Counted from the first letter of the whole stretch, positions 1-60,497 are shown. The stretch is DNA of 60,497 nucleotides, filler included, from Circinaria calcarea (GCA_051942165.1; 8 parts of 8 records of this genome joined end to end with filler, not necessarily neighbours in it); one strand, 5' to 3'. Program-made: numbers and translations. The notes: generated from the letters alone by a model not told the origin.

Positions 1-288
1 TCGTTCCTGAACGCTCAGCTCTTTGATCGCGTTGGAGCCCAGAAAGCCGCCGGCGGAATGGAGGACGAGAAGGACCTCCTTGCCGTCCTCGACGAGCGGT
101 GCAATGACGGCTCGGATAGCAGCGATGTCGTCGTACATGGAGGGGTTGTTGGGAGACGGTTTGCCGGTACTGGAGAGCGGGGCGGTGACGGTCTCGTAGC
201 AGTGCTTGGAGAGATCGGTGGCGATCTTGGAGAAAGGGGAGGGACCTTCCCAGAAGCCCGGGACGAAAACGATACTTGGTTTGCTCAT
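1..288 (-). CDS. Alpha/beta hydrolase (Abhydrolase_6-type), N-terminal part; runs off the window edge
   Basis: Manual minus-strand translation from ATG at 288: MSKPSIVFVPGFWEGP...DDIAAIRAVIAPLVEDGKEVLLVLHSAGG. It has the VPG oxyanion loop and an H-S-x-G-G nucleophile elbow. It is absent from the ORF track because no stop lies in the window. Confidence 0.88.
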   Translation of the reverse strand, partial: MSKPSIVFVPGFWEGPSPFSKIATDLSKHCYETVTAPLSSTGKPSPNNPSMYDDIAAIRAVIAPLVEDGKEVLLVLHSAGGFLGSNAIKELSVQER

Positions 289-800
289 GTCTATTGCTTT
301 CTATTCTTTATTTTTTTTGGTAGAAGGTACTCTTCTCCACGGGGAGAGTGTGGGATTAGAGCAGACATGGCTCGCCCTCCCAACCAAGTCAAAACCAAAA
401 GCAGATGCAGGGAGTCCTCCATCCTTGCGGATAATGGCACAGTATGGCAAGGTCTCGACTGAATCGCATTAGCTGATTCCCAGACTTATCCTTGGCACTG
501 TTGGCTCGGTATCAGCCATGAAATATAATACAACTGTCTTTTAGAACCCCTTTAATTTCAGCTAGTCAGCTGAACCCAATACGACAAGTATGCAGTGTAA
601 CGGGATCGGGGGCTGAGATGATTGGTTGATCCACTGCATGCCTTATTTTGAGACATTTCTTTCCCCAGCAAGAGACTGCCAAAAGTCAGGCTAGCCCCTA
701 GGCTTTGATTGCATATTCACGGAGCATCGAAAACATTGCTCTTGGATGGAAAAGGCAGCCGAGAGGAGATCCAACGGTATCCAGCTATTGCAGTGTAGTA

Positions 801-943
801 TTAGACTTTCTTATAGACACCATCCTTCATCCTTCTCTCTTGCGAACGGTGCCACGCGAACCAGACCACGACGACCAGGATCGTCAAAGGGATGGTGGTC
901 AAGAAGTAGACCCAGATATACTCCGAGATGGCCCGGTGCCCGG
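801..943 (-). pseudogene. Orphan C-terminal transmembrane segment resembling the last TM helix of fungal CorA-like proteins; truncated at the MITE
   Basis: ISEYIWVYFLTTIPLTILVVVVWFAWHR resembles the fungal CorA-like C-terminal motif (S.Y.W.Y....IPLT..V...W). Upstream sequence is replaced by the TIR element starting at 944. Confidence 0.5.
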
Positions 944-1497
944 CAAGGCTTTCAATAGTGCAGCCGGTGCGGTGCAGTGCAGTGCAGAAGCTTTGCACTG
1001 CACCGCACTGCACTGCGCACTGCCAAGGTTTCATATAAATAGCGTAGAAGCCCCCAACCTTCCACTCCAACCCACAGTACCTTTATAGTTGTAATCCATC
1101 TCTTCTATAGTCTATAAGACCTCGCCCATAGCCTGTGATTCCGGACTCAATACGCGGAGGTAGTGTTCAATAGTATAAAAAGGCTGATGTACGAAGGCAA
1201 ATGGTAAAGGGAATAAAGAAATTCGTTCCGCTTAAAGCTTAGTTAGCTCGGGGATTAATACGGAGCTAAAATTATAGTTGATTATCACGACCTTTTTAGG
1301 TATGGTGTTTCTATAAATTACACATAATATAGCTGAAATACATACCTAATTCGGCCTAGTTTCAGGGTTTAAGAATGCTAAGATTTAAAATTCCCCATCA
1401 TAAATCCTCACCTAATAGATTAGTATAAACTGGCAGTGCACACTGCACCCATGTACTGCCAACCCACACTGCACCGGCTGCACTATTGGAAACCTTG
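944..1497. mobile_element. Non-autonomous TIR element (MITE), hAT-like
   Basis: 30-bp TIRs: CAAGGCTTTCAATAGTGCAGCCGGTGCGGT (944-973) versus the reverse complement of 1468-1497, CAAGGTTTCCAATAGTGCAGCCGGTGCAGT (3 mismatches). Ends are CA...TG, both ends carry clustered GTGCA/TGCAC subterminal repeats, and the interior is AT/TpA-rich. No TSD found. Confidence 0.8.
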
Positions 1498-1630
1498 TGG
1501 AATGCTTAGAAAGCATTACTCAAAAAATCATTGAAATTCTGTTACGCATTCGCTTGAACTGACTTCTCAAGCTTCTGTGTTCGTTGTAGCATATATATAT
1601 ACTATCTCCATTCCAAAAATTCCGTCGCCG

Positions 1631-2468
1631 TCAGATCTTTCCCATGAAATCCATGGCCAGATTAATCAAACCATTACCATACGTAGGTCCTTGGGTTTGC
1701 TAAGAAAGGGGCTATGACTGGTGTCGAAATCCTTAATCACCCACTCCAACCCTACTGGCCTCCAACATCATATCCTGCAACGAACATAGAAATGGCTTCA
1801 TCCTTTAGGCCGCGGATATAGGAACGACGATTATTGTTAACCGCATTAGGGTAGTCTGGGGAATCAGATGAGTTAATAAACGATTTAATAGAGTGGGCCA
1901 TACAACAGCAGCTATAACTTTGGAACAAATAGGATCTGGGACGTCTTCGTAAAAGGGGTCTCCTTGGGAGTGCGCACTAACAAAAAGCCTAGTCTCCTCC
2001 TAAGCAAAAATAAGCGGAGCAGAAGCCATAAGAACGGAAAAATTAACATTAACTTTTTGCCATGGCGCCCATTGTCCACCAATCACGTCATAGAGAGAAG
2101 ATCCTTCCTTGGGAATAAAAGCACATATGTAGATCAATCCAATTACCCCGAATTTCTGCCCCTTTGAAATCCGTTCGCTCTTGCTGAGGCCTCTGATGGC
2201 CGTACTGCCAGGAATTCGAGCATATGAATGAAAGACCACAACCATGTCGTTTGCATTTTCAATCAGGGGAAGTAGCAACTCCTCCCGGATGAAGGTCACG
2301 TCGTCGGAAGCTGACGTTATTTACATCATCAACGCTTCTCAGGGTTCCGGTTCGAGTTTTCATAATCAGCCGGAGTGAAGGCTCGGTAAATGACCTGATC
2401 CGGGCAACGAATGGAGGTGAAATGGCCCCCCCCCCCGGAACAAGCAACAAACGTGGGCTTTTTCTCAT
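1631..2468 (-). pseudogene. Frameshifted alpha/beta hydrolase pseudogene (same family as the gene at 1-288)
   Basis: Family motifs are spread over different frames: RLLLVPGG, DDVTFIREELLLPLIE...VVVFHSYARIPG (HSYGG elbow altered), GVIGLIYICAFIPKEG, and C-terminal WVIKDFDTSHSPFLSKP (catalytic His motif). Multiple frameshifts and stops. Confidence 0.8.
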
Positions 2469-3506
2469 CCATTTTGAGCTGGAAAGAGGTGAGAAATGAG
2501 TTTTCAGAGGGGCCTTACCGGGCGATTATTCTCCAGCGTTGAGAGATTTTCGAAAGGAATGTGGATGGCTTGAATAAGAAAGCCAGATACGATAACCGTA
2601 AACGCTCCGAAGCCTCACGTCCCGCTTGCTCAAAATAGCTAGTATAGGCTATGGGCGCACTTTCTGGTAGGATGCTCTATGTAAAAGGGAGACAACGCAC
2701 CAGAAAGGCGTAGACCACCATCCGCCACAACGCAATACAAAGTGGTGACCAATCACAGGTCGCCGGGATTAATAGATGCAGTGGGATTCGGGCGGGTACC
2801 ACAAGCGCCAATCCAGCTATCGTCCATAACCAGTTATGTAGCGCCGAAAAATGAATCAGACTGGACGCCGTATATGCTATGGAACAAAGATCCCAAAGAT
2901 ATGGGCAGAACGTGCAACCTTGCGGTGTATGCGAGCGGGTTTGCGGCACGGTCTTTCAATGCTATTGATTGGCTAGTTCTAAAAAGGCAACTAGAGGATC
3001 AAACCATTTGGCTTATGATCATCCATACTCCGCCATGCCGCTTCGAAATGCAAACTTAGAGTTCGGTATACATTGCCGATCCAAAGCACGTGGGATCCTT
3101 ATTCCAAGATATATCAAGTCCCAGCTCGGCAGTATGTAGGTAGGTACAGCCCGCCTTCGATGGTAGGAATATCTTAACTGCTTGTGCCGTTCTCTCACGT
3201 TATATTTCAGAGTCTCATCTTATTGGCGGAAACGGGACTTGATGTTCGGCTACGGCTTTTCGCTTCTCGGGCACAGTATCTTTCACTAGCTACTCCTTAT
3301 CCTTCCATGCGGATTCATGGTGTGTGGCCAGAAAGACTTCTATTCGAGCAGCACCTTCATTAACCGGCGTTGAAACACTCGTAGGCATTGTCTGCACACC
3401 TGCAAGAACCAGAAGCCTGTTATAAAGTCAACGTTATCATCTCTCTTTCGATATTTATCTTCTCTTGCTATTCTGCTCTATTTCAGTGCAACTTTGCTTT
3501 CTCAAT

Positions 3507-5006
3507 ATGAGTATCCCACCGCCACCCCCTAGTCTAGATCTCACCACAACACAGCAGCCGCGTATTCTTGCCGTGAACATTGCCACATACTCCCTAGCGT
3601 TTATAGCCGTTGTCCTCCGCTTTGTCTGTCGGAGATTATCAAAAGCCGCAATTTGGTGGGATGACTGGCTGATAATAGCAGCTTTGGTAAGGCTGAATAA
3701 AACAGTAATCATTTGATAATCAATTTTGACAAGGGAATACTTTAGCTTTTCTCGTCAATCTTGGTCTTTGTCTCAATCACGTGGAGTAAGTTCTATCTAT
3801 ATCACTTGAAGACCGGCCCTAATCACTATCAAAAGTGCTTATTCATGGATTTGGGAAACATGTATCGAGTAGCCAACCAGATGGGCTTCTAGTATGGGCA
3901 CAAGGTATTTTCATTTCCGAGTTTGCGTACACAGGCGTGATATGCTCCGTCAAATTTTCCCTTTTGGCTTTTTATTGGCGCATATTTAAGGTCACTACAA
4001 TTCGGATCCCCATCTACGTCATAGGTGCTGTCGTGACCTGCTGGGGAATTGCTGTTGTAAGATACCATCCTGATTAACTTGCTATATATAATAGGCTGAT
4101 TTTCACTTTTGCAGATTCTTGTTTCCATTTTCCAGTGCTTGCCTGTGAACGGATTTTGGGACAAAACCATCAACGCCACCTGTATCGACGCAGCCAAATT
4201 TTTCATTGCCAACTCCATTCCGAATATCGTCACCGATGCTGCTATTTTGATCTTGCCTATGCCGTATATCTGGCAGCTTCAGCTACCTAGGACGCCAAAG
4301 GTAGTGTTGTCCAGTATTTTCGTGTTGGGTATTTTGTGAGCCGGCTCCTGCTCCTCAATCTCAACTGTATTAATTGCCACTGTAGTGTAGTTGCCGTATC
4401 TATTACCCGTATTCAGTTTGTCGTTACTCTGGACTTGACCTCGCCCGATGTTACGTGGAGCTCTGTCGATAGCCAGATCTGGACTTGCGTCGAGACCAAC
4501 GTTGGCATCATCTGCGGTAAGTGATTTATGACATGGCGAGGCGTTTGCGCTGGGTGGCCATTGCTCAGCAATCAACCAAGGGCAATAAACCTGGCTCTTA
4601 TTCTAACAATCTACATCTTGCACCTACAGCTTGCCTGCCATCACTCCGGCCATTACTCTCACTCATTTTGACTGGCTCTGTGAACCCCAGCGGAGGTGCT
4701 TCCATGCAGATTAATAGAGGCGAATCGAGGAAACAAAAAGGCAGTGGTGTCTGGACCTGGTTCAGGCATAACGCCTCGGTTAGCAACCTTGGGGAGTTGC
4801 TCTCGGAAAGAGACGAACAGCAAGGAGTCTCCACAATCTCGATAGTGGAGCGTGGCGTGAACCATTCCCCGAGTCGGCAGAACCGAGACAGAAGAGCGAG
4901 AAACGCAAGTGTTGCTCTGAAGCCTATGGGAAACTTAGGAGGAACCAACACACGGAGCGACGTTGAGATTGAATACCACATCGAGAGCAGAGATGGGATT
5001 TTGTAA
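3507..5006 (+). CDS. PTH11-like (fungal rhodopsin-domain) integral membrane protein without a CFEM domain; multi-exon
   Basis: LRFVCRR...[76 protein letters not shown]. GT-AG introns include 3687-3745, 3787-3835, 4057-4114 and 4517-4629. Confidence 0.92.
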
Positions 5007-5501
5007 TGCCCCTACGACGTTGAGAGAAGAGGCGGGCGTGAGGAACACTATATACACTCTTTTTACGATGCTTTCTGGAGTTTGTGTGGTGCTTATTTTC
5101 AACATTTTACATTGTTTTTAGTAAATCACAATTCGACGGGCTTCATCAACCCGGAAGAGCAATCAAGCAAACCAGAAACATGAAAATCCCCCATCGAATA
5201 CACCCTGGCAGAGACCGCTAGTCTATCATATCAAGTCTCCCACCTGAGGACGGACAAGCGAAGAATCTATCCATTATATATTAATGTCTCTAGAGTACAG
5301 CAGGGTATCCCGGTCTCTATACACCCGCTTTATACCCAGTTTGACGACGTATCTATAATCAAGGACGAGTGCTACGCAATTCATCATCTATGATGCCCCG
5401 AGGAGACTCATATGTACATTTAACCCTAGACCATTTCGAGGCTGGCCATTGGCCCTGTTTGATTTTGACCGCAACCCTACCCAGTCTAGCTGCGGTAGGT
5501 A

Positions 5502-7491
5502 TCACGGCCTCTTCTTGACGTGGCCTTCAAGGTCTCCTCCTTCAAGGATCTGGTTGAGGGCGGATAAGGAGAAGCCACTGCCGGAAAAATGGATGGCGAC
5601 TAGCCAGGCGCAGACACCGTTTGCAAGGTGGTGCAGGAAGTAGGCGTAGGTTGCACCATAGAGGGCAGTCAGAACCGCGAGGGAGAAGAACAGGATGTTG
5701 GTTATGTAGCGAAACCTGGATGAGGAGGTCTTAGCCTCGATTGTGCAAAGAGGAAGGTAGATGCAGTGAACCAATACTGAAAAAGACATACTTTGTAGTG
5801 ACTCTGGGAATCATCTTCCCGCCCGTCAGAGTCTCAACGAGGAGGATGAATGGCATTATTGACAAGACATTATGGTGTGACGAGAACGGTGTTAGCCAGT
5901 GGACGGCCAGATTATGTACCCAAACTATGAGTATAGGTATGTTTATCGGCAAAATCCAAAGCATCAGGACGAGGATAGAGTGTGCATAGTTGTAAAAGTT
6001 GTAGTGGGCACCCGATTGCTGGGACAGTCAGCACCAGTCATGTGTTGCACGTATGTCTATCGTAGCTTACGGTCTCCTTAGCAAACCGTAAAGCCCGCGT
6101 GCAGGTCGCTATCTGTACAACACAAGCTACCACATACGCGAATTGATGAGGGATAACGGTTGAGACCATAAGGAGAAGCACGCTGGTGGTAATGAGGCGC
6201 CGTCTAGGGGAGACGGCGGCGAATGCTGGAGCCATATGTCGCCTACCGCATGTTAGGAACGGATTGTATCCCGTTTTACAAATGAAGTTAGTTACCTTCG
6301 GTCATCGTTTCGAAGCCATGCCGGCCTAGTGTTCGCAAATGTATACGTAAAACACAGTAAATCTATTACCGCAAGCGCAGCAAAATTCACAATCACGCAG
6401 ACGCCAGTGCTGAGAAGACCAAAGAGGGGAACGAGGAACCAGAAAAAGGGATCCGATGAACCGAGGAGAAGATCGTTTTTCGTGTAGTCTACCAAAGACT
6501 CGGTCTCGTTTCCGCGCCAAAAGAGAAGGCCTCGAGAAGGCGACCTTCGCTTAGCAGTACTAGAGTTCGCTAGTATCATGGCGAGGAAGGACATTGCCAA
6601 GAGGAGAAGCGGTAATGACGAGCGTAGACACAGGTTCAGAGATTCGGCAAAAGTGATGAAGACACCTGCAGTAGATGTCAGTGTAGTGTCAGGCTAAAAG
6701 GATAGTGAACATACCGCTATCATCGTGTATGGCAAATTGCTTTCGAAGTACCAATGCCATGATAAGGATCGGGAAAGCTACAAAGACAATCCTATACCGT
6801 ACGAATAGTTTGCCAATGCTTCCGGGAATGTCGGCCTTCAGAGAAATATCGATAGAGGTATTGCAAGTAGGATCGGACCAAAACTGTAGGGACACACCCT
6901 CATAGGATTGCTGCCCTTGCAATGGCGGTGGCATGAAGGGAGCAATCCCATGAAGATTGATGTCAGCTTCTTTGACGTTGACAAAATACTTCGATTCATA
7001 CGGCTCAGAAAGGTATTGCCGCAGTAGTGGCGTGAACAACTCTCCGTCGTCACCGCATGCTTGTGGCCCAACTCGTAACTTGTAGGCGAAGAGACTCGAG
7101 TGTAAGGCTGGCACATTAATTTCCTTGACGGTTGGCCGCACAGCGGGGAGAACGAGACGCAGGCCAAAGGTGAGTAGACGGATTAAGCCAACCCTTATCT
7201 GGGTTCGTGACTCGGCTTTATCACTAAACTCTGCAATTGCCCAGCCTCCTTCTTGTCGTCGACACTTATCCACAATGGCAACGAACTGATGCTCTGCAAG
7301 GTCTGCCACATTGTACTGCAGATACGTAAAGGGTTGCGTCTCATCGAATGAATGCTTTGAAGTTCTAGTCGATGCAGGTAAGAAGATAACGTCGGAAGCG
7401 GCGTTTTTGCACGCCAGTCTCGTTGAGCCTGAGCTAGCTCCGGAAAGGTCCATATTCATAGCAAAAACAGCGGCGGATTGACCAGCTTGTA
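5502..7491 (-). CDS. BST1: GPI inositol-deacylase (PGAP1/Bst1), C-terminal portion; 5' end cut by contig end
   Basis: RLACKNAASDVIFLPAST, LFTPLLRQY..EPYESKYFVN, NDLLLGSSDPFFWFLVPLFG, LPINIPILIVWVHNL, HHNVLSIMPFILLVE. Multi-TM C-terminus ends in KKRP (KKxx ER retrieval signal). Several GT-AG introns. Confidence 0.9.
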
Positions 7492-7591
7492 NNNNNNNNN
7501 NNNNNNNNNNNNNNNNNNNNNNNNNNNNNNNNNNNTTAATTAATTAANNNNNNNNNNNNNNNNNNNNNNNNNNNNNNNNNNNNNNNNNNNN
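7492..7591. other. Artificial contig spacer
   Basis: N44-TTAATTAATTAA-N44, with stops in all six frames. Confidence 0.99.
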
Positions 7592-10089
7592 GGATTGGGG
7601 TCTACGATGTCGTCGGGGGGTGAGGGTTCTCTTGTTAATTGGTGGGTGGTTTTGGTGGGGCTTCGCGGTTTGGGAGATGGAGGCTGGATGGCGGTGGCTG
7701 GGCGCTTTTCTGGAGAGCTGGTCGTGGTGGAAGGTATAGTGGTTTTTCTTGGACGCCCTCGCGGCTTGGCCGGGGGTTTTCCAATACCGTCAGCGACTGC
7801 TGGTGAATCTTTGGTTTTAGGTGGCCGTCCTTTTCGCTTTGCTGGAGTTGGTGGGTTCTCGCTCGAAAGTCCATCGGATTCAGGTCTTGGTATGTTTGAG
7901 TTCGCCGGCAAAGACTGTAGAGCCAGCCTGGTCTTGCCTTCCCAACACTTCTCTAGTAGCCCGATCATTGTGTTTCTATTCTTGACTGGTTTGAAGCCAT
8001 ATGCCGTAATTGCTTTTGACAGTTTAGCTGTGGTATATCCTTTGAAATCAGGCTTCTGATCGACCACCTCCGCGGGTGGTTGATCGGTCATTGAAGGAGC
8101 GAGCCTCTTTGCCGGGGATCGACTTTTGGTGCGTGGGCGCAGAGCTGCTTCAGCGACCGACCTGGGTAATGGAAACGGTGTAAACCCGTCTATATCGATT
8201 GGAGGCTGAGGAGGATGTGATAAGGCTTCATTATTGCACGGTATGGTATTTTCGTCTAACACAGTCCACGCACTATTTTCGATTGTAATTTTATTATTCA
8301 GACTTGCATTGTTTTTCTCGACTTTTCCCAGGTCCTCCTTTCGCACCGTTCTAGCCTGTGGAGTATCAACGAGGTCGATGACTTCTGCATCGAGCAGGGT
8401 TCCATCCATGTTGCGGGCAGCAACAGACCACAGATTTCTTGACGAGGTCATCAAAGAGACATTGGATGTATTCGAAGAACCGGATATTATGCTCTCCGCA
8501 AGGCTCTTGGGTGCGGTTAGCTGCATTGACTCTGCTACTGCCTCAGATGCTTCAATAGCCTGCTGCAACTCTCGCACAAAGGTTGGCGAATCGTCACGAG
8601 CCAGCTGACTTGATGTACCAAACAAAAGGTCTTGGTCGTTGGAAGCTGCAAGGGCTTGTTCTGGCGGTAAGATAGTGGGTATTCGAGAAGTCTTCTTCTT
8701 GTTCTTGGTATCGCTACTCCTGGTAGGCTTTACCCCCGGCTTTTTACGAGTGTTCTTTACAGGCTGCTTCTCGGCCACTCTTACAGGAGTCTCTATCTCT
8801 CCGTCTTGCTGGTCCATGGGAGCTACCAAATAACAGAGTAGTGAAGGACTGTCCGCGGATTGGTCTGGCACATAACTCTCCGTCGCCTTTGCAGTCACTG
8901 TCTGCGGTTTCTTCTTCAAGGATTTGGTCCTTTTTGCAGGGGCTGTGGTCGGTAGATGACATATGGTATTTCTAATTATCTAGCGGATCGTCAATTGTAT
9001 GTATAGTGTCTAACTTTACTCGGCACTTACGTCTAGCTTGCGTCTTTTGGTGACAGCCTCCCCATCCCAGTTTCGTTTTGAGGCATTTCCATTGACTGTA
9101 ACTTCTGCGCTCTGAGCACAATTATATCCACTAATCAAATCTCCAAAACCAGTCTCATTCGCGTGACATGGAGGTCCTTCTGTACCAATCTCGGGCTGTT
9201 TAAAGGTCAAAGGGCTCTGGAGTGCGAGTCGATCCTGCAGGGTATCCCTGACAGGAGTCCAATCCCTCCTTCTTGTGAGGACTTTCTGCAACCCGAGCTC
9301 TTTAGGATTTTCAAACTCGTCTTCTTCAAGTTTATCTGGTCTTAGTTTAATAGGATCTTCCTGCACTGAGCCGTCTTTAGCCTGCATTCCTTGTAATTCC
9401 CCAATCTCTATGCCCGGCACCTGCCAAGCTTTTAAATCATGGGTGCTATGATAGACTTTTGCGGGATCATCTTCGGACGTAAGTTTATTGACTTTGACCT
9501 TCTTGATCTTGGACTTGGGTCTATCTACACCCTTCACTCTTGGTTTTTGGCCAGGTTTAACCTTAGTCCCTGCTTGACAATCCTCGTGACCAACTGTCTC
9601 TACCGCTTCAGGTTCTCTTGGAAGAGCCTTCTTTCGAGGTGCTCGAGGCTTTTTTGGTGCGCTGTCTGACGCTACTTTCGATACCCTTGCCTTTCTTTCC
9701 CTCGCGGGCTTTTCTAATAGAGGCTGCTCATTCAAAGTTTTGTCTTTCGAGATCTTTTCTTTCGAGCTTCTTTCGGTGATATGCCGCTTCTTATTCGACG
9801 ACTCTGCCTTTCCTTGACCTTGATTTATCATCTCTTCGTCCTGACGGACTGCATACGCTCGTCGAAGAAGACTTGAAGCTGTCGCAAAACCCTGAAATGC
9901 ACCCTCTGGTATTGCAGGATCCCGGCTGCTAGCTGCCGGATAAGGCTGTTTCTTTGCAAGCAGTTGCGATGGCGATAAGTATCCAGGTGAGGATACCATG
10001 GGCGCAAGTAGATGAGGCCGCGGTGGTGTCGTAGCAATAAATGATGTTGCAGGTGAAGAGGACAATACAATTACCTCAGTGGAGGCCAT
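7592..10089 (-). CDS. SLX4: Structure-specific endonuclease subunit Slx4; 3' end cut by contig end
   Basis: Fungal Slx4 motifs RRRDWTP, QDLLFGTSSQLAR, RNLWSVAAR and SAP-like PDFKGYTTAKLSKAITAYGFKPVKNRNTMIGLLEKCW. One intron, 8980-9030 (GTAAGT...CTAG), joins the two ORFs in frame. Confidence 0.9.
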
Positions 10090-10419
10090 GGTCGCATAGT
10101 AGCGCAGACCGCACCGTAAATAGAGAGGGTGCGACAGAGTTCACAGCTTTGGCGCAGGACTCTTTACCATCCTCTGGCTAAAGTATTGTTGTCGCTGTGT
10201 TTACAGTCGATGTTACCACTATTACCGTATTCGGCATGGCCCTTCAGGGAATAACAAGACTTAGACTAGCGAGAGAATGTCCAGTCATCTCACATCGAAG
10301 CCGTTCCTACTCGTACACCCATATGATAGAAGTTTGAAGATTTGGGCGCCTCATTTGGCGGAGAATAATGCCCTCCCATATTAAATACAGCGTAGTTATC
10401 TATCCGGATTGAGTAGAGC

Positions 10420-11147
10420 TTAGGTGACACCCCTCAATGCCATCAACCCTAAAATCGACACTTCTAGCTCTCGTTTCCCATACTCGTCGTTCTCCGCTGT
10501 GTCAGCATCTTCCTTCTTGCCTGTCGAACTGCGAGGATTGTTTTTACTTGCAACAGTCAGTTTGTAGCTCTTCTTCAGCTTTCCCACATCGGTAATGCCC
10601 CGAAGCTCTCCATCGTTAAATGGCTTCGGTGTTCCTTCGATGACGCTACTCAGATGCCGGGAGACTGTATCAGCGGTACCATCCGAAGATACTGCCAGCT
10701 TGACAACCAGAAGCTCCGTGGTCTTGTCTGTAATTCCGAATCTGCGGAACGATTCTGCTATCTACACGAGAACAGCATCGTTAGCGGAAGACGGCGAACT
10801 CCTCGAAAGGCGGTCCTACATTGTTGTTCGGGCTCAACGAGAACACAATCTCCGAGTGCACATTTCGTGACTTCATCCGCCCGCTCTTCATGTCGTTCAC
10901 GGCCCTGAAGACCGCTGCTAATAAATGTGTGGTCGACAAAATCTAAGATGCTCAGCAGGAGCTTGAATATCTCGAGCTGCTCAAGACGTACTGAAGTTGC
11001 GTCCAAGAATGCATATTCGAATTCAGAATTCCCATCTAAGAGCTGTTGACGAAGAAAGCATGCGTTTTTCAGGCTTGTGTACATGGCAACATAGACGGCT
11101 AGGTCAACCGGAAAGTGACAAACGCGGAGAGTAGAAATCGTGTTCAT
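10420..11147 (-). CDS. CGI121: EKC/KEOPS complex subunit Cgi121
   Basis: Spliced product: ...[22 protein letters not shown] / [41 protein letters not shown] / [12 protein letters not shown]...[16 protein letters not shown]. Two introns. Confidence 0.93.
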
Positions 11148-11506
11148 GATGGCCAGAGACAATGTTCTTTGCGTATAATCGAGTTATCTTCTAATCCGAT
11201 CAACATGAGAGGACCGTGTGCTCAGACACCATGTTAATGGCTGAACCCTTTGGCCAGCTTGTTGGACGTACAGTACTTTGGGACGGGGGACTACCACAGT
11301 GGTAAGTCTGCGTAGCAATAGACCGAAATCACGTCTTCAGATCGGTGGCTCTGGTTCCCGGAAGCACTCATATACGAACCGGCTGTAAATATGCATCGTC
11401 TGTGACGTCTCCCAACAGTCTGGATTATCATAGATTTCCTCCGACCTCGCGTAGCTTCAAGGATCGCGGGTACCTCCGTACCAGAAATACGGAGTACTTG
11501 AGATGA

Positions 11507-14342
11507 ATGGCACGAAAGCCCAAGGCCGAGTCCGAGTCCGAGTCTAAGGTCCCCGAAGCTGTAGCTCGCTCAACATCATCGCTGACTCCGGGTGTGACGT
11601 CTCAATCAACCAGCCTGGAGGATATCGTTGCCGCCACCGTTCAACCCAGTGAAGCTCCTGATGTGAAGAAGAGGAAGCCCAATCCGCCTCGCATTGGGCA
11701 AGCATGCGACCGCTGCCGGGTAAACTGGTGATTCTTCAGATAGTCCATCTTCTCATACTGATAGACATTCTTAGGTTCGAAAGTTGACTTGCGACGCTGC
11801 CATCGTATGCGGATATTGCCTCAAAGCCCTGGTGCCATGCACAACGACCGATCGCTTGACTGGGAGGAGATACCCCCGCGGAGAACTTGAGCGACTCGAG
11901 CGCAATGTGGTCGATCAAGTCTGCCACATTCGAAAACTGGAGGCTCATCTCCATTCTCTAGGCGAAGTTGTTCCACCATACGAAGAGCGATACCCGACGA
12001 CTACACACTTGATCGGCATCCCATCTCGCAGTTCCGGTGATCATGATGATTCTCTGGCATGGGAGCAGTGTGGGAAAACGAAGAGCCCTTCCCAGGTCTC
12101 ACCTTCATTTCAGTACATCCAGGAGAGGGGAATTCATCCTCCCCTAATCCTGCCAGATTTACGAGCCGGGCTTGTAGGCAGATTTCTAGGGGTGATAAGT
12201 AACCCGTCGAGCAGCTCAACCCATGAAGCAAAGTTGAACATCCTTGGCTGGGAAATTGACATCAACGCCTTCATATCAGACAGCTCAGGTCAGTCTGTGG
12301 ACTTTGGATCGCAAGCGTACAACATCTCCTATAGGAGCTTCATTGCTTCAGTATTTGGCGGCGGCTCAAGAATACCTAAGGTGGAGCTTTTACCTAGGCA
12401 GGAGGTTTTCGGGTACGCGAGTGCGTATTTTCAGATGCTTAACGCTTTCCTGCCAGTTCTTCACAAACCAGCTTTCATGACTCTCGTAAGATCTGGCTCC
12501 GTTCCATCACGACCTTTTGCCCTTGCTGATTCTGACCTCAGTTGACAAGGATTTATGACGTTCCAAGTTATTCAGCATCCTTTGCAGAGATGGTAATGGT
12601 ACATGTGATGCTCGCCATGATGCTGTTTCAATCTGCCACTCGGAATTGGGAGGATATTCCAAAGCAGAAAAGGTTACAAGTGCAATCTAACCTACACTAC
12701 CATTACTCTCTCAGTATGGTCTGTAATCTGATGGTGGGCCAGACCTTAGAAGACATGCAAGCGCTAGCGATGATTTGTGCTCATGTCCGAAATCTACCGA
12801 ATCCCGAGATCTGCTGGTCTATCTCTAATATCGCCATTAGCAAAGCTATAGAGCTGGGTCTCCATAGATCGGCTAGTTCAGCAAACACCGATATAGGACA
12901 AAAGGACAAGCTACATCTTGAGATACGCAAGCGAGTTTTCTGGTCACTAATCGCCATCTTGGTCACTGTCAGCGGAAAGATTGCTCGTCCAATGCCTCTC
13001 CGCATCGAAGACTTTGATATCGAATTCCCGGAGCCGGTAGACGACAGTGTTCCCGGCGAGACAGGCGTAAATGGTTCAGTCCGAGGGACGTGCTCGTTCC
13101 TAATCGGTATAGAAGCTTTCAAGCTTGAGCCAATCTTTATGGAGTTGTATAACGAAGTGTACTCCTCAAGGCGATCACCTTCGAATTATGTCGAATTTGT
13201 CCGACAATCTGAAAGGAAATTAAAGATGTGGTGCGACCAATGGCCAGTAGAACTCCGTGAAGATCCACATTCTACGGATTGGAGATTAAAGTATTTTACT
13301 CAGTATCTTAACCTATGGGCCTTGGAATTTCGCCTCCTATTGCGTCACCCGTCCCTTTCCTGCTCGGTATCAGCAAAGCATAATGTTGAGAGCTTAAGGT
13401 TATGCTTGGAGATCTCTCACGAAATGATGGGCCGTGCCCAAATTCTTCAGCAGGCCAGGGGCTTGGATACTACTTGGTGTAGTTGCGCTGTCTATATCTG
13501 TGCTATCCAGACCACCTTATATGGGCATAGTCAACTCAAAGATGAGCTGACTCGTGAGGGGTTGAAATTGCTAAAAGCAGATATGGAGGTATGGCTTACC
13601 ATCATGGGTGATCTTGGCAACTTGCTCGGTATGTACACGTCCGCGTCTTTGTCAGTACAGCAGTGTTTGACGGAAAACAGGTACAGGAAAACGGTTGCAA
13701 CAAACCATACAGAAACAGATTGATGCTAGCATTTCTTATCTGGAAAAGCATCTGGAATCCATGTTAGTGCCTACGCTGCCTACAGCCAAGCAAGAGACTC
13801 CCTCGACCCCTACGGTACACGATGCAGGTCACTCGCAAGACAACATCACTGGCTCCCACGCCTACAAGCCGTATGCCATCTGGAGCCAAGAGTCTAGTAC
13901 AGATGAGTACCATGATCCCTATAAAGGTTCCACAGGGAGCCTTCAGGGTTCCAATTCCTACCACATGGCTGAGCACGGATACTCCTTTCCTTCCCACGGC
14001 GAATCCTACCCAGCAGTTCACTCATCATATATTCCAGACCCTTATCCTACGCAACCGGCACCGCAAGCACCTTATCAGCAGCAGCCAGTCGGCACTACTA
14101 CACAATACCTCGATCCAAATATCTACGACGTCGGTCCCCAATCCTGGAGCCAGTTTACCCAAGCGCGGCCAAGTCTGCAGGCTTATGATCCCGCCAACAC
14201 ATTATTGCAGCTAAGCGGTCAAGGACAGATGATCAAAGCAGAGGATATGGGAGAACCTGGCCCAGATGTTGGGACTGTGAGACTCGATACAGGAGAAATG
14301 TGGCCGTGGTCCCTCATCGGCCAGCCTCCGGGAAATTTATAA
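11507..14342 (+). CDS. Zn(II)2Cys6 fungal transcription factor with Fungal_trans middle homology region
   Basis: RIGQACDRCR/VRKLTCDAAIVCGYCLKALVPC cluster split by an intron; FLPVLHKPAF; AIELGLHR; EIRKRVFWSL...GKIARP. Three introns. Confidence 0.93.
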
Positions 14343-15077
14343 CGCTGGTCTCTTTTTCTGCAGCACTTTAGCGTGGCGTTTGGGTGAGGAGAGCACAGAT
14401 GGCTTATATTCACATCCGGTAATGCCGATAGACGTTCGTTTGGACTGTGGCAACATGTATTTTCAACAAAGAAAGAGATGTATATACAATAAAACCCCCT
14501 GACGGGTAAGGTTCAGAAAATCTACCAGGAGGCCTCGTATCTCTGACATGGAAATTCCACGATGTAGTGGAACACTCTGGGTTTGGCTTGACGTAGGGCT
14601 ATAATGACGGTCATGCGGTGTGGTTACAATACCTTTTCATAAAGAGAACAGAGCAAAGCTTTCCAAGATACCGTGGGATTCAGCGGTGAATCGCGTCTTT
14701 TGAATTTTCTCCCGGATCCGAAAAGTTCATTGTGATAATCCCAGTTAAACTTTGCATCCCCAAACTTATTTGGCACATTCCAACTGCGCCACCACCCTTC
14801 TTCTTCCTTTTTCTAACTCTTAAAGGTGCCCTTCCCCCCCCCCCTCCCCAAGAAATGGCGAAGGCGGGGGAAGTCCGTGGATGGATTTGGGGGGATTTGA
14901 TTGAGTACGGTAGATAGGAAATTACGTTTACAGTTAGTTGCCCGGAGAAAGAGAAAAACAAATACGGGGGTTCGGGGGAGCGCATATGTTTCCAGAGGGG
15001 GGTATTTGGTGGCATAGATGGGGTTGTTGGTGGCGAATGGAGGGAGGTATGGACGGACGGGAAATGGGAGATTGTGG

Positions 15078-15177
15078 NNNNNNNNNNNNNNNNNNNNNNN
15101 NNNNNNNNNNNNNNNNNNNNNTTAATTAATTAANNNNNNNNNNNNNNNNNNNNNNNNNNNNNNNNNNNNNNNNNNNN
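15078..15177. other. Artificial contig spacer
   Basis: N44-TTAATTAATTAA-N44. Confidence 0.99.
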
Positions 15178-16368
15178 GGTAGTCGAGTTTGCTGTGAAGG
15201 TCAGGTTTTGACTTGCGAATGTGCCCACGTAAAAGGTGTTATTCTGATGAGGGACTCCTTCCGAAAAGTCAGAGATCGTTATATTACCTATATTGAAATT
15301 CTCAACATCGGATCCCAAGTCAAGTGTGCCATTATGAAGCGTATCATAGGAATAGCCGACTTGGACAGGCTGATCCAAGTACAGCACGTTCACTTCGTTG
15401 TTCCAAGAGTAAGGGTTGAGGTAAGTGCTGTTTGAATCTTCACCAACGAAACAAGGGCCGTTCTCCTCGAGAGCGCCAAGCATTGAAGAACCACCTGGTC
15501 CTAGAAATTTGGAAAACGTGTGAGTTATTTAAACATCATGGATGGGTAGTCCGGGAACGAGCTCATGTTACGAACCACCGTTCATCTAAAGACCGATCAG
15601 TATCATGGGACAGCCCAGGGTAAACTCTATAACATACCCAAATGGCTAGAGGTGCATTGACTGGATCTTTCCGAGCCTCCTATATAGCCGTTAGTAACTC
15701 CAACAAACGTTCGGGTACCTCTCGTATGCCTACGAAGAACCAGAAGAACCTAACGAGACATTAGTCATTGTACTATTGATAAAGAGTCCGGTCACCCACG
15801 TGTTTATAGGATAGTTCTGCGACTCGCCGACTTCATCCAACGAGTTCGGAGGCAGGTGTACATAGCCACTATACGACTTTACCCCCTTGAGCGTCTCGCA
15901 AATACCAGGCTTCACTCCCGTATGGTTAGTCTCTGGTCCGTCTGAATGATATGAAGTCAATTGAACTCAGTTCGTCTCATTAATGGGCCCATACGCAAAC
16001 ATCTTTTACGCACAGCTTGTTTGAGCGGAGAATCAAGAAACATAAAACACTGTTATAAGAAGAGCCAAGGCAATAGCATAGGGTCAGAGGGAGCATGCCA
16101 AAAAATGGATTGAGTACGTCAAGTACTATTCCTCTCATTAAGACTGGTATACTGCCTACGCGTAACCTTTCCATGGAAGTCCAGAGAGGAAGAGCGCAAA
16201 GAGGGCAAACTCGAAGCACGAAATAAAGCAGCATACTTCCTTGTAGGATATTGTCACTCCATCATGGAACTTTGACTTCACAGTGGTGACGCCCTCAGGT
16301 GCTGGAGGGAAGTATTGGGAGGACACCAGGCCACCACACAAGGCGAAGATGAAGGCACGCATCTCCAT
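15178..16368 (-). CDS. Secreted serine carboxypeptidase (peptidase S10), N-terminal part
   Basis: Signal peptide, then ISYKE/PGICET...SYSGYVHLP...[41 protein letters not shown]...[24 protein letters not shown]. Includes 16-nt and 10-nt micro-exons. Confidence 0.95.
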
Positions 16369-17389
16369 GGATAGCAGGAGGAGAGATAGAGATGTGTAAA
16401 GCGATTAGACAACCGTAAGCAGCCTTTATATTAGAGAGAGTCGCAGAGCTTGGAAGCTTCTATGAAGTTTCATATCTATAGTAGCCTCTCAATAAATAGG
16501 TGGTAGTGAGGATCTATCTACATCCCTCGCAGACGCGGCGTATATGTACTTTGAATGTATTGGGAAGGTCGGTATCATTTTCTCCGATCTCAGTACGACC
16601 AATCAGAACAGCGCTTAACATACTCTAGCAGCTCAGCCCTAAGTGAAGGGTTCTCTTTTCATTGTTGAACTCAGCATCAACAGATGAATCGGTATAAGCC
16701 TCGGGCGAGCTTTTTGTAAGATGTATATCAAAGGATTATTACACTTGATCCGCCGAAATGACGGTTTACAGGACGTGCCGAAGAACCCGTGCCGCCTGGT
16801 TCCTTTTGCTAGACTATCAAGCCAACAACTCTCTCTCCCACACTTCGACCCGTCCCGTCTCTCCATCAACAAAGACTTCAATCTTCACCGTTGCTTCATG
16901 AGGTCATTGTAGGCTACGAGAACGGCCCTTTTATCACAAGGTTTCCCATTGTGATGAAAATTGAGGTGACAAAGGGGCATTACTTATGGTTGCCAACAGT
17001 GCTCCGTGCCGCGTTACTTGTTATCAGAGCTGGGTCTATTCTTTCTAACCTTCCCATCAAATCTCTACACGAGGAACGGTCCTCAAGTTTGGTTGTCGAA
17101 AGAAGGTCTGATGAACAGGTAAATCCTGTTGTGCTTGACTGGTAGAGAAAGGTCTAGGCTCTGGCAATCTCCTTCTGCTGTGTTGGAACTGCTTGCAACT
17201 GTATCACAATCATTTATATAATAGCGGGTCCTTATATAGGGAGGTATTTACGCTTGATTATTTTCAGAAAAAATATCGATTAAAGTAACTCTTTTAATTC
17301 CTCTTGCTCTTCTACTGTTCAGCCGGTCTGATACCACCTATATCAATATTCCATTCGCCTAAGAAAGCCCGTAGCCGCCAAGAACGATC

Positions 17390-17859
17390 ATGAAGCTTAC
17401 TCTCCTTGCCTATCTGTCCATGACCATCCTCGAGGCTACTTCCATTCCCAACGTCCACAGAAATCCCAATTACCTTGCCCTCCGCTCCCTCCACGAAAAT
17501 GACCACCGCCACCGCGCCTTTACCGATCACGTTAATAATTACGCCGTGTAACGCCGCCTCGCTCTTCCGAAAGGAAAGGGCAGCGCTGTTGGCAAGACTG
17601 GAAGGGCGAGGGCAGCTCCGGAGGCGCCGGGAATTCTCCACCCCCCGGCCTGAGTCCCGATGCCTTGAAGGCGTTCAATAACTGCACAAAGGCGCAGAAC
17701 ACTCAGGGTGACTGTGACGCAATGAGGGGGGGTTTCGCGGCGATGGGATGCATTCTGGGGTCCATGCATTCAATGAAGCCGTGTGAGAATAAGGAACTGT
17801 GGGCAGCGCAGTCAAAGGTGTCCTGCGCTATATATCCTGGAGGGAGGTTTTGCAAGTAG
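17390..17859 (+). pseudogene. Possible degenerate small secreted protein
   Basis: MKLTLLAYLSMTILEATSIP looks like a signal peptide (53-aa ORF, 17390-17551). A Thr/Pro-rich segment and a Cys-containing segment follow in other frames. Confidence 0.3.
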
Positions 17860-18060
17860 GATAGTATAGTTTCAAGTTGAAGTCGGACCTGGTTATTATG
17901 TTTGTTTTAATATGAACGGTGCTACTCTTTATATTATGAGAAGGCTTATGATAGCATCTTGTCTCATCCCGGCATCTCGTCTTATCTCATTATCGCGCCG
18001 AGTTCTTTGCAAGATCCTTGATTCAGCAGCCGTCACATCGTGAAGTCATACCATCCGTCT

Positions 18061-18888
18061 CTACTTCTTCGCAAAGGCCAAGATAGCCTCCATGCCGAAG
18101 TCTTGTCCCCCGTTGTACTTTTCCTTCACTATCCGTTCAAACACAGGCCTGACCTCATCGATCTTCCCACTTTCCCGCCACGGTCCCAGGATAGTTTCGA
18201 TGGCAGGAATTTTTGATTCAAACCAAAATTGGATATACTCGTCACCTTTGAATTTCCACTTCGGCCTCACAATCCTCGTTTCCACTTGACTGCATCCCAC
18301 CTTTTCAAACTGCGCCTTCACTTGCTCCTCCGTTGACCATCCTTCGGCAAACCCATAGTTAGGGCTCGTATAGCCCGGTTCAAATGTTCTGCACGCATCT
18401 GTCCATGGTGCATTCATATCCAGATTCCCCCATGTGCCCAATCCAATTACGCCTCCCGGGACAGTGACCCGGTACATCTCCGACATGGCCCGAAGCGGGT
18501 CCGGGACGAATTGGATCGCAAATGTACTAAGGACATGCGTAAAGGTAGCGGGTTGGAAAGGATGAAGATCCATCGCGTCAAGAACCATTGTCTGCACGTT
18601 TTTCAGCTTCTTCTGCTCAACGGCTTTCACCATGCCGGGCGATAAATCGGACGCGATGATCCGGGCAGTGGGATATTGCACATTGACTGCGGTTGTTAGG
18701 GCACCGGTACCGCAACCGTTGTCGAGGATGTGTGTGTTGGGAGCGGAGAATGGGCGGATGCTGTTGACGCATGAAATCAATTCTTCGACCGGAGGACGAG
18801 TGACGCGTTCGCTGCGAGAAACGTATACATCCGCAGCACTCCCCCAATTGTCACCGGAGGAATCTTGGTGATCATTTGAGTCAGACAT
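18061..18888 (-). CDS. Class I SAM-dependent methyltransferase
   Basis: Motif I ILDNGCGTG, post-I ASDLSPGM, LDAMDL, FTHV, EMYRVTVPGG. Intronless, 275 aa. Confidence 0.95.
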   Translation of the reverse strand: MSDSNDHQDSSGDNWGSAADVYVSRSERVTRPPVEELISCVNSIRPFSAPNTHILDNGCGTGALTTAVNVQYPTARIIASDLSPGMVKAVEQKKLKNVQTMVLDAMDLHPFQPATFTHVLSTFAIQFVPDPLRAMSEMYRVTVPGGVIGLGTWGNLDMNAPWTDACRTFEPGYTSPNYGFAEGWSTEEQVKAQFEKVGCSQVETRIVRPKWKFKGDEYIQFWFESKIPAIETILGPWRESGKIDEVRPVFERIVKEKYNGGQDFGMEAILAFAKK

Positions 18889-19048
18889 GTTGAGATTCCC
18901 AGTGGCCCACGATTGGTGCCAGACGGATCAATTGCAGTGGGACTCCAGAGGATGAATCGCTGTTACGAGCTGTTTGTATACCCACGGATGACGCAATTGA
19001 TCGGCCCGGTCATTCCGTACTCCACTCTCCAGTAGCAGTAGTTGGAGT

Positions 19049-19091
19049 CGAGGGAGGGTGTAAAAATTGACGGCCGACCCCGGTTTACTTA
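19049..19091 (+). repeat. Left TIR of Tc1-like element
   Basis: CGAGGGAGGGTGTAAAAATTGACGGCCGACCCCGGTTTACTTA is the exact reverse complement of 20448-20490. Confidence 0.97.
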
Positions 19092-19169
19092 GTAAGCGGT
19101 TCGCCTAAGTATTTCCTCATACTAATTTATGTGTAAAGCTACATATTTTTTCCTGAATATCAGTATTTC

Positions 19170-20355
19170 ATGTCGCCGCCTATTACACGACGCCGTGCTC
19201 GCGCTCATACTCCTCCCCCCTCTACAAAACACGGCACTGAGCATGATACGCCTACACGTGTACGCGTTTTAGAACTTCGAGGACGTGTTTCTGCAGCAAA
19301 AATCAAGGAATTAACTGGAGTGCCACCACGCACTCAGTTAAACATCGCTAAAAGTGGAAGTAATCGACGTCCTCGGCCATTGTCTACGAAACTTGGACGA
19401 CCGGCTAAAATCGACGATGATACGATTGAAAAGATGCGACGGAGCCTCAAAGGAAATTACAATCAACGAAGAAAGGGATGGGATGAACAAGTTGATGACT
19501 TAGGTATTAACGTTCACCCACATACCTTGAAACAGGCTTGCAGAAATGCTAGACTATCGCTCCGGAAGTGGAAAGCAGCGCAGAAGAAATGGATGAAACA
19601 GAAACATGTAAACATCAGGGTGGAATGGTATAAGGAACGTGAGAATTGGGCCGATTGGCAGTGGTCACAGGCTTGTATTCCCTATTCTTTAATATAGGAA
19701 TTGTATAGTACTGATTAGAGATCTATAGATCGGATTCAGCGATGAATCATATATGCATCATAACGCCCGAATCACCGAAATGTCTATACGCGAGCCTGGC
19801 GAACGAGACGCGCCGGACGCTATGGAAAAGAGACTGGAAAAAGGGCCTACGGATATACACGTGTGGGCTACTGTTGGGGTGAATTATAAGAATAAATTGA
19901 TCTTCTACGGCAAAAACGAAGGCGATGGGTCGAATCAAATGACGTTGCAGATCTATCGTCATAAGATACTTCCGTATGTCCTGGAAATACGTGACGAATG
20001 GGCGGAAAACGGGCGAGAGTTTGTGTATATGGAGGACGGTGATAAGTCTCATGGTAATCAGTCAGTGTTCAATATAGCACGCATCTTTAAAGATGAACAC
20101 AGCCTTGATTACTGGGACGATTGGCCTCCGAACAGCCCTGATCTTAACCCCATAGAAAATGTATGGAGGATTATCAAAGGGCGTGTTAAACAGCATCATC
20201 TAAAGAATGCTGAACAGCTTAAGTATTAGTAGCTTTATGAGTGGGAGCGCTTGGAGCTAAAAGAGATTAATAACCTGATACTTGGGCCTAAATTTCATAT
20301 GAAAAATAGGCTTAAACAATGCATTGAACGCGGAGGATATCAGACAGCGTTTTAA
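19170..20355 (+). pseudogene. Tc1-like transposase (DD39E) with one intron and two tandem premature TAG codons
   Basis: HTH-like N-terminus with GRPAKI. Intron 19671-19728 joins WQWSQ to IGFSDES. Then VWATVG, YMEDGDKSH, WPPNSPDLNPIENVW. TAG TAG at 20227-20232, after which the frame continues to ...RLKQCIERGGYQTAF*. Confidence 0.92.
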
Positions 20356-20447
20356 TGTATTTAGCTCTAATAAAACCAATTTCTCATCAAATTTGCATAT
20401 AGTTTACTATGAAAATGGATTGAATTATGGTGGTGGTTGAGGATTAT

Positions 20448-20490
20448 TAAGTAAACCGGGGTCGGCCGTCAATTTTTACACCCTCCCTCG
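20448..20490 (-). repeat. Right TIR of Tc1-like element
   Basis: TAAGTAAACCGGGGTCGGCCGTCAATTTTTACACCCTCCCTCG. Confidence 0.97.
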
Positions 20491-21058
20491 AGTAGTGTGG
20501 GGATTCGGTCAGAAAAGACCAACGGGCCGAGGACTCGGACGAGTACGAGAGGCAACCAAATATCACATGTAGCCATCTCACTTCTGTCTGGGGTGAGGTG
20601 AAATTGATCGGATTTGACGTTTGTTGCCTTGTGCGGCTAAAAGGCACAATAAGGACCTGCATACGAATCAGCTTGGCAAATACGGGATGCTCCGATTGGC
20701 ACTCATAAGCCTTTTCTTACCTGGGCAATGGTGGGATCTGGTATTTCATTCGACTCCATGAGGCCTTTTCTTTTCTTCCTTTCGCCCAATACGGATTTAT
20801 CGGCCCTTGGACCTCGTATGTCTATATATGGCACCTTGATGATGAGGCGGGATTGGCAAACTATTGTCGGAGTACCATTAAGGCGGGTGGATGCCCCCTT
20901 TGCCGTATGTACTCGGGATGATATATGCTCTGCCTTGACTCGGTATGTTTCTACGTGTTTGCTCCCTCACTCCCAATTCTACATTCCCGTGCTTCCGTTC
21001 TTGAACTGTCAACTTCTTTTGTGCACTCGACCATCTTAAGCACCTTGACAAGTCTGTA

Positions 21059-21924
21059 ATGCATACTACTCTCCTCCTTCTTGCCTTGGCCGGCATTTTT
21101 TATGCTTCACTTGCTGCTCCAGCCAAGGCTCTAGAGCCTCGGGTCACCGCTCAGTGTGGTCAATACCAGAGTCAAACGGCCGGACCATACACCCTCGCTA
21201 CGAATGGATGGGGTTGGTCCTACGGCACGGGCTCTCAATGCTCTCAGGTCGATAGTATATCTGGCGCTACCATAGCGTGGAGTACCACATGGCAATGGGC
21301 GAATGTCTCTAGCGGATATGGACAATACAACGTAAAGAGCTTCACCAACCTGCAAGCGGCGATGACCAGCAAGCCATTGAATCAGTATACTAGCATGTTG
21401 ACGAATTGGGCATGGTAGTAAGTATACATCCACCCTCACCTTTAGCCTCTCGAGTAGCAGCGCTTTCTCGATTAGAAGGGACTGGAAGAACTGACATGGA
21501 ATGCACATGCAGTTATACTGGCAACAACTACATTGCCAATGTCGCCTACGATACATTTCTCGGCACTTCGTCGAATTCAAGCCCACTCTACGAGGTTATG
21601 GTTTGGATAGGTTACTTTGGCGCCATCTATCCACTCAGTGATACTGGTTACCCACCAACCCCTGTGGCGACTCCAACCATTGGCAATACTCCCTTCAATC
21701 TGATCGTCGGAACCAACGGCAACATGAAAGTTTATAGCTTCGTTGCCCAGAACTACCTGACTACCAACTACAACGGGGATCTGCTACCTTTTTACAAGTA
21801 TCTGGAGATGAATTACGGGCTTCCATCCAGCCTGTACATGCAGTCCATTCAGGCTGGGACGGAGGTGTTTCACGGCACTAACATGAAACTAACGACTACT
21901 GCATATAACATTGCTGTCAAGTGA
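21059..21924 (+). CDS. Secreted glycoside hydrolase family 12 (endoglucanase/xyloglucanase)
   Basis: Signal peptide; CGQY...NGWG...GSQC...WSTTWQW...NVKSF; NVAYDTF, YEVMVW (nucleophile Glu), IQAGTEVF (acid/base Glu). Intron 21418-21512. Confidence 0.95.
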
Positions 21925-22129
21925 AAGAGACTTGACGATAAGAAGATGGAGTGGTCATAATGGAAGACAGGGTTTATCCATCATCTGCCTGCTTCTTGCA
22001 TTGTTACGTGTATTGTATATCTGGGTCCTCAACCCCGCCAAGAGCGACTTTTGACACTCTTTGATATATTAATGCCACACCTCGACACGAGCAGCACTTA
22101 ATTTAGAGCCGCCGTCTCTACCCCAAGGC

Positions 22130-22658
22130 TTATAGTTCACTCCAAGTCCTCCCGTAAACCCCAATCCACTGGACTAGTTCCTTCCTGAGCTCTTTAGGGG
22201 TCGCCATCTCGCTCAGAGGTTCAAGGTCTAATGCTTGCTTCAACGCCACGACCTGAAAGATACACCGATGCGGGCCACGGCTGATGATAGGTCGAGCCAG
22301 CCCCATCCACACGAACGCCCCTCCGATTCTTCCCACACCTGAACCCTCCCCGCCAGCAATGTCGATCCTAGTACCTTTTTTCCAAGTCGGCGGGGACCGA
22401 ACCTGCATCTTCTCGGCCGGGGTATGGAATAGTAAATCCTATGCCCAATTCGCGGTGCATTGGGATCCTCCCCTGATGAGGAGTTATTCCCGGATCGAGC
22501 TCAGTCACCGTCGCGGGGACGGACCGGGTGAGCTCCGGACAGCGGTTTGCGCCCGAACCGGGGTGTGGTCGATCGAAAGGGAGGAGGATGAGGGGGTCGC
22601 ATTCCGGGGATCGGACTTGTAGCGTGGGGGTCGCGGCCGCTAAGGGAGGAGAGGAGGG
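22130..22658 (-). pseudogene. Degenerate PEBP/YbhB-like gene fragment
   Basis: DPNAP (cf. DPDAP), IYYSIP and GPHRCIFQVVAL (cf. GPHRYFFQVVAL) lie in different frames with in-frame stops. 5' end is at the contig edge. Confidence 0.65.
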
Positions 22659-22758
22659 NNNNNNNNNNNNNNNNNNNNNNNNNNNNNNNNNNNNNNNNNN
22701 NNTTAATTAATTAANNNNNNNNNNNNNNNNNNNNNNNNNNNNNNNNNNNNNNNNNNNN
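22659..22758. other. Artificial contig spacer
   Basis: N44-TTAATTAATTAA-N44. Confidence 0.99.
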
Positions 22759-22984
22759 CATCGGACTGATGGTGGGCTGCATGCCAGTCCTTCCAGTCCT
22801 TTTCCGCCATCGAGATACCGTCACGACGTGCCCTTCGTTGCGGAAGTCCCAATTCAGCCCTACAAAGGTGTCGTCCAAACCATCCGGTACCCACTATACT
22901 AAGGAAGCCATGCCGATCGTGTCATACCAACAGGGTAGCTACGTGCAGTTGGACGAGATGCGGCCAGTAGAGACGATGGTATAA
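22759..22984 (+). CDS. 3' end of a probable PTH11-like membrane protein
   Basis: IGLMVGCMPVLPVLFRH matches the end of TM7 in PTH11-like proteins and is followed by a Ser/Thr-rich tail. Confidence 0.6.
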
Positions 22985-24419
22985 ATGGGCTAATTGAAAT
23001 ATGGTTAAACAACGGAGGATTGAATATTAAGACACATCCTTATGATCCCACCCAGAGCTTGATATTATTAAGTGGGGGACCACCCAAACCCTATTTCAGG
23101 TGAATATAAGAGCATGATATGTGTACATGATCCATCTCTTTTCCGTTCGCGAACACATTATCCGGCTCCCTATAGTATGAGCATCCTTGCGGCCGGTCAA
23201 CCTTTTCCCGTATCGCCTCAACATGAGGTGCAGATGACTTGGATGGATCTTGCATTAGGAAGGGATGCAATGGGTTCACATCTGGTTCTTCGTGTGGGGA
23301 GGGTTCGAACGATCTGGCCGTGGTAAATGGAGATGGGATGGAGTCATCTGCTTACTCTTTGGTTCAAATGGCGGAGAGACTGCCTTGAAGTTTTTAGGAA
23401 CACCGCTGTAGTAGCATCCGTTTATAGCTGACACTCCGAATGGTCATGTTTACGATTCTGGAAAGTCGTGGCTATTGCTGTGCCACTTCGATTCAAGCGT
23501 TGCATGGTTTGGCCCCGATGTTGGGCAACGATGTCAGGAATGGACTGATTTGTTGAATGGATTTAGCTGTCGTCATATGTTGGCCCGCTCGCCCGTGCCA
23601 AAGACCGCCATTCCAGGAGATGTAAGTAAGATATAGGGGCCCATGGCCATGTTCAATGTTGAAGCGTCAATGTGGCAGGGATGTTGGAGCTCTGATTGGT
23701 GCTCTAAATCACATGCACGCTCGAGGGGCCGTGAACGCTGTTCTAGAAGGTTCAATCTAAGTTGGTGTCTCAAAAGGGAAGACGATGAAACTCCGGGGGT
23801 TACTCCGTACAAGGACTAAAGATACTAGTACTTGATGCATGGCTTGAGAGAAGGGGAACTCTGGTGGAGAGAGATGCTGCGAGGGCTCATATGATGGGGG
23901 CAGGGAGATGGGAAGGAGATAGCGAAGAGATGACCAGGAGTTGATTCTTCGGTCCCTACACTTCTGTACACCCTTCTCTCGAGTCGTCTGCAATCAATCT
24001 ACAGTTGCCGTGCCTTGACCGAGCCCCTGAAAGCTTACCTCCAATTTCACCTCTCGACTTTGCGACCATTTGATCCCACTGGTCACTTTAGCGAGGGAGC
24101 GTCCGTGCACAATGTCAATGGTCATAGATGCCGCTCCGAATAGAAACCCCCAACAACCATACAGCTTGACCTTATCGACCAAACTACCATTAAGGTTCAC
24201 TCGCCGTCTGGCTACTCCTTTTCCCCACAGGACAATGCGCTCGAAAGAGTATTGCACAGCCTGCGCGCGCAGTACCAATGGCCGCATCACTGCATAACCC
24301 TTCCCCGATCATTTTTCCTGGAAGCCGGCCTTGTGCTACCACTGCCGCTCAGTGATTGGCGATGACCACTTGGCTGTCCTGGAAAAGCCCTACGACCCCG
24401 TTGAACATACCCGCCGCCA

Positions 24420-27400
24420 ATGATGGCCAGAAGAGAAGCTACGCAAGCACCGCCGGTGCAACGGGCATCCCCCGCCGCGAACTTTCTCGATTTTGGCACT
24501 CCCATCAAACAGGCATCCTGCCAGAGATCACCGCCCCGGACGCCTCCATCGCATATATCTCGTGCCGCGAAAGGAAAGGCTCGAGCAAAGGTGCCTCGCC
24601 GTCCCGCCATTCGTGATACCTTCTCCTCAAGCAACGATGCAAGGGGCGGTGGAAATGAGCATCATCGCATTGGGAGCGATTCCCATGACCTGTCGTGGTC
24701 ACCAAGACAGGCACGCAACTCCATTGTTGACAACATGGTGCAGTCGTTGGATCAGATGTTCACCGGCAGCAGCCCTCCTAAACGTAGCCCGAGTACCGCA
24801 CACCCAGCGGGCGACGAACCTAGTCCCTACTCCATCAGGCCTTATAAGATGAGTCGAGGGCGCGGACATACTTTCTCATCTTCGCTTTCCGAGTTCGACC
24901 TCAAGACATCAAACCGCTCGGCCTATTATCCGAGCCATTCGTCTCCGGGGCATCGAAGCAACAGCAACTCTACGGCCCAATCTACCGTTCGCAAGACAGA
25001 CAATACCAATGCTGAGGACGATACCTTGGAGAGAGTACGAGAGAAGTCTTATGGTACACAGAGAGCTCTCGAACCGGCGGAAAGGACAACAGCTAGTCGG
25101 TCAGGCAGAAGGAAGGGCAGCAAGGGTAGTGGTTCATCAAGTGTTGACCTTGGTCAAATGGTCGGCGGACCGCGATGGCGGCCGCCAATTGATCGACGCT
25201 CGTCCAGCTTCGATCAAGGTTACGAGAAACCGGGTAAAATCACATCAAGCCCGAGCACAGTCCCACGGACACCGTCGGCGCCATCGGTAATGAGTCGCTC
25301 TCTTCCACATAACTACGATGAATTTGAAGCTGCTCCAACCCCGACCGTCCCTATCGGTCCTCGCAGAAATCGATCACCCCAACCTAACACTGTTATTCCA
25401 TCGCAAACACCACATGCAGCTGCAAAAACGTTGCCGGCTCGTGGCAAGCCCGGCATTATTTCGGCTATAGCGCCTCAGTATAAAGGAACGAACGCGGAGA
25501 GTTCCTGGATGCCCCGGGACCAGATAGTCAAGCAAAACAGCGCACGCGCAAAGAGTGACTCGGACAAGGGATATGCTATAGCAAACAATGTGGACGTTAC
25601 CGTTCAAAATCCTACCAGCTCGAATCGTAAGCCTTCATTAGTACCGACGCAGGATTCAGCAGTTCCAGGAAAGGAAAGACAGGGTTTCTTTAGGAGGGTA
25701 TTCGGGTCGTCGAGGAATGCAAGTCCCGTATCAAGCGATACGATGTCTTCACAACCCACTTACGCATCTCTCGAGAGTGCGAGAGCAGACAGCCGCGTTG
25801 GCCAAAATCCGACGATACCAGTTGAGAGAATTGCCAGGGCACCATCTGCCAATGAGGGTGCTTTCAACTCTCCCAAGGAATTGCCTCCTCTTCCGCTAAA
25901 CAAGAAGACGTCATTCTTTCGACGTAGGAAAAAGTCCATTTCTGGAGATGTGGCTATTCCCGTACTTCCTCTGAATATAAAGTCCGAGATGAGAAGTCCT
26001 TTTAGCATGCAAATCACGGAATCGAGTCCGGTAAGCAGTCTTCGGAAAGTGATGGATCCGTACCTGAACAGCCCGGTGGCTTTGCAGAACAATCGTGATG
26101 ACCTTGCAAACGGAGAGTCTGGGAATTTTGACAGGGCCTTCCTTGCTGGCTACGCCGCAAGAAACGAATCTACTAGGAGATCTGGATTAGGTTCATCTCA
26201 CAGCAACAAGAGTATACCCATTGCTGGGACACTTTATGATCATGGGCTCCTCATGGCCAGGCGAGGAAACCTTAATGCTGTGGTACCCTCTACTCCTGGC
26301 TTCTACCCAAGCGAGGACGCTACCTTTCTACTTGACAGTAGTGGAACTGAAGGTCAACCGGATTCACCCATTCCACTTAGTTCACCCAAAACAGCGGCCC
26401 CGGTGGCCCGTATGGCACAGTTGGAAATAACCAGCCCGTCCCCATCAAGCTCCGCAAAGGATGATATAATGTCAAACAAAGAGAACGAGCACCCATCACC
26501 TATGGGTTCTACCCCACAGCCTGATAGGGATGTGAAGGTACCATCTGTAAAAGTCTCCCCGCTGTCTTTGCGCAAGGATGGTATTCCAGAATCCAGATAC
26601 GAGCCTCAATCACAGAGGGTCAATTTGAAAGACTGGTATGGCCCTCCTCAGCATTCACCCATAACGGAAACGCCAAAATCCAAGGATTCGTCTCATTATT
26701 CTACACGTATCTTCCTCCAACCCACTGCATCCGAAGAGGCTTTAAATGAACCATTGGCTCCATCAATTCCGCTTGAGACAGTCCATTCTTCTGCGCCAGC
26801 TTCCGAAACTAGCGTCGGTGAGGTAAAATCAACATCATCCGTCCATCCCAGCCCGACGATCGAGTATCCGCCGGAAGCACAAGAGCTGTGCATTGCGACC
26901 GAATTCGATGAAGGATCATCTGAGATCGATACCAACCAACCCAATGATTCGGACCGTCTCCAAGCCCAAATCATCTTCGACGGTGATGACCCCGAACTGG
27001 ACAAGTCAAAGGCTGCGCCTTGGCTGGGAGAGGTAACTCCGGAACGGGCCAGAGTTCGAAGGGCGTATATGGAACTATTCGATTGGCAAAATCTTAACAT
27101 TCTGGCTGCCTTGAGGATTTTGTGTGGTAAACTCTTCTTGAAAGGGGAAACACAACAGGTGGACCGGATACTTGATGCCTTCTCCACTCGATGGTGTAGT
27201 TGCAACCCGAATCATGGGTTCAAGGCAACGGATGTTGTCCACACCATCTGCTATTCCATACTGCTGCTCAACACTGACCTCCATGTGGCGGGCATCGATC
27301 AGAAAATGACCAGAACGCAGTTCATCAAGAATACCATGCCCACGATCCGACGTGTGGCGGCAGATGCTGCACCTGATGGCTTCGAGACCGTGCGTAACTC

Positions 27401-29247
27401 TATTTTACCTCCTCCTAAAGGACAGTTGCCGTTTACGGCTCCAACCTCACCAAACTTCAAGACTACGACGTTCCCTATTGAGTCGAGAGACCGACGACCA
27501 TCCATGGATGACCGACGGCCGATAAATAGGCTTTCATCGAGACCCTCGGATCACTCCGATCAGGTCATAGTTTCCAGCGCACGTTTTACAACCTTAGATT
27601 ACGAGACGCCAATCGATGACTGCGGGCCTCTAGTCAAGGCACCCTTCTTTGGAAAGCTCAGTACATGGGAAGTGCAAGTGGAGATTGTGCTAAAGGAGTT
27701 TTACAACTCCATCCGTCAACGAAGGCTGCCTCTCCATGGTAACGATGATATCGATCCGATGCCTGGACCAACACACTCATCTAACAGCTTATCGGCATTG
27801 ACGGGTACCATGCTTCGTCGTACACCTAGTATGCTCAGCAAAGCTGGATCAGACTATCAAACTATGAGAGGGAGGCTACAGGAAGTCAGAAACGGTTCAA
27901 ATCGGTGGGCATCCAAGACCAGGTCTCGACCACGTCTTTATCCCGCTTCAGCGGCGCATTCAAGCCGAACGAGTCTCGACGATCAATCTTCGGTGACGAG
28001 TCCGTACGCTTCAAGTACGTGGAGTAAACATTCTTTCGGAAAGACGCAAAACTCAATGTCTGTTGATTCTTTCGCATCGAACCGTCCACAGGGTAGCTAC
28101 AACCAGTCGATTGGGTTTGCCAATGCTCTCAGTCAAGCCATTATCCGGGAAGAAGCTGCCGTTGGTGACAAAACTGACGAAACCCTTCACGTCGCTCCGC
28201 TATTAGAGGACGAGAGCCTTGAGTTGGCTGGTGCGCCATGGGCTAAGGAAGGTATTCTGAAGCACAAACACCATCTCGAGTCCGTTGACAGAAGAGCAAA
28301 GCCCAGGAATTGGATGGAGTGTTTTGCGGTCGTCGAAAAAGGCTGGATGCGGCTGTTTCAATTTAACATGAATGCAAAGTCGATGCGCCAGAAAATGAAA
28401 AATCAAAAGGCCAATGGCGGTGTGGTAGGTGGTGGTAATTGGACCGAGAATGCTGAAGCTCTCGGCAAGTTTCTTCTGCGGCAAACCATTGCCAGTGCAT
28501 TGCCACCTCCTGGCTACTCAAAGACAAGACCTCATGTCTGGGCCTTGAGCTTACCGACCGGCGCCGTCCATCTCTTCCAAGCCGGGACGCCGGAGATTGT
28601 TAGGGAATTTGTGACCACCGTCAATTACTGGAGTGCGAGATTATCAAAGGAACCGCTCATAGGAGCTATCAGTAATATCGAATATGGATGGAGTGATGCG
28701 GTCATCAATACCGCTCTTCTCCCCGCTGACAACCGCACTCCACCGAATAATGCCGCTGGACCCCGGCCAAGCCTCCAAAGTTCCATCAGAAGCTCCATGG
28801 AGCAAGGAAGCGTACGGCCGAAGCTGCCTGGTGATAGAGTTGTCATTAGCGATTGGACACCTCCGCAGCAGAGCATGATGGCCAGTGCACTCATGGAAAT
28901 AGACCAGTTGAAGGCACTTACAACCTATGTCAAGAACATTGAAGAAGAGTTTCAGAAGCACAACGAGTTGAGGAGCGTGATGCTCCTTACTGTAAGTTAA
29001 GTCCAGTCATTGTTGAATACACTCTTGAGAAGCTTCAGACGTACTAATCTCAAAGCAGTTCTCCCCCCGTCATCCCAATCACACTAAAGCCATGGCGAAC
29101 TGGGAACGTAAATCTTCATATCTCCTGAGAGAGATTGTCAAGTTTAGAACATATATCGATGCCTTGACGGCCGCGCAGGCGCAAAAAGACGTCATCCTTG
29201 CTGCAAAGGTGGATTCTGTCAAACCGGAAGAGGGGACAGGTTCATGA
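24420..29247 (+). CDS. Arf guanine-nucleotide exchange factor with Sec7 and PH domains (Syt1-like)
   Basis: Sec7 motifs LKGETQQVDRILDAF and CYSILLLNTDLH; PH-like KEGILKHKH...RPHVWALSLP...NYWSARLSK. Final intron after 28991 leads to a last exon FSPRHPNHTKAMANWERKSSYLLREIVKF...GS*. Confidence 0.93.
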
Positions 29248-30237
29248 GTACTGGATTCTAGCCACTGAAACTCTCGTTTCAACTTGAAGGAACACACATT
29301 CTATGCTTTTACTTAATGCTCTTCGATTCTTGAATCCTCAAAGCGTGCTTTGGTTCCGAGAAGGAAAAGGATACACTCCGCTTTTGTTTTTATATGCTCG
29401 CGGGACAACGCTGTAACAGTAGCTTTTACGACAGCTGGCTCCGAGCAATTTATTTCTTGGTTTATGGGTGCGAAGAGGGGATGGGGAAGCAAGGTCTTCG
29501 TTCGGATACGGGGAGGCTGCGTTGGCTTCAGGAGGGATAATCTCTCAGTCGCTTCACAAATTAGGAGGAAACTTTTGACCTGGGGCCGGAATACCTTGAA
29601 GCTTCCTGGGTAAAGGGGAGGGTATATAGTGCGTTGATCTCAGCCCCGGATCTAATCGCTTTTTTTGCAATTTCTCTGCTACGAAATCTATTCTTGTTTC
29701 CTTGATCTGCTTTCTGATTTTTTGGGGGTTGGTGGGACATGAAGCGGTGTGGAGAACCGTTTTGGCTATTAGCTAGATAGACGTGGTCGGCTCAGGGGCA
29801 GTGGAGCTCCTTGCCGGTTTGTTATGTATCTTTATTAGAGTTAAGACAGGCTTTTTTTCCCCAACCACGGCTTAAACGCATGCAAATCGTTTCTCGGGTT
29901 TTGTGTTGCGCAGTGTCTCTCTCTCCCTCCCTCTCTCCCAATGGCCTTCCGCTGTCCAAAAAATTCTACACCAGTGATGACCCCTCTGGTTGAGGTAATG
30001 ATAACCCGTGGTTTTTTGGTACTGTGAAATTTTTGTTATGGTGTGGCTGGCTGGGGTGGGGTATACACGTATATAGTATATTAGTTCCCTGACCAAATCC
30101 CCCTCCTCAGTAATAAATCAGAAATCTTTGGATATCTGCTTGGAGATAAACTTGTCCTTCTTTTCTGGGTTGGGTTGGGGTTGGGATGGGCTGGGGTGTA
30201 TGTATCTTCTCCCCTCCCATCCCCTCCCACATTGCTC

Positions 30238-30337
30238 NNNNNNNNNNNNNNNNNNNNNNNNNNNNNNNNNNNNNNNNNNNNTTAATTAATTAANNNNNNN
30301 NNNNNNNNNNNNNNNNNNNNNNNNNNNNNNNNNNNNN
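30238..30337. other. Artificial contig spacer
   Basis: N44-TTAATTAATTAA-N44. Confidence 0.99.
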
Positions 30338-31569
30338 AGAGCGGTGGTGGCCGAGGGTGTTTCAATAGGAGGTGCCGGTTTTGGTGCCCTCACACCAGCT
30401 AGACGGTCGAAAGAACCGGTTGGGGCAGGCCGCTGAGCGCGTGCCTGTTTCTCCGTCTCGTATTTCTCACCGGATTTAAGATCGCCAATCCGCATCTGGC
30501 GCCAGTCCTGCAACTGAGCAATAGCTTGGCGGAGGTTGTGCTCGTATTCAAAGCCTTGAGCTGTGTCATTGAAATCAGACCGGTTCATCATCCGTGCAAA
30601 CGGTTTTGCCTTGTTAAAGAGGTCCCGCTCTTCCTTCGTACGCTTCTTGTCGATGGCGGCGGCTTTGCGGTATTCGAGGAGATTGTGCTCAAATATCGTC
30701 TTTTTGCGCTCGGCACGAGCGGTAAGCCGAGAATTGTAAATGTCCATTACTACCATCTTGAGTTCCATTTCAGGGTCTAAATCACCAGTGCGTGGGTTGA
30801 TGCCCTCCCCGGGTTCGAATTGCATGCTCTGGACAGCTTCTTCGGCTTCGTTGGCGAACTCGGTCTCGAATTCCAACCGACCAGGCATATACCCTTGAAC
30901 TTCATGACAAGCTGGAACAGATGCTGTAGGCTTTTGCTTAGGGGTAGCTGGAGGAGCGGACTTGGCAGCTTCTTTACGTTCTTCAACCCGTCGTTTCTTA
31001 CGGGCTTGAAATTTCTCACGTGGGACCTCCTCAAGAAGACTTATATCCCTCGGATCGGCCTTCTCAGGGAGGGGAAAGTTGGGACTGTCGATGTAGGTCT
31101 TGATGTAGTGATCTCGAACCTCTTCTTTGGTGCGGTATCCGCCAATATGGTCCGCGATATCGGCCCATGACCCCAAACCATACACCTCTGCCCCCTCCAG
31201 CAGTAGAAGTTCTTCATCAGCACCCCAATCCTTGGTGTAGATAGGTATTGAATGCTGCTCTATGACTGAGTAAGGGTGTGTTGGTGGGTCATGGTTGCGC
31301 GAGGTTGCCCCGTTCGCAAAGCAAGGCACGCAAAGATCATATTCATCGCAGGCTGGGTCGGCACACCTTATTCTCACCTGCGCATCTTTGTCAGTATGAG
31401 CCTTGTGCTTCTTCCGCACAGGCATGACAGGAGAAGGAAAATCCAAGATGGGCTTAGCTGAAACGAGGCCACTTACAGTTGATGTAATATCAGCGGAGCA
31501 AACATCACATATGTATTTCAAGCCGCCTTCCGTACCTCGCGTAACAGTTTTCTTTCTAATCACACCCAT
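30338..31569 (-). CDS. ADA2: SAGA/ADA transcriptional adapter Ada2; 3' end cut
   Basis: MGVIRKK start, ZZ finger (CDVC...RIRC...[10 protein letters not shown]), SANT domain ([29 protein letters not shown]), [13 protein letters not shown]. Intron 31378-31476. Confidence 0.97.
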
Positions 31570-32335
31570 GCTGAGACCTAATCTGAGGGACACACTCAAG
31601 CGAATCAATATAGGGTTTGTCCGAATGCGCCACCGTACTACATAGAGCTTCTCTTCAAATCTGTATGACGTCGGAATGTTTCCATGGACATACCCCAAGA
31701 ACACAACAGAGCAACGATACAAGATAGGCGGTTAAATAGTCAGCGCAGATCCACAATGAACGAGGGTTGATATATTGACTGTATCCTCTGTAGATAGGTA
31801 CTGTGGCAGTTGAAGCTCAAAGGTCTGTAGTTGGGCTGACCAATCACACCCCGGAGGCGGCTCTCATGCAGCCCGGCCGGGGTATTTCAAGCCGACACGC
31901 GGAGATAATTGTTGCCGCCCCCACCAGTTTGACCACCGATCTCCCCTAATCAAACGACTGGTGCATTCAAAACATAAGTTTGCAGTATCACAAGTACCTG
32001 CAACTCATTGCTCTCCTTACCATCGACCATTCGTCGCTGGTTCAGGTTACTGTTATCCGTCAATTTACACTTACACCTTTTCGATTTGGATTCCTTGAAG
32101 GAACGATCGATTGCCACATCTTCTATTGTGTCTCACTATCCCGCATTGACAGGGCTGTTTGCAAAAATTACCCTGTGGTACGAAGCCCGCAGTGAATATA
32201 CTGCACACATCAACACCCCAGGGTACTTTGGATCAAGCTTCCGTTTGGTCCGACTTCACATTCGCATTGTTTACCTTCTCACCTTACCAGCCTCATCCTC
32301 CCCACTCAAAGCGCATATAACAACTTGTCATAACC

Positions 32336-34508
32336 ATGTCGTGGAACTTGACTAAGAGTAGGATTCCCATGGGAAAATCACCACGAGGCATAAACTGACC
32401 GGCTTGCAGAATTCAAAGAAACCCATTTGGGTCCCTTGAAGAACTCTCTTAGTCGCTCGACATCGACTTCCACAATCAAGCCCGAAACCCCAGAGCCAAT
32501 AGAAGAAAAGGCCAGTATCAGTAGTGGCAATGGAATTGGTATGTTGAAAGGCATGTATTCAGGATCATCACTAATAATGCACAGCTGCATCGGAAGCCAT
32601 GGTCTCTCCTCCAGCCGCTCCGGCCAAGCCTGGAATTTTGATCGTCACTCTTCATGAGGGGAAGGGATTCTCGCTGCCTCAACAATACCACCAAGCATTT
32701 AGTGCACAATACCAACATCCATCATCTTCAGGCAGCGGTTTCTCAGTAGCTGGTTCCATGCGGCCAAACTCATCCTCCGCTCGAAATCCAGGTGGAATGG
32801 CAGGGTCATACGCCCCAAATGCTCGACCCCAGTCAACTATCAACTCTGCACCTTCAATTCACGGACGCTATCAATCAAGATATCTACCTTATGCACTCTT
32901 GGACTTTGACAAACTGCAAGTGTTTGTTGATGCAGTAGCAGGAACTCCGGAATGTCCTTTTTGGGCTGGCGATAAAGTACAATACAAGTTTGATGTCTCA
33001 CGCGTGACGGAACTCTCGGTAGCACTTTATCTAAGGAATCCGAATGCACGACCGGGAACGGGGAGAAGTGAAGACATCTTCCTAGGTCATGTCCGCGTCA
33101 ATCCACGATTTGAAGAACCTCGCCAGTATGTTGAAGATCCGAAGGCTAGCAAAAAGGATAGGGAGAAAGGAGCCTTAGCATTCGCCCAGCAGGAGAGACA
33201 ACTGGGGCAGAGCGGAGATGAATGGCTTGATGTGGCGTTCGGTACCGGATCCCTCAAAGTCGGTGTGACCTTTGTAGAGAATCGACAAAAGGCACTAAAG
33301 ATTGAAGATTTCGAGCTCCTCAAGGTTGTCGGGAAGGGCAGTTTTGGCAAGGTCATGCAGGTCAGGTTAGTCAGCCTGATCCAGTTAATGCGCACGTCTT
33401 CTCGAATACGCTAACATATGTGGTTTTAGAAAAAAGGATACTCACCGCATTTACGCTCTCAAAACGATCCGAAAAGCACACATCATCTCTAGGTCTGAAG
33501 TAGCGCATACACTGGCTGAGCGATCAGTCTTGGCACAAATCAACAATCCTTTTATTGTTCCGTTGAAATTCTCCTTTCAATCTCCTGAAAAGCTTTACCT
33601 CGTACTTGCTTTCGTCAATGGTGGGGAACTATTCCATCATCTCCAAAGGGAGCAAAGATTCGACGTCAACCGATCAAGATTCTACGCGGCCGAGCTCCTT
33701 TGTGCTTTGGAGTGTTTACATGGGTTCAACGTCATTTACCGAGATCTCAAACCAGAAAACATCCTTCTCGATTACGCCGGTCATATTGCGCTTTGTGATT
33801 TCGGGTTGTGCAAGCTCGATATGAAGGACGAAGACCGAACGAACAGTAAGTGAATATCTAGGCCGAATGGAACTCTCTGTTAACAGTTGATGCAGCGTTT
33901 TGCGGTACTCCCGAATATCTCGCGCCTGAGCTTCTACTTGGTCAAGGGTACACTAAGACAGTGGATTGGTGGACACTAGGGGTACTCTTGTACGAGATGT
34001 TGACAGGGTTACCTCCTTACTATGACGAAAACACCAACGAGATGTACCGAAAGATCTTGTCTGAGCCACTTCATTTCCCTGGTCCAGAGATAGTCCCAAG
34101 TGCTGCAAGGGATATCTTGACTCTGTTGCTGGACAGAAGGCCGGGGCACAGACTTGGGGCCAGTGGAGCTTCCGAAATCAAAGCGCATCAATTCTTTCAC
34201 AGTATCGACTGGAGGCGACTTCTGGGGAGGAAATACGATCCTAGTTTCAAGCCGAATGTGGTACGTGCACTCTACAGGCTCTGGACATGTTCGTTCACTG
34301 ACTTCCCAAGGCTGACGCAATGGATACCGGCAACTTCGACCGCGAATTCACTTCGGAAGCACCCACCGATTCATTCGTCGAAGGTCCGATGCTCTCCCAA
34401 ACGATGCAACAGCAATTCGCAGGCTGGTCCTACAATCGCCCGGTTGAAGGCTTGGGAGATGCGGGTGGCAGCGTGAAAGATCCGTCTTTTGGAAGTGTGA
34501 CTGGCTAG
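32336..34508 (+). CDS. YPK1: AGC-family Ser/Thr kinase Ypk1/Gad8 (SGK-like)
   Basis: [17 protein letters not shown] start; C2-like region; [22 protein letters not shown]/(T)[11 protein letters not shown]; hydrophobic motif FAGWSY. Confidence 0.96.
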
Positions 34509-35138
34509 GTGGAGTGTTCTGGATGCGATATGATCACGGTTGCAGATGGTTAGGCTTAGACGGCAATGCTCCGGTGGCTTGAGGCTCCCCGATGTTAAAT
34601 AGCCATGAATGAACAGCCCAACCTTCGTTGCTCGCTTCTGACATCGAGGGTGAAAGCTGCCTGTTGCCCAGATCTGATCATCCCATCTTTCTTTCTACCG
34701 TGGGGCTATATTCGAGCTGGACGAATCTCGGCATATATCCGCTTGAACGGTCTAACTGATAATTGGGGAGGAGGGACTTGACTTGGCTGACGCAGAAATA
34801 ACCTTTGGATTAGCGGCGGACCAAAATCCTTGGCAGCTGTGCTGTCGTTAGCGGGGCACTCGGATGCTGGTGGGGCAGCCATCGAGCCATCTTACGGAGC
34901 ACAGGTAAATAGAGCAATTGCTTTTTCTCGCTTGATAGTCTCTTCCTCCTCGCTCATTCTTGCCTTTCACGCCCTAAAGTCATACTTCCCTAGTACTGCT
35001 TATCTATAACGCTGTATACAGGCACACAGGTGGGTGATCTGCCTCCCCAATTGCTCGACTCCCTCAAAGCACTAAATGATGTAACATGCAGCAAAGCTTC
35101 AATTTCTCTGCTAAGACTTTTCGATTCATAGGGTCAAA

Positions 35139-36895
<1,757 letters not shown>

Positions 36896-37225
36896 GTTGG
36901 CAATCAAGCTGGTGAATTTGGGTAGGTACATGAGTACAGAGAAGATATGGGATAATGGTAGCTAGACGTTGAATACTCGAAGGCGATGCAAAGAATATGA
37001 ACAATGGACACTCCCTATGCCTTTGATAACTACCATCGTAACTCCGTATTGCCTTCCTACCCTTGATCATACTGTGCCATTTTTCGTATGCAGGCACAAT
37101 GACGCTACCACGAACCCATGTGCAAATCTACCCCGGATATTCGAATTGTGGGCTTGCGGCACTACATTTGTATAAATAGGCAGAACAGCCTAAACTATCC
37201 AAATGTTACTCGAAATCGTCGCGCC

Positions 37226-37807
37226 ATGGCTTCTTTTCTGTGGTATCTGCCAGCGGTTTGGCAGATATTCATCACTCCGTATATCAGTCTAGCTAGAGCT
37301 ACCACGACTGTCGAAAAGCCGCTCCAGTTGGGAAAGGAGGCAGTTGGTTATGCGCCGGGACAAGCTGTCCCCGTAACTTGCCTCGATCGGACCATGTAAG
37401 CACCGCAAACCCATCTCTTAGACCCGAAGGACCTGGTTGGAGACGATAGAGCATTTTGTTCAACTGTTGCTAATCGCCAAGTTGATATAGAGACACGGGG
37501 GAGCACGTAAGCCCCCTGATTCCGCCAAACCCCTCCTCAGGCACCATTCTCTTGGCCGCTATGGGTCCGCATGGAAATACAGACCTCTGACAGGTGTCCT
37601 CTGGAATCTAGATCACCGACTCCCACGGCCAACTCCAATACGTCCCCTTCCCCACCTGCAACGAAACCAAGCGGCCGCTAGAACTCTACTTTGGCGTCGA
37701 AAAAGGTACCTTCCCTCCCCTCAATCAAATCACCAGAAAAGATCTTCCCCGCCTCTAACCCGCTAAACTCTTCAATCTTCCCAGAAATCAATTGCACCCT
37801 CCCCTCC
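37226..37807 (+). CDS. Conserved-looking fungal secreted/membrane protein of unknown function, 5' part
   Basis: Hydrophobic N-terminus. Exons joined by canonical introns give ...VPVTCLDRTI/DTGEH/ITDSHGQLQYVPFPTCNETKRPLELYFGVEK/EINCTL, with a 16-nt micro-exon at 37491-37506. Confidence 0.75.
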
Positions 37808-37907
37808 NNNNNNNNNNNNNNNNNNNNNNNNNNNNNNNNNNNNNNNNNNNNTTAATTAATTAANNNNNNNNNNNNNNNNNNNNNNNNNNNNNNNNNNNNN
37901 NNNNNNN
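37808..37907. other. Artificial contig spacer
   Basis: N44-TTAATTAATTAA-N44. Confidence 0.99.
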
Positions 37908-38191
37908 CTTATAGACCGTGTTCAATAGACTCCATACTATTGAGCCTAGGGCAACAGTTCAACTACACCCTATGTAACCGTGCTATTACCAATCGAGACT
38001 TAACATATTCCTCATTAGGCCTCAAGGATTGCAGCGCCCTTACATATATTAAGGGCAGCACTTTAGCATAGAGAATAACAAGCAACCTTAACCTCTTAAT
38101 ATTCAAAGGCTATATCATTATCGATCCTTCAACGATCAAGAGTTTTCCCAAGATAATGTTAATCCCGCAAGTTATTATCGCGACTTATGCT

Positions 38192-39979
38192 TCACTCCTC
38201 CGAAACCAAATTCGTTCCTTCTCTTAGCCCTTCAACCACTAGCTCCTCGCCCTCAGCTCGCCTGTAAATATCTCGTACATCATCTGTTCGTCCATTAGCA
38301 CAGAGCACTAGTACGCACTTGCATTTTAGAAAGCCAGCATACCCGTCGTGGTTTCGAAGTGACTTGTGGCGTCATAACTCTTGGAAATGAAGATATTGTC
38401 ATTAACTCCACTTTCCAAAGGCTCATAGAGCGGTATCGGCGGTCCCATGAATCTTTCCTCAATCTTGCCTAACCTTTCGAAGCCAGGTTGGAGCTCCAGA
38501 TGATTGTTACTTGTGTTTTCGGCGATGGTGGACACGATAGCGATGTAGTAGCCCTTGGGACAGACATTGTGCGCGGATGAGACAACAGCAATGTAAATAT
38601 CTGCGATGATCAGCACGTTAAGATGTGCTCCAAGCAGGCACTTACCGTTCTTCCGGCCAACTTGAGATTGGGGAATAATGAGCTGGCAAGAATCGCTGTT
38701 GTCCGTATTTGCAACAGGATGTGTCAAGATACAGATTGCCTTTAGCAAGTGACCCACAACCTGAACTTTGCCAGGAAAGTATGACGGGTCTGCTAGGATT
38801 TTCTTGGTCTTTGTTGTAAACTTCATGCCCTCACCTTCATCGCCCCTTTCCTTCATTGTAGCCTTGATGCCGGAGACCTTGCTACCATCATAGAGAACCT
38901 CGTCGATAGTCGTGTTGAGCATGTATGTACCCCCGTATATGGCCGATAGACGCGCAAATCCTTGAGGCAGTTCTCCTAACCCGTACAGTGGATATATGTA
39001 CGGTGACTTGCCGTACCTAGCCATCGAGTTCGCATAGAGTCGAATCCGTTGCACGGTATCCTTGGCCATTCCCTTGGTATTTATATACTCATCAGTCTGG
39101 TAGAGGGCCATTGCGTGGCCGATAAAATCTCGAGTTGTAGCCTCGAGTCCAAACTTGTCGTACACTTCCTTCATCGAGCATTGATTAAGATTTAGACCTA
39201 GGGCAAATTAGCGTTGGCGTCAAGGACTGAAATCCGGGGGTGGTTAAATTGGACTTTGTAAGGGACCTACCCCCATAAGTTGCTGGATCATCCTCATTGA
39301 ACGCCCCAACCCATTGTAAGAAATTCTTAGCTCTTCGTTTCTCAAAGAGACCCATAAGAGGCGATCGCAGAGCTTCTCCAGCATCGGAAGGGACTTTTGC
39401 AACTGTTGCCCTTGGCCCACTACCCTGTTGTACATAACTCCCCGCTATTTGCCTAAATTCTAGGTACCTTGTAACATCGGTGGAGACCAGTATATTCGTC
39501 AACTCGCCGTTAGACATAAGCAGCTTCGGAACAAGATCGATATTCCAATCGTTGACTCGGCCATATTTTTTCCAAGGTTCTATGCCTTGGGGGTAATTAC
39601 CATATCTCTTGAAGAGCTGCTTGGTATTAGCATATGTCCGAGGGCACTAGATGCAGCTACCGACAGCTTCTATGTTGACGGAGGCGGCCTCGCTGTAGGT
39701 TGTCAGATTCGGGCAGCTTCAAGATGCGTAGAGACACAAACCCTCCGTAGTGGTCATTGCGATCGATATGGAGAACTTTCTTTCCCTTAACGCTTAGTAC
39801 TCTATCTTCCGAGTCAGCTAGCTATTATATTCGATCAAGTGCTCCTCGTATACCCAGATAAGACACATTCAGTCAGGCCTAAGGAATAGTAAGCTCCATA
39901 ACTGACATGAGTGATTCGCGGGGAAAGCCCTACCAGTGCCTAGAACCACAACATCATATTCGGGTGCTATCTCGTCCAT
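38192..39979 (-). CDS. GDI1: Rab GDP-dissociation inhibitor
   Basis: MDEIAPEYDVVVLGT/GLTECVLSG/VLSVKGKKVLHIDRNDHYG/GEAAS, WNIDLVPKLLM, YGKSPYIYPLYGLGELPQGFARLSAIYGGTYML, SYDATSHFETT. Multiple introns. Confidence 0.98.
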
Positions 39980-40729
39980 GACTTCGATAGGAGATTAGGA
40001 CTTTCAAGCCAGACAATGTGACGTTCCACAAAGCTCGATAGAGTGGCTGTTGGTTGAATAATCGAATATGCGTCCAAGTGAGCTCATCGAAGCAGCCCAT
40101 TATTCGGATAAGGATAAGGTTCGGCTAGATCCGTCGGGCACACGCTTCCCCATTTAGGGGCGACTACGCCACAATAAAGAACAAACACCCTACTGAGAAA
40201 GGCTTCGTCGGAATTCAGCAAATCACAGCTTATCAGTGCTTGATTTGTTCACTGGTTTACTAATGCAAAAATTTAAGTGGAATGCTTCTATTTTCCCGCC
40301 GGAACCCCCCATCTAATACTACAAAAAATAGTGCTCTTTCCGCTCTGGAAAAGGAAGCCGCCCCACACTACGTCGACCGGTACTGTTTCCAGTTTGCAAC
40401 GGCCCATTATGAGTTGTGATCCTTGGTAGTCCTAGTAAAAGTTATGTACAGATAACAAACTGCGCCCATCATAGACCATACAGCCAGGGAGATCGCTACG
40501 TGCATACAAGGCCCCACAGACAAGGCGCGAATCATTATTGCCTGGCTCGGCCCTTCAGAAAAACCTCCAGATTTCGAAGCCTGAGTAACCTAGGTGACAA
40601 TGATCCATGTTAAGGGGCCGCCGCTGCTGCTCGAGGCTGCTCTTCCTCGGCATCTGCAGCAGCCTCAACGTGGCCGGTATTAGTAATGATTTCCCACAGT
40701 TGTTGAAAGCTTGTTTAAGATACCTAAAA

Positions 40730-41516
40730 CTATTGATGTTTATAAACTGGCTTGGTCCCCCGCGCTCTAGGATTAATCTGTGGATCCTTTGGTGCAATCT
40801 TGCGGGCATCTTCCCATGCGTACCATCGCTCAGATAAAACATGCTTGATCGCTCGCTGGGTATGTCGAACCTGTTGCCTAATATCAGTAACCCTGAAGGC
40901 GCTTCCAGTGTAAAGGAGAGAATACCGTTCTGTCCCGCTCCAGGGCTTCGTGGTCTCCATAACCTGCTTCTACTCTTTGGCGCTCATATTTCTCGGTAGC
41001 CAGTCGATTGCGCTCCTTTACACAAACCCACCATAGACAATGTAGGTCTTCGAAGGACTTGTGCCTTAACTCCTCGACAGACCAAGGTCGACCTAAAGGA
41101 CACACTCATCAGTCCCCTTCTTCGGTTCATGACGCGACTGATGACCGACCGTGCGCGTTCTCGTCCTCTGGTTTAGTCAACGACCTTTTCGCTTTATTGA
41201 AGAAGCCCCAAAGTCCATGATTCTCATCGACTTTTATCTTGGATCTCTTTGCGGGATCGAGAACAGGCTGTGGCAGCGGCTCCTTCGCCATTTGAATAGG
41301 ACGCTTCAGGCCGGTCCTGCGGAGTCCAGAGACTCCTCTGTTCTTGCTGTAATCACGCGTACGAAGGCATCGGATTGTCGATGTTGAAAACTGGGAAGTC
41401 TGCAAGGCCAGGGTAGATACATACTGCAGGGACGGCGCAAGGAAAGCTGGAGGAACGTCGAGAGCAGCCGAGGAGAAACGCAACCTGATGCTGCGAGTCA
41501 CGGCGGGCATGGACAT
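40730..41516 (-). CDS. MRPL4: Mitochondrial large-subunit ribosomal protein uL29m (MRP-L47 family)
   Basis: Mitochondrial presequence-like N-terminus; [55 protein letters not shown]. Two introns. Confidence 0.95.
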
Positions 41517-42383
41517 ATTGGTTGCAGGTTACGGAGGTACAGCGGATGGATTGGAGATGGAGAATAGATTTGGCGCGCAGCCTTACGAAGACTCGGCAGT
41601 TAGCCTCACTAGCTCAGCCTTACCTCTCTGCCGTTTATTTTCAATTATCAGTGAGTTATGTTTAGGATTTGCTGCGTTATCGATCACGAGATCTACAGCT
41701 GAGTCTGCGCAACGCCCTGTCAAACGAGATATATGAGAAGACGAGTCGAATATCGGTGAAAATTCGAACATGAGTTGTGCAAGCCGAATGCTCATAGCAA
41801 GCTGTGGAAGGCTGCAAGTAGAACCAATCCAGTACACTTGACAGCTACCTTTCCCCCATCACTTTCCATGGTTATCGGCGGCTCAGCTTCAGCCAGTGTG
41901 AGACTCTAGCTATTGTAAAGTCTCCGTTGTTCGGGTGTAGTTTTTCCTGAGTCGGCTTAAACGTTGGCTGATCTGCTTCCGAGGGGAAGCGCCATACTCT
42001 CTTGAAGGAGGTATGTATGGCATATACAACTCTATGTATCTCGGTTCCTGATTGCGCTTTGTTTCAGGCACTCCTTGAGGACCTAAGACTTGCGAAGGAA
42101 ACTCGGTGTAACAAGGGAGGCTTGCGTAGTGAGTAATTATAGGTGCATGAGGCATCGGTAGCTGCGGCCGCTAAGGAAGTAGCGTTCTGCCTAACCGTCT
42201 ATAGTCGCACGACCTCAAAGCCCACAAGGTTTCCGTTATTCAACCTCACTCTATCTCCATCTTCAGTTGTGTCTGGCCAGATCAGAATTGTTGTTTTGCC
42301 GCCTTTGGGGACAACTAAACACTTCTCTGAAATTTTAATAAGCGTATCGTAGACTACAAAGCATCCTGCAACGACAGACCAAC

Positions 42384-44446
42384 ATGAATCGACCTGGTAT
42401 GTACCTGTTTGTTTTGCTTTCGTGCGTGTTTATATGTTAAAGACAGCTGTCCCGTTTTGAAGACTCACATCCGCAAACAGTATGAATTGAGGATGCTCTT
42501 TTTCTCACCAATATTCGGCGGACATGGTTTTCCTCCTTGTACAATTTCAACCTCGAAGACTTGAGATGTGATGACCTTGCTGCAGGCGCTGATATGGGAG
42601 ATGATATAAAAACAACTTTCCATTTCATCATAGGCCTATCAACTTACTCCTAGCTATTTTATCGCGTTTCCTGGCTAACAAGACTCGCTCTTTTACATTG
42701 GCGGAACTAGGTGTGAGATTCGGTCATTTACCTGTTTACACTATCGAGCGAGCTCATCATTCAATTGCATACTTTTCGCTGTTGATATAATTGCATGTCG
42801 TTAAATTTTATGCTAACTTGATCTTACACGCATAGCCCCCGGTCCTCCCCCAGCTCTTCGGGGCATCCCTGGTTTCCCAGTTCAGCAAGCACCTCAGAAC
42901 CGCGGTACCCCTGTAGGATCAGGTCGGCTACAAAACGGTAAACAGAGTATGTTTATATGGAGACTATCGATCCCCATGATACGTTCTAACAATATCAAGG
43001 TACGGGGTCCAACTGGGGTTTCGGATCCGGCCTACCACCTACTCCTCAAACAAGGAATCCGGGAGGCGCTATTTCAAGTGGAATCGCTCAACCACCGGAC
43101 CTTTCGTAAGTGGCTCCTATCCTCCTCCACATCACGTAAAATGTTATCGAGCACAATCTCGAACATCGATATTTCATCAGTGCCCTCCTCGCCATTAGAA
43201 GAGAGGTCGTTCTCCAGGGTCTGGAGTGAAGTATATGCTGATGCTTGCAGTGAGTTCCCTTCCCTTGTGGGCTCCCCACAGGCGCAAAGCCAAGCCATTG
43301 GGCAAGCCGTGTGGGCAAATGCCACACAGCGGACAGGAGGCCCACGCCAGCAGCAGGCTAACAATGCACCACATCCTCAAGAAGAAGTTCAGATATCGTC
43401 CGATGGCTCCCTTCCGGGTCAAATCATCGACGAGTTTCCTCCTCTAAATCGAAATGGACACGGCGAGATCGGTCAAGACAGACGTGGTAACATGATGCAA
43501 AATGTGGCTACATCAAGAGCATTTGGAACCAGCGGTACCGATGATACTGCCTTATCTGCTCTTCTGGATAGCCAAATGAATCTGAGGGCTTCGATCGCTA
43601 CACAGGACGAGCCTCGATCATCGTCTCAGAACCAGTCACAGCCTTCCCGACCGCAACAGTATCAGGCGGGTTTCACCAGCAATCTTGGAGATTCACCTAG
43701 TGCCACGCAACCAAGGGAGAGGACTCCGCTTTCTCAGATGAGTGAGCTAGACCGCTGGGGTTTGGCAGGTCTCTTGGAGACGGTGAGAAACGACAATCCG
43801 GATGTGGCAAGCCTGGCTGTTGGTCACGACTTGATGACTCTCGGACTTGACTTGAACTCTCCTGAGTAAATAATCCACGAAGCCTGGAAATTTCTCATGC
43901 TGATCCACATTTGCAGACCATTGTGGCCTACATTCGCCGGACCCTTCGCCAATTTCCCAGCTCGGCTACTACAGCCTGAATTCACCCTCCCAGCATGTTA
44001 CACTGTCCACAACACACACAAACAAGAAGAGAAAGCCCCAAGCTTCTCCGATGAGACTCTGTTCTACATGTTCTACACAATGCCAAGGGACGTCATGCAG
44101 GAGGTTGCCGCTATAGAGCTGTAAGTGCCATACCTAAAATGCATACAAGGTCTCTTGCTGACTTAAACTAGTACCCACCGAAATTGGCGTTACCATAAAG
44201 AAATGAGACAGTGGTTGACAAAGGACGCCCAGTTTGCAGATCCTCAGCCAATCAGCCAGGAGGCTGAGCGTGGCCGCTACGTCATCTTCAATGAAAAAAC
44301 ATGGACGCGGGAAAGTGTAAGCTTCTTACATGATTGGAATATCCGGAACTTGCCGACTAAACTCATAGCGTGATTTTATACTTAGATACGCGGACCTCGA
44401 TGACCATATTACCATCCGTAACCAGGCTGCTGGAAGCATGGTCTAG
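42384..44446 (+). CDS. NOT2: CCR4-NOT complex subunit Not2 (Cdc36)
   Basis: MNRP/APGPPPALRG start; DLSEFPSL; DRWGLAGLL...GHDLMTLGLDLNSPE/PLWPTF; NOT box FSDETLFYMFYTMPRDVMQEVAAIEL/THRNWRYHK. Confidence 0.95.
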
Positions 44447-44892
44447 AGTGATTGGTTATGAGAATGTGGAAGGGGTCTTGCATGAATCATTGGCATCAAA
44501 GATGACTTGGACAGTTTGAACGACTGGAATTGTCTTGATTTTTGCAAGGTGCTGAGGCGTACGATACCCATCTGCTTGAAACAGCTCACCATAATGTCTG
44601 AGCGACTTGTTCGTCATGAGGGGCAAAAGAGCTGCTGGGCTGATGGTTCTGGCGTCCTAATTCAACCAACTAGCAAGCTCGAATAACATTCGACCACCCG
44701 AAACACCTGGCTCTGGACCGACATGGGAATAACTATGTGATCGTGTGACATGGGCTGCCTTGGTACTTTGAATCCATCGCACGTAAGCAAGTGGCCAGTC
44801 GAGGTATCGTAAACTCGTCAGCTTAGCCAGCTAACAAAAGGCTCGATGATATTTTCTGCCGTGCTCGGACACTTGCCTAATCCGATCCAAAG

Positions 44893-45373
44893 CTAGCTCT
44901 TTGCCTTTTGCCTCTCCACTGCCTCAATAACCTGCCTGCCTCCCTTCAAGCCCGTCACTCCCTTCCCCATTCCTCTCCAGAACTCCTCCCTCTCCTTCAG
45001 TAGCTCCGCACACCACTCCTTTACCTCATCTAGAACGATCCTTTCCGACACCCACACAAACTCCCCGAGATCCACCCTCCCTTCCTCCTTGCGTTCATAC
45101 TCCATCATCTGTAGTACTAGCTCCAACTTGTCCACATCGTGCACAAACATCGCTTCCAGCGTCTTCCCGTCCTCATACTCCTGCCACACCTCCATAATTC
45201 CCTCTCCCGCTTCTCTCCCTCCTCCACCCACAGCCCCTAACAATCCTTCCGTCAGAAACTTCATCGTCTCCTTCTCCCTCCGACTCTTCTCCTTCTTTAG
45301 TATCCCATCCGTAGGCGTTATGTCGCCAACAAGTGATTCCGCCATATCGTGCACCAGCGCCATTTTCGTGCAG
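44893..45373 (-). CDS. HD-domain 5'-deoxynucleotidase (HDDC2/YGK1-like), 3' part
   Basis: MALVHDMAESLVGDITP, WQEYE, FVHDVDKLELVLQMMEYE. Confidence 0.93.
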
Positions 45374-45473
45374 NNNNNNNNNNNNNNNNNNNNNNNNNNN
45401 NNNNNNNNNNNNNNNNNTTAATTAATTAANNNNNNNNNNNNNNNNNNNNNNNNNNNNNNNNNNNNNNNNNNNN
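45374..45473. other. Artificial contig spacer
   Basis: N44-TTAATTAATTAA-N44. Confidence 0.99.
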
Positions 45474-45655
45474 AGCTGGGAGCGCCACCCAGAGGGAGTA
45501 CCGTGCAGGAGAAAGATGCTTACGTCGCCGGTCTAAGGCAACTCATCCAAGACATGCGTATGAGAAAAGTCACTGACTTTAGCACCGTCGCCACTGAAAT
45601 TGCGGCATATCGCACCAAATACGTCGGAGATAAATCCAGCATATTGCCGTTATAG
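45474..45655 (+). CDS. 3' end of an unidentified protein
   Basis: Open frame from the contig edge, LGAPPRGSTVQEKDAYVAGLRQLIQDMRMRKVTDFSTVATEIAAYRTKYVGDKSSILPL*, followed by 3'UTR-like T-rich sequence. Confidence 0.6.
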
Positions 45656-46374
45656 GCATTGTAGTCCCTTTTTTCTGGATTCTCTTCCCTCTTTACATTT
45701 TTCATTTCGACGACTCGTAGATGCATACCCGATTGCATCAGCAGAGTACTTGGGCTGTAATGAAGCCAGCTACTTGCAACATACGCAAGATAATCAGAAC
45801 ATCATCCCGGCTGCCCGTGTAGCTTACTACTCTCTACCTTTTCTCCATATTTGTTCTACAAATCCTTTACTATGCATGTTCCAGCATAGCGTCCGGCGCA
45901 TCGAGCAGGTAGATACCCCCTCCCCGGTATAGCATTGCGGAGGCGACGGCATCTACTTTTTCCTGGTACAGGATAATTTGGGCCATGCTTAGGGGCTTCT
46001 GGACATAATAATGGGCTGGCTGAGATATCTGCTATAAGGGGCAGTGTACTTTATGATGGTAGATGGGGTGGTGGTTATTCTAGATCTATCTAGCTGCATA
46101 CTTGATAAAAAAGCCGATTCCATCCATCCATTGTTGATGCGTCTTGTTAGCTTAAGTAATGGGATTGTGTTGTAGAAATGTGATTGTTGATTATTCGGGT
46201 ACCTGGCTTTGCATGATGGCCTGAATGGTAGGTGAGCGCATTCGTTACTGGCCAACGTAGGGTTCTTTGACTTCGGATTCATCGGTGAGGTTCGAGGAAG
46301 TAGTCAGACCATCTATCTCACTATAATTACCTTAGGTAGGGCTTCTCCCTTTATCCCCACTGTCGCTAAGGTAG

Positions 46375-46873
46375 GTACCTTTGGAGATGCTGGAAGAGTG
46401 ACCTCAGGGGATTATCTCGATTAAAATAAGTTCGATGAATAATTCGTTGGAAATCTTGCGGCAGTCGTATCAAGAACATCCGCTCATCCTCCAATACTGC
46501 GCAGTAGCATGCCTACAGCCATCGAAGCATCCCACGAGCTTGGCTCGAGAGATATGGATACGAGTCACTTGACTGGTTTGACTGCTATGCTAAGTATTGC
46601 TGGCAGAGAGCCTTCTGTAAGTCTCCTTCTATGTCTCCGAGGCTGACCCAACGCTGCAGAAACCTCCTGAGATGGCGCGTTTACTTGATGCTCTTATCCA
46701 TAATGCGTTCATGCATTGCGGGTTATCGTCCCCAGTCGTACCTGCATTGACGGGAACTCCGGAAAAAGTAAGTAGGTACCTTACCACGAGTGATTTCTAT
46801 AGAGGACTTGCAGAGAGGAGGACCTGGAGAAAGAGGAGGACCCGGGGAAAGAGGAGGACCCGGGGAAAGATGA
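46375..46873 (+). pseudogene. Spliced gene relic with RIP-like TAA stops
   Basis: One frame GTFGDAGRVTSGDYLD*NKFDE*FVG...MPTAIE...REPS, a canonical 43-nt intron at 46617-46659 (GTAAGT..GCTGAC..CAG), an in-frame exon KPPEMARLL...TPEK, and a second GTAAGT donor at 46768. Confidence 0.45.
46814..46870 (+). repeat. 18-bp tandem repeat x3
   Basis: AGAGGAGGACCTGGAGAA / AGAGGAGGACCCGGGGAA / AGAGGAGGACCCGGGGAA. Confidence 0.95.
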
Positions 46874-47384
46874 TTGCCATCGGGGATGGCATATCAGGCG
46901 TGGGGCTTTAATCGCTGGGAAAGAGGTGGGCTCTAGGAATATAATAGATCTAAAGAGGTGTGCATTGTATATTGGGAGCGGATACGGAAGACAGTGTTAG
47001 AGAAGCTTCTGTGTTACTTCTGTTTATTTTTGGCGGTGCCAATTGAGTGCTAGATTCTGTGTGTATATAAAACTAAGTCTCTTTGGCTAAAATCGAGTGT
47101 CTGTAGCCAAGATGCGATGTGGGAATACGTGGAGATTGTGACTAAGACTTTGCGCAAGGTTCTCCGCATACTGAAATTTTCCCCAACCTCGACAGCAAGC
47201 ATTCAGATACAGAAGTGGGCCTTTTTTGCAAAGTATTATCTAACTTGCGAATGTATTTGAAAGCGGATTCCCCATATTTCTAGATAGAACTTCTATGCTA
47301 TATCATACAGAGAAAAGCGATCCTGCAATCGGGGATAAGTAACTTGCCGACCAGAGATGCGTAATCCCTCTTGTTTATCATGCG

Positions 47385-47449
47385 CAAAGCCCTTCTCTTA
47401 ACCTTACTCAAAGCCCTCCTCTTTACCTTTTTCAAAGCCCTTCTTTTGC
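47385..47449. repeat. 24-bp tandem repeat x2.7 just downstream of the 582-aa ORF
   Basis: CAAAGCCCTTCTCTTAACCTTACT / CAAAGCCCTCCTCTTTACCTTTTT / CAAAGCCCTTCTTTTGC. Confidence 0.9.
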
Positions 47450-47467
47450 AGTGTATATCCGTTTTCT

Positions 47468-49216
47468 TTATACTAGCTCGTCAGACATAAGCTCATCAAA
47501 ATTCTCATCGGGCGGGTTGTCCAAATCAATTGTGTCTTTGAGCTCTTCGGCCAATGCATCTAGCTCCTCGTTATCGGAAAACTCCATGATTATATCAAAA
47601 TCCTCGGATACGCTCAGAGGTTTCTCAGCTTCCCATTTCACGGCAATCGCTTCCAATTGCTTGAGCTTGGGATTTTCACGCATTGCCACCGGAGAATCAA
47701 GCTTCTCGGGCTCTTCCTGTTTGATGTTATGGATGAATTGAGCATAGGCTTCCTCCTCCATTTGTCTCATCAAGTCCTGATTTTCTTGTATACTTTTATA
47801 TGCGGCGACTATCACCTGACCCTCGAAAGTTGTTTGACTTTGTTTCTCGAATAACTTCTTCTCAGCGGCTCTGTGATTTCTGGCCTCCTCTCGGGCTTTA
47901 GCGATTTCTTCAATAAGTTTGCGATTCTCTGCCTCGATTTGAAGCCGTTGTTTCTCCAGCTTGGCAGTCGCTTCACGTAGCTGTGCTAGTCGAGTTGGAT
48001 CGAGGTAGCGAGCGATTGCATTCCTTCTCATCTGTCTCCGCCAATCAATCTCGAGTGCTTTTTGAAGATGATCTAGCTTAGTGAACACCTTGATCGCATT
48101 TTTTCCCAAAGATTCCTCCTGTCCGTTTAAGCTATACGCGGGTGCGCTCCCTGTAGCGGCACAATTCAAACCCCCATGTTCAATATAGGACGAGCAGAGG
48201 ACTGATCCGAGAATCTCGGAAATCTGAGGAAGAAAGTCTTTTTCCCATACCCTGAAGAGACAAAGCTGTGTGGGATTTGGAAACCTAACGCTCATCAAAC
48301 CTGGATTGATGCGAGTGTAGGCATTGAGCCAGCCGTAGACATACGAGGTGGAGCTGTTGGTGACATGTTGTTTGAATCGTGCCTTCAAATCCACTGCCCA
48401 CCCGACCTCGGTAGGGCATCTCAAATGAGGGATATCCCGCCTTGAAGGGGCTACATCCAAGTAGAACGTTTTGTCCACCCACTTTCCCCAAGATAGCAAA
48501 TCGTCCTTGGAGGCTGAGTTCTTTGCATAACTGCGAGTGTTGGGATCGTTGACAGCGCCAGCTTTAACGGACTCGGACGGTGGATTGAACACCCCGTCAA
48601 TACGTTGGGCGAGGTTCAGGTCTGGTGTGTTCTCATCGAGATATCTTTCCAACGCCTGCACCATGGCATGAACTTCAGAACCTGATAGCCATCTCCCAGG
48701 ATAAGGCAAACCCCCGCTATGAGCGAGTCCCGTGGCCTCTTTGCCTCTCGCAACAATGTTGATATACACCCCGGGATTCGAGTCGGGTGCCATCCATTTA
48801 TCGACGAAATTTCTGATAAAAGGACTTGCATCATAATCACTCGTAAGAGTGTTTTTGATCAGAGATTCGAGCACTATTATCGGGAGAGTAAGTAGCTGAA
48901 GATAGATGTAATATCTCTTTGATGAGAAGTCCTCAGCCACCAAGATCCATGATGATTTCTTGGAGCTTTTGTCCTTAAGCATTTCATTCGCATATCGATA
49001 GATTTCGGATGCCAGCCCCCAGTGACCTTCAGTCTGCAAAGCCATAAGCATGCGCTGTTGCTCGTTGGTCTGAACAGGAGTATCAGGATCTGGCTGGACC
49101 TTGGCTGCTTCCACGAAGTCTAGTGCAAGCGTTGGAGTTGGCTGCGTTGGGTATAGGAGGATAGCTGGACGGCTCAAGCTGCGAATAGCTTGGGATGCTC
49201 GCTGTTGGCTCGACAT
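47468..49216 (-). CDS. Intronless 582-aa protein: putative divergent GIY-YIG-like nuclease plus coiled coil and acidic tail
   Basis: The ORF itself is secure. Motif order G149-V-Y ... E270-V-G-W-A-V-D-L-K-A-R280-F-K-Q-H284 ... E334 ... G-G-L-N351 parallels GIY...YIG.T.NL..R..QH...E...N. The domain assignment is inferred by eye. Confidence 0.6.
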   Translation of the reverse strand: MSSQQRASQAIRSLSRPAILLYPTQPTPTLALDFVEAAKVQPDPDTPVQTNEQQRMLMALQTEGHWGLASEIYRYANEMLKDKSSKKSSWILVAEDFSSKRYYIYLQLLTLPIIVLESLIKNTLTSDYDASPFIRNFVDKWMAPDSNPGVYINIVARGKEATGLAHSGGLPYPGRWLSGSEVHAMVQALERYLDENTPDLNLAQRIDGVFNPPSESVKAGAVNDPNTRSYAKNSASKDDLLSWGKWVDKTFYLDVAPSRRDIPHLRCPTEVGWAVDLKARFKQHVTNSSTSYVYGWLNAYTRINPGLMSVRFPNPTQLCLFRVWEKDFLPQISEILGSVLCSSYIEHGGLNCAATGSAPAYSLNGQEESLGKNAIKVFTKLDHLQKALEIDWRRQMRRNAIARYLDPTRLAQLREATAKLEKQRLQIEAENRKLIEEIAKAREEARNHRAAEKKLFEKQSQTTFEGQVIVAAYKSIQENQDLMRQMEEEAYAQFIHNIKQEEPEKLDSPVAMRENPKLKQLEAIAVKWEAEKPLSVSEDFDIIMEFSDNEELDALAEELKDTIDLDNPPDENFDELMSDELV

Positions 49217-49535
49217 GATGCCTCTTTGTTTTGGATAAAGACAAGTAAAATTCTGCAGGAAAGACGGATCTAAGAGGAATGGTGGTCAAGGGCTCTTGAG
49301 CTTTGAGAAGGAGAGTCGTGATCTAAAGGTAGCAGAGAGGTCTCGACCATGGGGGCATAATAGACTCCGAGTGGCAAAATTAAGCGAGATGTATTATTTA
49401 CTGTGCGTAATATTGAGCTCATATTCACTATTGCTCTATACTGATTACCACCTCCAGGCAGATAAATTTCACGCCACGGTCTAAGCTCTGTATTGCTCGC
49501 CTACAGCCCACAAGTCGTTAATTCCACTTCACCAC

Positions 49536-49583
49536 CATCGTCACTTTACATCGTCACTTTACATCTTCACTTTACATCTTCAC
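49536..49583. repeat. 13-bp tandem repeat x3.7 in the divergent intergenic region
   Basis: CATCGTCACTTTA x2, CATCTTCACTTTA, CATCTTCAC. Confidence 0.95.
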
Positions 49584-49734
49584 AATCACAGCCATTGCAA
49601 CACGTTACGGTTTGGACTACAAGCTATTAAATTTATCAATCAATAACTCTTGGAGGACCTTGCCTGCTGCTACCAAGCCACAAGCCTTCGAGTTTTCAGC
49701 CAAGCTGTTTACCTTTTCAAACTCCGGAAACATC

Positions 49735-51291
49735 ATGTCCGACTCACGTCGTGGTGCTGCTTCTGGTCGTGGTCGTTCTTCTGGCGGTGCTGGAAGCTCT
49801 CGTCGTGGTCGAGATTCCTCTCGTCGTGGTGGCAATCCGTCCCGTGGAGGTGGCAATCCGCCTCGTGGAGGTAGAGATGCTCGTGGTGGTGAGCGTGCTT
49901 TTGGTGGTGGGAATGCTCGGGGCGGTGACCTTCACGCCAGATCTGGCGTTGAGGCTTCAACTTCTGCATACGCATCTCCTCCTTCTCCTCCTCCTCCTCC
50001 TGCTGCTGCTGCTGCTCCTCAAGCCCAAGCAGAGTTCCTAATACGCGGTCGTGCTCCCATTCCTGCTGCACCCGCACCACCTCAAGTGATCTTGGCACTG
50101 TCTGGGGACCAATTTCACGAACTTGCTCGGTTATTAAGTGGACAGGCAGCACAAGGAGTACCAGCGCCACCAGCAACGCCAGCAGCTCCGTTGCCTAGTG
50201 GTGAAAGAAGCTCAGTGCCTCGAGAAGAGCATCATGGTGAGAGCGGCTATGTTTCAAGTCGATCAAGTCGACAATCTTCTGCACGACAGCGTTCTCGGTC
50301 TCCTGAGACACGATCGCGATCTCGATCTCGTTCACGTTCTCGATACTCTGATCGAGGCCATCGAAATCGCTCTCCACGATATCGATCATCACGATATCGA
50401 TCACCATCATGGTCACCAGAACGACGAGGAGCTCGCCGTCGATCCCCTTCACCGCAGCGATCGCGAGGGGAATATATGATGCCACCTCCGTCGTTTATAC
50501 CTCATCGACCACTCCTTCCCAGCAATCGATGGCAAGCACCAGCCATAGAAGACGCAAGAAGGCCAGCACCACCCGCAGCCCCCGCAGCCTTCGGTAGACG
50601 TTCGGCCCAAGGGCAGGAGCACTGGGTTCAAGCCCAGCGGTTGCGAGAGACCGCGGAGAATATGGAGCGTTCTTTGGCGGAAGGACGAGCAGCTCTTGCT
50701 GCTGCAGAAGCTCGACACCGGGAATGGGGAGCTCGAGCTCCCACACTTCCGACACCTCCTCTAGTGATTGAGGGCCAGGCGTTGCCTGCATCCAGTCTGG
50801 TGGTAAGTCAGGTACCGTCTGACAGGATGGATGTCGATATCCCGGAACAATCAGCGGCATCCGGGCCATCCACCGCGTCGTCAAGTAACAGGGGTCCGTC
50901 AAGTCGTTTCTTAGCTCAGACACGCCTGAGCAATGCTATTCAGGCGACGAATGGGCACCGCCAACAATGGGAGCGGGTCTATGATTACCTATCACCCTCT
51001 CTACAACCCCTCGACCCAGCACTCATCGCTTTACAGGCAAGACTGGATAGGAAGGTCCTCATCGCCACGGCTTTAAATGCTGCGTTGGCCGAAGGATACA
51101 CAACTTTGCGGACTACTCCCGAAGATGGTGTGGCAGGTGTTATGCGAGGAATCGAAGCCCGCATGAATGGGTTGATGGAGCAACATCGAGCTTGGCGGGA
51201 GAATAGCAATGCATTGCTTACAAGGCACTTCAACGCGATTGGACATCTCGTCGAACCCGATCGCACTATCCAAAACCTTATGAGACGCTGA
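49735..51291 (+). CDS. Intronless 518-aa low-complexity protein (RGG boxes, RS/SR region, helical C-terminus), function unknown
   Basis: First ATG at 49735 in CATCATGTC context; RGGNPSRGGGNPPRGGRDARGG; RSRSRSRSRYS...RYRSSRYRSPSWSP; amphipathic C-terminal ~90 aa. Confidence 0.75.
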   Translation: MSDSRRGAASGRGRSSGGAGSSRRGRDSSRRGGNPSRGGGNPPRGGRDARGGERAFGGGNARGGDLHARSGVEASTSAYASPPSPPPPPAAAAAPQAQAEFLIRGRAPIPAAPAPPQVILALSGDQFHELARLLSGQAAQGVPAPPATPAAPLPSGERSSVPREEHHGESGYVSSRSSRQSSARQRSRSPETRSRSRSRSRSRYSDRGHRNRSPRYRSSRYRSPSWSPERRGARRRSPSPQRSRGEYMMPPPSFIPHRPLLPSNRWQAPAIEDARRPAPPAAPAAFGRRSAQGQEHWVQAQRLRETAENMERSLAEGRAALAAAEARHREWGARAPTLPTPPLVIEGQALPASSLVVSQVPSDRMDVDIPEQSAASGPSTASSSNRGPSSRFLAQTRLSNAIQATNGHRQQWERVYDYLSPSLQPLDPALIALQARLDRKVLIATALNAALAEGYTTLRTTPEDGVAGVMRGIEARMNGLMEQHRAWRENSNALLTRHFNAIGHLVEPDRTIQNLMRR

Positions 51292-51458
51292 TCGATATTT
51301 CGGCACCCTCGGAATTGGCAATAAGTATTCAAGGGAAATGATAGGAAGAGAAGGGCGAAAGAACTTGCGTTGGTCAAGAGAAGGGCATGATATCTTTGTT
51401 GAAACCGTACATGATCGATGCGACCAAGGTAATTTTAAAAAGAGCTTGGCTATGGAAC

Positions 51459-51602
51459 TCGGACTTTAAGGTAAGTAACTTTCAAAAAGAGGGCTAGCTA
51501 ACTACATAGTTTCAACCGGGATTACTAATATAACTATCGGACTTCAAGGTAGTAATTTTCAAAAGGAGGGCTTACTAACTACACAGGCTCAACCGGGGTT
51601 AC
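51459..51602 (+). repeat. Two ~66-bp direct repeats, each containing a 38-39 nt intron-like unit
   Basis: TCGGACTTTAAG|GTAAGT...GCTAACTACATAG|TTTCAACCGGG and TCGGACTTCAAG|GTAGTA...ACTAACTACACAG|GCTCAACCGGG. A partial third copy lies at 51425-51452. Confidence 0.85.
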
Positions 51603-52936
51603 ATCGGATGGACTGGATGACTGGACTCTGGCTGGGTAGGATAGTTCGGGATCAATTGCTGGCCGAATGCTTTCGATGAGATAACTAGGTGGAGGCTCTG
51701 GTTAAATCATCAATGCAAAAGGGATTTCTCAAACTAGCAATGCGCGTTGCTTCTGTGACTGTATGAGCAGTTTGACCACCATTTCCCCTCCCCACACCCG
51801 CTCAGATCCGATTTCCTCCCTATCTAGACCTGCTTGCTACTCGTAGTATTGATTTTCTACACTGTGTGTGTAACTCAAGGACGGTGGGACCGCTATATAT
51901 TGGATAGTACCATAATCCATTGAAAAAGAAATGGGGGAACGTGGACAAAAGGGCTCTAGAACCTCAGCGAGATGTTAATATCCAGGGGATGATTTTCCCG
52001 GCCACTATAAGACAGACAATGAATCTGTACTGCTATATACTAACGAGTAGGGTAAGCTTAAGTAGTGACCCAAGTTTTAATAAGAAATACTGGATTTTGC
52101 GGATTTCCGAAGCTGTATGCGCACCTGCGCATAGAGGTTCCCATCTCCCCAAAACTCACTCCTTTTCTTCCGAACTCTGAGACACTATTAGAAATGAATG
52201 TAAAGATAAGCTTACCGGCTTAGGAGCTGTCAAACCTACGAGATGGTTGGGATTGCCCTCCGATTACTCCTGTTCTGGGGTTTCTTTATGGTGTATACTA
52301 GGGTAAGACACCCTTCAAAGGCGGTGATTGGAGGACATAGAACTAAAGGAAAACTTAGTTGTTTCCATATTTGTTTGGGTTATCTCGCAAGGGACACAGC
52401 TCTGCAGATACTATGTGTAAGGCTGTATGGGAAGGCAGGCACGAACCAGTGGCGTTTTAGCTAGCCTTCGGGCTTAGATAGCAAATGACAGTTCTACATT
52501 ATACAATAACGTGACAAGTTAGCCAGGTATGGGGTATGCAGATCAAAGTATAAATGAAAGACGGGAGGGATGGACGCAGTGGGAATAGGAGCAGAGATTG
52601 AGAATGGAGTACGGAGAGGAGGAGGATGGAAGGTCATGCATGAAAGTTCTCAAGCGGGAAAAGGTATATAAACAACAAGAGATGAGAGCATTTATTGCTA
52701 GACGTAAGCTACGCTACTCGGTGTCTCTATGCTAACCTGGCAGCTGGGCCCAACTCTTTAAGATTCCAGCAAGTCAAGGTGAGCTCGCTAAATTGCAAAG
52801 AAATATCACCCTAGGTCCTCCTCATTTGTAGCCTTGAAAGCCATTCCAATTACCAAGTCATGGGACAAACGGTGCCGAGCCTATAATGCAGGTTAGTCAC
52901 CTGGGAGAGTTACTAACCTAGAGTCCCCCTTGCGAA

Positions 52937-53036
52937 NNNNNNNNNNNNNNNNNNNNNNNNNNNNNNNNNNNNNNNNNNNNTTAATTAATTAANNNNNNNN
53001 NNNNNNNNNNNNNNNNNNNNNNNNNNNNNNNNNNNN
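52937..53036. other. Artificial contig spacer
   Basis: N44-TTAATTAATTAA-N44. Confidence 0.99.
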
Positions 53037-55096
53037 AGGATGCTTTTCGTTTCATTTACAGCCATGCCGCTCACCCCCATCGCTCGTACTTGTGTTCCCC
53101 TTCTCAGCCGCTGCAATCCCACTGCGACCTTCCAACCTTCCTCTTCTTGCAGGACAAAGACGTACCGTTTCCCCTCCTGGTCTCGGATACTCGCTCGGAG
53201 GACATGAAGCCCCTTGTATTCACCGCTCTGTGAAGACCCACTGATGTTAGATCGACTCTTCACCGAAGAATGAGAAGCTCCAAAGCGACCAGAACAGCCA
53301 GACTTGCAACCTTGCAAGAATTTCTCAAGGAAAGCATCTGATTCTTCACTCGTCAAAACTTTCGATGAAGCCTTTGATCCAAAGAAAGTAGAACGACCAG
53401 TGCCCGTGGTAACATTACGAGATGCAGGGGCAGAGCCAGAAGTTGCTCCCAAATCTTGCAGCTGGGGACACCATACCTCTACCAATTTCATTGTCCATGC
53501 TTTGACGTCCCACTCCCGCTGGGGCACACCTCTTACATCGTCGTCGATGAAGAGACCTTCCGTGGTGATACGGAGAACGAGACCGTCGGTGACAGAACCG
53601 ACGCCGGATACAAGCTGAGCAACCGGAAGCTTTGTGAAGGTATTATTGAAGGAGTAAACCGCTTTGATGACAATTTTATCAGGATCTTTTGTGTGATAGG
53701 GACCGCGATTTGACGGTGGCGGCGTTGTGCGTGCCGTGGACTGTGATGGAGCATACGAAGACTCGGAATAAACCGAGGACGTGGACGTGGCCTTTTGTAC
53801 AGGTCGTTTAGGTTTATCGTAAGGGCGGAAGGAGTATGAAGATGCATCATCTGTGGCTGTCCTTGCCGTAGGCTGTCGATGGTCTTTGATTGGCGAAGAT
53901 GACCTTGAAGTGTCGGACTTCCTCGGGATGGTCTGTGTAACTGGATCCCGCAGCCTCTCCTTTGCTTCTTTCTCCTCCTTCTTGCTTCGCTCCTCGGCCT
54001 CTTTCTTGCGTCGCTCTTCAGCCTCCTTGGCGTCTTTGGCTTCCTTGGCCTCTCTAGCTTCTCTTGCTTCTTTGGCCTCCTTTGCTTCTCTTGCTTCTTT
54101 TTCTTCCTTCTCCCTCCGTTCCTTTGCCTCCTTTGCTTCCCTTTCTCTACGCTCCCTCGCCTCTTTTAATTCTCTTTCTCTCCGCTCCTTTATTTCTCTT
54201 TCTTTCCTCTCCTTTACCGCATTCTCTCTCCGCTCCCTGGCTTCACGTTCCCTTGCGTCTTTTTCTCTTTGCTTGGCCTTCTCCTTCTCCTCTTCCTCCC
54301 TTTTCTTCCTGAGCTCCTCCATCCTCCTCCGCAAGTCCTCTTTCTTTCTTGTCTCTTCTCTTGCCTTTTCCCAGTCATCCTTGTCCGCACTTGTACCAGT
54401 ACCATTACCGTTGGGGGGTGCTGTGTTTGCTTTCTGCCATGTTGGCTTGGGTGGAGGCTGTGTATTAAAATCCGGTGGAGGTTGTGTACCAAATTCTGGC
54501 TGAGGTTGAGACCCAAATCCTGGCGGAGGGTTTCCATTAAAGCCTGGTGGTGGTCGCGTATTGAAACCTGGCGAAGGATTTGCATTGAAACCTGGTGGGG
54601 GTTGCGCATTAAAGCCTGGCGGAGGTTGCGGGTTGAACCCTGGGGCAGGCCCAGTAGAGGCACCGGGCATTCCACCCGTTGTGCCCGATGCTGGCCCGCC
54701 TGTAGCACTTCCGTTGGCATACGTACCGGATGCACCTCCTGCACTCCCATTCGCCGGTTTATCAGTCTCCATCTGTGTTTTACCCCAAGCCCATCCAGCA
54801 ACTCCTACCCCAACCAGCAAGATCACCACTCCCATACCTCCGCTCGCTACGATTGTAGCAAACCATTCTCTCAGGACGGGAAAGATGACGGTCCAGATGG
54901 CCACAGCGAGGAGTGTACACGCAACCCCGGCGAGGAAGCTGTTCCGATGTGGTTGTAAAGAAGGCAGGTAAAGGAAACCTGAACCCGAGGAGTGTGGCGG
55001 TATGATGAATATGTCGTAGTTGCCGGGTGGAAGGCCTGAGGAAGGTTTATGGCCGCTGCTCGTGCCATGAGGTGGAGGGGGAGGAGGGGGATCCAT
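53037..55096 (-). CDS. Fungal membrane protein of unknown function (2 TM helices, PGFN repeats, E/K/R-rich helix, globular C-terminus); 3' end cut
   Basis: Long ORF: GNYDIFIIPPHSSGSGFLYLPSL, two hydrophobic segments, charged helix, and C-terminal DGLVLRITTEGLFIDDDVRGVPQREWDVKAW. Confidence 0.85.
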
Positions 55097-56304
55097 GGGT
55101 TGAGCCCTCCTTTAGAAGGAGCAGTGTAAGGGCGCCGAATGCTTTCCAGCAAGCGGTTTTGGATTTGTATCTGCTATGACCTCTGTATTGGCCGGAAATG
55201 GAGGAAAGGTCTTTTGTGGGGGTGCTTCATGTTTTCACGACAATCCTCCGTCGTGCTAACAGGAGTAAACTCTCCAGGACCGCTGCCTAGAATAATCCGA
55301 TAGATTAGTATTCTAGCAAATTGACAGGATACCGTGGGCAAAAAAATACAGCCGTCTTGCCGGGTGGGGCTTGCGGTGAAGACGCTGAACTGTCCTAATG
55401 TTGCTCATGTTGACCTCGAAGTTTTGTTATTTACTGACCTTGGGGCCCGTGCGCTTTTTCCAGATCCACTCCCCCCTGCCTGCAGAACCGGACGCTGCTT
55501 CCCGCTTCCCCAAGATCAAACGGGGCCGGGAGCTGGAACGCGATTAAGCAGCCGCGATATGGCCCTGGCGGCTTAGAGGATTTATTGTCAAAGAAAAGAA
55601 ACTTTGGGGCTTTGAGCGCGGGAGGCTAGGTAGAAGAAAAAGGGAATCCCCTGCCGTTTTGTTGTCGCCGTAATCATCACACTTCACGTCGCGGACCATT
55701 GTGACTACAATCCTCACCGTCGATTCGTGCATTTTCCGGGCCGCCTTTAGCCAATTACCATGAAGAGTGGCTACCTTTTCATGCCAGCGGTTGCAGGACT
55801 TGGCATGCTCATCTTCTCTAAGCAGGTCGCTTTGTGTTTATGCAGCTCCTCGATAGCGACAGGCTACCCCGTCATATGCAGAAGTGCCTTATAGCAGCCA
55901 ATTGAGGAGCTGCCAGATTCCAGCCGGTTGCGTCTGCAATTACTGTACGGAAATGCCATCGATCTAGCTACCTATGGTACTCGGTGGTCTTGTTGTTTGT
56001 TGTCAAACTAACTTTACCTGTCATCCGCTAGCGGCCGCTCAAACGGGCCTGTTCAGCCGTTGTGCCGTTGTATCATGCAGTAGGGGGACTTAGCAGCCAA
56101 TTATCGTCTCTGCTGCCATGATTCGTTGTTCCATCTAATACGAAACAATTACCTTGGCAGTAATTGCAGACATGAGCATATCAGGGCAAGCTCCGAGCCC
56201 TATCTGTATAGATCTAGTGTTGTTAGTGGGTATCAAGGCAAGCAGTTCGAGATGTTCGAAAAAGCTTGTAGAATCGAATAGTGCATGGGCAAGAGAATTA
56301 CAGC

Positions 56305-58485
56305 TTAAATAGACCGGCCAACTCCTTCGCCGATAGGGGCAGCTTCCAGAACCCAATCTCTAATCCTGTTGCTCACATCCGTAACCAGTTTCTCATAATG
56401 AGGATTCTCGGCGATGAAAAGCCCGCAATGGGCTCCAACTTCGTCAACTCCCTCCATATATACCCTTGGCCAACATTTATCGCGCTCGCCATGTGCCCCT
56501 GCCTTGGGGGGCAACATGCAAAACTTCCTGTCCCGCTTTGGCTTCTCGACCTGTTCATCTGTTGGGGCTATCTTGACGGCAGGGCTTCCCGGTGTAGCTG
56601 TTATCAGAGGGTCTGGTTCGGCTTGCTGTTTTGCCTGCCGTTTTGCTTTCCCTTTTTCCTCTTTGATTCTTAACTTTTCGTCATCCTTGATTTGCTTCTC
56701 ACGAGCTTGTCGAGCAGTTTTCTCACGTTTTTCAACCAGCTTACGGCGATCAACGATGGCCTTGTCCCGGTCTTTGACAGCTCGCTGATGAAGTTTCACT
56801 TTACGGGTGTACTCTTTCTCGGCCAATTTACGTTCGTCTTTGTCGGTGTAAGAAGAAGGATCAAAGGCAAGAGGTTCTGTTGGTACGGGTGGGATCGGGG
56901 GAAGTGAGGTCCGCTGAACTATGTCCGAAGTATTGATTCTCGTCATGTCCGGACTAATAATTGGCATAGGGGAGCTAGCTTCCTTGTCGGATGGTGGGTC
57001 GTGAAACCACTCGGTTCGGATATCTTCGCCATCTACAAATGGAACCGGTTCCATATGATTCATCTCCTGACTATCACGTTCCGAAATCTCACCCGAATCT
57101 CTGTCCAATTCCTGCTCAGCAAATGACGGAGTACTCGGCTCGGACAGCCTGTCGTCATCCTGGCTGCCGACTGTAGTCAAACCCATATCTTGCATTCTTG
57201 GGTTAATCCCGGTGTTTTCGGTGCCATGAACATGGGACCGCTTTGCACCTTGGTAATCAAGCGACAGCTTGGCTTTCTCTGTACGTCCCGTGCTTGCAGT
57301 GTAGTAATTGACAAACCGGATCCGTCTTAGCGGCCTAGAAAGATGGGCCGAAGCTTGGTGGCGCTCGTCAACGTCTTCAAGGGCTCTGATTCTAGCATAT
57401 CGCTTTTTTAGTCCAGCGTAATCTGCAAGGCATCCTCCAAACTCTAGGTGTGAGGTAACGTAGGATTTGGTAGCTTTTGTAAGGCCGTCGGAGTGTTTCA
57501 TAATGAAGTGAAGAGTATTGTCCCATCCCTTTCGAGCTGGGATGCGGACATCATTAGGATAAGGAGGATCGAAATTTGGATCATTGATAGGAGAAGCCAA
57601 AGGCGATACACTGTTTTGCCTAGTTGAAAGTGATGTACTCGGGTTCAATGATGTCGTACTGGGGTGAGTAGTAAAGTAGCCGGAAGTATTGGAGTCTTGA
57701 CTCTGAAGCGGCCTCAGAAGAGAAGCTCCCATTGAAGAGCCTTCGGGCTGTCCAATATTTGACGGCATAGGTAATAAAGCTTTGTCGTTTTCGATATCAG
57801 ACCTGTACCTAGCACCTGGGGTATCAGGTGCAGGGCGAAACAAGCTACCAATACCGCTGACAACAACACCAGGATGCATCCCGAGAAACGGAGTGTCGAA
57901 ATTGACAGTTCCCAGAATCCGGTGACGAAACGGATCGCGGCTTGTTGGTGAGTACGGAGGTAATAAGGCTACTTCAGCGGCCAGAATACCTCCCATGCTG
58001 TGTCCAAGCAAGATGACGTCCGTCGTCGGCGACTCGTGTGGACAGAGCCTTTGGGAAAGGTCAACATATTGGTACTAAGCTTGACCGGCTGGCGAGCCTC
58101 CTCACCAGTTGCTGAAATCATCTCGCGCGTATTCAATGGCCTTTCTTGACTTGTACTTTGGATAGATTTTGGTATGAACGACATGTGACCCAGTCAACAG
58201 CAAAGTAGTGAGGTTATGAATATGTGCAGGAAAGCTCTGAAAGCTGGTTTCGTTGCCCATAAAGCCATGTATGTAAATAAGAAGCAGCGTCCTCCTGCCA
58301 TGGTCCTGGCTGTCACGAGGTATCAAAGACTCAGCTGAAGTTGCCCTTGGATCTTGTTTTGACCATGAGTGAGTTAAAGGCTGAGAATGATATCCGGATA
58401 CTGCGGCAACATATGATGGGGGTGGGGGTTCTCGAGGAGGTAACGGTGGAGGTTGATTGAGTGATTGATCCTTTGGATAACCCAT
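56305..58485 (-). CDS. DUF676/lipase-like alpha/beta hydrolase
   Basis: LLLIYIHGFMG in exon 1; intron after FSNW; GHSMGG nucleophile elbow, FDTPFLG, C-terminal DEVGAHCGLF. Confidence 0.9.
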
Positions 58486-58915
58486 CTTTACATATCAGAA
58501 GCTATGAGTAGTTCTGGCAGCGCGACTTAGTTCAAGGTCGACATGCAATTCAAGCAGACCAAATAGGATCTACCGTTCGAGAGTTACTACTTAGTAGCTA
58601 GATACAAATAAAGCCATAAAAGTTAGGGCACCCCAACCAATTAGATGCAAGGGTTTAGATAAATAGGCACCTCAACCTTCAATCTACTATCCGAGGGATT
58701 GCTCTTTTCCAGCACCAACGTATCTTTATAAGCGTCTCTCGATATATATTTAGAGTAAGCCTAGAATCTCCTATATATTCACCTATTCCAGCAATGCGAC
58801 TTTGGTCAAACCAGACGATAACTGTTGGGCTCATCGCGATTCATAGCAGGTCAAAAGCGCCACTGATAACTTCGGACTATTTTAAATAAAAAGGGCCGTC
58901 ATTCAGTTCAACATC

Positions 58916-59452
58916 ATGGCTACTGAAATGTATCACAAAGTTGGCCGTGGTGGGGCGGGGAATTTCTACGGCGAGCAAGATATCGAAGCAGCAACAAAGA
59001 GAACTGAAAAGGTTTTCCCCCTTTAATATCTTGTACACATACAGGACTTATTTAAGTGACAGGACCTTGAAGCACAGCCCGCTGATGTACGATCGGATAT
59101 AGTATCGAGCTCCCAGGCCCTTCCTGATTACGCTCATTCAGGTCGAGGTGGTGCTGGTAATTGGTACTCGCCTCCAGACTTGGAGAAGACGGGGAATTTC
59201 TCTTCTGACACCGGGAGGCCTATTGTCAGTCCTAATACCAAGGCTGTAGGTTACTCCGGGAGAGGAGGGGCAGGTAACTTTAATAGCAAAGATCAGGAGA
59301 TGAGGAGACTAGAGGAGGAAGGGCTGGCTCAGGAAGCACGCAGCAAAAGAGAGGCTGAGATCGTGAAAGACGTAGAGACGGGTTTGAAGCCACCGGAAAA
59401 GGCTCATTTGGGGGTGGCGAGCTGGAATGAGGAGACCGGGACGTTGGCATGA
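58916..59452 (+). CDS. GRGGAGN-repeat protein (DUF3602/Par32-like)
   Basis: Three GRGGAGN motifs (VGRGGAGNF, SGRGGAGNW, SGRGGAGNF) across two exons. Confidence 0.85.
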
Positions 59453-59712
59453 AAGGTGTCGGGCAGCATGATCTCGGCCGTTACGGCTCGTGTCTGGCCA
59501 TCTCTAGTCCTCGAGTTCAGTTCTAATTGATATCAACCTTAGAGCATACCAGGTTAGCGCTCATTCGGAGCTCCACGCAATATCGAACGAGAAGTGCCAA
59601 AAGTTCTCTTTGTTTGCTGTTTTGCAACACAGCTTGTTTATTGTGTGACATACCACCACCGTATCTTCTCGTTGACCCGTAACGCTATGCTCTCAGATAT
59701 GCCCTGCTGCTT

Positions 59713-60491
59713 TTAATCCATTTCTATCCGCTCATCTACACCTCCACCGATCAGTAACCGCTGCTTGACTCTCTGCCTCCTCGTTTCCTTGATCTGAGGT
59801 ACTTTGGTACTTTCTGCCTGCTCGTCCAATGCTTCCACTGCCATTCTTTCGCTTGCGCGCACTCTCGGGAGTAGATGTTCATTTTCGGCCACTAATTTTC
59901 GATCGGCCATCCTCTGTTTCTCTTTATTGTCAACCATCCTCTTCTTGTAAAAGGCTCTTTCACGCTTGGCGCGTATTTCAGAAACTCTCTGCATGGCTTT
60001 CAGAGTAGAAGCCACAAGCTCTCTATTGTAGCGGACGGGCACGTTGCGCCGTGCTGCGAATGTGAGGGTGCTATCGACCACCATCTCTTTGCCAGCAGAT
60101 TTCTAATAGAGGTTAGCAAAATCAGAAGCTTGTTGCACTGCGCGCACTTGTACTCACCCGAAAAGCCTTGGTCCATTTGAGCTGCGGGAGTGGGTTAGCT
60201 CTAGGTAAGGTATGCATAGTAGCCGTTAATATCTAACCTTGCGAGGGTTCCTCTTCATCTTAAACTATATTGTAGTTCAGTGACCGGGAATTGTTACAAG
60301 CAGCAGCTTTCATGCATACATTCTTGTGGCACTTCGACCTACAAAACTTGAACACCCTCGCATCGTTGCGGACAAAGGTAATACCTGATTCGAACTCTTA
60401 GCCCTTTCTATGCCGGCATTAGAATCAAGAATCAAGAATCAAACCTTTGGAGGGGTAGCAGGGCTGCGAGCAAAAGTAGCAGGTCTCAATC
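59713..60491 (-). CDS. RLP24: Ribosome biogenesis protein Rlp24; first exon lies outside the window
   Basis: [67 protein letters not shown]...[12 protein letters not shown]. Confidence 0.97.
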
Positions 60492-60497
60492 CTAGAC

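Follow-up and report, generated by a model that had tools for sequence, protein, structure and literature searches.

A divergent gene pair of Circinaria calcarea encoding a predicted split GIY-YIG nuclease and a basic RGG/RS protein: a possible lineage-restricted two-gene unit

Two-ORF DNA transposons such as the PIF/Harbinger and hAT-like elements carry short inverted ends and subterminal repeats. According to PMC1564403, GIY-YIG nuclease domains typify homing endonucleases and Penelope elements. The eukaryotic GIY-YIG nuclease SLX1, according to PMC9071465, depends on its non-enzymatic partner SLX4. Here we analyse a divergent gene pair of the lichen-forming ascomycete Circinaria calcarea, which we read, with confidence slightly better than even, as a lineage-restricted two-gene unit comprising a nuclease and its dedicated partner, co-duplicated.

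The divergent pair and its repeats

The window, meaning the whole 60.5-kb stretch of DNA that was analysed, comprises eight pieces of 7461-7491 bp each, connected by the joiner N44-TTAATTAATTAA-N44. The seventh piece (45474-52936, 7463 bp; "contig 7" in the initial annotation) carries both genes, arranged as follows.

47468..49216, minus strand: ORF A (P0001), 582 aa, with an N-terminal helical domain, a split GIY-YIG core, a long helical stalk and an acidic tail
49735..51291, plus strand: ORF B (P0002), 518 aa, with RGG repeats (1-75), a Pro/Ala-rich stretch, RS repeats (161-250) and a conserved C-terminal region (361-518)
49217..49734, no strand: divergent intergenic region of 518 bp, presumed shared promoter, holding a 13-bp tandem repeat at 49536-49583

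As the initial annotation had it, the two ORFs are intact and head-to-head, with their ATGs 518 bp apart, and the spacer contains 3.7 copies of a 13-bp unit, CATCGTCACTTTA. We predict that this spacer acts as a shared promoter from which both genes would be divergently transcribed and co-regulated. The common start context reported earlier is also present, both ORFs beginning with CATCATGTC, though it is only weakly unusual: the 9-mer occurs three times in the window, a count reached in 3 of 100 shuffles, and it matches what we take to be the usual fungal start context. The seventh piece holds no long ORF besides ORF A and ORF B, and the longest stop-to-stop frame in the flanks is 122 aa. Long uninterrupted ORFs are not rare in the window, since 15 ATG-ORFs of at least 250 aa are present. 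The description of the surrounding DNA as degenerate did not hold in the sense of RIP; the dinucleotide ratios of the flanks (TpA/ApT of 0.88 and 1.07; (CpA+TpG)/(ApC+GpT) of 1.30 and 1.11) carry no RIP signature, and the flanks simply lack long ORFs.

Related repeats had been noted just past both stop codons, and we recovered them as copies of an 11-mer, AAGAGAAGGGC, downstream of both genes.

47385..47447, minus strand: three AAGAGAAGGGC-type copies in the ORF A 3' region (47389-47399, 47413-47423 and 47437-47447), within a 24-bp tandem repeat
51346..51386, plus strand: two exact AAGAGAAGGGC copies in the ORF B 3' region (51346-51356 and 51376-51386), from a motif search

With at most one mismatch, AAGAGAAGGGC matches six times in 60.5 kb, and five of the six fall 21-95 nt beyond the stop codons of ORF A and ORF B, each reading in the same sense as the mRNA of the adjacent gene. 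Shuffled sequence gave a mean of 1.5 matches and reached six in 0 of 100 cases, and random pairs of 100-nt segments held an exact common 11-mer in 0.33% of 20000 trials, overlapping pairs included. The ORF A-side and ORF B-side arrays are mutually inverted, and the flanks of the two genes do not align past this short motif. Purine runs resembling AAGAGAAGGGC also occur at 46831, 46849, 46921 and 51561. The 24-bp unit is repeated 2.5 times at 47385-47444, and a 77-bp unit 1.9 times at 51459-51602.

Modelled fold of ORF A and composition of ORF B

ORF A is a member of a fungal family that has no name and that, in a library with one representative per 50%-identity cluster, counts 192 proteins at E<=1e-3 and 48 at E<=1e-30. 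By hmmscan, ORF A had no Pfam match at E<=1, and 60 relatives had none to Pfam nuclease families at E<=0.1, including the GIY-YIG models PF01541 and PF10544 (0/60). AF2 modelling gave a pLDDT of 83 for the full-length protein, and a pLDDT of 91.5 and pTM of 0.92 for residues 36-366. The predicted parts are the following.

48155..48778, minus strand: putative GIY-YIG nuclease core including an insertion, residues 147-354, from VIA-align to 1ln0_A and conservation in 60 relatives
48413..48754, minus strand: helical insertion of about 115 residues (155-268), set in the model secondary structure between the strands that bear GIY and EVG, the latter being the YIG equivalent
47717..48118, minus strand: long helices of a coiled-coil-like stalk, residues 367-500, with helices 382-404, 407-460 and 464-499 in the model
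47471..47701, minus strand: acidic tail at the C-terminus (residues 506-582), with a net charge of -18

Among 48161 PDB chains, the closest to the domain model was 1ln0_A, the catalytic domain of I-TevI, with an rmsd of 1.9 Å over 88/92 residues and a Z of 6.6, which is under the level counted safe by the fold-search tool. The match covers residues 112..319 of the domain model, equivalent to ORF A residues 147..354, and the full-length model also retrieved I-TevI (Z 6.4, rmsd 1.9 Å, 88/92 residues). A Z of at least 2 was reached by 7 of the 48161 chains. I-TevI (6.6), the UvrC N-domain (3.3) and R.Eco29kI (3.0) are GIY-YIG by title, and T4 EndoII, at Z 4.0 against the domain model, is annotated as such; two further chains, PD-T4-3 (4.0) and the N-domain of a plant Grx (3.1), probably share the fold. 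Foldseek with the ORF A models returned no match at E<=0.001. A weak hhalign alignment (E 0.18, probability 0.3) places ORF A residues 269-287 onto I-TevI residues 16-34, pairing E270 with Y17, G272 with G19, R280 with R27 and H284 with H31.

On strand 1 the GIY motif reads PG[IV]Y, and its tyrosine, Y151, is kept in 60/60 relatives. Strand 2 (269-274) follows strand 1 (149-154) by about 115 residues, as against about 10 in standard GIY-YIG domains, and the ORF A models place helices 179-193, 200-207 and 234-253 in this interval. On strand 2, the YIG-motif tyrosine is absent; E270 occupies its position, with glutamate in 55/60 relatives and tyrosine in 1/60, and the glycine of the motif is retained (G272, 58/60). 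Residues R280 (58/60) and H284 (55/60) lie on the first helix, and E334 (56/60) and N351 (59/60) sit in the helix and loop spanned by the structural match; judged from their order and spacing (17 residues versus 15), these last two would correspond to E75 and N90 of I-TevI. The model, together with the conserved residues and the weak hhalign alignment, bears out the fold of the divergent GIY-YIG-like nuclease proposed in the initial annotation, a catalytic core of beta-beta-alpha-(alpha)-beta-alpha type, with most of the catalytic residues (Tyr151, Arg280, His284, Glu334 and Asn351) in place in the modelled core. The family departs from the textbook GIY-YIG domain in its insertion of about 115 residues and in having EVG for YIG. 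By its modelled fold, ORF A may be a DNA, possibly RNA/DNA, nuclease, and the stalk, which matches only coiled-coil proteins, would probably support oligomerisation. The MSSQ start of ORF A is common to P0003, P0156 and P0005.

ORF B is basic and RGG/RS-rich, as first described, with a pI of 11.6 and a net charge of +34. Its strong codon-position asymmetry in GC (0.68/0.65/0.37 at positions 1/2/3) and a conserved relative indicate that it is coding. That relative, P0004 (Q9187_004051), is the one detected; it is 59% identical to ORF B over 497 columns and 75% identical over residues 360-518. ORF B is fast-evolving, strongly basic and largely disordered, with a conserved C-terminal region. Its exact sequence is absent from the protein collection, where relative searches returned no match to ORF B itself, and so the source annotation may omit the gene or call it differently.

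Recurrence of the pair, partnership and mobility

The locus tag of P0004 is consecutive with that of P0156 (Q9187_004052), a protein 83% identical to ORF A; both tags belong to a Circinaria calcarea MAG, and each is listed for a 10893-bp contig. Adjacency in this second copy was judged from the locus tags and the equal contig size, at the level of annotation rather than DNA. The initial annotation had named homologues that are never linked as a finding that would count against its proposal. Instead, the sole detectable relative of ORF B is annotated beside a relative of ORF A, which indicates that the pair recurs as a unit; its two genes were probably duplicated together, as one block. Additional partial copies, 98% and 88% identical, lie on other short contigs. 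Between the two copies, the central 235 residues of ORF A are 97% identical and the ends 73-78%. P0156 has glycine at the position of N351, and thus one ORF A copy may be inactive.

Another account, which we consider unlikely but worth weighing, is that a host nuclease (ORF A) and an SR-like nuclear RNA-binding protein (ORF B) are adjacent by chance and occur twice through segmental duplication or as haplotypes, the motifs being local low-complexity DNA. It would fit the weakly unusual start context, the purine-rich motif variants dispersed across the piece, and the contrast between the centre and the ends of ORF A, as expected of gene conversion between ordinary paralogues. At a distant family locus (L001, the one read), the divergent neighbour is a coiled-coil protein unrelated to ORF B; this, too, fits chance adjacency and implies that the A-B partnership is not family-wide. 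Chance neighbours fit less well with the recurrence of the sole detectable ORF B relative next to an ORF A paralogue, with the retention of two intact ORFs in each copy although ORF B has diverged by 41%, and with an exact 11-mer in mRNA sense less than 100 nt from both stops.

We favour the nuclease-partner reading, in which ORF B would be a dedicated non-enzymatic partner of ORF A, acting as a regulator, inhibitor or targeting factor. It builds on what is established here, namely the fold and residue conservation of ORF A, the second occurrence of the pair and the common AAGAGAAGGGC motif. The opposite charges of the ORF A tail (-18) and ORF B (+34) argue for it, as does the precedent of SLX1-SLX4 for a partner-dependent GIY-YIG nuclease; the absent second catalytic tyrosine, the modest Z of the I-TevI match, the weak hhalign alignment, the null Foldseek result, the lack of HMM matches, the unrelated neighbour at L001 and the glycine of P0156 weaken it. 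The same charges would suit a toxin-antidote system of a meiotic-drive or incompatibility-like kind, with ORF A as a nuclease poison, ORF B as its neutraliser and selection against their separation. The tight linkage, divergent here and kept after duplication, the much faster evolution of ORF B than of ORF A (59% versus 83% identity) and the lineage-restricted distribution are all compatible with such a system. However, P0156 lacks the conserved asparagine and its partner has been retained all the same, and the literature library that was searched contains no paper connecting GIY-YIG with spore killers; we regard a toxin-antidote pair as very unlikely.

Alternatively, some 4.0 kb of DNA (47376-51392) could form a selfish element that is autonomous, cut and copied or moved by its own GIY-YIG nuclease with the help of ORF B, and bounded by short inverted termini, subterminal AAGAGAAGGGC and a target-site duplication. 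A single candidate for such ends, with 8-bp inverted ends and a 7/8-bp direct repeat, was picked post hoc in the DNA of one copy.

47369..47383, no strand: candidate left end, TCTTGTT at 47369-47375 followed by TATCATGC at 47376-47383, a post hoc lead
51385..51400, no strand: candidate right end, GCATGATA at 51385-51392 followed by TCTTTGTT at 51393-51400, a post hoc lead

GCATGATA is an inverted copy of TATCATGC, and the two lie immediately outside the outermost motif copies. Just beyond them, TCTTTGTT repeats TCTTGTT directly with one extra T, a kind of match seen for 0.1% of point pairs fixed at random; it is T-rich and imperfect. A scripted check whether the inversion extends by a 7-mer was negative, as it reaches only 6 nt past the motif, plus a common C. 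The mutually inverted arrays would suit an element, but purine runs like the motif also fall outside the proposed ends, and motifs in mRNA sense are equally compatible with a 3'-UTR element. The presence of at least two diverged copies of the pair, together with the partial copies on short contigs, is in keeping with mobility, yet there may be only two loci with two near-identical versions each, which fits MAG haplotypes or strains. Also in favour of an element are the patchy occurrence and deep paralogue lineages of the ORF A family (members in two Xylographa species are only 27-29% identical), a truncated, rearranged copy in one distant member, and the presence of GIY-YIG domains in homing endonucleases and Penelope elements, noted above.

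Against this, the eight pieces hold no additional or dispersed copy of the unit, RIP is absent, and profile searches matched neither ORF A, ORF B nor the 60 ORF A relatives to transposase, reverse transcriptase or recombinase families, in agreement with the earlier observation that none is visible. Neither protein of the seventh piece matches any family of Pfam, PHROGs or PADLOC, recognised transposases included. A Starship captain tyrosine recombinase (DUF3435) is likewise absent within the 7463-bp piece, to which this search extends. The initial proposal of a mobile element, Starship cargo or toxin/antidote pair is, with no transposase family, RIP or further copy in the window, unsupported, and an autonomous selfish element seems to us improbable. 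Equally speculative is its most specific form, in which 47376-51392 (4.0 kb) would be a new kind of autonomous eukaryotic DNA element, with a split-motif GIY-YIG mobility enzyme, an RGG/RS helper, 8-bp inverted ends, subterminal AAGAGAAGGGC and a 7-8 bp target duplication, and the 192-cluster family its nuclease class. Were it true, that fungal family would supply the nuclease for a class of ascomycete selfish elements that has so far gone unrecognised.

Relation to known systems

The ORF A catalytic domain resembles in fold that of the GIY-YIG homing endonuclease I-TevI of phage T4 (1ln0), and equivalents of Y6, R27 and H31 are conserved in the family, as are residues that, judged from order and spacing, would correspond to E75 and N90. 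Unlike I-TevI, ORF A has its GIY and YIG strands separated by the insertion of about 115 residues, carries glutamate in place of Y17, and has a helical N-domain, helical stalk and acidic tail instead of a linker and zinc-finger/HTH DNA-binding domain. Its gene is nuclear, lies outside any intron and lacks a Pfam GIY-YIG match.

Two-ORF transposons of the PIF/Harbinger and hAT-like type would have in common with this locus two genes set between candidate short inverted ends, with repeats just inside these and perhaps a flanking duplication of 7-8 bp; the pair differs in having no DDE transposase or Myb-like partner, and its candidate ends are very short and post hoc. Starship elements have the host group, Pezizomycotina, in common with the pair, but neither a tyrosine-recombinase captain nor any other Pfam family is found on the 7.46-kb piece, which is too short to judge a larger element. 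T5orf172 (PF10544)/Mug113-type proteins were suggested by an ESM Atlas feature search, with a T5orf172-bearing cluster at 0.76 and a GIY-YIG cluster at 0.75, both under the evidence level of the tool; hmmscan finds neither PF10544 nor PF01541 in ORF A (E<=1) or its 60 relatives (E<=0.1).

SLX1-SLX4 is alike in joining a nuclear GIY-YIG nuclease to a non-enzymatic partner, which in SLX4 is largely disordered, and ORF A and ORF B may share such a relationship. SLX1 and SLX4 are, to our knowledge, repair genes found universally in single copy, whereas the ORF A/ORF B pair is lineage-restricted and duplicated. ORF A has no sequence relation to Slx1 that we could see, and no RING finger. The C-terminal asparagine, missing from Slx1 in a table of PMC1564403, is kept in 59/60 members of the ORF A family.

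Layout of the gene pair and its surroundings

The seventh piece of the window (45474-52936) carries two intact ORFs arranged head-to-head with 518 bp between them, so the arrangement that the initial annotation had pointed out is real:

47468-49216, minus strand: ORF A, intact, 582 aa
49735-51291, plus strand: ORF B, intact, 518 aa
49536-49583: tandem repeat of CATCGTCACTTTA, 3.7 copies, in the spacer between the ORFs

The 9-mer CATCATGTC stands at both starts and is similar to the usual fungal start context. It occurs three times in the window, a count also given by 3 of 100 shuffles, and a common origin of the two genes argued from this shared start was rejected as weak on that ground.

The flanks (45474-47467 and 51292-52936) contain no stop-to-stop frame longer than 122 aa and have no repeats in common with the other seven pieces, and Rfam and tRNA scans of the seventh piece found nothing. 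No RIP signature was present in the flanks, which led us to reject RIP as the cause of their poverty in genes; the surrounding DNA had been called degenerate, which is therefore the wrong word for flanks that are simply gene-poor. A 59-aa open frame (45476-45652, LGAPPRGSTVQEKDAY...) enters from the left edge of the piece, possibly the last part of a gene truncated by the contig border. The eight pieces of the 60497-base window, of 7461-7491 bp each, are linked by N44-TTAATTAATTAA-N44 spacers, and a 703-aa ORF (52985-55096) crosses the spacer between pieces 7 and 8; its last residues, a run of X, are therefore a joining artefact, the real gene lying on piece 8 and encoding a proline-rich and KE-repeat-rich product.

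A predicted GIY-YIG domain in ORF A

Searches of ORF A against Pfam, PHROGs, PADLOC and PDB sequences gave coiled-coil noise or nothing. Against 1.84 billion cluster representatives, an exhaustive phmmer run returned 192 matches at E<=1e-3, of which 126 remained at E<=1e-10 and 48 at E<=1e-30; most of the 192 are 450-650 aa in length and 25-36% identical. Among the 20 matches looked up, the named ones were hypothetical proteins of Lecanoromycetes, with the Circinaria calcarea MAG, Toensbergia leucococca, Xylographa bjoerkii, X. soralifera and Trapelia coarctata as hosts. The X. bjoerkii and X. soralifera members are only 27-29% identical, and we therefore read the family as a set of deep paralogue lineages, patchily retained. 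The ESM Atlas neighbours of ORF A were unnamed Ascomycota clusters (score 0.95), with GIY-YIG and T5orf172 clusters as weak leads (0.75-0.76), and no nuclease Pfam was found at E<=0.1 among 60 aligned relatives. The family alignment follows the pattern PGIYxN ... GxWLS ... RCPxEVGW ... R...H..N..TT ... LFPxW ... E[IL]xGS ... GGLN.

AlphaFold2 with this alignment modelled full-length ORF A at pLDDT 83 and pTM 0.73, and residues 36-366 at pLDDT 91.5 and pTM 0.92. The model comprises the following elements, in residues of ORF A:

51-141: helical N-domain, before the core
149-154: core strand GVYINI
between the first two core strands: insertion of ~115 residues with helices
269-274: core strand TEVGWA
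277-285 and 292-302: core helices
316-322: core strand
329-340: core helix
382-499: long helices, after the core

Foldseek found nothing at E<=0.001 against the PDB (full and domain models) or BFVD, a phage GIY-YIG protein appearing at rank 29 (E 3.1). An aligner independent of Foldseek gave Z>=2 to the domain model for 7 of 48161 PDB chains, headed by the I-TevI catalytic domain with a Z of 6.6 and an rmsd of 1.9 Å over 88/92 residues (protein residues 147-354). The PD-T4-3 restriction endonuclease (Z 4.0), T4 endonuclease II (4.0) and the UvrC GIY-YIG domain (3.3) hold ranks 2-4, followed by a plant glutaredoxin N-domain (3.1), R.Eco29kI (3.0) and an unrelated axonemal chain (2.5) at ranks 5-7. 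Titles or annotations identify four of these chains as GIY-YIG; we suspect that PD-T4-3 is as well, and we take the plant glutaredoxin domain to be GIY-YIG-like. The I-TevI match was also obtained with the full-length model (Z 6.4). Although a Z of 6.6 lies below the aligner's comfort level, the assignment of the predicted structure to the GIY-YIG fold is fairly safe because coverage is near-full at 1.9 Å and the list is clean.

The I-TevI sequence, taken from the T4 record, was set against the ORF A family profile. A weak hhalign match (E 0.18) placed ORF A 269-TEVGWAVDLKARFKQHVTN-287 on I-TevI 16-VYVGSAKDFEKRWKRHFKD-34, pairing E270 with Y17, G272 with G19, R280 with R27 and H284 with H31. 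In the 60 relatives, conservation is complete at Y151 (60/60) and high at N351 (59/60), G272 and R280 (58/60 each), E334 (56/60), and E270 and H284 (55/60 each), with N287 at 46/60. From order and spacing, we infer that E334...N351 (GGLN) is equivalent to E75...N90 (NGYN) of I-TevI. Compared with I-TevI, the family retains the GIY tyrosine and the Arg/His helix and probably also the metal-binding Glu and the C-terminal Asn, whereas a conserved Glu takes the place of the YIG tyrosine and the hairpin is split by a subdomain. Judged from the alignment, such a residue pattern speaks for an enzyme that is active and under selection and not for a dead fold.

ORF B and a second copy of the pair

ORF B divides into the following regions, by residue:

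1-75: RGG/RG repeats
80-160: Pro/Ala-rich
161-250: RS/SR repeats
361-518: non-repetitive

With the I-TevI match of the ORF A model and the RGG/RS repeats of ORF B, the initial reading of the two products as a GIY-YIG-like nuclease and an RGG/RS protein proves right. ORF B has a pI of 11.6 and a net charge of +34, the tail of ORF A one of -18. The GC content of ORF B at codon positions 1/2/3 (0.68/0.65/0.37) is a strong coding signature. Pfam gave nothing for ORF B, and its residues 285-518 had no usable match in the ESM Atlas. The protein collection lacked the exact ORF B sequence, which may therefore have a different gene model in the source annotation, or none. When 5.8 billion proteins were searched by word index with residues 290-518 and with 360-518, each query returned one match, and this one relative within reach of such a search was P0004 (Q9187_004051). 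It is annotated as hypothetical in the C. calcarea MAG, is 635 aa long and has 59% identity to ORF B over 497 columns and 75% across the last 159 residues.

The same MAG holds P0156 (Q9187_004052), a 579-aa relative with 83% identity to ORF A. Since P0156 and P0004 have adjacent locus tags and are both listed on a contig of 10893 bp, the pair recurs as neighbours in a diverged copy. The initial annotation had named homologs that are never linked as one of the findings that would speak against it, and in this second copy, with Q9187_004051 and Q9187_004052 consecutive, the linkage is retained. The same copy would be seen if two unrelated neighbours had been duplicated together, a reading that we hold to be unlikely but worth keeping in mind. 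A complex prediction of full-length ORF A with ORF B 285-518, in which the partner's fold was uncertain and alignments were unused, gave no verdict, with a score of 0.01 against a mark of 0.34.

Two shorter proteins of the MAG extend the set. Q9187_007418, a partial protein of 168 aa, comes from a 4331-bp contig and matches ORF A at 164/168 residues; Q9187_008368, with 167 aa, comes from a 2896-bp contig and matches P0156 at 147/167. There are thus two types with two close versions each. Two loci in two haplotypes, strains or assemblies fit this as well as four insertions do. ORF A and P0156 are unevenly similar along their length: identity is 78% for residues 1-115 and 73% for 351-582, but 97% for 116-350. 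P0003, a further relative encoded on a 9697-bp ENA contig, shares 85% identity with each of them in this central block. The mosaic suggests gene conversion between paralogues, or else very strong constraint. At the position of the near-invariant Asn351, P0156 carries Gly, and it is missing five residues near position 62.

In metagenome contigs, a query with ORF A gave 100 stretches that fit a pattern and 0 relatives, and P0162, a distant family member 31% identical to ORF A, gave five loci. The first, L001, encodes a distant member as a full-length, single intact ORF of 590 aa (2822-4594), which lies head-to-head, 502 bp apart, with a coiled-coil ORF of >773 aa and is followed by a coiled-coil ORF of 509 aa; the divergent neighbour is unrelated to ORF B. 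At two further loci, L003 (4275-4973) and L004 (7319-8020), homology begins inside the gene, at L001:3889, and the upstream DNA is different; by sequence this version is a truncated, rearranged copy, and its 234-aa products are listed on many contigs. With one distant locus as the sample, the nuclease family appears to recur beside fast-evolving helical or charged proteins, and the partnership with ORF B appears confined to a Circinaria-type subfamily.

The shared 3' motif and candidate boundaries

The motif AAGAGAAGGGC has six matches in the window with <=1 mismatch. Three lie 21-79 nt past the ORF A stop, within a 24-bp tandem repeat, and two exact copies lie 55-95 nt past the ORF B stop, which bears out the report of related repeats just past both stops. 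Every one of these copies reads in the direction of its own mRNA, which leaves the two arrays in inverted orientation. Shuffles gave a mean of 1.5 matches and none of 100 reached six, an observed count that tandem duplication inflates; an exact 11-mer was common to two random 100-nt stretches of the window in 0.33% of 20000 pairs, overlapping ones included. Beyond this short motif, neither the two 3' regions nor the two 5' regions aligned, and the motif was absent from all six further loci searched (five P0162-relative loci and a T4 stretch). With <=2 mismatches it has 40 matches in the window, 10 of them on the seventh piece.

Just outside the outermost motif copies, two inverted copies are bordered by direct copies that differ by one extra T:

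47369-47375: TCTTGTT, outside the left candidate end
47376-47383: TATCATGC, left candidate end
51385-51392: GCATGATA, right candidate end
51393-51400: TCTTTGTT, outside the right candidate end

Among random fixed point pairs, 0.10% show a direct match as good as this one, and for an inverted 7-mer extension lying 0-8 nt from two anchors the random expectation is 0.44%; both figures overstate the case, as the candidate ends were spotted by eye after the motif. A scripted test for the observed 7-mer extension came out False: there are only 6 nt beyond the motif, and the seventh (C) belongs to the motif as well. Purine runs resembling the motif also occur outside the candidate ends, at 46831, 46849, 46921 and 51561. 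The boundaries at 47376 and 51392 are a lead to the ends of a putative element. An autonomous selfish DNA element, bounded in this way, is in our estimate improbable. For a toxin-antidote pair, which would likewise consist of two linked genes, we see very little likelihood. Mobility or drive of the pair is a testable possibility and not a result.

Other repeats lie near these boundaries. A 77-bp tandem repeat (51459-51602; 1.9 copies, 85% identical), found here only within the window, has a unit resembling a ~40-nt spliceosomal intron (AAG|GTAAGT or GTAGTA ... CTAAC ... TAG/CAG) plus a 38-nt 'exon', and also holds a AAAGAGGGCT motif similar to the shared 3' motif. To the left of ORF A, an 18-bp tandem repeat of AGAGGAGGACCCGGGGAA (3.2 copies, plus strand, 46802-46870) and a related single copy (46917-46939) are purine-rich relatives of the shared motif, outside the proposed unit.

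We lean, somewhat beyond an even judgement, towards a lineage-restricted, co-duplicated pair of nuclease and partner. In such a pair, ORF A would be a structurally new variant of a GIY-YIG nuclease, probably active and probably oligomeric, and ORF B its dedicated, basic, disordered partner, the two genes being divergently transcribed with a common 3' motif.

The ORF A family, with 192 representative clusters and no Pfam model, would add a further eukaryotic nuclear GIY-YIG lineage, and its active site, with a split GIY...EVG motif and a large inserted subdomain, would be structurally a new variant. The close pairing with an orphan RGG/RS protein has persisted through duplication and offers a concrete, testable nuclease and partner system in lichen fungi, a group in which, to our knowledge, hardly any genes have a known function. 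Should the candidate ends be real, the pair would represent a mobile or selfish element of a new class; otherwise, the assignment still helps to annotate hundreds of 'hypothetical proteins'.

Literature searches on GIY-YIG with Starship, Pezizomycotina, spore killer and nuclear genome/coiled-coil, in which subscription journals were mostly uncovered, gave no description of the family. Those on T5orf172 in fungi gave nothing describing it either, only mitochondrial homing endonucleases and unrelated work appearing across the searches, and those on the Circinaria calcarea genome gave nothing relevant. Passages of a 2006 survey name a few eukaryotic nuclear GIY-YIG families, namely Slx1, an ankyrin/LEM group, Penelope elements and a MutS fusion, and contain no fungal nuclear family with a split motif (PMC1564403). 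The ORF A family is not Slx1; in architecture, the nearest analogue of the pair is SLX1 with its non-enzymatic partner SLX4 (PMC9071465).
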